DNA of 64,000 nucleotides, from NCBI RefSeq assembly GCF_964194155.1, contig NC_135896.1:28768001-28832000 (forward strand), written 5' to 3'. This document shows, piece by piece, positions 1 through 64,000 of the stretch (position 1 is its first letter; each line of letters opens with the position of its first letter). The notes below the pieces were generated by a model. That model saw only the letters and a program-made list of their open reading frames with translations. It had not been told where the DNA came from and ran no database searches. This stretch comes from Cetorhinus maximus. Lineage: Eukaryota. The translations under genes were made by a program, and so were the position numbers.

Positions 1-470
1 TGGCTGTCACTTATTTTGTTTAGCTGAAACAGGTGCAATGTTTGTACATGTTCTTTCTGCCTGCAAAGAACAGGGCCCTGTGTATTAATATATGTAGCTT
101 CCAATACACGCAAATGCACCACATCCCGAACCCGACTGACAACCTTAAATTGGTTGTCAGAGTAATTCTTAGCACACCGAGGACTATTCAGCCAAATGTT
201 GTCCAATCGTGGAATCACAGCTAATGTTGGACGCTGTTTTGAGTTTTGCAAGCATGGGCTGGTTGTGTATGGTCTGTGCCCTGCCCATTGCAAACAGTGG
301 CTGGGATATGCTGTTTGATACAATCTGCCAGTCTTTGGGGCGTATGGCCTACATACCTAGCATCACATTTGCACTGAAATTCATATACCACATTGCTCAT
401 TTGGCCCAGCTCCAACAAATATCTTTTTTGAGTTCCATGAGGCACATTTCTTTGATGGAATGACACCTAA
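1..470 (-). mobile_element. Penelope-like retroelement (family 1), 3' part with decayed GIY-YIG endonuclease
   Basis: ORF 221..466(-) has 'NVVYEFQCKCDARYVGHT..RLADCIKQH' (GIY-YIG). Sequence is the reverse complement of ~1190-1585. Confidence 0.85.
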
Positions 471-1032
471 CCTCCTACCATATTTCTGATGTGTGGATGA
501 TACGTTTGCTATATTTAAATCCGCAGCTGCATGTAACAATTTTCTTACATGTCTTAATGGGGTCCAATCTGCACTTAAATTCACCTATGAAATGGAGCAG
601 TTAAATGAACTCCCCTTCTTTGATGTACTAGTTGAGAAATCTGCCAGGGGATTCTCTACCACGGTCTACCCGCAAGCCTACCTTCACTGGTCAATATTCA
701 CGCTGGGATTCTTCCAGTGCCACACGCTATAAGTTTGGTCTTATCGACTACCTTGTAAATAGGGCCTGAGCCATTTGCTTACCATGCAAGCTTGATGCTG
801 AAATAGGGCGCATCAAAGGCATCCTGCAGGATAACGGCTACCCTGATCAGATCATTTCGGGCTGTAATTCACGCAAACTCATGAATGGGCCCTTTTTGGC
901 CCTGAAAAGTGCCCAGTCTACCTTAGGTTACCCTGGAAGGGCAACGTATCTCAACATTTTGAGCAATAGGTGAAGCTAGCTGTTTCACGCTGCTATGTGG
1001 TAGCAACATGAGTGGTATTCACCACTAATAGG

Positions 1033-1154
1033 TTATGGGGAGAGGGCAGGAAATTGGAGTTGAGGCCGAAAGGAGATCAGCCATGAGCATAATGAATGGC
1101 GGGGCAGGCTCGAGGGGCTAAATTGCCTACTCCTGCTCCTAGTTCTTATGTTCT
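1033..1154 (+). mobile_element. Short 3'-end fragment of a CR1/HER1-type LINE inserted in the Penelope element
   Basis: Matches CR1 3' ends elsewhere in the window (gatcagccatga...cctactcctgctcctagttcttatgttc). Flanked by direct repeat TAATAGG (1026-1032, 1155-1161). Confidence 0.8.
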
Positions 1155-2031
1155 TAATAGGATGCTGCCGTCAAGCCAAAAATACGTTCTGCCTATCACA
1201 CAAATGAATAATGTGGTATGTGAATTTCAGCACCAGTATGATGCTAAGTATGTAGGGCGTACGTCCCAAAGGCTGTTGGATCGTATCAAACAGCGTGACC
1301 CAGCCACTGTTCGCAATGGGCAGGGTACAGACCATACCCAACTAGCCCATGCTTACAAAACATTAGCTGTGATTCTGCGATTGAGGATTATTTAGCAAAT
1401 GTTACTCAATGTGCTAAGAATTACGCTGACAGCCAATTTAAGATTGTCAGTCGGGCTCGCAGTGTGGTGCATCTGCGTGTATTGGAAGCTACATATATTA
1501 ATACACAGGGCCCTGTTCTTTGCAGACAGAAAGAACGTGTACATACATTGTGCATGTTTCAGCTAAACAAAATAAGTGACAGTCATTCACTGACTCTATC
1601 CTGCGCTCAAATGCACCTATGAAATGGAGCAGTCAAATGAACTCCCCTTCTTTGACGTACTAGTTGAGAAATCTGCCAGGGGATTCTCTACCATGGTCTA
1701 CCCGCAAGCCTACCTTCACTGGTCAATATACACGCTGGGATTCTTACAGAGCCACATGCCATAAGTTGGTTCTTATCGACAATCTTGTAAATAGGGCCTG
1801 AGCCATTTGCTTACCATGCAAGCTTAATGCTGAAATAGGGCACATCAGGGCAACGTCTTGACCAATCAGGGTCAAGCTGCCTGGTTTAAATTTCAAACAA
1901 TGCTTTGCAGTAAACTGTCAGTCGCTATCAACGGTGCATTCTCCATGACAATGCCACTTGCCAAGAAATCATCACTTGCTTCACATACAGTATAAATTGG
2001 TGTTTTCCTCCTTACATTGGTATTCTTGCGA

Positions 2032-2067
2032 ATGTCCTGGTGAGCGCAAGATGTAAGGCTTAGACAT
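2032..2067 (+). ncRNA. Degenerate minimal type-I hammerhead ribozyme motif (PLE family 1 pLTR)
   Basis: ATGTC-CTGGTGA-GC GCAAG AT-GTAA-GGCT-TA-GACAT: stem I ATGTC/GACAT is intact; the core has drifted from CTGATGA/GAAA. Confidence 0.55.
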
Positions 2068-3254
2068 GTCTCTTTTTTCAGCAACACTCAAGTTCTGTAC
2101 TACCAAACGATAATTCTATTTCAGTGATCAGTGGCTTAAGGTCTTCCAGAACACAATCACTGAACTTTGGCTTTGAGCAACGCAATAGGAGAATAACTAG
2201 CAATAATTTTTGTAATCAATTATTGATCAAGATTTGAATTTTTTGAAATGCCTTTATTTAAACACTGAAAAATTTAAAATAAGAATACCTTAACTTGAAC
2301 ATTACAACAGCATATGCACCAGTGATATCTCCATATCCCATAATCAATCAATCTTTTGTCTTTGGGACTGGCATTTTATTTTCAAATAGTGAGCAGTGGA
2401 TTGACAATGTTTAACCACAGAAATATATTTTAAATTCTATCATTTTGTGCAAGATTCAAGCTCTTAATTGTAAAATGAAGCCAGGCTACAATCCCAACCA
2501 ATTTCCATTAAATTTCTCAACATCTACCTGTAAATTAAAGGAATTGATTTGTGAGAAAAGGCAAATTTACAAAGTGACTTCCGAATCATAATAATGTAGT
2601 GAAAAAAGTAGCATCCAGACTATAAGTATAAAAAACATTGAATTAAAATGTTGGAGGAAATCATATGTTCTTTATAATAAGTAAAGGATATACACGAATA
2701 CACCAAAGCACCATTGTTTCATTCAGAAATTGATTTTTAACCAAACAATTGCATATACAAAATAACAAGTCATTTAAAGTCAGTAATTCTTCAATACTTA
2801 CACAGCTGACATATGGGAACTGCTAAATTAAAGATGCAATAATCGTGATTGATGCCTAATTAGTCTGAGCCCCAAAGGCTTCAGCCATATGAACTACACA
2901 TTATTTTGTACAAATAGATAAACCTGTAGAAGTTGAGTGCGTGTGTGTATGTATATATATCCTTGAGAGCGAATGAAAGAGGGATGAATTTGTCCTTTAT
3001 CCATCCATCTGACAAGGAAGCTCCGAGATGTTTTTCATATATTACAAATTTATTGTACTTCTGCTGTTTTGGAGCTCACGTTTCACTTTACTTTCCAGAG
3101 TCTAACTTTCAGTATTGGAGCACATAAATTCGGCCGCCCTGAACAGTATGAGACAATCACCGGTACATGCACGCGATTTTCCATATATTAGCTGCGGAAA
3201 CAGAGGACATTTCGGGGCTGCAGGCAGCTGAACTGCCGGCTCCACTTTCTCTAC

Positions 3255-3368
3255 CTGGTCATACGGGTTGCTCTCCAGCAGCTTGGTGCAGAGGGCTGCG
3301 CAGGACTGGAACTTGCGCCTTCTGAAATAGCTCCAGGCCAAGAACATGGGATCCATGTCCAGCCCCAT
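3255..3368 (-). CDS. TTC8: TTC8/BBS8 (BBSome TPR subunit) coding exon 1
   Basis: MGLDMDPMFLAWSYFRRRKFQSCAALCTKLLESNPYDQ (38 codons) matches the vertebrate TTC8 N-terminus (LAWSYFRRRKFQ.CA.LCT..LE..PYDQ). Ends at a CAG|GTAGAG donor, phase 0. Confidence 0.95.
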
Positions 3369-3448
3369 CTTATTCCAGTAAAACTCCGATCCCGGGAAGT
3401 GGGGAGGTGGGATCGGGGCCTCGGGGCCTTGCTCCGTCACCTTCCTCC

Positions 3449-3463
3449 GTCACCCCCGGCAAC
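3449..3463. promoter_or_regulatory. RFX X-box in the TTC8 proximal promoter
   Basis: GTCACC-CCC-GGCAAC fits the RFX consensus GTNRCC-N0-3-RGYAAC. It lies ~80 bp upstream of the TTC8 ATG; BBS genes are established RFX/DAF-19 targets. Confidence 0.7.
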
Positions 3464-4134
3464 GGCATCCACGGGTCTTCGCAAAGCGCGGGGGTGGCTC
3501 CAGAACTGCCTAACATATTAGCGACCGTAGTATTGACACATTTTGCACTCAGATGAAGCGCGATTAGATAGGAATAACATTTACCGAAAATTATAGTCAT
3601 CGGGATAAAGTCAAGCACCTTTTGTCTTATAATCGTATTGTGTTTTTTTTTAAAAAAACTGGCAAACTGGAAACACGGCAGTGATTACGACCTTGAGCTT
3701 CACTGTTACTTGTCAATCAGCTTGTTCCAGTTGCCAATATCAGTGGCCATTCATAAACCAAAGATCTGTGTATACATATAAAAATAAATGTCAATGGAGA
3801 GGAAAATGCATTTCTTGATGCATATTAGAAGCATCCTGCAAGTGACACATTTTTAAAGTACCTATATCACATTATGTTTTATAAATAGCCCCATGCTTAT
3901 TGCAATAACCCATATTGAGCCATTGATGTCCAGTGCTGAGCACCTTATTTTGCAGCATATTCATTTTCCCAATCATTCTACATCAATGTCGTTTTCTCAT
4001 TATTCTGGAAGTGAAACTATGCCACACTGAGGTAAATAACTTCGCCGTTTAAATCGGTGGATGTAAGCTGGGTGGCTTTTTTTTAATTTAAAAAAAAGGT
4101 AAGTTGCTACTTCAAACTGGCGAGAAGAACCAGT

Positions 4135-4470
4135 ATCTGTAAATACTGAAAATTTGAAACAAAAGAAAACATAAGATTCTGAAAACACTCAGCAGGTCAA
4201 GCAGCAAAAGGTTAAAAAAAGTTAACATTTCAGCTGCAGAAACAGAGAATGTGGAGCCATAGATGCTGCCTGACCTGCTGAATATTTCCAGCATTTTCTG
4301 TTTTTATTTCAGGTTTCTAGCATTCCGCTTAACATTTCAGGGACTGTGTAAATCCTTCGTCAAAAACCAGGTAATGCCTGGGAAAGTTACATTTCTTTTC
4401 CCCCACAATGCTGCCTGACCTGCTATTTTCTATTTCCAGTATTTTCTGACTCTGTTTCAGATTTCCAGCC
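4135..4470. mobile_element. Decayed PLE family 2 3'-end fragments in both orientations
   Basis: actcagcaggtcaagcagc (-) and gatgctgcctgacctgctg...tttcag(g/a)tt(t/c)(t/c)agc (+, twice) match 28520-28599, 39996-40097 and 60850-60980. Confidence 0.65.
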
Positions 4471-4559
4471 CCGATATGATATGATTGACGGCTCCAAGTC
4501 GATGCCGTGCATCATTAGATAATCACTCGGCTAATAAGACGACTCTTATTTCCTCCCAC

Positions 4560-4930
4560 CTCCCGCTTATTTCCTCCGCCAGCGAAAAGCGGGCGTGAGG
4601 GGCGGAGCGCCGCGGAGGGGGCGGGCCGACGGGGGGAAGGAGCGAGGGATGCGCATGATTGACGTGGGGACGCGGCTTTCCATTGGTCTGTCGCGCTGTC
4701 CATCAGTGGAATGCCCGCAGAGGATTGGTCGGGCTGGCGCGAGCGGACGCGGGACATGCGCGCGGCGGGCGGAGGTGTCAAAGCGCTGGATACAACACCG
4801 GGCGATGTAAAGCGAAGCGAGGCAAAGGCAACCTGTCAACTTGCAGAGCTCGGTAGCTCATTTTTATTTTATTCTGGAGGGGGTGGGGGGGATAGGAAAA
4901 AAAGGTTTGACGTCATGCGTTTCTGACGTT
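4560..4930 (+). promoter_or_regulatory. CpG-island promoter region of EML5
   Basis: GC/CpG-rich. GC boxes (GGGGCGGAG ~4599, GGGGCGGG ~4618), reverse CCAAT boxes (ATTGG ~4682, ~4723), TGACGTGG 4660-4667 and a full CRE TGACGTCA 4908-4915. Confidence 0.7.
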
Positions 4931-5054
4931 CGTATTTGCAAAGTGTGCGTGGGAGAGCAAAAAACATAAAATGCATGACAACTGTTGAGTATTCGCGCAT
5001 CTTCAATCTGGTTGTGTGCAGAGCAAGGTTGGGAAGAGGAGACTCATCAGCTGA

Positions 5055-5318
<264 letters not shown>

Positions 5319-7089
5319 TAAAAAGTGCCCAATCCATTATGAAAAAAAAAATCGCGCATCCGTACAGTATGAATTCCGCTCGTTGCTCCGGCGTCCCGTT
5401 ATCCGGCTGTATGCACTGGGAAAGCAAAATGTAACCTCGAGTCTACAAATCTGGTTAGTTCCTTTGCACTTTAAATTAACTACTTCATGTACGTCAAAAA
5501 TTCAACCGCGCAGATTCTGGAATTTATGAAGGGTCCATATTTGATTCACCCCCCCCCCCCCCTCCCCTCAAATTCTTCACCTAACTAGATAAATTGTTTA
5601 TTTGGCCCTGGAATGTTGGAAACAATATATCGTTCATAAAGGCATTTTATTTCTGTCATGCAAAAGAATTTCTTGATTTGAGCTCCCCATCTTCTCTACA
5701 AGTGTAATTAATTTGAATTAAGTTGCTTCCATAAAAAAGATACTTAAAGCCGTCATGTTTATTATTTGCTGCGATTGTTGGGATAATAATGCATTCACAG
5801 TTAATTGAATGAATTGATCCATGCTGCAGGTTGAGATTGTATTTAGGCTTATAAAATGTAACTTGTTTGTTACATTGTACAGCGCCCGACATATTCCAAA
5901 TAATTCGGAATTATATTTTGAGGCGACGGGTGTTTTGTTTTAATCTGAATTGGACAACACTGTACAGTGCACTTTGTGATCCTGAATGCCCAACTCCTAA
6001 CAGGTAACCGTTGATTGTGATCGTATGGATCTGCAACTTTGAAAGCCCTCACTGGAACGGCTCCCAAAACTAAATAAAACCAGCTCTTTTTTTTATCGGC
6101 AGAGAATAACTCATCCTCGGGCGGTTGCTGCTGTCCTTTTGTACATGCGGATGGTTTGTGTTACGGGAGCGTTTTATAGAACCCAAGCAGCGGAACCCAG
6201 GCCATTGTTTAATAAATAAAAGTGCATTCCCCTTGGAAGCTGCGGTACAGTTAGTCAGAAAAATCATAACATGTATAATTTATCAGATGTAGTAATCCAC
6301 TTTTTAGATTCCGTGGTGCGTGGCTCTCTTTGTGTGGAAGGATGGCTCTTGACTCCAAATTACAAAGGTTAAATCTTACAAACGACAGATGGACTGCCAT
6401 TCACCGTCCTTTGAGTCAGAGGATATGAAGTGAAAGATTTAGCTGTTCAATTGATTTCCGGAAAGACTTTTGGGCAGAGCATGAAAATGGATATGATGCC
6501 GGGTATTTTGAGCTGATTGTTAAATCATTGCTATATATATGCTATATACATATGTGTGTGTGTGTTTAACATAGCGTATTCAATTGTAACAAAATTGCCA
6601 TTATGTGTAAATTGAAATTCCAGAACAAACACCATTGTCGAACTGATTTAAATTCAATCATTTCAAACTGTTACATAATGTGATCAGTGGGGGTAAGAAA
6701 CGGATGATATGGATGTGTACCTCGAGGGGAATGGACAGGGGTGAATTACAAGGATGTAATTTTATCCCAGGGATATTAATGACGTCCTGAATTATGTAAT
6801 TGAAGCTTGACGAGTTTGTAATTGCTATTTGAACCCAGAGACTGGCAGGTATCCTTGAACTTGATCCTGGCATTTATTTTGAAAAATATCTAGTTTTGTA
6901 TGGTACTTTCTTGCTGGTGGCAGTTGCTATTGGCGCTCCATGTGGGCTCAGTGATACATTAAAGAGACGGAAATGCTTTGAGCTCTTAAAGGCATTTGCG
7001 CAATAGGGTTTGATGCATGGGGCACACTCAGAGAATATTTCCACTTGTGGGGACATCCAAAACCACAGTTCGTAAATATAAGTTAGTTA

Positions 7090-7340
7090 CAAAAAACAAT
7101 AGAGAATTCAAGAGACATCTCATTACCCAAGTGTAGTAAAAGTACGGAACACACTTGTACACGGTGTAATTGAGGCAAATAGCATGGGTACATTTAATGG
7201 GAAGCTAGATAAACATGAGAGGAAAAGGAGTAGCAGGATACACTGCTAGTTAGGTGAAGAAGGTTGGACACTTGTTTGGAACATATTCACTAGGTGGACA
7301 AGTTGGGTTTAATGGGCTGTCCATGTATCTATATGTAACT
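7090..7340 (+). mobile_element. Old CR1-type LINE 3' fragment
   Basis: Degenerate match to the CR1 3' region (...catttaatgggaagctagataaacatg...). Confidence 0.5.
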
Positions 7341-7799
7341 ATCCATACTTCAACGTGAGTTGACTGAACAGACCATCTTCAGTGTCACTGTGAAGTCATT
7401 CCTGCTCTACGGCAATGCTGAAAATGGCTTGTATACAGGATGGCTGGTAAATTGATTCAGTCTCTAGATCTACTGTCTAACCAAGACACCTGGTGGTGTC
7501 AGACGCAAATTGCAGTACGGCTGGAAAGGGCTCCTACGGCTTGGCTTGGATTTTGGAAATGTTCATGTGAGTGGGGCCTCCAAACCCAAAATAAACTGAG
7601 GGCAATTTTCTGCAGTTTCCTAATGGAGCATCAACGTTTTCCAATAAAAGACATTTAGATGTATTACATTCTGCAACGAAATGGCCGAGAGTATTAATGC
7701 TGGTAATATTACTCTTGGATAGCAGGGAAATTGGGACCCTATGGCTCAGTATGAAAAGACTGAAGGAGAGTAAAGGGGTTGTAGAATAAATGTTTAATG

Positions 7800-8272
7800 A
7801 ATTGTAGAATGGTTACAGCACAGGATGGGGGCATTTGGTCCATCGTGTCCATGCCAGGTATCTGCAAGAACAACTTGGCTAGTGCCATTCCCCCGTGCTT
7901 TCCACAAAGCCTTGATTTTTTTTTTCCCTGTGCTTTTTTCAATTCCATTTTGAAGCCCATTATTGAATCTACCTCCATCATACTCTCGGGCAGTGATTTC
8001 AGATCCTAAACACTTGCTATGTTTTTTTTTAAAAAAAGTTTCTCCTCATGTCACTGTTGGTAATTTTGCCAATTACCTTAAACAGGTGTCCTCTGGTTCT
8101 CAGACCTTCTGCCAATGGGAACACTTTCTCTCTCACTCTGTCTAGATCTTGTATGATTTTGAATGCCACTATCAAATCTCCTCCCCATCTTCTCTAAGGA
8201 GAGCAACCCCAGCTTCTCCAATCAATTTACACAACTGAAGTCCCACATTCCAGGAACCATTCTCATGAATCT
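7800..8272 (-). mobile_element. CR1-type LINE 3' fragment
   Basis: Reverse complement of the 11460-11920 type sequence (ggaaccattctcatgaatct; aaccccagcttctccaatc). Confidence 0.75.
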
Positions 8273-8870
8273 TTTTTTTAATATTTATTCATGGGGTATG
8301 AGCATCACTGGCCTATCCCTAATTGCCCTTGAAGTGGTGGTGAGCCACCTTCTTGAAACAGCAGAAATTCATGTGGTTTAGGTACACCCACTGTGCTGTT
8401 AGGAAGGGAGTTTGACCCAGTGACAGTGAAGGAACAGTGATCTAGTACATGGAGGGGAACTTGCAGGTGGTGGTGTTCCCATGCATCTGCTGCCCTTGTC
8501 CTTTTTCAGGTAATGAAGGTCACAAATTTGGAAGGTGCTGTGGGTGGAGATGTGATGAGTTACTGCATTGTATCTTTATGTGGTACACTTTACTGTCACT
8601 TTGTGCTGGTGGTGGAGGAGTAAGTGTTTGAGGTGATGGATGGAGTGCGAATAAAGTGCCTTGCTTTGTCTTGGATGATGTTGTGCCTCTTGAGTGTTGT
8701 TGGCACACACTCATCGGGCAAGTGGAGAATATTCTAACACACTTTTGACTCGTGCCTTGATAATGGTGGGCAAGCTTAGGGGAGTCAGGAGGTGAGTTAT
8801 TCACTGTAAAATTCTAAGTCTCCACCCTTGTAGCTGCCGTATTTACATGCCTGGCCTGGTGAAGTTTTTG
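8273..8870 (-). mobile_element. CR1/L2-group LINE 'family B' 3' fragment
   Basis: Shares tail cctaattgcccttgaa..ggtggtgagccaccttcttgaa with 24250, 46150 and 52730. Confidence 0.75.
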
Positions 8871-8879
8871 GTTTTTAAA

Positions 8880-9105
8880 TTCCTGCATCCTCTCTGAAGC
8901 CTTCTCATGCTTTCTAAAATGTGGTGTCCAGAATTGGAGACAATACTCCTGTTGAGGACAAACCAGAGTTTTATAAAGGTTCACCATAACTTCCTTGCTT
9001 TTGTACTCAATGCCTCCATTTATAAAGTCAAGGATCCCATGTGCCTCATTAATCACTTTCGCAACCTGCTCTTTCTCCTTCAATGATTTGTGCACGTATA
9101 CCTCC
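8880..9105 (-). mobile_element. CR1 ORF2 fragment
   Basis: ORF 8814..9137(-): 'VYVHKSLK...GIEYKSKEVMVNLYKTLV.PQQEYCLQFWTPH'. Confidence 0.8.
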
Positions 9106-9119
9106 AGAAGTGTTGAGTG

Positions 9120-12100
9120 GATGATCCATCTGGGCATCCTACTGAGGTCCCCAGCATCACAGATATCAGGCTTCAGCCAATTTGATTCACTCCATACGAT
9201 ATCAAGAAATCGCAGAAGGCAATAGTACTGAAGATTTGTGCCCCAGAACTAGCCACGCCCACTAGCCAAGCTGTTCCAGTACAGCTACTATGGAGAAAGA
9301 GGATGTCCCAGAGAGGTAAAGGATAAAATCAATTTGGCTAGAGCTAAAGAACAAAAAGGTGCAATTATATTGCTTAGTGTAATCTATAGGTCACCAACTA
9401 GTGGGAAGAATATAGAGGAACAAATCTGCAAGGGAATAACAGAGAGGTGCAAAAATTAGGGGAACTTTAATTATCCGCCTATAGACTGGAATAGTGGTAG
9501 TGTAAAGGGCAGAGGGGCAAAAGTTCCTAGAGTGTGTTCAGGCTTTTCTACAGCAGTATGTGTCCAGTCCAATGAGAAATGAGGCACTGCTAGACCGGAT
9601 TCTTGGAAATGAGGTGGGCCATGTAGATCATGTGTCAGTAGGAGAACATTTAGGGGACAAGGATCACTGTATCATAAGGTTTAGGATGACTATGGAAAAG
9701 GACAATGAACTCTCCAGAGTAAGAATAATTAACTGGGGGAAAGCCAAATTCAGTGGGGGTAAGAACAGATCTGGGCCAAATGAATTGGTGTCAAAGGTTG
9801 GCAGAAAAAATGGGAGCTGAACAATGAGCTACCTTCAAAGAAGAGATGCTTCAGGCATAGTCAAGCTATATTCCCTCAAAAGGAAAAGGTATGGCAAACC
9901 AATTCAGAGCTCCCTGAATGACAAAGGAGGTGGAAATTAAGATAAAGAAGATAAAGCATACTTATGACAGATGCCAGGTAGAAAATACAATTGAGAAGCA
10001 GGCTGAATACAGAAGGTTCAGAGGGAAGGTGAAAAAGCAAATAAGAGAAACGAAGAGGGAGTTTGAAAAGGGACTGACAGCTAATATAAAAGGGAATCCC
10101 AAAGTCTTCTAAAGATATATAAATAGTAAAGGGTGGTAAAAGGAGGAGTAGGCTGATTAGGGACCAAAAAAGGAATTTTCACATAGAGGCAGGGGCATGG
10201 CCAAAGAATTAAATAAATACTTTGCAACTGTCTTTACCAAGGAAGAAGATGCTACCCAGGCCATGGTGAAAGAGGAGGAAATTCAGTCATGAGAAGGGTT
10301 TAAAATTGCTAAGGAGGAAGTATTGGATAGGCTGTCTGTACTCAAAGTTGACAAGGCACTGGAACAGGATGAGATGTATCTAAGGATATGGAGGGAAGTG
10401 AGAGTGGAAATTGGAGGGGCACTGGCCATAATTCTTCAATCTTCCTTAGACTCAGTGGTGGTGCCAGAGGATTGGGGAGAGTTGCAAACATTATGCCCTT
10501 GTTCAAAAAAGGGTGTAAGGATAAGCCCAGTAACTATAGACCTGTCAGATTAACTTCAGTGGTGGGGAAACATCTAGAAATTGTAATTTGGGGCAGAATT
10601 AATAGTCACATGGACAAATGTGAGTTAATTAAGGAGAGCCAGCATGGATTTCTTAAGGAAAAATCGTATTTAACTAACTTGGAGTTTTTTAAAGAGGTGA
10701 CAGAGAGGGTTGATGAGGGCGATATTGTTGATGTGGTGTACGTGGACTTCCAATAGGCGTTTGATACAGTGCTGCACAACAGACTTGTGAGCAAAGTTAT
10801 AGCTCATGGAATAAAAGGGACAGTACAAAATTGGATACAAAATTGGCTGAGTGACAGGAAATAGAGAGTAATGGTTTATGCATGTTTTTTTCGGGTTGGA
10901 GGAAGATTTGTAGTGGAGTTTCCCAAGGGTCGTTATTGGGACCCTTGCTTTTCCTAATATATATTTATGATCTAGACCTTGGTGTACAGGGAACATTGTT
11001 GACATTTGTGGAAGATACAAAATTTGGAAGCATTGTAAACTTTGAGGAGGACTTCAGAAGGACTTAGACGAGTTGGTGGAATGGGCAGATAGGTAGCAGA
11101 TGAAGCTCAGTGTGGAGAAATGGGAGGTTTGATAGATTTTCCTACATTTTGGTAGGGAAAAAACCTGGAGAGACAGTATAAAATAAAGGGCACTACTCTA
11201 AAATGGATGCAGGGGCAGAGGGACCTGGGTGTATATGTGCATAAGTCATTAAAAATGGCAGGACAGGATGAAAGAGCAGTTAATAAAGCATACAGTATCC
11301 TAGGCTTTATTAGTAGGGGCAAAGAGTACAAGATCAAGGAGGCTATGTTGATCTTATATAAGACACTAGTTAGAACTCGGCTAGAGTATTGCATACAGTT
11401 CTGGACGCTGCATTTTAGGAAGAATGTGAAGGTATTGTATAGAGTGCAGAAGAAGTTTACGAGGATGGTTCCAGGGATGAGGAACTTCAGTTATGAAGTA
11501 AGGTTGGAGAAGTTGGGACTCTTTCTTGGAGAAAAGAAGGCTGGGAGGAGATTTGATAAAGGTGTTCAAAATCATGAGGGGCCTGGACAGAGTAGATAGG
11601 GAGAAATTGCTCCCAGTTGTGAAAGGATTGAGAATGAGAGGGCACACACTTAAAATAATTGGCAAAATAAGCAAAAGTGATATGAGAAAAAAACTTCTTC
11701 ACACAGTGAGTGATTAGGGTCTGGAATGCACAGCCTGAGAATGTGATGGAGACAGGTTCAATCGAGGCATTCAAGAGGGAATTTTTTCTTTTCAAATAAT
11801 CTATCTGCAGGGTTACAGGGAGAAGGCAGAAGAAGGCATTAGGTGAAATGCTCATTTGGAGAGCCGGTGCAGACATGATGGGCTGAATGGCCTCCTTATG
11901 CACTGTAACAGTTCTGTGATTCAAAACTGGCATCTACCCTGCAATGTGGAAAATTGCCCAAGTTTGTCCTGTCCACAAAAAGTGGGACAAATCTAATTAC
12001 TGCCCCATCAATCCACTCTCGATCATCAGCAAAGTGATAGAAGGTGTTGATGACAGTGCTGTCAAGCAGCAGATACTCAGTAATAACTTACTCACTGATG

Positions 12101-12860
12101 CTCAGTTTGGGTTCCGGCAGGGCCACTCAGCTCCCGACCTCATTACAGCCTTGGTCCAAATATTGGACAGATGAGTTGAATTCAAGATGAGGCGAGGATG
12201 ACTGACCTTGACATCAAGGCAGCATTTGAGGCATCAAGGAGCCCTAGCAAAACTGGAGTCAATGTGAATCAAAGGGAAAACTCTCCACTGGTTGGAGTCA
12301 TACCTACCAAAGGAAGATAGCTATGGCTGTTGGAGGTCATCTCAGTCCCAGGATATTGCTGCAGGAGTTCCTCAGGTAGTGTCCTAGGCTTCATCTTCAG
12401 CTGCTTCATCAATGACCTTCCCACCATCATGAGGTAAAAAGTGGGAGTATTCACTGATAATTGCACAATGTTCAGCACCACTTGCAATTCCTCAGATACT
12501 AAAGCAGCCTGTGTCCATATGCTGCAATACCTGGACACCATTCAGGCTTGGGCTGATAAATGGCAAGTAACATTCACACTTCACAAGTGCCAGGCAATGA
12601 CCATCTCCAACAAGAGAGAGAATCTAACCATCTCCTCTTGACATTCAATGGGCATTACCATCACTGAATCCTCCACTATCAGCTTCCTGGGAGGTTGCCA
12701 GGAGAAAATGAACTGTTATACAAGAGCAGGCCGGAGGCTGGGAATTCTGTGGTGAGACCAACTAAATCCCCAAACCCTGTCCACCATGTGCAAGGCACAA
12801 GTCAGGAACGTGATGGAATACTCCCCACTTGCCTGGATGAGTGCAGCTCCAAAAACACTA
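9120..12860 (+). mobile_element. LINE family B (RT), split by a CR1 insertion at ~9290-11922
   Basis: '...ttccagtacagctac' at ~9288 resumes as 'aaaactggcatctaccc' at 11923. Then 'MWKIAQVCPVHKK..NYCPINPLS..QFGFRQGHS' and 'FTDN' (FADD-like). Confidence 0.8.
9290..11922 (+). mobile_element. CR1-type LINE ORF2 (endonuclease C-term, RT, 3' end), frameshifted
   Basis: 'NYRPVRLTSVVGK', 'SQHGF', 'VVYVDFQ', 'GVSQGSLLGPLLF', 'LEYCIQFW'; tail ttctgtgattc. Confidence 0.9.
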
Positions 12861-12910
12861 TCCTCTTTATCCATCCCTGTTACCTCATCAAAAAACTCAA
12901 TCAAGCTAGT

Positions 12911-14655
12911 TAACATAAGAACTAGGAGCAGGAGTAGGCAAATTCAGCCTCTCGAGCTTGCCCCACCATTCAATACGATCATGGCTGATCTCATTTCGGC
13001 CTCAACTCCAATTTCCCGCACTCTCCCCAAACTCTTTAAACCCGTTACTAATTAAAAATCTGTCTGTCTATCTATCTCCTTAAATTTATTTAGTGTCCCG
13101 GCATCCACTGCACTCTGAGGTAGTGAATTCCACAGATTCATGACCCTTTGAGAAAAGTAATTCCTCCTCATCTCCGGTTTAAATCTACCGCCCCTTAGCC
13201 TAAAACTATGGCCTCTCATTCTAGAATGCCCCAGAAGGGGAAACATTCGCTCCACATCTACTTTGTCTATCCCCTTTAGCATCTTATATACCTTAATTAG
13301 ATCTCCTCTTATCCTTCTAAACTCTAGCGAGTATAGGCCTAAACTGCTCAATGTCTCCTCATAAGACAAGCCCCGCATCTCTGGAATCAATCTAGTGAAC
13401 CCCCGCTGATCCGCCTCCAATGCAACTACATCCTTCCTCAAGTAAGGGGACCAAAACTGTGCACAGTACTCCAGGTGCAGTCTCACCAATGCCTTGTACA
13501 GTTGCAACAACACTTCCCTATCTTTATACTCTATTCCTTTAGCAATAAATGCCAAAATTCCATTTGCCTTCCTTATTACCTGCCGTACCTGCACACTAGC
13601 TTTCAGTGATTCATGCACGAGGACACCCAGGTCCCTCTGCACTGAAGCATTCTGAAGTTTCTTTCCATTTAAGTAATGTCGCTTTTTTATTCTTCCAACC
13701 AAAATGCATAACCTCACACTTATCCACGTTAAACTCCATCTGCCAAATTTTGGCCCATTCACCTAACCTGTCCATATCCATTTGTAAATTTCTTATTTCT
13801 TCATTGCAACTGACTTTCCCACCTATTTTGGTGTCATCTGCAAATTTAGCTATTGTACCTTCTATCACTGAATCCAAGTCATTAATAAGGACCGAACCCT
13901 GTGGCACCCCACTAGTTACAGCTTGCCATCCAGAAAAAGACCCATTTATCCCAACTCTCTGCTTTCTGTTGGTTAACCAATCCTCTATCCAAGCTAATAT
14001 ATTACCCCTAACTCCGTGTGACCTTATCTTGTGTATTAATCTTTTGTGCGGCACCTTATCAAAGGCCTTCTGGAAGTCCAGATATACTATACCTACAGGA
14101 TCCCCATTATCTACTTTGCTTGTCACATCTTCAAGGAACTCTAGCAAATTAGTCAAACACGATTTACTCTTCATAAAACAATGCTGACTCAGATGGATTG
14201 CATTTTGACTTTCCAAATGCCCCACTACTACTTCCTTAATAATGGATTCCAACAATTTCCCAATGACAGATGTTAAACTAACTGGTTTATAGTTTCCTAC
14301 TTTCTGCCTCTTCCCCCTGCCGCCCCTTTTTGAATAAGGGTGTTACATTAGCATTTTTCCAATCCACTCGAACCTTTCCAGAATCCAGGGAATTTTGGAA
14401 TATTATAGCCAATGCATCCACTATCTCTGCTGCCACTTCCTTTAAGACCCTGGGATGTAGGTCATCAGGTCCTGGGGACTTGTCACCCTTTAATCCCAAT
14501 AATTTGCTCAGTACTTTTTCTCTAGTGATGGTGATTGTTCTAAGTTCCTCCTTCTCTATACCCTCTGCACTACCTGTTACTATTGGGATGGTACTAGTGT
14601 CCTCCACCATGAAAACTGAGGCAAAATACTGATTAAGCGTCTCTGCCATTTCTGC
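12911..14655 (-). mobile_element. Relatively young CR1/HER1-type LINE (RT and 3' end) nested in an older - strand CR1 (~12860-14830)
   Basis: Long ORFs 13052..13762, 13611..14255 and 14287..14679 with 'YLDFQKAFDKVPH', 'GVPQGSV', 'KFADDTK'. Host CR1 sequence continues on both sides. Confidence 0.92.
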
Positions 14656-15819
14656 AAAAACATGATTTATTTTTAACAAATCTATGCTGGCATTCCCTAA
14701 TTAATCCACACTTGCCCACATGACTGCTAATTTTGTCCTGGATTATTGTCACTAAAATGTTTCCCACCATCAAAGTTAGTTGCTGGATTTATCCTTACAC
14801 ATTTGTTCAATCAAGGGTTTAACATTTGCAATTCCTCGAGTGGTGCAGGAAAGTGGGCACCAGGAGGCTGAATCTTGCAAGTTTCAGGTGAAGGGCAAGG
14901 AGTAAGAAGTTGCAATGTTAGTGAATTAAGTTATAAGGTTTGAAAAAGAGGGTAGGTCCAAAATTGATAAACTGTGTGTGTGAGGATACTATTACCTGTT
15001 AATCTATTCTAATGTATAAATCACTAGAGTGAGATTATGCAGAATAGTGGTTCCCAGTTGTATGCTGCATATTGATCTCGCAGGTGGTGGGACAGCAGAC
15101 AAAGTGAGTACTTTTTATTTCCTAGTATAGCAGTGGAAATAATGGGGCCAATTTTCATTCAGTGCACTGGAAATACGCTGCCCTGCTCAGGGTTCTTGAG
15201 AGTTAGTTGCTAGTGGGAGTATAGATGAACAGAATGTACACTTTTAAGCTGGAAGAATGGCAGCACAGGGAACCTTCTAACGGATGTGAAATGCAATATG
15301 TGAAGGATTATGGATCCTCAGGATATTAACAGATTTGCATGGTGTTGGAAAACTGTATCTTTAGCAGAAGGTCTCTGTGTGTGCAAAGAGACAGTGGTAG
15401 ATAGAAACCGTGTGAAAGCTAGGAGTGACTTTGGAAGAGCAGTAGAAGAACAGAGGATTTGCAGATGCAAGGACCCTGAATTACTGGAAATATCCCATAA
15501 GTACGTGGTTCAGGAAATATATGAGGTGGATAGGGACTCATGTGTGGTTCTAAGCAACATTGTTGACATTATGGGGCAAAGGACTGCCAGATGGTAGGAG
15601 GGATGTGAAAATCACTTAAATGACAAGAATAAGAGAATGGTAGTAATGGGAAATTGGCTTTCTTGTCAATGTAAATCTGAACTAGAACTCAGGGCATGTT
15701 ATGAGTGTCTTGTTTTGGACAGCAGACAATCAAGAGCCATTCAGAGACAAGCTATCTCTTGAAAGCTATTGCTTCTGTGTCCCATTCAACAGTATTTCAA
15801 TCACACATTCTTACCAAGT

Positions 15820-18190
15820 TAAGTTAAGGATGGCATTAGATTAAAAGAAGAGACTTAATTTTGCAAAGAATTGGTGTAAGTTTGAGGATTGGCAGTCTTT
15901 TTAGAAAGCAGCAAAGGGCCTCCAAAAAGTTGAAGGAAAAAATAGAACATGAGCACAAACAAGCCAGGAATATTAAAACAGATTGTAAGAACTTTTACAA
16001 GTATATAAAAAGGAGAGTAGCTAAAGAAAGCGATGGTCCCTTAGAGGGAGAGTCAGGAGAAATTATTGTGGCAAGTGAGGAAATGGTAGAGACATTAGGA
16101 CCATAGCACTTAGGAACAGGAGTAGGCCATTCAGCCCTTTGAACCTGCTCTGCCATTCAATAAGGTCATGGTTAATCTGATTTTAGTCTCAACTCTACTT
16201 TCCTGTTTGCCCTCCATAGTCCTTGACTTCCTTGACTATCAAAAATCTATCTAATTCAGCCATGAATAAATTCAATGATCCAGCCTCCACTGCTTTCTGG
16301 TGATGAGAATTTCACAGACTAATGACCCTCTTGAGAGAAAAAGAATTCTCCGCATCTCCATCTTAAAAGGGTAGACCTTGTATTCTTAAACTGTGGACCG
16401 TAATTGTAGCTTCTCCCACAAGAGGAAACTTCCTCCTGTATCCACCCTCGGGATTTTATATCTTTCAATAAGATCACCTCACATTCTTTAAACTCCAGTA
16501 GATATAGGCTCAACCTTTCTTCATTAGGTAAGCCCTTCATCTCAGGAATCAGTCGAGTGAACCTTCTCTGAACTGTTTCTGATGCAATTATATCTTTTTT
16601 CAAATATTTCAAATATCTGCCTTGACAGTAGAAGGCACAAGTTACATACCAGGAATGGAGAGTAACCTAGGGGCTAATAAGAGTGAGGAAATTAAGCTAA
16701 TTAATATCACGAGAAAAAGTATTTGAAAAACTTATGGGATTAAAAACCAACAAAAACCTGATGGCCTACATCCCAGTGTTCTAAAAGAGATAGCTGCAGA
16801 GACAGCTGGTTATGTTTTTCCTAAATTCCCTAGATTCTAGAACAGCCCCAGCATACTGGAAGTTAGCAAAAGAAACACTGCTCTGTAAGGAAGGAGAGAG
16901 AGAGAGAAAAAACTGGGAACTACAGGTCAGTTAGCCTGACATTGGGAAAGTACTTAGAAAATCATAGTATGATCAGACAAAGTCAACATGGTTTTGCGAA
17001 AGGGAAATTGTGTTTGACAAATTTATTATAGTTTTTTGAGGATGTAACTAGTAGGTTAAGTAAAGGGAAATGAATAGTTTGTATACTTGGATTTCCAAAA
17101 GACATTTGTTACGGAGCCTCATAAATGGTTAATACAAAAAATAGAAGCTCATGGAATTGGGGCAATATATTAGCATGGGTAGAGGATTGGTTAATGGACA
17201 GGGAGCAAAAAATAGACATTTTCCATTTGGCAGGCTGTAACTAGTGGAGTGTTGCAAGGATCAGTACTAGGCCTCTGCTATTTACAACCTATATTAATGG
17301 CTTAGACAAAGAGATAGAGAGTAATGTATCCAAGTTTTCTGATGATACAAAGCTCGGTGGGAATGCAGACTGTAAAGAGGACACAGACTGAAAAGAGATC
17401 TAGACAGTTTAAGTCAGTGGGCAACAAGGTGGCAAATGGAGTATAATGTAGGGAAGTGTGAGGTTATTCACTTTGGTGGTAAGAATAGAAAAGCAGAGTA
17501 TTTTTTAAAAGGCATGAAACTTTTAAATGTTGATGTTCAGAGGTTTTTGGGTGTACTCATATGAGAAACACAAAAAGTTAGCATGCAGGTACATCAAGCA
17601 ATTAGGAAGGCAAATGGTATAACAGTCTTCATTGCAAGGGGATTGGAATAAGAGGATAAGAAGTCTTGCTTCAGTTGTACAGGACTTTGGTGAGAACACA
17701 TGGAGTAATATGAGCAGTTTTGGTCTCCCATGTTGCATTAGAGGCAGTACAGCAAAAGTTCACCAGATTGGTCCCTGGTGTGAGAAGGTTGTCTTATGAT
17801 GCAACCTTAGGTTTAGAAGAATGAGGTGATTTCATTGAAACATAGAAGGTCCTGATGGGCTTGACAGGGTAGACACTGAAGTTGTTTCCCCTGGCTAGGG
17901 AATCTAGAATACAGAAGGCACAGTCTCAGGATCATTTAGGACTGAGATGAGGAAAAATTTCTCCACTCAAAGGGTTGGTTTGAAAATCTCCGCCCCAGAG
18001 TGTTGTGAATGCTGCATTGTTGAATAAATTTAAGGCTGAGGTGGACAGATTTTTGGTGTCTCAAGGAATCAAAGGATATGGAGAGTGGGTGGGAAAGTGA
18101 GTTGAAGCCTTGAGATGAGCCATGATCATACTCAATGGCAGAGTAAGCTCGGTGGGCCATATGGCCTACTCCTATTTCGTATGTTTCTTT
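15820..18190 (+). mobile_element. CR1-type LINE ORF2 to 3' end, interrupted by a - strand CR1 3' fragment (~16097-16605)
   Basis: 'ARNIKTDCKNFYKYIKRR', 'caacatggtttt', 'ttttctgatgatacaaag'; 3' tail cctactcctatttcgtatgtttc. Confidence 0.85.
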
Positions 18191-20185
18191 GTCTCTTTTG
18201 TAATTCCATTAAATGCGGACTAATCTTTATTGCATCCTGTAAGAGTTATAATATCCTTGATTATCAGTTTAACCACAAAAAGTGATGACTTGGTAGGACC
18301 TTTTGGTAGGAAATTGTATTGCATGTTTGTGTTAAGTGGAAGAAGGCTGAATTCCACATATTTGTGATTAATTGCATGAAGTGCAATTTAATAGCCTCCA
18401 ATTCGGGGAAAACACTGACAGCACAGTCATCCACTTTGAGTTAATTGCAGTGGAAAAACTGTTTTTGAGTGTATGCGTGTGTGTTTTAAACTTCAACAGA
18501 GAAATAACTTATCCATTAGAAAGGCAGAAAAACAAAGTTTGACCATTTCTTCCACGTGGTCAAGCATAATCTGAGTTAATAGAATTCCTTTGTAATGAAG
18601 GGATACCATTTCTTTGACAAAACTCTGCAACATGGTACAAAAGCATCATTGCAACAATTGATCAGAGTTCAAATGCCTTTGCCCAAGTAATATGTTAATG
18701 GACGTTATGTAATCTGAAAGCTACTAAGTGCATTAAAACTTTAAAGGTTCACTCTAAAAGCCTGTACAATAGCTATAACCACCATTTCATAAATTTTCTA
18801 ATTACTGAAGTAAAATGATCAATCACAGAGACTGCTTTTAAAATGCTCATTAATACTTTTTCTAGTTAAAAAAAGAAACTAAGTAGCAAAGTGCTCTAAA
18901 ATCACGCAGGAGTAAAGATGAGTACCCATTGAATGCCTGCCAATGACACAAAAAAATTGCAGCGATAGATGACTTTTTCATTAGCTAATGAAAAAGGATG
19001 AAGAGTGATTACAGCCTGAACCCACGGGACAAGGACAATTTGAAGATTATATAGATTGAAGGTATTAATTTAGATAACATCAGTCATTTCTCGCCAACTA
19101 TGTCTTAAGAGCACGATGCAAATTTTGGCTGACTTCTTGTGGATAGTTGTGACTTGTTACTTTCAGCTGTAATTGTGCGAACTTTGTAAACCTTTGGGGT
19201 GTACATTGTTGTACTTAATACTTTGAAAGCATGTTCATTTCCTTTGTTTATCCAGTTTAAAATATTGCAGTTTCTAAATCTGTTGGCTTTAATTTGTTCA
19301 GAATTTATATTAAACAAACCAGTTATCTGTCTCTGCAGTTTGGCATCATTAGCAAATTATTCTCTTATTAATTAAAGTGGACAGTGCGGACCATGTTTCA
19401 TGTAAATTGTGCAGTTGCGCAACAACCCAAAAGTTCTCGTACAAGCCGTGCATATGTCAGTCCTCTTAAATGATCACGCAAAAAAAATTAAAGGCTCCGC
19501 GCACTTGATCAAATTGCCCACACGCTCTTTTTTTAAAAATAGGGGGTACGTTGGTGTGGACATTATTCCATCCATTGAAGACTTCGATACTGGAGTGAAA
19601 TATAACAATGCCTTACGGAATAGCATTGTAGTATCGACAAACAATATGTTGTGCGCAAATGGGAAATCCTTTGGGACCTACCAGAGTACATCTAGACATT
19701 TTGTGTAGTTTACACATTAATGAGTATGCCTTTGTTCTAGTATAGTATAGATACTTCTACATTCTCATGAATGATAAATCTCTTGTTTCATGGAAACCTG
19801 TTTCCTATTTGTTATTATCTTCCATACTCTGTATGTTGCACCCAGTCTTTTACATACTTAACCCTTTCCAACACTGTGACTTATAATTTTGTTCACTGCT
19901 CTACTCCCTGGAATGTGCTCTATTATCCATGAGTTACTGTTTCACGCCACTATTGTTTAACAGTAACCATGCTGAATTCTATCATGTGTCCAGCATAAGA
20001 ATAGTACAGGTACTACTCAGTGATTTAATCTAATGACATCCTAAATAGCAGAGGGCCTGTAATTGACCATCAAAATATTAAAACTTTGTGGCATCTCATT
20101 GGTCTTACTGTACATCAGTGCCAATTTGAAAAAAATTAATGAGCATGACTCATTACAGTGAAGTGAATATTCTGGAACCACATGA

Positions 20186-20365
20186 GGGCAGAATTTTACA
20201 GCCCCTGCAGGCATGTTTGCAGTCAGGGCATCTTGTAAAATTCTGCGGGTGACTTCCCACAGCCTACCCACCTGCCCTGATCTTGCTACGATTTTACGGG
20301 TGGCGTGTGGGGGCCTAGGATGGCCCACCTGCTGTCAACACAATTGAGGCCTTTGTGGCCAATTG
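20186..20365. mobile_element. Harbinger MITE fragment
   Basis: Starts GGGCAGAATTTT (same TIR as 38935); internal ctgtcaa..aattgaggcc is similar to ~39092. Confidence 0.55.
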
Positions 20366-20769
20366 GTGGCTTCTTTCTTAGTACTCTGGCTGCAATTTTT
20401 GGGTGCTTCCTTTATGGGCCCCATAGCGAGAAATTAGTTTTGTGAAACATTTTGAGACGTTTCTATGTGAAAAGGCATTAAATTTATATGTATTGTGTTT
20501 GACAATGGATTTTCAAAGCAAAACATTTAGATTACTTGGAAACTAGTTGAAAGCATACTGCTTATATATAGTTTAGCTAATATAGTTTGTGAAATTAGAG
20601 TTATCTGATTTGGTGAATGTATCTCTGACAAAAGTGCAGCATTTTACCTAGTTTTTCGTAACAATGAATCAAGAAATAAAAGTACCAGTTGCAGTCAGAA
20701 ATGCGTCCCCAGATTTATTCAGTGTAAAAGTCCCATTGCCTCTTAAAACTTGAGGGAGTCACATTAAAG

Positions 20770-21130
20770 CCACTCGTATTAACATAACGCCAAAAACGTA
20801 ACAAATGTCGCAAGGCTTTCCCAAATAGGCATAAGGAAAATGGAAACTCAACTGGAAAGGGGTTGATTAGGAAGGATAACCCAAGATCTTGAGGATTTTA
20901 TAAATGCTGATAGTGGTGGTGAGGCAAGAGGTTTATGCAAGTCGTTCCTAAGAGGGGGATTGAGGTGATGAAAGCTTTGCTTTGGAGGAGAAGCAAAGAA
21001 TATCAGAGAAACTGAGCATTTGGGAGGAGATAAAGGTTGGCGAAGACTAGAACTAGAGTGGAGAAATGCAAAGATTCTGAGTTTAATACATGGAATTTGA
21101 GCTGCCATTGTAGGTCAGCAGAAAGAGATG
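20770..21130 (-). mobile_element. Highly decayed L2-type LINE 3' region
   Basis: Purine-rich degenerate L2-like sequence; recognised by eye only. Confidence 0.4.
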
Positions 21131-22214
21131 ATGGGTGAATACTTAGCTTATGTTCTGTAGAAGTTTGGATCGTTGGAGTTTGTGTTGAGGACATAACACA
21201 ACAGCCATACACATAACTGAACATAAATTACATTTGAAATTAGTGGTTGGGCAGCCAGTTATTCAAATCCAGGAATCGCTGGCAGTTGTTTTGGGAGGTA
21301 TTAAGGTACTGCATGTGCCCACAGGTTGAGTTGTGTGAGTTGAAACTTTCAAAGGAAGCTAGATTAGACTAACTAGCTAACCCCTACACTACAGAAGAGT
21401 ACAAGGAACAAGAATTATGCATATACAAGTTTAAATGCATATAACTTATGACCATTTAGTTTAATTTAAGGAGCTGATCAGTTTAACTTATATTGAAAAT
21501 ATATTTCATATGCCTTCATCATTTGGTCTGAAAGCTTGCTTGTCAGTTAAGTCTGAAATGAGGTCCAATGTGATGCCTTTGAGTTTGAACTGTGAAGGTA
21601 TGAGAGATTTAGTAGCTAAAACACTTTTTTACAGAAAGTTTTAAGGTTGTTATCTTGGGTGTGTGGCTAATCAGGGTCAATGAAGATGCACTTGAGGCTC
21701 TGAGGCATAAAGAATTTACTTGACATTAGTCTAAAGATGTAGTCTGAAGAATTTAGGCAACAAGAACAGAACAGATCCAACAACATAATGGTGCCAATTG
21801 ATGGAGGTCACAAAGATCAAAAACGGAATTGTAAATGAGCAGAATAGTAGGTTACAATATTACAATGGGCCAATACAGTATTACAATAAAATGTGCAATC
21901 TCAGACAGTTGCATAATATAACTTCTAAGCTTGACCTTCAGCTGAATTTTCTGCCAAAGTAACGAAGGAGGAGCACAAGATAGAGAAAGGAAAAAAAAAG
22001 CATGAAGCAATAAAGGAATGTGGATTTAAGAGCAACAAAGCAACACAACAACTTGTTTTTATATAGTGCAGTTATTGTTGAAAAGTGCCCCAAGGTGGCA
22101 TCAAGACAAGCCCAAAGACCAGGCAGAGCTTGGCCATCATACTGTTAATCTGGCAGAAAGGAAAACCCATCGACAGTGAGTCCAGTAGGTGGAGAAAGAA
22201 GATGCATTAATGAG

Positions 22215-22625
22215 GATTCTTTATCACTCAGGGCATTCCAAAGCACTTCACTGCCAATGAAGTACTTTTGAAGTGTAGCCACTAATGCAAGGAAATGTAA
22301 CAACTAGTTTGCGCACTGCAAAATCCCACAAACAACATCGAGATAAGTAATCAGATAATATATTTTAAAGATGTTGGTAGAAGTACAAATATCGACCAAG
22401 GTACGAACAGAACTCCCCTGTTGCTCATCGAATAGTGTCATGTCCACTTGAGAAGGTAGATGGGACCTCGGTCTAATGGCTCATTGAAATATGGCAACTG
22501 CAACATTAACACTTTACTAGTGTTGTACTGCAATCTGCATAATGTGTCCTGGTGTCATGATTGGGGCTTGAACTCTCAATCATCTGTCCCCAAGGCATGA
22601 GTGTTACCATTGAGCCAAAGCTGAG
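22215..22625 (-). mobile_element. tRNA-derived Deu-domain SINE (SacSINE1-like), decayed
   Basis: Minus-strand head tcagctttggctcaatggtaacact (A box) ... gagttcaagccc (B box). Body and tail are homologous to 36330-36760 and 52228-52590. Confidence 0.7.
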
Positions 22626-23465
22626 GATTAGAGATAATTTAGCTTATAATTCTCAGAATAGTTTTATACAATTTAGTTGAATACCAAATTTTAAGGAAGA
22701 CGATATTTAAGCTTTTAAATTACTAAAAATATGCTGAACATAGAATGAAGAAATTTGGACTGAAATCTAATGTGATGACAGTGAAATGGCTTCTTTTGCA
22801 TTGATCTAGAAGTTGGTCACATTTGATCAATTGCATGAAAGGAATGTTACCATGGAGAGGAATGAAAGCAAAGGAGCAGGAAATAAGACCAATAAACAGG
22901 GTCAATTATTTTTGGAAGAGAGATGTTTGTGTGGTATACTTGGTACTTGGGTGGTTGATTTTGTGTAAATAGACTACACAACCTTTTCCATCATCTGATG
23001 TACCTGATTAGTGAGATGATAACTCATTGTTTCTGCTACCAATGAGGCGTAGTGTAGGTGAATACGTGGTCAGGCTTTCCAATATAAGTTTAGCCAATCT
23101 AGTTAAGTACATATTCCACTATATTTCCATCCTCAATAATCTTTCCAGGCTATGCTTCTCTTGTAAATGTTAATGGGCATAATACTCAATGGCTGTGTAG
23201 CAATTCAAGTGGTGAGAACTCTAAAAGTGTTTGAAATACTCTTTTGTCAGAAAACAACAAATTTGGTAATATTCTGTCTTGGCCCTTTTGGTCCTGCTTT
23301 CTATACTAATTTGCTTGTAAATTTATTAATAGATGTGAGCATTGTTATGATGTGGCAGATGATGTGTGCCAGACGGATCAAATCCACAAGGGAAATGTGA
23401 TCAATGGGTCACAACTGTTTTGCAATTTGTATTTTATTTCAAGATGTGTGCCTTGAATTCATAAG

Positions 23466-24248
23466 TATTAGGACTACCATGATCTCAGGTTTTTACAAAA
23501 CTAAATTAACCATTTATTAACAAAAGAGAAGATTTCAAGCATGCACAAGTCTACAAATTAGTATGATAATAGCTCCTAAAACCCCTAATTAATCTGACTC
23601 CCAGTTACACCTCCATTAAGGCAACAGTAAAACAAATAGATTTAAACAGACCCAGGCAAAGCAACACAATACCCTGGACAGTCACATTCAAAATGAGTTT
23701 TCTCAGCTTTGGTTCCTGTTGACAGCAACTTGATCCATAGAAGCTAGAGGCTTTTCACACTTGTGTTAGATCTTAGAATTCCTTCTTCTTTGAAACATAG
23801 CCTCATCTCCTTTATACATGTTTCTCCCTTTTTAATGCAAATTCCATTGTTCCCATATGTCTTTGCAACTTTACTTTACTCATAATATAAATCTTTCACA
23901 GTACTAATTTTATCAGTAACCTTTGGGGAAAAAATAAACACACTGTTTGGCTTAGCTTCTTCTGGCTAGGTGTAACATCTTACCATCCCTTTGAAATTCA
24001 GACTACTCTAATTTATCTAAAAATGCTAATTTTCCTTATACCTCACGTTCTAGAACTTGATGTTTACGTATTTAGCATTTCAAATCCAGCCACTTTTTGT
24101 TAACTCAAAGTCTCCAGACCAGCTGTCTCCAAATCAATTAAATCCCCCCCAACACACACACATTAACACAGAGAAACTAATTCAAACCCCACTATTAACC
24201 CACTTTTACAATAAATCAGAATATTATGAAAATTATTATTTTCATGTC
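23466..24248 (-). mobile_element. Possible solo LTR
   Basis: ~780 bp block with degenerate TG..CA-like ends (tattaggac...ttcatgtc), minus-strand TATAAA (~23812) and AATAAA (~23513). No TSD found. Confidence 0.3.
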
Positions 24249-24249
24249 T

Positions 24250-24600
24250 AGCATTGCTGGCAAGGTCAGCATTTACTGCCCATTCCTAGTTGTCCTCATG
24301 AAGATGGTAGTGGGCTACCTTCTTGAACCAGTGCAGTCCATGTGGTGTAGGTAGACTCTCAGAGCTGTTAGGAAAATATTTCCATAATTTTCACCCAGCG
24401 ATAGTAAAGGAACAGCAATATAGTTCCAAGTCAGGATGTTGTATGACATGGAGGGGAACTTCCAGGTAGTGGCATTCCCATGCACCCTGTTGCCTTTTTC
24501 TGTTTAGATGGTAGAAGTTGATTTGAAAGCTGCTTTTGAAAGAGCCTTGGCGAGTTTCTCCTGTGTGTCTTGTAGATGGTATGCGGTGCTGCCACTCCAG
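24250..24600 (-). mobile_element. LINE family B 3' fragment
   Basis: Homologous to 8273-8600 and 46150-46520. Confidence 0.75.
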
Positions 24601-24844
24601 TTCGCCACACTTCTGACTTAGCATGTGTGTTTATGTGCCAGTAAATTACTCTACCAGATGGTTCATCTGAAGATGGTATGGCGTAGCACAGACCAGAGTT
24701 TTTTTTTTAGTTGGCATGGTTCCTATATTTGGGAGAGTAGCTGAGACACAAAAACAGCCGCTAGTCAGACAAGACCTCTTTTGGGAACCCAATGAATATG
24801 AACACTTATAGCAATGCTTTAGGCCATATTTCTTGCACTTATGA

Positions 24845-25150
<306 letters not shown>

Positions 25151-26955
25151 TGATATTAGCTGGTGAAAGAAATATGAAGTTTTTACATACTATTTTATAA
25201 TAAAGTTATATTTTATGAATTAAATCTTCATATTTTTATCAAACTGATATTGTGTTGTGTTGCTTGCACTCAATGTTTTGTTAGATAAATTAGCTTACTT
25301 TTTAGAGCTACTTCTCTTTGGTCTATGTCTGTGTGCAACAAATTATGTTCATTAATGCATCCTCCATGTTATTTTAGAAAAGAAGTCTAAGCCAATGTGA
25401 TGACATTGACTACCTGCCTTTCTTTGCTGTGCCATGTCACCAGTGCTTCTCATGGAGCAGTCCAAGATTTTTTTTTTCTTCGGCCATCATGGTTTTTCCC
25501 ATACAGTTGCACTCTATATTACTGATAATTGACACTTGCATTGAATTATTGTTCAAAATATCTGTTAACATTCTTGAAACAGAAAGGTAGCTCACAGTTC
25601 CTGTATGATTGCAATACAACTATAATATGGCTTCTGACTGGTAATTTTGTCTATCTGTGTACCTGTATGTTTCCAAGCTCGGCATTGATTGCCTCAATTA
25701 TCCTAGATGTAGAAAGAACTTAACAATCTTTGTCCTTTTCTAATTTCCAGGATAGTTCTGATATTCAGAGGGTTTCCCAATCCTTTTTTACATATATATC
25801 TGGCGATTCAGGTATAATCAACACAATAGGGATGAGTCCAGTCTATTTCAATCACCTGCATTAATAGTCACATGCTTTCCTTTCGGTAGTAAAACCAAAC
25901 TTCAGTTGAATTTCAGACAGTTGAACCACAAATAAGTGTATATAAATTGTAACGACCATCACCATCCCTCATCTTAGTCATGGTTGCAACTCGACTAGGT
26001 TGAAATGTCAATTAAAGGACACTGGACCTTTGCTCTTTGGATGTCAGCGGCATAAATGCTTAAGTTTAGCTAGTTCTTTATGTAATTTGTCTTTTACTTT
26101 TAACATGTAACAACTGATTTGGGCATCTGAAGACATCAGTGATTAATTCCATCAGTTATAGCTTGGTTACTAATGTTGGAATTAACCTAGTGACGTTCTC
26201 CACATACTTTGGCCATAATGGATAAGATTCTTTGACTCTTTACACCTACATTACTGTGCTCTGTGTTTTGAGATTAAAGTCATTTTCTTTGTCACTTAGA
26301 CGACCATCCACTAATGCCTCTGATGCATCCTCAGAACTACCACGTACCCTTTTTCTGAGGACAGAACTGTAGATTCCAGACTCTGGAGGCTTGATTTCTA
26401 TAGTGATTGCTCAAAGTGTCTGTCCTCTTTATGGTGTAGGATACAAATGGTTTAGTTTTGTTAATTTTCCTAATCTTGTCACTGTAAATGTTTAAAGTAT
26501 TTTGTGGATCCTGTTATCGTGAGCTATGCTCTACTTCTACTTCTACTTCTCAAGCAGGTACAATAAAAATTTAATTTAAATATTTTGAGTAGTAATAGGA
26601 TCAGACCTAAAATAATATGAAATGTTTGGAATTGTGGAGGAAAAGAATTTCCATACAACTAACCATGTATGTATTTTCTGTGCTGTATTGTAATACTTCA
26701 AAAAGTCTAGTGTTAGACTTTGAATAGTAAGTTACAAGGTTTCATGCTAATACCAAATACCCACTGAAACTTGTTTTTTAGCTTATAAATTATAAACTGG
26801 CTTTATGGAATACTTTTTCATTAAAGGAATATTCCCCTCTGGATGGAAAATGGAAGTCTGCTGTTTTTGGTTAGTTATAGTGGGTTTGAGTGGGATTATA
26901 GATCCTCTGTAAAAGATGATTAAGAAGGTGCTTTGTGGGAGGGGAGATTTATTAA

Positions 26956-27189
<234 letters not shown>

Positions 27190-28118
27190 TAAATTTCACA
27201 AATTTAAATAAGAACTTAGAAATGTTGGGAGAAAGTCATAAATTCATTTACCAGAGTATACTCTGACTACATAAATAGTGGGGTCTTGAACTTGACCAAT
27301 AGGAGAACAGAATGAAGTTCATTTCCAAAAAGAGAAAATTCAGAACTGATTCTGGTCTACACTTACACATCTCTTAGTAGGTTACAGAGTAGCATTAGTT
27401 TAAGGTTCTTCAAATCTCTGGAGCAATAATTAAGGGATACTATTTCATTTGGAGATTAGAATTAACAGTTTACTCCTTGACTCTTTATGTGTAAAAAATA
27501 CAGTAATTTGAATTAAGCAGTTATGAAGTGATAGATTTTGGCAGGAATAATGAGGAGAGGCGATTTAGACTTGTGTGATTTGGTTTATTTGGGGTGGAAT
27601 TTTCCCAGATTTGCATTAAGTGCAGTAGCACGTTTTACCCGCCGGCCGCAATGGTGGATTTTCATGCCATATCATCCCAAACCCGCGTATCATTATTTAT
27701 GCACTCCCGGGAAACACACCATTTCCTTGGCGGGCGGGCTCTCATTCACCAACCGGGCACCAAGCTGGGCGCTATGTTTAAAGTCCAGCCACAAGCACAG
27801 CGCTCATTGTTTCCAGCTGCACAGAAAACATGGAAAAAAGACTGCAAACCCCCACCCTTCAACGACGGCTCCCTTGAGTGACTGCTGGATGCCGTGGAGG
27901 CCTGCCGGGATGTCCTGTACCTCTGCTCTGGCCGCACGATGGGCAGCAATGTAACCAATCCAGCTTGGGGAGGCGGTGGCAGCGGTGGTCATTACCAATG
28001 CCCTTCAAAAGCAGACAGCCACCCAGGGATGCTGTAAGGGATGAATGGTCTCCTCCGTTCTGCCAGGGTAAGTCACTCTTCTCATCACTCACTAACCCAT
28101 CACACATCCATAGGGATT

Positions 28119-28430
28119 TTTTTTTTATTCATTCGATGTGGGCATCACTGGCTAGGCCAGCATTTATTACCCATTCCTAATTGCCCTTGTTCAGAGGGCA
28201 TTTAAGAGTCAACCACATGTAGGCCAGACCAGGTAAAGATTTCCTCCCCTAAAGGACATTAGTGAACTAGATAGGTTTTTATGATAATCAACAATGGTTT
28301 CATGGTCATCATTAGAGTTTTAATTCCAGATTTTTATTGAATTTAAATTCCATTATCTGCCATAGTGGGATACAAACCCAGGTCCCCAGATTACCAGTCC
28401 AGTGATAATACCACTATGCCACTGCCTCCC
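28119..28430 (-). mobile_element. tRNA-derived SINE with LINE family B tail, inside the Harbinger Myb intron
   Basis: Minus-strand head gaggcagtggcatagtggta (A box) ... ggtttgtatcc (B box). Homologous to 50889-51252. Confidence 0.8.
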
Positions 28431-28467
28431 CCTCACTCACTGCTAGTTTAAGGGACATCACCATTCA

Positions 28468-28599
28468 TTCTGATGAAGAGCCATACGGACTCGAAATGTC
28501 AATTGTGTTCCTCTCCGCAGATGCTGTCAGACCTGCTGAGTTTTTCCAGCTATTTTTGTTTTTGTTTCAGATTTCCAGCATCCACAGTATTTTGCTTTT
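28468..28599 (+). mobile_element. 132-bp PLE family 2 mini-insertion carrying a minimal hammerhead motif (~28467-28503)
   Basis: TSD ATCACCATTCA (28457-28467, 28600-28610). att-CTGATGA-A-GAGCC ATACG GACTC-GAAA-TG-TC-aat. Confidence 0.8.
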
Positions 28600-30607
28600 A
28601 TCACCATTCACTCTCTCACTAACACCGCCATTGTCCTCATCCTGTCCATAGGACTACTCACTACCCATACAGGCCAGGCATACTTATCATTTAGCCTGGC
28701 AGGCATCTTGCTTAAACTATCTCCATCTCTATCTGTGCAGGACAAGCTGGCACACAACGAGAGAGAGGTTGCAGACCGGTGGCGGAATGCCCAAAGTCAA
28801 GATCCTCACGGACTTTGAAAACAGCTATCCAGCTGGCAGACTATGATCTGGACCATTCCTGTGCTGACAGTGAGGTCGGCACTGCTCTATCAAGTGAGGA
28901 TCCAGCAGTGCAATATCCATCAGACAACCATGCTGTGAGTGATGTATCCTGTTTCAAAGGCCACTGCCATGCACTAATTATCTCTCCTTTCACAAGCATA
29001 TCTACCAAACAGCCGACAGTCCATGACTCGGGGCCTCCAATCAAGCCCCAAAGAAACCTCTGGAGAGGAATCTGGAGGCACCCTCCCTGAAGTCCCATCA
29101 CAGCGCTCACCGACACCCTCCACCAGCGCAGAGACATGCACCTCAGTGGCACCTAGCTTTAGAGCAGCCCCAGGATCACAATCTGGTGAGCGCATCACAC
29201 TGTCTGATCCACAACAGGAGGCGGCAGGGACTTCCCAGGTCCCCAGAACTCAGAGGACTGCTGGAGGCCAGAACGTAGCTGAGTCCGAGTCAGATGACGA
29301 GCCTCTGGACTCGGTCAGGCCACAGTTGCTGGAGCTGCAAAGGCAAGCTTGGGAACATCAGGAAGGGATGTCCGCTGCATTCCTCAGATTGCAAGGCATG
29401 ATGGAGGAGGCTGTACGCCTTCAGGCTGAGGTGATAGTACCGGCATGCCAACGCACCAACACTGGTAGGGTGGTGGCCGCCATGGAGACCTTGGTGCAGG
29501 ACTTCGCTCCTGCATTGCTGCACGGGCTCAACTACATTGCTGATGTCATAGTTGGCCTCCAACAGTGTGTGTGCGAGAGGGGTGCCGGGCAGCTTGCAAG
29601 GAGTCAGCCTGGGTACCCATAGGGAGGAGGATCAGCAGGTGAACACTCCAGGCCCATCCATCCAGGTGACTCCGGGAGTGTCCAGCCAATCCGACTCTAC
29701 TCTTCCTGTGACCTCAGCAGCTCCAGCTCCACAGGCTGAGGAGGGTGCCACTACAACACAGCATGACCCTGAAAGCAGGCAGGGGCCCTTCGTCTCTGCC
29801 CTTCAGAGGACACCTGCCAAAGTCATCACAGACAGAACATCACAGTCAGCAGGCTGCCTCCACCTCCGCTGTGGATGTCCAGAGAGCAACAATATGTAGC
29901 GGCAGGGTTAGGAAGGTTAGGGAGAATTAGCTGCACAGCCTGGGCACGGGTGTTAATCATGTGTACATACTGTTCACTAATGTCAATAAATTCCCAAGAA
30001 TGTCTCCCTGTCTATGGCTCTTTGTTCTGATGAGCAGTGTTCTTGTCACTCAGATGTGAAACCTTTCTGCACAAGATAAAGGCAGGTGTCTCAGTCCAGG
30101 GCCTCTTCCCCGTGTTCTTGGCATCCTTCAAACTAAAATGATTGTCGGCCTTACCTCGGCAGGCCTGTCATTGCTGCCAGAATGTAGTGGGCAGGTGCCA
30201 CAGAGTTCTCTCATTCTCTCGATATGCTCTCAGCACCATTAAGGAGGGGCTGTCCCCCATCTCTTTAGCATCTGTGACCACTGATGCTGTGCTCCAGCTC
30301 CTGAAGGGCTATGGTGCTGAAGTTGGACACAGCATCAGAACTTCTAAAGTTTCATGGCTGCGTCTATATGATAAGACCCTGATCACGGAGGGCAAGCGAG
30401 CTGCCCTCGGCCAGATAGGAGTCAAACGTTCTCAGAGGCTGTGTGAAGAGCTACGGAGTGTCCTCACTGCATGTCATCATCCTCCTGCAATCGAGCAATT
30501 ATTAGGGCCTCCACTGCATCTCCATGCCAGGAGCATTCTCACAGAGGGCCATAAGCCAGACTGGAGTCAAATGTTCACAAATGCAATGTATGATCTATGG
30601 GGTCACC

Positions 30608-31835
30608 TCACTGCATGTTGTCATCATCCTCCACAAATCTAGCAGCTATGAGGGTCTCCCAAGCTTGCCTGCCTCATCTAGCCAGTGCGAGGGCCTAATC
30701 CCCGTCATCATCACATCCGTGGACCTCCTCAACCTCATCCCCATTGCTGTCCTCCTCATTGGAGGAGACCTCCAGCTCCTTCATCTCCTCCTCAGTCAGC
30801 TTGTCTCCCCGTTGCAGTGCCAGGTTGTAAAGGGCGCAGCAGACGATGACGATGCATGACACCCTCTGCGGACTGTATTGCAGGGTTCCACCAGACCGGT
30901 CCAGGCAGCGGAAACTCATCTTCAGCATCCAGATGGTCTGCTCCACCAAGTTGCGAGCTGCAGCATGAGCCTCATTATAGCATCAATCTGCTGTAGTCTG
31001 AGGCTGCTGCACGGGTGTCATCAGGCACAGCCTCTGTGGGTAGCCCTTGTCCCTGAGGAGCCATCCCTGCAGCTTCTGTGGACCCTAGAAGACTCTGGGC
31101 CTCTGTGACTAACTGAGGATGTAGGTGTCATGCACACTCCCTAGAAACCGTACGCATACCTGCACAATGCATTTCTTGTGGTTGCATACCAGCTGCACTT
31201 TCAGTGAGTGGAATCCCTTGCAGTTGGTGTTGTCCACCATGTGTAGCGGCGGAGACCTGAGCACCACAAGGGTACAGTCAATCACACCTGTGGGAATCCC
31301 GAGATCCAGGAGAATCCAATGGCCCTTGCATCCTGGCTGTCACGGGCGAAATGCACAAAGTTGTGTGTCCTTGAAGATGGCATCTGTGACCTCGTGGATG
31401 CATTTGTGGGTGGCAACTTGTGATATCCCACAGAGGTCACCTGTGGAGCCCTGAAGGGAGTCACTGACGTAGAAATTGAGTGCCTCAGTCACTTTCACAG
31501 CCGCTGGCAGTGAATGCTATCCATGTCCCCTTGGTGCCAATCCTGCAGTAAGTGGTAGATGTGAGTCACCAGGTTCATAGGCATGCACAGTTGTAAGTGA
31601 CACTGGTTCTCGGTCATCTACAGGAATGACAGGCAGCGCCTATAGACCCTGGGTGTCATTAGCCGCTGACCAGCCACGGCTCGCTATCGCTCCTGGGTAG
31701 TGTGTGCAGGAGCCCCTGCTGCCCCTTCTTCCTGAGGTTGTTGCTCTTGCCTTTGCATGGCCAGGAGCCTCAGTCACTCTCCCCTCCGTCTTCTCTGCTA
31801 TCTGTCAGCTATCAGGCATACAGCTGGGTCACCAT
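30608..31835 (-). pseudogene. Harbinger transposase (HARBI1/DDE_Tnp_4-like), disrupted
   Basis: 'VEQTIWMLKMSFRCLDRSGGTLQYSPQRVSCIVIVCCALYNLA', 'KGFHSLKVQLVCNH', acidic C-terminus. A (CT)n-cag acceptor lies upstream at ~31861-31890 on the - strand. Confidence 0.85.
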
Positions 31836-33099
31836 GCTCCACACTCCTGATGTGGTCCTCCTGCAGCATGAAAGAGAGAGAGAGAGAGAGATGTGGTTAG
31901 CATGGCTGTATTTAGCATCTTTCCTGGCCCTGTGTGACCGCCCCTTAATGCTTCCTGGAGAATGCTGGCCACCCCTCAGATGTCCACTCATGAATGCGCT
32001 TAATGGCTGCCCTGTCAGCCTGCGCCATGGGGGAGACTGCTTCTAACCGGGATGCTGAGATTGCAAGGGGCTGTGAGTGCCTCCAGCAGTGACTGCTACA
32101 TGGCCAGCGTTGGCGAGGAGATTGTGTAACGTGTACAGTCCAACTACTTTCCAGTCCAGTAAAGTGGTCACGGACTCGCAGCCTGTGCTGGGAGGAATGG
32201 GGAACGGGTAAGGTCTGGAGCGCTTGATGGCACTCGGTGTCTCCATGTTGCTTGCATGGGTGGGCAAGCAGTCCGACCCCAATCATATCACGGTGGCTGC
32301 GCCTGAACTGTCTCAGTTGCAGAGGAATGGTCAGTTTATGCAGGTGTCCCCACTGCGTGGCCACTTCCCTCACCTATCCTGCCCCCCCCATCTCGATTTC
32401 TTGTGCACGGGATCCAACGCCAGGGCAGCAGTTGCCCCGCCCCAACAACAGTCGCCTCCGCTACTGAGCAGCAGTTGCCCTCGGACACCCCCCTATCCCC
32501 TTGACAACAGTTGCCTCCAAGGCAGGGTGGCCCTTCACCCTGGCTCCTGGCGCCCTTGAAGCCTGCAAACCATCAGGCTACCCTGGCGAGCTCTGCAGAA
32601 TGATGCTGTTCACTCACCTCCACTTCCCCCAGAGTGAATGCTGCCAAGTGCACGCCACCTGTGTGCTGTTGTGAAACACATCGACGTGATTTCCTGCTGA
32701 CGTGGACGGATGATCCGGCAGGGGTCCAAGAGCCTGGCGGGATGGCCTTTTAATGATCTGCTGATGTATTACAATGAGCTCCCCAAGGACCACTGGTGGG
32801 AAACGCATCCCGCCATCAGCAGGCTGAGCAGATGATCACGACCTGCCTTCCTGCTGTCGTGAAACTGATCATAATGTATTGTCTGCACATGCCACCTATC
32901 ATGCCTGCTGCCAGTGGGCATGGCAAAATTCCGCCCATGGCGTTTAGGAATAGAATGACCTCAGAGCTTAAGTTCACAAACTTTTGGTGGCAGAACATGT
33001 TGAGAAGACTGTATCCTTTTTTTAAAAAAAAAGCATCCTTCAAATCATTAAAAGTGGTATAAAGTGCAAACACAAGGAAGTTATGCCAGACCTTTATGG

Positions 33100-33630
33100 A
33101 ACAGGAGTTGGCCCCAGCTGGACTACTGTGTTTAAGTTTAGGCATCACACTTTAGGGTGTCCAGGCCTTCAAAATGGCTCAGAAAAGGTTGACTGGAATG
33201 ATACTAGGGATGAGAAACTTCAGTAATGTGGAGAGACAGGAGAAGCTGGGGTTGTTCTTGGAGCAGAGAATGTAGAGGGAAGATTTGATGGTGTTCAAAA
33301 TCATGAAGGGTTTTGATAGCATAAATGAGGAGGAACTGTTTTCAGTAGGAGAAGATCAATAATCAGAAAACACTGATTTAAGGTGAATTGGCAAAAGAGT
33401 GAGAGGCATTTTTACTCAGCAAGTCTTTTGATCTGGAATACATAGGCTGAAAGGGTGATAAAAGCAAATTCAGTAGGAACTTTCAAAAGGGAATAGGGTA
33501 AATGCTTGAAGGCAAACCATTTACAGGATTCTAGGGAAAGAGCAAGGAAGTGGGACTAATTGTGCCTCTTTAGTAGATATATCCAATGGGCTGAAAGGCC
33601 TCTTTCTGTGCTCTATCATTCTTTGATTTC
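33100..33630 (+). mobile_element. CR1-type LINE 3' fragment
   Basis: Homologous to 11380-11920. Confidence 0.75.
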
Positions 33631-34809
33631 TACTGTGGTAAATTAAATTATGTACCTGAATTAGGAGGAGTAGACTATATATTGAAGATGGCACCGTGGT
33701 GATTTGGTGGGTGGGGTGGAATTCACAAGATTTCTGCCTTTCGAATGCTACAAACAGTCTGTGCGCTGCAGTTTTATAGCTTGTCTGTTTGTAACTCCGT
33801 GAAGTGATTTACATACGAACACACAAATATATGAATTAGGAACAGGAGTAGCCATTTGGCTCCTTGACCCTGCTCTGCCATTTGATAAGATCATGGCTGA
33901 ACTGATTATGACATCAACTTTCCCGTCTATTCCCTATATCATTTGAGTCCCTTGTCAATCAAGAATCTATCAACTCAGTCTTGAAAATATCCACTTCCAC
34001 TGATCTCTGGGGAAGAGAATTCCACAGACTAACGACCCTCCAAGAAAAAAATTCTCCTTCTCCCCATCTTAAATGGGAGACCCCTTATTTTTAAACTGTC
34101 CCCCTAATTCTAGTGTCCCCCATAAGGGGAAACATCCTTTCAACATCCACCCTGTCAAGTCCCCTCAGTATCTTTATACGTTTCAATAAGAACGCCTCAC
34201 ATTCTTCTAAACTCCAATGGATACGGGAACAACCTATCCAATGTTTCCTCATGAGATAACCCTTTCATCCAGGAATCAGTTGAGTGAAGCTTCTCTGAAC
34301 TGCTTCTAATTATATCCTTTCTTAAGTAAGAAGACCAAAACTGTACACAGTACTCCATATGGGTGATCTTGCCAGCAACGGCAGCAAAACCTCCCTACTT
34401 TTATATTCTATTCCCCCTTGCAATAAACAACATTCCATTTGCCTTCCTAATCACTTTCTGTTCCTGGATGCTACCTTTTTGTCAATCATGTACCAGGGCA
34501 CCCAATTCCCTCTGTACTCCAGATTTCTGCAATCTCTCTCCATTTAAATAATATGTTGTTTTATTATTGTTCCTGCCAAGGGCAATCTCATATTTTCCCA
34601 CTTTATACTCCATCTGCCAAATTTTGCCCACTCACTTAACCTATCGATATCCTTTTGAGACTCCTTATGCCCTCTTCACAAATTCTTTGTGCCATCAGCA
34701 AATTTAGCAATCATACATTCGGTCCCTTCATCCAAGTCATTGATATAGATTGTAAATAAAAAGTTGTTTGGTAGTACAGAACTTGAGTATTGCTGAAAAA
34801 AGACACATG

Positions 34810-34845
34810 TTGTTGAAGCTTTTTGTCCTGCACTCATCAGGACAA
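34810..34845 (-). ncRNA. Minimal type-I hammerhead motif (PLE family 1), G12->A
   Basis: Minus strand: TTGTC-CTGATGA-GT GCAGG AC-AAAA-AGCT-TC-AACAA. Confidence 0.65.
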
Positions 34846-36046
34846 TTTGCAAGAGTACTAAATGTGAAGAGAACAACAATTTATACTTTGAGAAGAGAGT
34901 GTTGATTGTTTGGCAAGTGAACTCGGATTGGTAGAGGTGTTGCCATGGGGAATGCACCAGTTAACTAATGGCTGACAGTTAACTGCCAAGCTTTCTTTGA
35001 CTTCAAGCCAGGCAGGTTGACTGATTGGTCAAGGCATTGCCCTGTGGAATGATCCAGAATGGCTGTCGCCTATCTTGTTTAGTTGAAACAGGTGTAATCT
35101 GTGTACATGTTCTTTCTGTCTGCAAAGAATTGGGCCCTGTGATTTAATATATGTGGCTTCCAGCCCATGTAAGTACGCCATACTGCGAGTCGACTGAATT
35201 GATTGTCAGCGTAATTCTTAACATACTCAGGATTGTTTACAAATGTTGTCCACTGGCAGAATCACATTTAATGTTGGACACTGTGTTTTGAGTTTTACAC
35301 GTGCCTTGCTTGTTGCGAACAGCTCAAGGGACGTGCTGTTTGATACGATCACACCAACACTGAAATTTACAAACCATATTACTCATTTGTCTAATAGGCA
35401 GAACGCCTTTTTGGCTTGATGGCCAAATGAGTAATATGGTATATGAATTTCAGTGCCAGTGTGAGGCTAAGTATTTATTTAGGTTGTATGTCCCAAAGGC
35501 TGGGGGGATTGTATTAAACAGCATGTCCCTTCGGCTGTTCGCAACAGGCAAGGTACCCAACCAACCTGTGCATGCAAAATTCAAAACATACAGTCCAACA
35601 TTGGAGGTGATTCCATGATTGGATAACATTTGCTAAACAATCCTGAATGTGCTAAGGATTACACTGACAACCAATTTAAGATTATCAGTCGGGCTCGCAA
35701 TGTGGCTCACTTACATGTGCTAGAAGCTACATATATTAATACATAGGGCCCTGTTCTTTGCAGACAGAAAGAACACGTGCACACATTGTGCCTGTTTCAG
35801 CTAAACAAAATAAGTGACAGCCATTCTCTGGTTCATTTTCCAGGGCAAGGCCTTAAACAATCAGAGTCAACCTGCCTGGTTTGAATTTAAACATAACTAA
35901 TTGATGAATTGACAGTGATCAGTTAACAGGTGCATTCTCCATGGCAACACCTCTACCAATCATAGTCCACTTGCCAACCAATCAGCACTCTCTCTTGTTA
36001 TAAAGCATAAATTGTTATTCCCTTTACATTTAGTAGTCTTATGAAC

Positions 36047-36080
36047 TGTCCTGATAAGTACAAGACGAAAAGCTTTGACA
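36047..36080 (+). ncRNA. Minimal type-I hammerhead motif (PLE family 1), G8->A
   Basis: TGTC-CTGATAA-GT ACAAG AC-GAAA-AGCT-TT-GACA. Confidence 0.65.
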
Positions 36081-36329
36081 ATACATGTCTCTTTTCAGCA
36101 ATACTCAAGACTGTAAATAGTTGAGGCCCCAACACTGACCCCTTTTTGATTTCTCTTTGCAATTCTTAAAAAAAAAGCTGGTTGGAATTCATAAAATTTA
36201 TCCAAATTGCGCCTGAGCAGGTGTAACTTTTCACTTTGTTATGTATATATTAAAGCTGAACTCCAGTTAGCAAAAGCTGTACTTTTTACACCATTCGTGA
36301 ATGGCATCGATCCACATGCAAACATTAAA

Positions 36330-36760
36330 AAGAAAAAGAAAAAAGAACTTGTATTTATATGGTGTTCTTCAAGGCATCCAATGCATTTCACAACAAATGA
36401 AATACTTTTAAAGTGCATTCATTGTTGTTGTAATATAGTCAAATGTAGCAGCCTCTTTGTGCATAGTGATGCTCCAAAAGCAACAGAGACAAATGAGCAG
36501 ATAATCAGTTTCTAGTGGTTTTGTTTGAAGGATTAGTGCTAGGATAAGTCCATTTGTCTCTTGGAATAGAGCCATTGGTTCTATATATCCAGTTGATAGG
36601 CTGATAGGGTCTTTACTTAACATCTCATCCCAAAGACTGCACCTCTGTTAGGCAGTTCTGCACCGAAGTGGCAACCTAAACTGTTGAAGTATTGAGTAGG
36701 GATGTCGTGGATCAAACCAAACTCAGAGGTGAGTGCTAGCATTGAGTCAAGGTTGACATT
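36330..36760 (-). mobile_element. Deu-domain tRNA-SINE, decayed
   Basis: A-rich tail then aacttgtatttatatggtg...; homologous to 22215-22625. Confidence 0.65.
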
Positions 36761-38264
36761 GTAAAAAAAATATTTTGCTAATTACACTGAAGGTTCTCTT
36801 ATATGGTTGAAAGTGTTTACTAACTGATGTCTATGATTTCATATTCTGAATAATATTGTGTTAGCATAGGAATTACTGAGTCATTTTATATCTGGCTTGT
36901 CAGTTCTCTGATCCCAAGTCTTTAGAGCTCGGTAATGGGTTCTGGTGATCACAGATTTATTTCACTCCTGTATTCACAATTGCTTACAGGAGAAAGATAT
37001 GACTGCTGCGTGCAACAATAGCATGAAGATCTTTCCCATGATGAATCATGTTGGATTCCTGAAGGTGTGCTATTGTACTATGTCAGTTAGATTTATAAGC
37101 ATGCTTTATACTACACCATTATTTCTTGGGAAGGGACCATGAGTTCCATCTCCTCAAGATCTGCATTCTTAGCTAGCATTAGAAAATCAGCTAATTCTTG
37201 TTCAGGTATCTTCTAGATCTATTCTGCAAAAGCTATGCACACTCAGAGCTTTTAGCCTCTGCCAACACTCACTCTAAAATTCTGAGTGAGTTTTGGGACT
37301 GCTGGGGCCTGATTTTAGCTCTGTAAGAAATAAGTTTTGAATGAGTTAAAATTGGACCCCTAGTGGCCTACATACAACCATCACCACAGATAACTGGGTA
37401 AGACAGCCAATTTAAGTTGATGTTTTTGCTATGAAGTTGTTGTTTTGAGGCAATTCTTGTTATTTTTGCAAACTTAATTAAAAATTCCCATTGTTAGGCC
37501 CCTAATTAGAGTCATTAAAATTTGAGAGAGGTGCCTGTTGCTGCAGCAAACCATCTAAATAATTGAGAGAGTATTTGGAAACTGAAAGATCTGTAATCCT
37601 ACATATATTCAAGACTGTTGCAAGAAGCTTTTGTATTTTTAGAGCAGCAAGTATTAACAATATAGAGTAAATCTTTCTTATTTTTGGTAATTGAACCATA
37701 GTCCTTTACTGTACAGAAGGCCTTGATATCTAGGGTGGCTGTTTGCCAGAGCCATCGAAAACCATTGCCATGGTCTTATGAAACCCTGTCTCCATAACCT
37801 TGCATCTTCCTCTGCTGCAGGTATTTATCCAGTTTTCTCATTGAAGTTGCAATGATCCCTGCCTCAACTATTCTCTGGTGTAACATTCTACATTTGAACA
37901 GGTCTTTGCATAAATATATTCCTTGAAATGACTCTCCTCATTCACTTAATGATTCTATATAAATTGATAACCCCGTGTTATTGACCCACCAACTAGAAAA
38001 ATGACCTTCCCCGATTCAGTCTAGCAATATAAAAATAAAGTCTTTCATTTATCAGTGCCTTTCACAACCTCGGGGCATCCTAAAGTGCTTTGCAGCCAAT
38101 TAAATACTTAAGTACTCACTATTGTAATTAGGAAATGCAGCAGCCAATTTGCACAGGAATGTGATAATGACCAGATAACCCTTCATAATTTCAAAAACCT
38201 CTCTTTAATCTCCCCTTAACCTTCTCTGCTTTGAAATAAGTTGTGTCAGTATCTCATGTCTCAA

Positions 38265-38676
38265 AGCAGCCTGCTTGAATGGCACCCCGTCCACCTGCTT
38301 AAACATTCATTCCCTCCACCACAGGCACACAGTGGCAGCAGGCTTCATCAACAGCACCTTCCAAACTCATGACCTCTACCACTGAGAAGGACAAGAGCAG
38401 CAGATGCTAGGGAAAACCACCTGCAAGTTCACCTCTTGACTTTGAACTAAATCTGCAAGTTCCCTTCCATGCTACACATCTTCCTGACTTGGAACTATAT
38501 CATGTTCCTTCACTGTTATTGGGTCAAAACCCTGGAACTCCCTGTTGGTGTACCTACAACACATGGACTGCAATGATTCAAGAAGATGGCTCACTGCAAC
38601 CTTTTCAAGGACAATTGGGATGGGCAATAAATGCTGGCCTAGCCAGTGATGCCACACTCCATGAAAGAATTAAAAA
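38265..38676 (+). mobile_element. LINE family B 3' fragment within an old - strand CR1 (~37710-39960)
   Basis: Tail gggcaataaatgctggcctagccagtgatgcc...atgaaagaattaaaaa. Confidence 0.75.
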
Positions 38677-38934
38677 TATTCGTGATCAATACTGTATGGC
38701 ATTGATGTCCATTCTAAAATGGGGCACCCAAAACTGCAGACATTACTCTGTGTCCGAATTGAAGTTTTGTAGAGTTATCTGTTCCTCGTTAACTTTTTGC
38801 GCTCTACCCCTAAATATGAGACACAAGGTTAGCCTTTTTATTAATTCAATTATTTGCATTTATTTTCAGCAGACTGTTTATTGAACCCTTTGGGGGTTTG
38901 TTTGTATATTGCTGTTAATATCAATATACTACAT

Positions 38935-39642
38935 GGGCAGGATTTTACCGTCAGCAAGAAGGGGTAGGGCCCGCTCGCCGATGCGTAAAATAATGCGGGA
39001 TGACGTCGGGCAGAACCCCCAACGTCACCCTGCCCCATTTAAATTTTCTGGAAGGTGGGGGCGCAGCAAAATCAGCTGCGGGCCGGCCGACCTGTCAATG
39101 GCCACTTGAGGCCATTGACAGGATCAATTAAGCAATTAAAGGACCTGCCCGTCCAACCTTAAGGTTGGCGGGCAGGCCAGGAGCCCCGGTGGCAACTAGA
39201 AAAAACATGAAACCTCATCCAGCAGCGGGATGAGGTTTCATGTAGGGTTTTAAAAATTGTAATAAAGTTGTTATGGAAATTATGAACATGTCCCAACTCA
39301 TGTGACAATGTCACATGAGGGGACGTGTAAGGGAATTTTTTTTTTTCTATGTTTAATATTTTTAAAAGCCGAGGCAATCTCCCTGAGGCAGCACTTAGCC
39401 TCAGAGAGATGAGTGCGCTCTTTCGTGCACATGCGCGAAAGAGTGCACTCTCGATTTTAGGGATTCCCCCCCGTCCGCACAGGGAGCGCATAGCGCTTCC
39501 CCGCAGACGTCACGCTGGGTGGGCCTTAATTGGCCCCCCCACGTAAAATGGCAGTGCGACCCCGATCGACGGCGGCGATAGGGTCCGCGCCCGCCTGCAA
39601 TTGTGTCGGCTCCGCCCGCCCGACGAACAGAAAATTCAGCCC
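38935..39642. mobile_element. Intact non-autonomous Harbinger element (MITE), 708 bp
   Basis: TIRs GGGCAGGATTTT / AAAATTCAGCCC; perfect 3-bp TSD CAT (38932-34, 39643-45); CpG-rich; internal palindromic segments. Confidence 0.88.
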
Positions 39643-39964
39643 CATGTGTACTACCATTCCTTGTTTTTCTTCCAAAAATCTACTATCCCACACTTAACGC
39701 ACACTAAATTGCATCTGGCGCCCCTCTGTCTTCCTGAAGTCATTTACAGTACCCTTCATGGTTTACCAGAACCCCTACTTTTGTGTTATCACAAATTTGT
39801 GATTGTACACCCTCTATTCAATTCTGTGTAAACCAAACAACAAAGTGGGCCTAGTATTGATTCCAGGTACAACATGAAACCGACTCCAATCCAAGCAATA
39901 TTCATATACCATGACTTTGTTTCCTGTCCGTTAAATAAACTTCTATCCTGTGCCTCGTGCGGTG

Positions 39965-40420
39965 ATATAGGTTTAGATAAGATAGACAAAGATAAAACAA
40001 AAACAGAATTACCTGGAAAAACTCAGCAGGTCTGGCAGCATCGGCGGAGAAGAAAAGAGTTGACGTTTCGAGTCCTCATGACCCTTCAGCAGAACTGGAT
40101 AGACAAAGATAAGCTGTTTCCATTAGCTGATTGTCTAGGTTCTTGTACCCAGATTTATGATTTGGGGCAAGAGATGCAGGGGGAATGTAAGGAAATACCT
40201 TTTTTATGCAGTAATAGTAATGATCTGGAACTCTGTCTGAGGCTGGTGGAAGCAGAGACAATGAATGATTTGAAAAGGAAATTTGATGGGCACTTGAAGG
40301 AAATGAACTTGCAGGGTTACGAGAATGAAATGGGGGAATGGGACTGATTGCGTTTTTCTATAGAGAGCTGGCATGGACTCAAGGGGCAGAATGGCCTCCT
40401 TTGTCATTTATGATTCTACA
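39965..40420 (+). mobile_element. CR1-type LINE 3' fragment hosting the 102-bp PLE insertion
   Basis: 'GLDKIDKDK..LFPL', followed by a CR1 3' UTR. Confidence 0.75.
39996..40097 (-). mobile_element. 102-bp PLE family 2 mini-insertion carrying a minimal hammerhead motif (40058-40096)
   Basis: Perfect 15-bp TSD GATAGACAAAGATAA (39981-39995, 40098-40112). Minus strand: AGTT-CTGCTGA-A-GGGTC ATGAG GACTC-GAAA-CG-TC-AACT. Confidence 0.85.
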
Positions 40421-42024
40421 ATGATTTTCAGAACCTGTATTAACATGCACTTACCAGTTGCATTCCTTTCATCCATTCAATTACTTTTTAAAAAAAACTC
40501 TCAAACTGCTTAAGTACAATTTTCCTTTAACAAATTTCTGCTTGTTGTCCTTGATTAACTCATGTCTTTCTAAAGGCGCCATGACTTTATCCCAAACCAT
40601 GAATGCAAAGAGTATAGCCACAATCGATATTGGACTAACCGATCTAGTCACACAGTTTATCGTTTTCCCCCTGCCCACATTGCCCACTCTTCGCTCCATG
40701 AGAAGGATTTACATAATTAAGGGTTGAAAAATCATGACCAGAGTCTCTGCTATGTCCTTATTTCATCCACCTAGGATGTTTTCAGTACCAGTTCTTTACA
40801 GTTACATCTAATTGTTGCATATCCTCTTCAAACAGTCCATGTGCTTAGGAGTTAATTGGAGCTCTATCGGTGCAAATGTGTAGAAAATTGAAGCTTGCAG
40901 TTTTGAGGCATATCTCAGAATTGTAATCTTGAAGCTCATCACTGCTGATTTTTTTTTTGTAATCCAGTGCTTCTCCCATGAGCTCATGACACCCTTCTCA
41001 AGAATGAGTACAGCCGATAGCCCAGCTGTTGATGAACTGATTTCCAGATTTCACAATTTAATTAAGGAAAATCTGTCCTACCTAGGGAAGTTTGAAGAAA
41101 AATTAAAATAGCTATGCCTTATTGTTGTGGCATAGAAAAACCCCCATTTAATCAGGGAAGAAGATGACAGTTTGTTGTTTTGCATTGAGGTGATCTGCTT
41201 GGGACCAATCGATTTAGTTCTACTCACAGCAATGCCAAAGGAAAATTCAAAGAAAGTTGTAAATGGCAATATAATTTTTACTGCACAATCCCTGTGTCCA
41301 CACTGTTGAGACAGAGTTATGATGTGATAGGAATAACCAAAATATGCATTCCATAGTAGAGGAGATGAATATAACAAAATATAGGATAAAATAGATTTTT
41401 TTATTAAAAAGAGCATGCTCCCCTGTATATATGGGAAAGAAAACAAATAGAATCTAGAGAAAAGGGAAAAACTACAAAATCACCTGGAAGCTTCTAACAG
41501 AGCTAAAAGAGCTAAGGGGCTTTTTATGTCATGGAAGATTAATAAGTGGGAGGACTAAATACTTCAGAGCTAAGAAGGATAAATGAAAATAGTGTGGCTA
41601 TATTAGCAACCAAACAATCTGGGAAGTGAAATTTGAAAAAAAAAGGAACAAACTTCACATAAACTATAAAGGAAAGAGGACCTAATGGGAAGATTACAGG
41701 GAACTAGAAATGTGTCAAAACAGTGCCTGGAGCAGGGAAAAGGGAACTACAAATAAGCATAGTTGCAGATGATGAACACAATAGAAAGAAGTTATGATAG
41801 CACTATGATGGTAAGTGTACAAGGTGCACGATTGCCACAAACAGTAAAAGGATCATCAAGGAAGTGATTACTCAAGGAAGTGGAGTACTCAAATAATAGC
41901 CAGTGCTTTATAAGAGAATACTGGCTGAGAAACTGTTGACCTTTCTTGAGAATGGATAGTCCACCTGGACAATTGCAAACTGTATTAGATTTCCCAAAAA
42001 AAAATCGTTGGTGAACAGGACTCT

Positions 42025-43343
42025 TCGAAAATATCACCGGGATTAGACAAAGTCAACGTGGATTTATGAAAGCAAATATATTTGACAAAGCCTGCTGGAG
42101 TTTTTTGAGGACACGGCGAGTAGAATAGATGAAGGAGAATCAGTGGATGTAGTGTATTTGGATTTTCAAAAAGCTTTTGATTAAGTCCCACATAAGAGGT
42201 TAGTGTGCAAAAGTTAGTGTGCTCATGGGATTGGGTGTAATATATTGGCATGGCTTGAGAATTGGTTGACAGACAGGAGACAGAGTAGGAATAAATGGGT
42301 CTTTTTTGGAGTGGCTGGTGGTGACTAGTGGGGTACCGCAGGGATCAGTACTTGAGCCCTAGCTGTTCACAATATATATCAATGATTTAGATGAGGGAAT
42401 CAAATGTAATATTTCCAAGTTTGCTGACGACACGAAACTTGGTGGAATGTGAGTGGTGAGTAGGATGTAAAGAGGCTTCAAGACAATTTAGACAAGCTAA
42501 GTGAGTTGGCAAATGTATGGCAGATGCGGTATAACATGGGTAAGTGTGAAGTTATCCACCCTGGTAGGAAAAACAGAAGGCAGTGTGTTATTTAAATGGT
42601 GATAGATTGGGAAATGTTGATGTGTGAAGGGACCTGGGTGTCTTCGTCCACCAGTCACTGAAAGCAAGCGTGCAGGTGCATCCAGCAGTTAAGAAGGCAA
42701 ATGGTATGTTAACCTTCATTGCAAGAGGATTTGAGTATAGGAGCAAGGATGTCTTAATGTAGCTATACAGGGCCTTGCTGAGACCACACCTGGAGTATTG
42801 TGTGCAGTTTCGGTCTCCTTACCTCAAAGAATATACTTACCATAAGAAGGAGTGTAGTGAAGGTTCACCAGATAGATTCCTGGGATATCAGTATTGCTGT
42901 ATGAGGAGAGATTGGGCTGACTAGGCCTGTATTCACTGGAGTTTAGAAGAATGAGAGGGTAACTTGTTGAAACATATAAAATTCTGACAGGGCTGGGCAG
43001 ACTGGGTGCAGGGAGGATGTTTCACCTGGCTGAGGGGAGTCTAGAACAAAGGGTCACAGTCTGAGGATACGGGATAGGCCATCTAGGACTGAGATGAGGA
43101 GAAATTTCTTCACTCAGAAGTTGGTGAACTTGTGGAATTCTCTACCACAGAAGGCTGTGGAGGCCAAGTCATTGAATATATTTAAGAAGGAAATAGATTT
43201 CTAGACACTAAAGGCATCAAGGGGTATGGGGAGAGAGCGGGAGAATGATGTTGAGACAGAGGATCAGCCATGATCATATTGAATGGTGGAGCAGGTTCGA
43301 AGGGCTGCATAACCCACTCCTGCTCCTATTTTCTATGTTTCTT
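42025..43343 (+). mobile_element. CR1/HER1-type LINE RT to 3' end, inside a much older CR1 (~41100-43700)
   Basis: 'gtgtatttggattttcaaaaagctttt', 'ggggtaccgcagggatca', 'tttgctgacgacacgaaa'; tail cctattttctatgtttc. Confidence 0.88.
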
Positions 43344-43653
43344 CATAAAAGGCTGCTTTTACAATTAATAGTGAGAGTCCAATGTAAAACATTCATATAG
43401 ATGAAGAATTGGTTGAAGAAAAGCAAGAAGAGTAAGTACGTGTTAGGGAAATGAAGTCAATGTGGGGGAAGAAAGGGACAGCACTGAGTAATGTGCTATT
43501 TAGTTCAATGCTGGGACATTTGCAAATCCTAACCAACATTAATCATTTAGATCCAGGGACTTAATATAAACTATTTGATTTTATAGCAATTGAAGTACTT
43601 TAGTGGGCTGGGTGTTGAGGTTGACAAAGCAATTAAAAATCTACAAAATTTAG

Positions 43654-43851
<198 letters not shown>

Positions 43852-45109
43852 TGAATCAATGTCTTTTTGTTCTTTCCTACCCCCTCCCAAATGAACATAT
43901 GTACATTTTACATCAATCGTATTTAATTTGTAACAATCTGATTTGTTAAGCACATGTATTATATTCTTTTCTGAAATCTGAGATCACTTTGCTTAAAGTT
44001 TCTTCCTACGTGCTGAATACTGACATCATTTTGGTTTATTTAAATTGTCAATTTTAATCTTAAAGACAAATTAGTTATGAGGAATATTTTAATGTGTTCA
44101 AGGTTCTCTTTTATGGAGATTTGAACTGAATTCAGATCAAATTGATGAGAATTAAAACTGATACTATTATTATTGTACTTCAAAATGTACCTAGGTTTAT
44201 AAAATATTGAATGAAGGTTATTAGTGAAAAGGATTTAACACAGCTCTGTCATCCTGCCTTAGGTGAAGCAAGCAGTGATAAAGCACTAAGATAGTAAAAT
44301 AGTTATGATATCAAGAAACATAATCATGCCAAGAAATATCTGAAAGATAAACCACCCTGGCCAGTCTCAAAATTTAAAAACTGTCACAACACAGCAAAAA
44401 ATAAACTAGCTCCTTCTTCAGAGAATTTCACTCTTTTCATATAGAAAAGCAATACTTGAATTAAAAAAATCGCTTTCAACAAAAAAAAAAATAACGAACA
44501 TAATGATTATCTGGTCTCCAGTAAGGTCAACCTGAGATCGATGGGGTGCTGCAGGAAGCCATGCTACTGGCTTTGAAACAGGTGTATACTGAGATCTGGG
44601 AAAAGTTACTTTCAGCTAGAACTACTGCACATCTGGCAGGCTGTTTTTGGATCTGGAAATTCCATATCAGTCCCAAACGTCAGACCCAAAGTCCTGAATC
44701 AGTTGAAATCTCTGGAGCCATTTTTTTGAAGAAGGCAGGCCTCCTCTGTAACCAACATCATCCATAGAGGAAGATATTTACTAAAAGGTAGCTTTAAAGA
44801 AAGATATAGGTGAAGGGTAATGATAAAGGTGATATTTTGGTCCCATTATCAATAATTAAATGTGTTTGAAAACATATCCCCAGATTTGACAATGTTCTGT
44901 TTGGACTCTATTAGTTTGTCTGAATCTGGGTTTAAAATTGTTATAGTGCTGATGTACATTTTTGAAACTGCATATACTGGAAATGAATTACTTCAGCAAC
45001 CATTTTTAATTTTCTGTCATTCTTTGCATAAAAATCAATGGAAAAAGTAATAAAAAGATAAAAATGCAAGTTTTATTTGGGGAGTTTGTGACCAGGGGCA
45101 AGGTTGCAT

Positions 45110-47770
45110 TCATGATCCATGCCTGCCTCCTCCTCAGATCTCCACCATCACAGAAGCCGGTTTTCAGCCAATTTGATTCACTCCACGTGATATCAAGAAA
45201 AGGCTGAGCTCACTGGATACAGCAAAAGCTGTGCGCCCCAAGAACATACTGGCTACACAACATACTGGTTATAGTGATTGTTGGAGGTCAATCATCTCAG
45301 CCCCAGCACTTCACTGCAGAAATTCCTTAGACCATTATGCTAGGCCAAAGCATCTTTGGCTGCTTCATGACCTTCCCTTTGATTCACATAATGTGACATC
45401 AAGAAACAGCTGAAGGCATTGGTTACATGAAAAGCTATGGACCCTGACAACGTCCTGGCTGTATTGCTGAAGATATGCACTCCAAATCCACGCATGTCCC
45501 TAGTCAAGCTGTTCCAGTACAACTACGACACTGACATCTACCCAACAATGTGGAAAATTGCCCAGGTATGTTCTGTACACAAGCAGGAGAAAAGCAATGC
45601 AGCCAATTACAGTCCCATCAGTCTACACTCAAATATTAGCAAGGTAATGAAGGTGTTGTTGACAATGCTGTCAAGTGGCACTTATTTACCAATAATCTGC
45701 TCAATGATGCTCAGTTTGGGTTCTGGCAAGGCTCCTGGACTCTTCGACCTTCTTGAATTTAAGAGATGAAAAGAGAATGACTGCCATTGACATCAAGACA
45801 GCAGTGGACCGAATGGGGCATCAAGGAACCTTAGCAAAATTGGAGTTAGTGGAAATCAGGGGGAAACTCTCCACTGGTTGGAGTCATACCTAACACAAAG
45901 GTGGATGTTGGTGGCTGTTGGAGGTCAATCATCTCAATCCCAGGACATGGCTGCAGGAGTTCTTGAGAGCAGTACCCTAGGCCCAACCATCTTCAGCTGC
46001 TTATCAGTCACCTACCATTTATCAGGTCAGGAGTGGGGATGTTTGCTGATAATGATTGCACAGTGTTCAGTACCATTTGCTGCTCCTCAGATACTGAAGC
46101 AGTCTGTGCCTGCATGCAGCAAAACCTTGACAACACTCAGACCTGGACTTGTTTTTAATTGCTTCATGGGATGTGGGCATCACTGGCAAGGCCAGCATTT
46201 GTTGCCCATCCCTAATTGCCCTGGAGAAGGTGATGGTGAGCCTCCACCTTGAACCTCCTGCAGTCTGTCTGGTATGAGTACACCCACAGTGCTGTTCGGA
46301 AGAGAGTTTCAGGATTTCGACCCAGCGACAGTGAAGGAATGGTGATATAGCTCCAAGTCAGGATGGTGTATAGCGTGGAGGAGAACTTGCAGGTGGTGGT
46401 GTTAGCATGCATCCACTGCTCTTGTCCTTCTAGGTTGTAGAGGTCGCAGGTTTGGAAGATGCTGTTGGTGAGTTGCTGCAGTGCATCTTGTAGATGGTAC
46501 ACACTGCTGCCACCGTGAGTCATTGGTGGAGGGAGTGAATGTTTGAGTTGGAGGATGGAGTGCCGATCAAGCTGGCTGCTTTTGTCCTGGATGGTGTCGA
46601 GCTTCTTGAGTGTTCTTGAGGCAATAGTCACTGCTATCAATGCAAACAGTGTAGACCAAAGGACATGGAATGGCACAAGAGTGACAGGAGCAGTTAAGAT
46701 CAGTGAATTTGACTTCACACGCCATATGTTTTTAAAATTTATACATGGGATCTGAATATCGCTGGCAAAGCCAGCATTTGTTATGAGCAACAAAATCCTA
46801 CCATGACCCTGCGGGCAGAATCTTGTGCCATAGTGAATTTGGTGCCTAGGGATATTTAATCGAGTGGGAGGGTGGCAAGTGGGGACCTTGCCATCTTCCT
46901 GCTCGCATTTTAAGTCTGTGGTGATTGCGGCTCCAACAACGTTCCAAGAAGCTGGACACCATCCAGGACACAGCAGCCCAGTTGATCAGCACCCTATCCG
47001 CCACCTTAAATATTCACCCCCTCCACAACCGCATACAGTGGCAGTTGTGTGTACCACCTCCAAATGCACTTCAGCAACTCGCCAAGCCTCCTTTGACTGC
47101 ACCTTCTAAATCCATGAGTTTGATTGCTTAGAAAGATGAAAGCAGCAGATGCATGGGAACACCACCTGCAAGTTCCCTAGCAAGTCACACCATCTGGACT
47201 TTGAACTATATCACCATTCCTTCACTCTTGCTGTAACAGGAAACCTGGAAAACCCTTTCTAACAGCACTGTGGGTGTACCTACATCAGATGGGCTGCAGT
47301 GGTTCAAGAAGGCGGCTCACCACCACCTTCTCGAGGGCAGTTAGGGTTAAGCAACAAATGTTAACCATGCCAGCGATGCTTGCATCCCATGATTTTTTTT
47401 TTTAATGGTACGTGGAGATTAATTCACTCATCTTGACCATTCCTGTCATTGTGCTGCCCCGTGTCCTCTGGTCTACACTGTTTGCTTTGACAGCAGTGAT
47501 TATCTGCTCCCATTGCCTCAAGAATACTCAAGAAGCTCAACACCATCCAGGGCAAAGCAGCCTTCTTGACTGACACCCCACCCTCCAACTTGAACATTCA
47601 CTTCCTCCAGCGCAGTGATAGCAGTACCATATGCAAGATGCACTGCAGCAACTCACCAAGGCTCCTTCAACAGCATCTTCCAAACCTGCAACCTCGACCA
47701 TCTAGAAGGACAAGGGCAGCAGGTGCATGGAAACACCACCATCTTCAACTTCCCCTCCAAGCCACATATC
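45110..47770. mobile_element. Cluster of LINE family B fragments (+ ~45110-46150, - ~46150-46620, + ~46925-47400, + ~47520-47770)
   Basis: 'MWKIAQVCSVHKQEKSNAANYSPISL', 'LKKLDTIQDK', and shared 3' tails. Confidence 0.8.
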
Positions 47771-48847
47771 TCAAGATAAATGGCTATTGAAGGATCTTGG
47801 GGATGGCCATGATTTTTTTTCTCATTGGTTACAAAGCCAGAAGAATCTCCAGTTTGCACGGGCTAGAACTGATTTTTTTAACAATTATAATAAGACAAAA
47901 TTAAGGGCAGCTTGTTCCACACAACTGCCATTCCTTGTGCATCACAATATACTCCCTACCCTACCCAAAAATCATTAAACATCCAGGCCAATTAAAGGGA
48001 AAATATCTAGAAAATTCCTCTGACCCTCGCTTAGGTGATTTAAGTTAATCTAGGAGACCACTCTGGCCTGACTAATGTTCAGCTGTTTAAACCAAAAAAA
48101 GATATGAAGGTACTGAAAGTAATCTTCTGCACAAATTAATCTTTTTTGAAACTTGAGAAGAGGCAGTCTGGCTCTTTCCAGTTGCTTCTAAATGATGCTA
48201 CGTGAGAGAGATTATGTGGGAAATGAGCTCCTTGGCCCCCACCTTTAACAAGCAGTAACCTCTGAGGTAGATCGATGAGAATCTCCTTGGTATGTACTTG
48301 TCCTATCCAGTTACACCTATAGGGAATCTTAGTGTTGACAGCTGTGATTCTGTGTAATATTGTAGGTGACATGTTGTCTCTAGGCCACATTACTTTTTTT
48401 GAGGGATATATTGGGGCAGGTTGCATATAAATAGCAAGGTATTGCTGGTGAGTCAAATATGTGCAGTGATTTCCCTTCTAATGCCGATGACATTTTTTTT
48501 AAGTGGTCTGCAGCATCTTTTCGCTACAATGCTGCCTCACATCCATTTTTATATTATACAATTGTTGAGGCTGTACATGCTCATAATTATAACTTAATTG
48601 CTTATACATTTTTTAAATGTGGACCATTCTCCTGGACAACAATGAAAGTAGTTTGACACTATAAATTGTAATTCTGTTCTTAGTCCAGGAAAATTCTATA
48701 GTCTGCCAACAAATTTGCCCTTCATGTTATGAAGTTTAGCACAGCTGTATGTTATGAAAAAAAAAGTCTGCTTTCTCTTTAGGCATTCAATCATAGATCT
48801 GAAAATTACATTTCTTTTGTGTACATGTGTTTGTAACAGAAACCTAA

Positions 48848-49093
<246 letters not shown>

Positions 49094-49919
49094 TGAAAAA
49101 ATATAAAGTGTTGAAATATGTCAATTCTTTTGCCATTTATTTTTAGGTCTTCTAGAAAACTTTGCTTTCAATATGACTGAGGATTCAGACTAATGCTTTG
49201 AACAACTAAATGCCATTTACTTGTTAGATTATGGCCATTTGTTCTCCTGCGTTTACTACTTTCACCAACTAAGTAATAGAATCAGAGCGTGTTGATAATG
49301 CACAGCAGGCTCTTTGGCATCTGTGAAGGGAAAATGGAGGTTACTGAAGTTTTCAGTGTGTTATTGTATTTTGACCCATATTTAGTCATCAGTGGTGAAG
49401 TGATGGTGAAAAAATAAGTATGATTAAAAATAAATGCCAAAGACAACCAGAAATGTCTGTATTAAAGTATTTACACACTGCAGCTGGCTCACTGGGTTGA
49501 TAGTCCGCAGTCTCCTGGCCACTTAGTTTTCCCTCTCCAATCATTTCTCTTAACTCCACTCTCTGGCAAATGCAGTAGAAACATGTATTCCTCCGCACCA
49601 CCGCCAAAAACAGATTGTGCTCAACTAACTCATGTTTGTGGGGCCTTGCTGTGTGCATATTGGCTACTGTGCTTATCTACAAAGCTACAGTAACTACACT
49701 TCAAAAATAATTTTCTCTTTTCCTGTCTCTCGGTTTCTCTCACAAGTTCATGTGCTTTCAGTCTGGTCAGCCTCCTCGTGCTTCCTTCTGCCTCATGTTT
49801 TAAAAAAAAAACTTTTACGCATTCACTTAGCACAGATCTAGTTTTGAAAAAGTTTAAACAGCTAAATGAAAAGCACTACGCTTGTGTACTATTAGTGCCA
49901 TACTTAATTATATGTTCCA

Positions 49920-50790
49920 TGTAGTCAGCTGTGGCATCCTTCCATCTGCGTAAGATGATAAACATGCAGCAACTCAAATCCATTGAAGACGGGGTGGCTT
50001 CATATGGTGTGCTTTTGCTGATGGCTGAAGATCTGTGAGAGGCAGGCTACCACAAGTACAGCATCAGAAATGGTTCTCAGATGTTGTTGTGGGTTCCTGT
50101 TTTCTGTGTTGGCACCTGTTGGCAAAGCTGCTGTAGCCACTGATCGCCATGGTAACACATGCCAGCCCACAGGTGATATTTCTATTTTCCTCTTGTCAGC
50201 TAGTATCTCCCAGGATTGAGAATCTGTGATTAGGGCCTCCATGTCACACTTGAAGTGAAGGTTTGGTTGTCCTACTAGTTGTCAGGCTCCAGCTACCTTG
50301 CCACACAGAAAATCCTTGAGAATGTGACCATCTTCCAGCCTGTGAATGTACCTGAGCCAGGGAGGTCGCCTCTGTTTAATGAGTGCCAACGTACTTGGCA
50401 GCTTTGCCTTTGAGAGGACTGCCACATTTGTGATTTTGCCCTTTCATTAGATGCCCAGAATGCACTGCAAACAGCAAAGATGAAAGTTGCTGAGCTTCCC
50501 TTCTTGATAGCTGTGGATCGTCCATGTTTCACAGCCGTACAGCAAGGTGCTGAGAACACAAACCTCCAACCAGCATCTTGGTCCTAAGAGTCAGCTTGAT
50601 GTTATTCCATGTGCGTTGGCCAAAGGTGGTAGATGCTTTCCCAATGCATGTATTAATTTCTACATCAAGAGACAGTTTATCTGTCACCATGGACCAAAGG
50701 TCACAGAATTTGCTAACCACTTCCACTGAGGTATGTTTAGCGTGATCATGGGTGCAGATGCGGACACCTTGGCCCATGACCATGGCTTCC
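49920..50790 (-). mobile_element. RTE-clade (BovB-like) LINE 3' part, decayed
   Basis: 'LSLDVEINTCIGKASTTFG..RTWNNIKLTLRTKMLV' followed by 'VLSTLLYGCETW'. Confidence 0.8.
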
Positions 50791-50888
50791 TTGACAAATT
50801 CAGAGAGAACAGTTTAAAGACATGGAGAGACAATTCATGAAAATTGGTACATATTTCAATGCCCTGCAAATAGCAACACATTCAAGTG

Positions 50889-51252
50889 GAGATGGTGGTG
50901 TAGTGGTAAATGTCACTGAACTAATATTCTAGAGGCCCAGGCTAATGTCAAGGGTTCAAATCCCACCACGGCAGCTGGTGGAATTTAAATTCAGTTAATA
51001 AATCTGGAATTGAAAGCTAGTCTCAGTAATGGTAAACACCTATATGGTTCACTAGGGTCCTTTATGGAAGGAAATCAGCTGCCCTTACCTGGTCTGGTCT
51101 ACATGTGACTCTAGACCCACAGCAATGTGGTTGACTCTTAACTGCCCTCTGAAATGGCCTGGCAATCCATTCAATTCAAGGGGCATTAAGGATGGGCAAC
51201 AAATGCTGGCCTTGCCAGTGATACCCACATCCATGAAAGAATAAAGAAAAAA
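50889..51252 (+). mobile_element. tRNA-derived SINE with LINE family B tail
   Basis: A box tggtgtagtgg, B box ggttcaaatcc; tail gggcaacaaatgctggccttgccagtga...aagaataaagaaaaaaa. Confidence 0.82.
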
Positions 51253-51408
51253 ATGGTGGTTGTTCTTTGTAATTACAAATGCACAAGTGGGTAACGTTTG
51301 ATCTGTTTGATGTATATTTCAAAATGTGGCTGTTTTGTAATACTGCACATAAAGACTTCATGTTACAAAAGTTAACTTAAAGTAACAACAAAGTGACGCT
51401 TTATTTAA

Positions 51409-51588
<180 letters not shown>

Positions 51589-52227
51589 TAAACTTTCATT
51601 TAGCATCAAAATTCATTAATAAGGCTGAATGTGGGAATGTATGTGTGGATATCTTGGGTTTGCAGAGCAATAAGTGGCTTTGAAAAATGTTTGGTATAAT
51701 GCTCTTCATTCTCTTGTATTTTAGTCTATGAATGTTAATATATTTGTCTAGGAATATGAATATATTTGACTAAAGATCCTGTTGTGATTTTTTGGGATTT
51801 ACTGTTAAGTAATTCCCTAAAAACAGCCCTGATTTGGGAAAATAGAGGATGGAGAATTTCACCCTCTTTTACCTCCCTAACCCCACCAATATCCTTCAAT
51901 TACACTTTAAAACTACGGCCTCCGTCTGGAGCAGGGGAAATATGAGGCATTCTGTGGTCTTTTGCTGCAGGAATGCAAAATTAAGCTCCTTTCCCTAAAT
52001 CACTTTGTCAGGAGCAGTAAGCAGGCTAGCAAAGGAAGAGAAAATATGTGGTCTGATCAGTGACACTCTTGAGCTGGTGCAAAGTGGGGCCTGTAGAAGC
52101 TAGTGATTTTTATAAAATATTTTTTACTACATTTCTGTAGGTTACCACTTTCCTAATACTTTCTGCATGAAGGTGTGCCTTCGGATGCATCTGGCCTCCA
52201 TGTATTGTGCATCTGTAGGAGTCAAGT

Positions 52228-52590
52228 GTCAGCTTGGCTAAGTGGTGGCCCTCTTGCATTTGAGTGAGAAGGTTGTGGGTTCAAGCCTCACTCCAGGGCT
52301 TCAGTGTATAATCTACTGAAATGTATCATCTTTCAGAAGAGATGTTAAACTGAGGCTCTCTATGTATGCCTGTTCTGGCGGACAAGAAAAGATCCCATGG
52401 CTCTACTTGAAGATTCTGTTGATCTACCAAATACCTATTCCTCAGCCATCACCAGAAAAGCTCATTAACTGACCATGTTTGTTGGCTGCCTTGTTTGCCT
52501 AAAACAGTGACTAATTTATTGGCTATGAAATGCCTTGGGATGTCCTGATGACATGATAGGCACTATATAATTGCACCTCCTTTCTTGCAT
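52228..52590 (+). mobile_element. Deu-domain tRNA-SINE, decayed
   Basis: gtcagcttggctaagtgg (A box), gggttcaagcc (B box); L2-type tail ggcactatataattgca. Confidence 0.7.
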
Positions 52591-53980
52591 GATTTTTGAA
52601 GAAATAATTAATCAGTTAAGCTACCAACCAAACATAAGTTGACTGAATATAGTGGGAGCAAACTGTATGTGACAAAATGTGCGTTTAAAGAATGAGCAAC
52701 CAGCAGAAAAGTAGGCAATCAATTTTTAAAAATTCCTTCATGGGATGTGGGCTTCGCTGGCTGGGCCAGCATTTATGGCCCATCCCTAGTTGCCCTTGAG
52801 AAGGTGATGGTGAGCTGCCTTCTTGAACCGCTGCAGTCCATTTGGTGTAGGTACAATCTCTTTCGCTCTGCCATTTGCCTTCTTCACCTTGGTGAATGTA
52901 CACAAGTAATAGCGTAAGTTAAATATGTTTTAAAAAATGCACAATTCTAAAGTAACTCACTCATTAAAAATGTTAAAAATGCTTGCCAAGAAATTACCTT
53001 GTAAAGGCCTCACTTCTCCTTGGAGCTGAGGTTTCCATTGAAGATTTTGCCAAAGCCTTAGATTTCTTAAAATTCTTAAAATTTCTCCAAGAGGTGATCT
53101 TTAGAACTTTGATAAGCACCATGGAAGTGTTAGATCCAGGATATTGCCACAAATTCCACTGTGGGAATAAGGCAAGAGCACATGGGTTGAAACTAGTAAG
53201 AAGCAAATTTAGGACTTGTCAGAAAGTTTTTGATACAGTGCGGCCTATAGATTGGAATTCTGGGCTAAGTGCTGGGGGGCAAAGATCCTGGAATCATTTG
53301 AACAATTGGATGCTGCAATGGGATTGTAGAGGCTTTGATTAGAGATGCTAAAATGGGTTGAGTTGCCGTACTCCATATTTTATATTGTACTTTTATGAAA
53401 GTAGTTAACCAATTACAATTGTGAAAATGATTTGTGCAAAATTCCCAATAGGTTTACACTATCTACAGAGTAAACCCATGTTTCCTGCCGCAAATCACCA
53501 GTAGTTCCTGATTTACCCTGACTTCTGTTGCACTGTTTTCAACTTTGGTGCTGTCTTACAGCATGTGTCCCTCCCTGACCTTTCATCTACACTTCTTAAT
53601 CATATGTTATTTAAAAAAAACTGGGTAATTTTCTGAATGTTTTGTTTTGTACTTCTGCTATGCAGTTATTTTGTAACAGGAATCTTTTTCATGGAGCTGG
53701 TTTAAAGTGATGTAAGTTTGTGACATTGCATTCATGCTGTGCATTAGTTGACCTGCCGCTGAGTTGTGGCTTGTAGGGAATCAATTATTTAATTTTGGTC
53801 AGTAGGTTCAGCAATCTTGATTAGTTATTTTCATGTTGACTTGGTTGTCACTTCATTAAATGTTGTATTTACAGATTACATGCATAAATATACACACAGA
53901 TGTAAACATGCACACCAAGCAGTCTAGCATGGGGCTACTTTAGACACAAATCTTTAATGTGAAAAAATCCAAGCTAACAC

Positions 53981-54545
53981 CATAGAAACATAGAAACTAG
54001 GAGCAGGAGTAGGCCATTCGGCCCTTTGAGCCTGCTCCGCCATTCATTATGATCATGGCTGATCATCCAACTCAATTGCCTGTTCCCGCTTTCTCCCCAT
54101 ACCCTTTGATCCCTTTCGCCCCAAGAGCTATATCTAACTCCTTGAAAGCATACAATCTTTTGGTCTCAACTACTTTCTGTGGTAACGAATTCCACAGGCT
54201 CACCATTCTCTGAGTGAAGAAATTTCTCCTCATCTCAGTCCTAAATGGTCTACCCCGTACCCTCAGACTGTGACCCCTGGCTCTGGGCTCCCCCACCATC
54301 GGGAACATCCTTCCTGCATCTACCCTGTCTAGTCCTGTTAGAATTTTATAGGTTTCTACGAGATCCCCCCTCATTCTTCTGAACTCCGAATATAATCCTA
54401 ACCGACTCAATCTCTCCTCATATGTCAGTCCCGCCATCCCAGGAATCAGTTGGGTAAACCTTCGCTGCACTCCATCTATAGGAAGAACATCTCTCCTCCA
54501 ATAAAGAGACCAAAACTGCACACAATATTCCAGGTGTGGTCTCAC
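53981..54545 (-). mobile_element. Young CR1/HER1-type LINE 3' fragment
   Basis: ORF 54072..54569(-) 'VRPHLEYCVQFWS...RRNFFTQRMVSLWNSLP'; (catagaaa)2 tail. Confidence 0.9.
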
Positions 54546-54939
54546 GTACAATTGTATGCTACAGCCCACCAGGTCAGCACAAGGTAGGGGTCAGTTCCCT
54601 TCACTCCCATGGGAAGTGAAATCTGTGTTGGCAAATGAAAGTTGTTTTGATGGGTAATTTCAATCAATCCCATATAAATGAGTCAGAATTGGTAAATGCA
54701 CCTCGACTCTGTGCATAACAGATGCTCATCTTTGGTTTTTTGTAAATGACCCAAACAACATAAAATAAATGGAAGTTGTAATGTTTCGGGAGCAGTAAAT
54801 CTAAACCTAAAGAGCAAGGCCAAGGTTGATAATTTCTTAATATTTTTGAGATAATGGGAACCTGAGGGCAAATTCAGAGCATGGAACGGGAGACGGAGAA
54901 TGACTCTGAAAGACAGAAGCAGCAGAGGTTTAAAAAGTG

Positions 54940-57775
54940 TGCAGCACAGGAATTTGGCAGTGTTAAAAGGTGTATATGTAAATGAAAGAAGCATAGTAAA
55001 TAAAGCCGATGAGCTGAGGGCAAAGAGACATGGCAGCATCATATCATCGCTATAACGGAAACTTGGCTTAAGGAGCGGCAAAAATGGCTGCTGAACATCC
55101 CTGGATATAGAGGTTTTTAGGCCAGATAGGGAGGGGGATAAAAAGCGTGAGGGTGTAGCATTATTGGTTAAAGGATCAATTACAGCCATGAGGAGGTATG
55201 ATATACTAAATGAGGCCATATGCGTGAGCTCAGAAATTTTTTTAAAAAGGCATCCACACTGCTAGGAGTGTACTATAGACCCCCAAATAGTGGAAGGGAG
55301 TTAGGAGAGCAGATATGTAGGCAAATTCCTGAGTGCAAAAGCAATAGGGCAATAGTCATTGGAGACTTCAACTATCTTAAAATCAATTGGGATACTAACA
55401 GTGTGAAGAACACAGAGAGCACAAAATCCTTGAACTGCATTCAAGCGAACTTTTTTAGCCAGCAAGTAACAAGCTCAATGAGATGGTGCAATTCTAGATT
55501 TAGTCTTAGGAAATGAAGCTGGGCAAGTGGATGGAGGAGCAATGGGGGACCATTTTGGAGATGATGACCAAATTTAGCATCATTATGGAAAAGGGCAAAG
55601 ATAGAATAGGAGTAAAAGTTCTAAATTGGGGGAAGACAAATTTTACAAAGCTGAGTGGTGAGCTGGCGAGAGTGGACTGGATACAGCTATTAGAAGGAAA
55701 AACTGTCAAATCAGTGTGAGGCATTCAAAGGTGAGATTCTACGGGAGCAGTATAGACATTCCCCACAAAGAAAAAGGGTGGTACTGCCAAATATAGAGCC
55801 CCTGGTTATCCAGAAGCATACAGGCCTAGATAAAGCAGAAAAAGAAAGCTTATGACAGTCGCAAAAGACTTAATACTGTAGAAAACCTAGAGCAGTATAG
55901 AAAGTACAAGGGTGAAGTAAAAATGGAAATTAGGAGAGCAAAGAGAGGATATAAAAAAAATATTGGCAGGTAAAATCAAAGAAAATCCTAAGATGTTTCA
56001 CCAGTACCATTAAGAGCAAGAGAATAACTAAGGAAAAGGTAGGCCCTATCAGAGATATACAGCATCAATCCACAAGTTACCATGAAGATGTGGGCAGGGT
56101 TCTCAATGAGTACTTTGTCTCTGCCTTCACTAAGGAGTGGGATGATGCAGACATTCAATTAAAGAGGAAGAGTGTGAAATATTAGATACAATAAGCATAG
56201 TGAGAGGGGAAGTACTGGAGGGACTAGCATTCTTGTAGGTGGATAAATAACCAGGGCCAGATGGATTATATCCTAGGCTGTTGAAGGAAGCCAGGGAGGA
56301 AATAATAGATGCTCTGAGGATCATTTTCCAATCCTTTCTAGATACAGTTGCAGTCCCAGAGGATTGGAGGTCTGCGAAAGTTGTATCATTATTTAAAAAG
56401 GGTGCGAGGGATAGGCCAGAAAATTATAGGCCAGTCAATCTGACTTCGGTGGGCAAATTATTGGAATCAATTCTGAGACACAGGATAAACTGCCACTGGG
56501 AAAGGCACAGATTTATCAGGGATAGTCAGCATGGTTTTGTTAGGGGAAGATTGTGTCTTACTAACTTAATAGAATTTTTTGAGGAAGTAACAAGGAGGAT
56601 TGATGAGGGTAGTGTAATAGATGTTGTCTACATGATTTCAGTAAGGCATTTGACAAGGTCCCACATGACAGACTGGTCAGGAAAGTGAGATCTCGTGGGA
56701 TACAGGGGAAGGTGGCAGGTTGGATCCAAAATTGACTCAGTGACAGGAAACTGGGTAATGGTCGATGGATGTTTTTGAGAATGGAAAACGGTTTTCAGTG
56801 GTGTTCCACAGGACTCAGTGTTGGGGCCCTTGCTGTTTGTTGTATACATTAATGATTTAGACTTAAATGTGAGAGGTATGATTGGGAAATTTGCAGATGA
56901 CACAAAAATTGGCTGTTAGTTGACAATGAAGAGGATAGCTGTTGACTCCAGAATGATATTAATGGTTTGATTGAGTGGTCAGAGAAGTGGCAAATGGAAT
57001 TCAATCTGGAAAAGTGTGAGGTAATGCATTTGGGGAGGGCAAACAAAGCAAGGGAATATTCAATAAACAGGAAGTTATTGAGGGGTTGAGGAAGTGAGAG
57101 ACCTTGGAGTGCATTTCCACAGGTCCTTGAAGGTGGCAGGACAGGTGGATAAGGTGGTCAAGAAAACATATGGAATGCTTTCCTTTATTGGGCAAGGTAT
57201 TGAATACAAAAGCAGGAATGTAATGATGGAACTGTGTAAGCTACAGCTGGAATTTTGTGTACAGTTTTGGTCACCACATTACAGGAAGGACATAACTGCT
57301 CTGAAGATTTACAGGAATGTTGCCAGGCTTGAAAATTGTAGCTATGGGAAGAGATTGGATAGGCTAGGGTTGTTTTCCTTAGAACAAAGGAGTGTAAGGG
57401 GTGACCAAATTGATGTGTACAAAATTATGAGGGGCCTAGAAAGGGTTGACAGGAAAGACTTGTTTTCCCTAGCTGAGGGGTCAATTTCCAGGGGGCATAG
57501 ATTTAAGGTGATTGGTAGAAAGATTAGAGGGGACATGAGAAACCTTTTCACCCTGAGGGTGGTGGGCAGCTGGAATGCACTGCCTAAGTTGGTTGAAATG
57601 CTCAACTCATAACCTGGATCTGCATCTGAAGTGCTGTAACCTGCAAGGCTACAGAACAGGTGCTGGAAAGTGGGATTAAAATGAGTGGCTAAATAATTTT
57701 TTTCTCTTTTTGGCTGGTACAGGCATAATGGGCTGAATGGCCTCTTTCTGCACTGTAACTTTTCTATGGTTCTAA
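54940..57775 (+). mobile_element. CR1-type LINE, near-complete decayed ORF2 (APE endonuclease + RT) and 3' end
   Basis: 'GVYYRPPN..IVIGDFN', 'NYRPVNLTS', 'SQHGF', 'tttgcagatgacacaaaa'; tail ttctatggttcta. Confidence 0.9.
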
Positions 57776-57779
57776 TAGA

Positions 57780-60420
57780 ACATTGTAAAATGAATGCGTT
57801 GGAGGAGGATGTTTACCAACATGTAAGGAGAAGAAAAATGGAACACCTTAAAATAATAAATCTAATTAGGCTGTAAAAATAAATACCAAAGATCAGCAAA
57901 TTGAGACTAAATCAGTGTGATCCTAAGTGGATCAACAAACCATTAAAATGAAATGCAGAAAAAAAAATGACTTCTAACAAATCCTGCAAGGAGATGTTTA
58001 AGCAGAAGGGCAAAGAGAGACCTAGAAAAAGCATAGCTGCAGAGGAAAAACAGAAGAGTTTTAAAAAAAATTACTTCAGTACAATAGCAAGGAGACTGCC
58101 AAAGAGGAAAGAATATTAAAAGTACATATAGCCTTGAACTTGAAGGTGAGCACTGGATAGTAACTATCCTGAATGATTGATTACTTCCTTTGTTCATATC
58201 TTCCCTTGTGAATACTCAATGTGCCCATCTAAAATGGTAGTACCAAGACAACACTCAGGATTGATTTAAATGAATTGGAGGCCCTGAGCAAACTGAAAGG
58301 ACTTTAAAATAAATAAATCCATAGGGATAGATCGCATTTGTCCAAGAGTGTTGAGAGAGATCAGAACGGAAACTTTCAAGACTCTGACCGTCATAATAGA
58401 TGATCAGTAGACACTGGGGAAGTCCCAATAGATTGAAAACAGGCTGTTGTGGTGCCTCTATTCAAAAAAGGTAGCATGGCAGGCACTGGAAAAAATAGAC
58501 CAATTAGTCTTCAATTCCATGTAAAATAATGGAATTAGTTATTAGAAAAAGTTTAATTCCATATAACAACCACCTAGTAAACAATCAAAATGGTTAGGCA
58601 GGGAAGCCCTGCCTGATGACTTAATTTATTTGAGGGTTGGCAGAGCAGTAGATGGTGAACTTCACAATGCCATTACAAAGGCTTCCAAGAGGTATGTGAA
58701 GAATGTTCCACATAAAAGGCTACTAAATAATTCAAAGCTGTGATGATTGGGTATATAGATAATACATTGGCTGAAAGGTTGAAAACAACTGGTTAGTGGG
58801 GCTAATGGAGTTCTCCAAAATCAGAAATTCAAACTAAATCAATGTCTTGGATTGGGAAACTCAATGCTCATTGGTTAAAACTGCAAATGGTACTAAACTT
58901 GGAGAGGCAGTGGAATGGAAGGAAGTAGAAATGTCAAACAGTCGGAGGGGACCAAACAATGGCCAGTGAAATTTAATGCAAGCTACTGAAAAGTATTGCA
59001 CATGGAAAGAAAAATGACTCGCCTATTCCATGAATAATATTGAAATAAGAAAAAGATGAAGTTGAGCGAGACTGAGGAGTCTTAGCTATCGCACCATTCA
59101 CATGTGTGAGCAATGCAGAGCAGTGATTAACAAAGCCAATAAATATTGAATTCTGAAGACAAATCAGTAGATTACAAGTCAGAGGAAGTGATCAAATTGT
59201 CCTGTGCTCTGGTTAGACTACAGATTGAGCACTGTATTCTGTTCTGGTTGCCAAGAAACTAAGGAGTAATTTGAGAAGAGTCATATTCCTAGAGTTAGGA
59301 ATCTGAGGAAAGACTGGAAACAAGGCATCAGAGATTTGATTATACAGAGGTATATAAGATAGTTGTCACTATTGCTGTCAGTCCCTTGAAACGAGGATGA
59401 CTTTATCCAGGCTTCATGATTTGTGTATCCTCCGGTGACTCAGCAGGCCAAACCTGGTGACTCAGCAGGCCAAGCCTGGAGCAACATGTCTTTGTGCAAA
59501 GAGGGCCAGAGTTGCCCTGAGGGGGGTTGGGTGGGGGGAATAGGGGGGCATTTTCAAGCCAGTGTTCTCTCTCTCCTGCTTTTGTCGCTTTTCCGCACAG
59601 AATGTGTTGTGGCTTATTGAATGAGGTGCCACCACATGGTGCAGTTAACAGCAAGTTCCTCTCACGCACCAATGTCAATTTACTCCTTTTTCAGTGAGGT
59701 CTTCAGACTGTCCTTAGAACCTTTTCTCTGTCCTCCTTGAGATCGGGTCCCATCCTTAAGTTGTGAAAAGACGATCTGCTTTGGAAGCCGATGATTTGCC
59801 ATGCAGTGCAGTGATCAGACCAAGGGAGTGATGGTTGCAATGCCAGATGAATTGGCTTCAGTAACGATGCTGGAGTTTATTTGCCTGTCTTCCCACTTGA
59901 CTTTGAGTTTTGTGCAGAGACACTATTGGTGGAAATTCTCCAGCACCCAGAGATGTCTTTGTTAGGTGGCCAAAGTCTCACTGGTGACCCTCCAGCATAT
60001 CCGCAACTTACAATATGCTGACAACTGCACAGTTGTGGCCCGCATGGCAAACAACATTCAGACCACCTTCAACTTCTTCAACTCGGCACACAAAACTGTT
60101 GGTCTCTCACTGAACATAAGTAAGACCAAAATCTTCCTTCAGATCTACCTCAAAGAAGCACCTACATCTCCAACTATTGTTATTGATGGGGAGACTTTAG
60201 AAGTCGTTGAACACTCCCCATATCTCAGCAGCTACCTTTCTGAAAAGGTCACCATCGAAGAGGAGATCCAGCACAAAATCAGCTGTGCCAGCACAGCCTT
60301 CTAAAAATTGCACAACCAAGTCTTAGGCAACAAAGATCTCCATGAGAGGACAAAAGTTTTAGTCTGTATAAGATAGTAAATCATATGGAAAAGGTTAATC
60401 TGGAATACCACTTAGCTGAT
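57780..60420 (+). mobile_element. Very old CR1 LINE, host of the RTE insertion
   Basis: Degenerate RT motifs (cctctattcaaaaaagg, tagaccaattagtct, gagcactgtattctgttctgg); continues after 60377. Confidence 0.6.
59364..60366 (-). mobile_element. RTE-clade LINE with inverted 5' segment (+ 59966-60366; - 59364-59965)
   Basis: TSD TATAAGATAGT (59353-59363, 60367-60377). + segment 'LQYADNC..IQHKISCASTAF..TKVLV'; - segment 'HLWVLENFHQ..'. Confidence 0.85.
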
Positions 60421-60847
60421 TTTTCTTTCTACCATGCTTATCCATACATAAAAATGGAAGGGAGGAGGTGGCTTTAGGAAATGGTAAGCAGGAAAATAAA
60501 AGGCAGAAAGGGAAATAGCCTGTGGAGCAGAATGGCGTCAGTAGTGTCAGAAGCGGGGGGAAGGGACTGGAAGCAGGAAGAGCTGATGGAGAGGAGATCC
60601 ACAGAAAAAATGGCACGAAGATTGGGAGCAGTATGTAGAGCAAAACTGTTGAGAAGAGGGGCCAAAACAGAATGACTGGCTGTTAATGTGTTGGATGCAT
60701 GGGAAAACAGGTAAAAGATGGAGGGGGAGAAATTCTTTTGCACGACATAACAATGAAGAAAGAAGGTAGTGTCCTTGGTGCCAATTGCCCTAATGCCAGC
60801 CTGCTAGAAGCAGTGCTAAATGAACAAACTTCTCCCCTGGAGTTAAT

Positions 60848-61420
60848 AGAAGCAAAATACTGCAGATGCTGGAGATCTGAAATAAAAAGGTGCTGTGAAA
60901 ACTCAACGGGTTGCGCAGCATCTGTGGTGAGAGAAACAGAGTTAACATTTCAAATCCAATATGGCTCCTCTTTGGAACTGAAGAGAGGTAGAAATGTAAT
61001 TGGTTTTATGCTGTTGAAAAAGGGGGGAGGGTCAGGTGGAGCAAAAAGGGATGGTCAATGTTAGGTTAGAGGACGGGGAGGTTAAATTACAAAAATGTCA
61101 TGGAGCCAAAGGCAAAGGGAGTGGGAATGGTAGTAGTAAAGGAACAAAGAATTGGCCGAGAGAAGGTGTTAATAGCAAAATAAAGGTCAGTGCTGTCTGA
61201 AATCAAAACATGAGAACAATATACAGACTGGAACTAGGGGAGAAAATACAAAATGGAGGACAGAGTTCATGGTCTGAAGTTGTTGAACTCAATGTTGAGT
61301 TCAGAAGGCTGCAAAGTGCCTAATTGGAAGATGAGATGCTGTTCCTCCAGCTTGCATTGGGCTCTCCCCTCCTGTTGTCCAGTTAGGCTGGAGGGATTTG
61401 CAAATAGCTGACATTCAGTT
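60848..61420 (-). mobile_element. PLE family 2 3' part: GIY-YIG C-terminus and pLTR with decayed hammerhead (60940-60979)
   Basis: 'AQCKLEEQHLIFQLGTLQPSELNIEFNNFR*'. Downstream: AGTT-CCAAAGA-G-GAGCC ATATT GGATTT-GAAA-TG-TT-AACT, then the same tail as 28520-28599. Confidence 0.8.
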
Positions 61421-62149
61421 GTGGGAGGTGGTGGTGGAGGGGGAGGGGGCATGGATTTGAAATGGTGAGTGGTTAAAAGAAGAGATGATGTTCTTGAACT
61501 TGAGGGCCTCAGTAAGGAGGAAGGCAAAGTTATTCAGGAAGGAGGAATATAAAAGTTGGAAATTGAAAATTGAGTGAAGCTGCAAGCAAGCAATGGTCAG
61601 TGGTGATATGCTGCACAAATACAACATTTCATTACATCAATATTTTTCTTCTGATTTAAGCTTTGGGGCATTTTCTTAATGGTAAAAACAAAATATGAAT
61701 ACAAGACACTGTTGCCAGCAAATTAGGGTTTGGGTCTGGGTGAAGGACAAAATCCAGGAAAAGTAAGAGTGCATTGGGAAGCTGGTTCCAACCTGTTGAC
61801 TTCCATATTTCACTCCAGCATGTTAGGCTGCGACTGCGTAACACCCGCTGGAGAGGAGGGATATCAACCTCAGTATGTTAATCGCTCAATTACAGCAATG
61901 GCAACATGGATTTGTGGTTTAACCTTAGCTCCACAGGTTTCTCTGGCCTCCAGGGATTCGCCAGTGAAAGTAAAGTGAGAAGAGAGTAGCAATTGAGGGG
62001 CTGCACCATGGCAGGGAAATACACCAATAAATACTGCATTCTTACTTGCTTGTAGAAAAGGCTTCCTCACATTTTTACTGAGGTTACTTTACACACTTTG
62101 GAAATGTTATCAGTGTGTCATCTACACTTTGGAGCTCTGATCTGCACCT

Positions 62150-63320
62150 TGCAGCTCTGAACTATCGTTTCAGCGTGGGTGTAACTCATCCTGAACGATT
62201 TTGGACCTAGAGGACCACATCAACAGGAACAGCAGGATCTGAACCAGCAAAACTCTGCTGCTCGTAGACCTACAGTTCCATAAGAGAGAGGGGATGAGCA
62301 AAGAGGTACACCTTGCAGAAGGCCATACCGGTACACAGTGTTCAGGCAGAGGATAAGCTTTCTTGACGTGTTGGAACACCAGTGTCTGAGGAGGCTCTGG
62401 GTGTCGCACCAGTCAGTGACAGACATTTGCAGCCTCCTGGAACAAAGGCCGCTGCCAACTGGACCTAGGGACCACCTTTACCAGTGGCGGTCAAAGTCAC
62501 CAACCCCTCTACTACTTTGGCTCTGGATTGCTCCAGGGCTCATCCAAAGACCTCTGCAGGATATAGCAATTTGTAACACTCAAATGCATAAATGATTACA
62601 TCTTTGCCAGGGCCAGTTGTTGTGGCAACTTTACCTGTAATGACGCCAGTCAGAGCGGGTGCCGAAATTTGAGGCACAAGTTGGCTTGCTACAGGTGCAG
62701 GGCATCATCAGCTGCACACGTTGCAATAAGTAGCACCCATAGATCATCCAGGAGTGTTTGTCAACTCCATTCACTTCTATTCCAGCAACGTGTAGCCAGT
62801 GTGCAACCACAAAGATCTTCAAGTATGTGTGTGCAGGATTCTTGGACAGCTGTCTTGATGCTTTCTTCCTGTAGCAATCCACCCTCCCAAACATCCTCCC
62901 ACCTGGAAGCAGAGATACTGCCTGGTTTCTCAGAGTCAAGGGATACCCACTTAAAACATATATATGGAAGTCAACAGTTTGGAGCCAGCTGATGACACCT
63001 GGAGCGATATAGTGAAAGCCATATAACCACCAGATGTCCAATGGAACAAGCCATCAGCGTGCTGAAGATGTACTTAAGGTGCTTGGACAGATCTGGAGGC
63101 ACCCTTCAGTAGGCACCAGTCTCCAGAATGATCATGGTGAGCTGCACACTGCACAGCATTGCACAACAGCAAGGTTTGCATCAGCAGGAGGAACAGGCAC
63201 AGAATGCAGAACGTCCTCGGCTGATTTGAGCAGCGAACTAAGAGCAAGGGGAGGAGGCAGAAGGTGATGTGGGCAATACACCGCCAGAGGTGCACATTTC
63301 TGTTTGAGATGCTGTCACCA
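62150..63320 (+). pseudogene. Second, more decayed Harbinger transposase
   Basis: 'RRPYRYTVFRQRISFLDVLEHQCLRRL' and 'LKMYLRCLDRSGGTLQ*..MVSCTLHSIA'. Confidence 0.75.
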
Positions 63321-63789
63321 TTGAGATTAACTTAGGTCCATCTTGCACATTTATCCATTTTGACTTTCTTATTTCTAATAACTCTAAACCCCATTAGTTA
63401 ACCCGAACCTAAATGTTAGTAACAGACTAACATTTATTCTTAAGCAGCTATATCCTGGCCTTCTCTGTCCAGGGGAAGTATTCCCAGTACCTAGAGGTTC
63501 TCTTTTTTAATTATGGTTTCCCATCTCTACCGTAATCTTAGTGACTACTCTGTAGGCTCGCCATGACTTTACTGTTCTTTCTATAACTCGACAACCAAAA
63601 TTGCACATATTACTCTTAACTGTGGCCAAACCAAGGTTCTTGTTTCAGATTTCCAGCATGCCCAGTATTTTATTTTAGGTTAGTACAAATCTATTACTAC
63701 TACTTACTCTTAATAATGCAGAACCCCATTAATAAAATCTAAAACGCTGTTAGCATTTTAATGGCTTAAGCATTGTGCACTAATTCCAG

Positions 63790-64000
63790 GGGAGAATTTT
63801 CTCCCCGTCATGGGGTTTGGATGGGAGTGAGCATGGGCTGGCACGTAGCCGATTGCTGCCTGCGGTCGGTTATGCACCGCTATTTGACGTGGGTGGGCCT
63901 CAGGGAGATTAGTTTGATTTTGGAAAATTTTAATAATAAAAAAATTTTAAGACATGTCCCCTCATGTGACAGTGTCACATGAGCTGGGACATGTCAATGA
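63790..64000. mobile_element. Harbinger MITE, runs off the window end
   Basis: GGGAGAATTTT TIR-like start. acatgtcccctcatgtgacagtgtcacatgagctgggacatgt is the inverted counterpart of 39286-39328. Confidence 0.7.

What the first reader, a model, noticed from the sequence alone, without database searches (positions are those of the whole stretch)
39981..40112. Candidate 'ribozyme-first' mini-retroelement: 102 bp, perfect 15-bp TSD, starts at a hammerhead motif
Seen: the insert 39996-40097 (-) is flanked by GATAGACAAAGATAA on both sides and keeps its CpGs, so it is young. Its first ~40 nt fold as a minimal type-I hammerhead: stem I AGUU/AACU, core CUGCUGA-A, stem II GGGUC/GACUC, GAAA, palindromic ACGU stem III, GUC cleavage triplet. 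The 5' end is only 5 nt before core C3. Established: PLE pLTRs carry such minimal hammerheads, which are thought to act as dimers. Inference: a second independent insertion (28468-28599) also starts 2 nt before the core. Together they suggest a non-autonomous PLE-mobilised short element, or a programmed RT stop at the ribozyme, that spreads an UNcleaved ribozyme cassette. The A6->C core variant is also notable.
Basis: partly seen in the sequence, partly recalled or inferred. Interest (0 to 1): 0.75.

Follow-up and report, generated by a model that had tools for sequence, protein, structure and literature searches.

The report
Leader-only Penelope copies starting at hammerhead
This 102-base insert is a young stub of a very common Penelope-type jumping gene, not a separate mini-element, but such stubs begin far more often than chance right at the built-in self-cutting RNA motif, which likely marks where the jumping gene's RNA starts and may offer a way to test what that motif does.

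Summary
In detail: a 102-bp insert with an exact 15-bp duplication, inside an old LINE. It is 100% identical to the last 102 nt (hammerhead plus short tail) of an abundant Neptune-type Penelope-like element (47,852 exact copies of a 3' motif). It is not its own family: short copies share the long copies' subfamily variants, and no two share a 5' flank. The predicted 5'-end peak is real: 41 of 96 solo copies start within 8 nt at helix I, and the stop rate there is about 9-fold higher in an unselected sample. A TATA-like box sits 30 nt before an initiator-like motif at that spot. The best reading is a run-off cDNA of the transcript's 5' leader after internal priming (inferred; no RNA start data). 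Sister subfamilies with the canonical A6 core start there much more often (42 of 49) than U6/G6 ones (6 of 23), but few independent lineages stand behind this. The lone motif is not predicted to fold or cut well. Earlier notes of this scan saw the boundary, the promoter motifs and A6C on other DNA.

The parts
39996..40097 (-). Insert: last 102 nt of a Neptune-type Penelope-like element, positions -5 to +96 counted from hammerhead core C3
   Evidence: 98-100% identical to the ends of long copies
40098..40112 (.). 15-bp target-site duplication at the insert's 5' end (blunt junction)
39981..39995 (.). 15-bp target-site duplication at the insert's 3' end
40058..40096 (-). Minimal type I hammerhead motif: helix I 40096-40093 with 40061-40058, core 40092-40086 (C at position 6 = 40089), helix II 40084-40080 with 40074-40070, GAAA 40069-40066, predicted cut 40062/40061
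   Evidence: sequence; activity untested
40091..40097 (-). Remainder of the initiator-like motif; the predicted transcription start is the A at 40096 (position -4). The TATA-like box 30 nt upstream in the parent is not in the insert
   Evidence: inferred
39996..40003 (-). Short-tail 3' end, the first of two preferred end zones (about 6-16 and 41-60 nt past the 3' motif); likely a reverse-transcription start site
   Evidence: analogy to PMC11167929
39950..40300 (+). Older LINE-like fragment into which the insert landed (limits approximate)
   Evidence: paralogues L317, L007, L281 show the uninterrupted site
28468..28599 (+). Second, independent short copy from a sister subfamily: canonical A6 core, starts at -2, long tail, 11-bp duplication (28457-28467, 28600-28610)

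Best explanation
The insert is the hammerhead-plus-tail end of an abundant Neptune-type Penelope-like element, likely copied by the element's own enzyme from the 5' leader of its RNA, so that its 5' end would mark the transcription start. Shown: the parent unit reads hammerhead, tail, leader, ORF (reverse transcriptase and GIY-YIG nuclease), 3' UTR, then hammerhead and tail again; 5' ends pile up at -6 to +1; a TATA-like box and an initiator-like motif frame that spot. Inferred: the pseudo-LTR promoter starts RNA at about -4, the first base of helix I. The nuclease nicks the target, the RT primes internally at a tail site about 100 or 140 nt into the RNA, and runs off the RNA's 5' end or is trimmed a few bases to a microhomology. 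The stub lacks the TATA-like box and has no partner hammerhead, so it is probably a dead end.
For: Parent: L031 has an RT (PF00078, E 2.6e-6, just below the curated cut-off) and GIY-YIG (PF01541, above cut-off); an ATG at +171 opens at least 500 codons in L317. Peak: 41 of 96 solo copies at -6..+1, against a maximum of 26 in any 8-nt window in 20,000 uniform draws; 38 of 156 inverted arms; in the unselected 94 copies, 16 stops in 554 nt at risk against 25 in 7,585 (8.8-fold). In raw DNA reads of another sample, depth is flat at 6,400-7,450 from -36 to -6, then 13,785 at +2, and three of the listed strand-switch joints lie at -6..-1. The TATA-like 8-mer at -34..-27 and the 5 bases at -5..-1 are invariant in 76 long copies while the spacer varies. 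A sister family keeps the same spacing with a different spacer, and one subfamily has a canonical TATA box 31 nt before the A. Junctions starting at -6..-4 have no microhomology (0 of 6), those at -3..+1 mostly do (11 of 15), as expected at a hard template end. Two end zones 30-45 nt apart match the two internal RT start sites of the anole element, whose product length was set by the RNA's 5' end in vitro (PMC11167929, main text). Weak hint: contigs of two guessed-RNA runs of a related organism step 9-fold and 22-fold across -6 to +2, against 5-fold in its DNA run.
Against: No raw RNA reads were available, and contigs cannot show a start. Extra bases at the -6..-4 junctions are not a consistent cap-type G (1 of 5). 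The left edge is not sharp: 4 solo ends at -6, 3 at -8, 3 at -11/-12. Of 15 near-full copies whose upstream repeat reaches the hammerhead, only 2 start at the boundary and 11 run past -100, so longer templates or a template jump are needed. In D. virilis Penelope the start lies 46 nt before a 75-nt intron (PMC2377424, passages) whose end meets helix I (PMC4209133), and the shark spacer also reads as a 3' splice site. Part of the raw-read step comes from sister families whose spacer differs from the reference. Arms of inverted pairs are not independent events.
Confidence: 0.6

Rival explanations
1. The boundary is a stop or resolution site on a long RNA: bound protein, RNA structure or the element's nuclease ends cDNA at helix I.
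For: The stop fraction is similar at the upstream repeat of near-full copies (2 of 15) and at the 3' repeat (16 of 75). Most near-full copies show templates that run through the site.
Against: An RT moving 3' to 5' meets the hammerhead's 3' side first, yet the main peak is at its 5' side. No stable fold is predicted with its base at -5 (z +0.26). The conserved TATA-like/initiator-like spacing is left unexplained.
Confidence: 0.2
2. The boundary is a 3' splice site (pyrimidine tract, then YAG before -2), and the short copies come from spliced RNA or a splicing intermediate.
For: The sequence fits in two families. Ends cluster at -3 and -2. In D. virilis Penelope the intron end coincides with helix I (PMC4209133).
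Against: None of 41 peak copies continues into element sequence that could be a first exon; three short matches were examined or are incidental, and L304 is a nested insertion in another copy's UTR. Many ends lie upstream of -2 (-4 to -6). A lariat would stop the RT at the branch point, not at -2 (established knowledge, recalled).
Confidence: 0.1
3. An independent SINE-like or retrozyme-like mini-element family that begets further minis.
For: In A6 subfamilies most core-bearing copies are short (42 of 49). One locus (L122) has three head-to-tail units of about 97 nt.
Against: Short copies have the same variants as long copies, and 34 of 41 are as close or closer to a long copy. 5' ends spread over 8 nt, and no two share a flank. 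The stub lacks the TATA-like box. A6 subfamilies also have long copies.
Confidence: 0.07
4. Ordinary random 5' truncation with no preferred site.
For: 5' truncation is typical of these elements (PMC8557442, passages); 52 of 94 unselected copies run past -40.
Against: An 8.8-fold local excess, repeated in sister families and in raw reads.
Confidence: 0.03

Closest known systems
Endonuclease-positive Penelope-like elements, Neptune type (PMC8557442, PMC3846280; passages seen)
   Same: RT then C-terminal GIY-YIG with a Cys-rich linker, partial-tandem pseudo-LTRs, inverted 5'-truncated partners, optional 30-40 nt tail, duplications of about 7-16 bp, microhomology junctions; TATA- and initiator-like motifs were noted in a rotifer pLTR.
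   Different: A discrete class of leader-only copies starting at helix I was not found described in the papers and searches used here.
[quoted passage not shown]
   Same: Short helix I, extra base between positions 9 and 10.1, G10.1-C11.1 pair, palindromic helix III; mostly found as lone motifs in truncated copies.
   Different: Core position 6 is C or U throughout this family.
Poseidon element of the green anole, PAc (Frangieh et al. 2024, PMC11167929; main text read)
   Same: Two internal end zones a tail-length apart; the hammerhead is copied uncut.
   Different: There the ORF starts inside the hammerhead; here the first long ORF starts at +171. No 5'-end peak was reported in the text read.
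Non-LTR retrozymes (PMC7761336 passages; bioRxiv 10.64898/2026.07.22.740005 parts 1-3)
   Same: Short, non-coding, hammerhead-bearing, related to PLE pLTRs.
   Different: Retrozymes are defined by tandem units; this is a single unit with a target-site duplication, identical to the end of the autonomous element.
A6C hammerhead of phage Bcep176 (Perreault et al. 2011, PMC3088659; passages)
   Same: Same core change; low but detectable activity there (below 0.1 per minute).
   Different: Here it is fixed in a young, expanding retroelement family with thousands of copies.

Membership tests
EN+ Penelope-like element, Neptune type (parent) | Single ORF with RT followed by C-terminal GIY-YIG | tested here: met
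   (RT just under the curated cut-off, GIY-YIG above it); DKG and YIDD motifs visible
EN+ Penelope-like element, Neptune type (parent) | CX2-5CxxC linker between RT and nuclease | tested here: met
   CX4CxxC in the L031 translation; pattern from PMC8557442
EN+ Penelope-like element, Neptune type (parent) | Partial-tandem pLTR, inverted truncated partner, optional tail, hammerhead in the pLTR | tested here: met
EN+ Penelope-like element, Neptune type (parent) | Placement in the Neptune clade by RT phylogeny | not tested
   no reference PLE proteins were fetched
Minimal type I hammerhead of PLEs | Helices I and II pair and tolerate only pair-keeping changes | tested here: met
   94.7% of 264 cells paired, helix II 99%, one pair changes on both sides (4 of 22 rows, possibly one event); slid controls 18-44%
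Minimal type I hammerhead of PLEs | Canonical core with A at position 6 | tested here: not met
   C in the insert; A in 2 of 222 cores; A in sister subfamilies
Minimal type I hammerhead of PLEs | Extra base after position 9, G10.1-C11.1, palindromic helix III | tested here: met
Minimal type I hammerhead of PLEs | Self-cleavage, as a dimer or with protein help | not testable with these tools
   model energies do not favour it: monomer probability 0.04; active dimer -11.3 against -22.5 kcal/mol for the best dimer fold
Non-LTR retrozyme | Two or more tandem units each with a hammerhead | tested here: not met
   single unit here; one tandem locus (L122) among 271 truncated copies
Non-LTR retrozyme | Circular RNA in vivo | not testable with these tools
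   no raw RNA reads offered
Independent non-autonomous (SINE-like) family | Own fixed 5' end and own diagnostic variants or clade | tested here: not met

The most novel reading that the evidence does not exclude
The stubs are integrated 'strong-stop' cDNAs. The RT primes in the 5' leader, runs to the RNA start at helix I and normally jumps to the repeated hammerhead region at the RNA's 3' end, which regenerates the pseudo-LTR and promoter. An active hammerhead cuts the tail off the 3' repeat and forces this route, so canonical-core subfamilies leave mostly stubs (42 of 49), while A6C/U subfamilies have slowed their ribozyme and leave mostly long copies (about 21-26% stubs). The share of stubs would then be a genomic read-out of hammerhead activity in vivo and would explain how pseudo-LTRs are regenerated.
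Probability: 0.2. Interest if true: 0.75.

Novelty: new variant of a known kind. Interest (0 to 1): 0.42.

Why it matters
The insert itself is a dead stub. But the role of minimal hammerheads in Penelope-like elements is described as unknown (PMC7761336, passages), and so is how pseudo-LTRs are regenerated (PMC2377424, passages). A sharp, countable 5' boundary at helix I, whose use differs about three-fold between canonical-core and variant-core subfamilies, gives a direct test of both questions with 5' RACE and the existing in vitro system.

Tried and rejected
DNA search of the genome with the whole insert found nothing because common words are skipped. Rfam gave no hit. Empty site in relatives or other individuals: contigs of four runs did not cover the unique flanks, so no verdict; the paralogous empty site stands in. 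A peak at the cleavage site: 9 of 25 solo ends between +13 and +67 fall at +30..+36 (p 0.003, window chosen after seeing the data, T-run ambiguity), but only 1 is at +31, inverted arms show 5 of 71, and the A6-rich listing shows no peak by eye; not established. Spliced or back-spliced copies: none among 41 peak copies. Cap-derived G: not seen. Thermodynamic support for the hammerhead fold: none. In one search the apparent ends at -45 to -72 were artefacts of a variable C-run and were counted as long copies. One search compared two copies of the parent protein and added nothing. Lunse et al. 2017 on PLE hammerhead dimers was not held; only its title was seen, and it may describe A6 variants.

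Full report
Observation. The 102-bp insert at 39996-40097 lies between two exact copies of a 15-mer. The flanks belong to an older LINE-like fragment, and paralogues such as L317 run through the site with a single copy of that position. This is a motif match: the minimum-energy folds differ and are no better than shuffles, the hammerhead-shaped monomer has probability 0.04, and Rfam has no hit. Positions below count from core C3 = 0; the insert spans -5 to +96.

What it belongs to. The 36-nt core has 2,802 exact copies and a 21-nt 3' motif has 47,852 in the 4.0-Gb genome; reversed controls gave 0. Most copies continue upstream into a 3' UTR and an ORF with RT, a CX4CxxC linker and GIY-YIG, a Neptune-type Penelope-like element by the features in PMC8557442 (passages); no tree was built. 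Thirty near-full copies give the unit: hammerhead, tail, leader, ORF, 3' UTR, then hammerhead and tail again, with an ATG at +171 opening at least 500 codons. The insert is 100% identical to the ends of several long copies, so it is young.

The 5'-end test. I took 94 copies unselected for their 5' end (first motif hits on C1) and copies enriched for truncation by masks at -34..-29. Of the 300 rows that these three searches listed, I fetched the first 90 as loci and 100 further regions in list order. This gave 352 motif copies, 271 ending after -40: 98 solo, 165 arms of inverted insertions, 8 with direct element sequence upstream. Of the 96 solo ends between -28 and +67, 41 fall at -6..+1, mode -3/-2; the largest 8-nt window in 20,000 uniform draws was 26. 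Inverted arms: 38 of 156. In the unselected set the stop rate is 16 in 554 nt at risk against 25 in 7,585, 8.8-fold; 14 of the 16 are inverted arms and 2 are solo, and 52 of 94 run past -40. Raw DNA reads of another sample of the same species show flat depth from -36 to -6 and a 1.85-fold rise by +2, with strand-switch joints at -6..-1; sister families with other spacers inflate this step. Duplications of solo copies are 7-16 bp, mode 13-14, found in 58 of 98 (the 7-bp ones may be chance); tails fall in two groups about 35 nt apart.

Not a separate family. Short copies carry the same subfamily variants as long ones; for 41 peak copies the nearest neighbour was a long copy in 14, tied in 20, another short copy in 7. 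No two share a 5' flank and none continues into a possible first exon. One locus (L122) has three head-to-tail units.

Why the ends stop there. In 76 long copies a TATA-like 8-mer at -34..-27 and the five bases before the core are invariant while the spacer varies. The A at -4 sits in a match to the initiator consensus (consensus recalled, not from a call). A sister family keeps the spacing with a different spacer, and one subfamily has a canonical TATA box 31 nt before the A. Junctions at -6..-4 have extra bases or are blunt (0 of 6 microhomology); those at -3..+1 mostly use microhomology (11 of 15); those at +2 or later 7 of 19. In vitro, the anole element primes internally at two sites and its product length follows the RNA's 5' end; uncut RNA is the main template (PMC11167929, main text). 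TATA- and initiator-like motifs were noted in a rotifer pLTR (PMC3846280, passages). Contigs of two guessed-RNA runs of a related organism step 9- and 22-fold across the site against 5-fold in DNA, a weak hint only. Against this reading: no RNA start data, no cap-type G, a shoulder to -8, 11 of 15 near-full copies whose upstream repeat runs past -100, and the D. virilis layout, in which an intron ends at helix I and the start is further upstream (PMC4209133 parts 1-2; PMC2377424 part 1 and passages).

The hammerhead. Across 22 haplotypes, 94.7% of cells pair; helix II has one U-A to C-G change (4 rows, possibly one event) and one pair with three states. Position 6 is A in only 2 of 222 cores around this family. 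A6C is known and slow in a phage hammerhead (PMC3088659, passages). Sister subfamilies with A6 exist (2,341 matches). By script on 72 cores, 42 of 49 A6 copies start at -7..+1 against 6 of 23 U6/G6 copies (Fisher p 1e-6); this set includes paired arms and favours intact cores. By eye, a listing not selected on the core gave about 40 boundary against 29 long copies in an A6-rich family, against 16 and 59 in the insert's own family. The difference rests on few independent lineages and may reflect age, promoter strength or RT processivity. A peak at the cut site is not established (see Tried and rejected).

Mechanism. Shown: parent identity, the duplication, the boundary peak, conserved promoter-like spacing, the core variants. 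Inferred: transcription from about -4, internal priming in the leader, run-off and joining (0.6). Speculative: a jump from the RNA's 5' end to the 3' repeat, and hammerhead cutting that raises the share of stubs (0.2). A programmed stop (0.2), a splice boundary (0.1), an independent mini family (0.07) and random truncation (0.03) are the rivals to the inferred step.

Novelty. Minimal hammerheads in truncated PLE copies, tails, inversions and PLE-derived retrozymes are in print (PMC4209133; PMC8557442; PMC7761336 and PMC6155905, passages; bioRxiv 10.64898/2026.07.22.740005, parts 1-3 of 5). A 5'-end peak at helix I, or its link to position 6, did not turn up in nine searches. Subscription papers are missing from the library, Lunse et al. 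2017 was not held, and no supplements were read; supplementary figure S2 of PMC11167929 plots genomic copy ends and may bear on this. Earlier notes of this scan saw the boundary, the promoter motifs and A6C on other DNA; I had written the same reading before looking. The object is ordinary; the quantified boundary and the core link are a modest, testable addition.

Noticed in passing
L114 (C1:4871000-4875000) and L042 (C1:3021900-3028500): Internally deleted units in which the leader or ORF start is joined directly to the 3' UTR; present in both arms of an inverted insertion in L114, so a deleted RNA was itself mobilised. These are better candidates for non-autonomous derivatives than the stubs.
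   Followed up: partly
L122 (C1:12480649-12483771): One insertion with an inverted arm and three head-to-tail units of about 97 nt, each starting near -2 to -4, inside one target-site duplication; looks like repeated template jumping or a retrozyme seed.
   Followed up: partly
L369, L378, L379, L388, L393 and other rows: In the subfamily whose helix I begins with a 4-base palindrome, many inverted insertions join exactly on that palindrome at -4..-1, which suggests two cDNA ends annealing there.
   Followed up: no
inverted pairs: The two arms of an inverted insertion usually have one long and one short tail.
   Followed up: partly
parent element, +79 to about +215 (L317): A 5' splice-site-like motif after the hammerhead and a 3' splice-site-like motif in the leader could define an intron that removes the tail and the +171 ATG; the donor-like motif is absent in the A6 subfamilies.
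   Followed up: no
window 60846-60970 (-), 4166-4469, 63636-63674: Older, decayed ends of related Penelope-like elements.
   Followed up: no
window 34782-36109: Long inverted repeat (73% identity) of LINE-like sequence.
   Followed up: no
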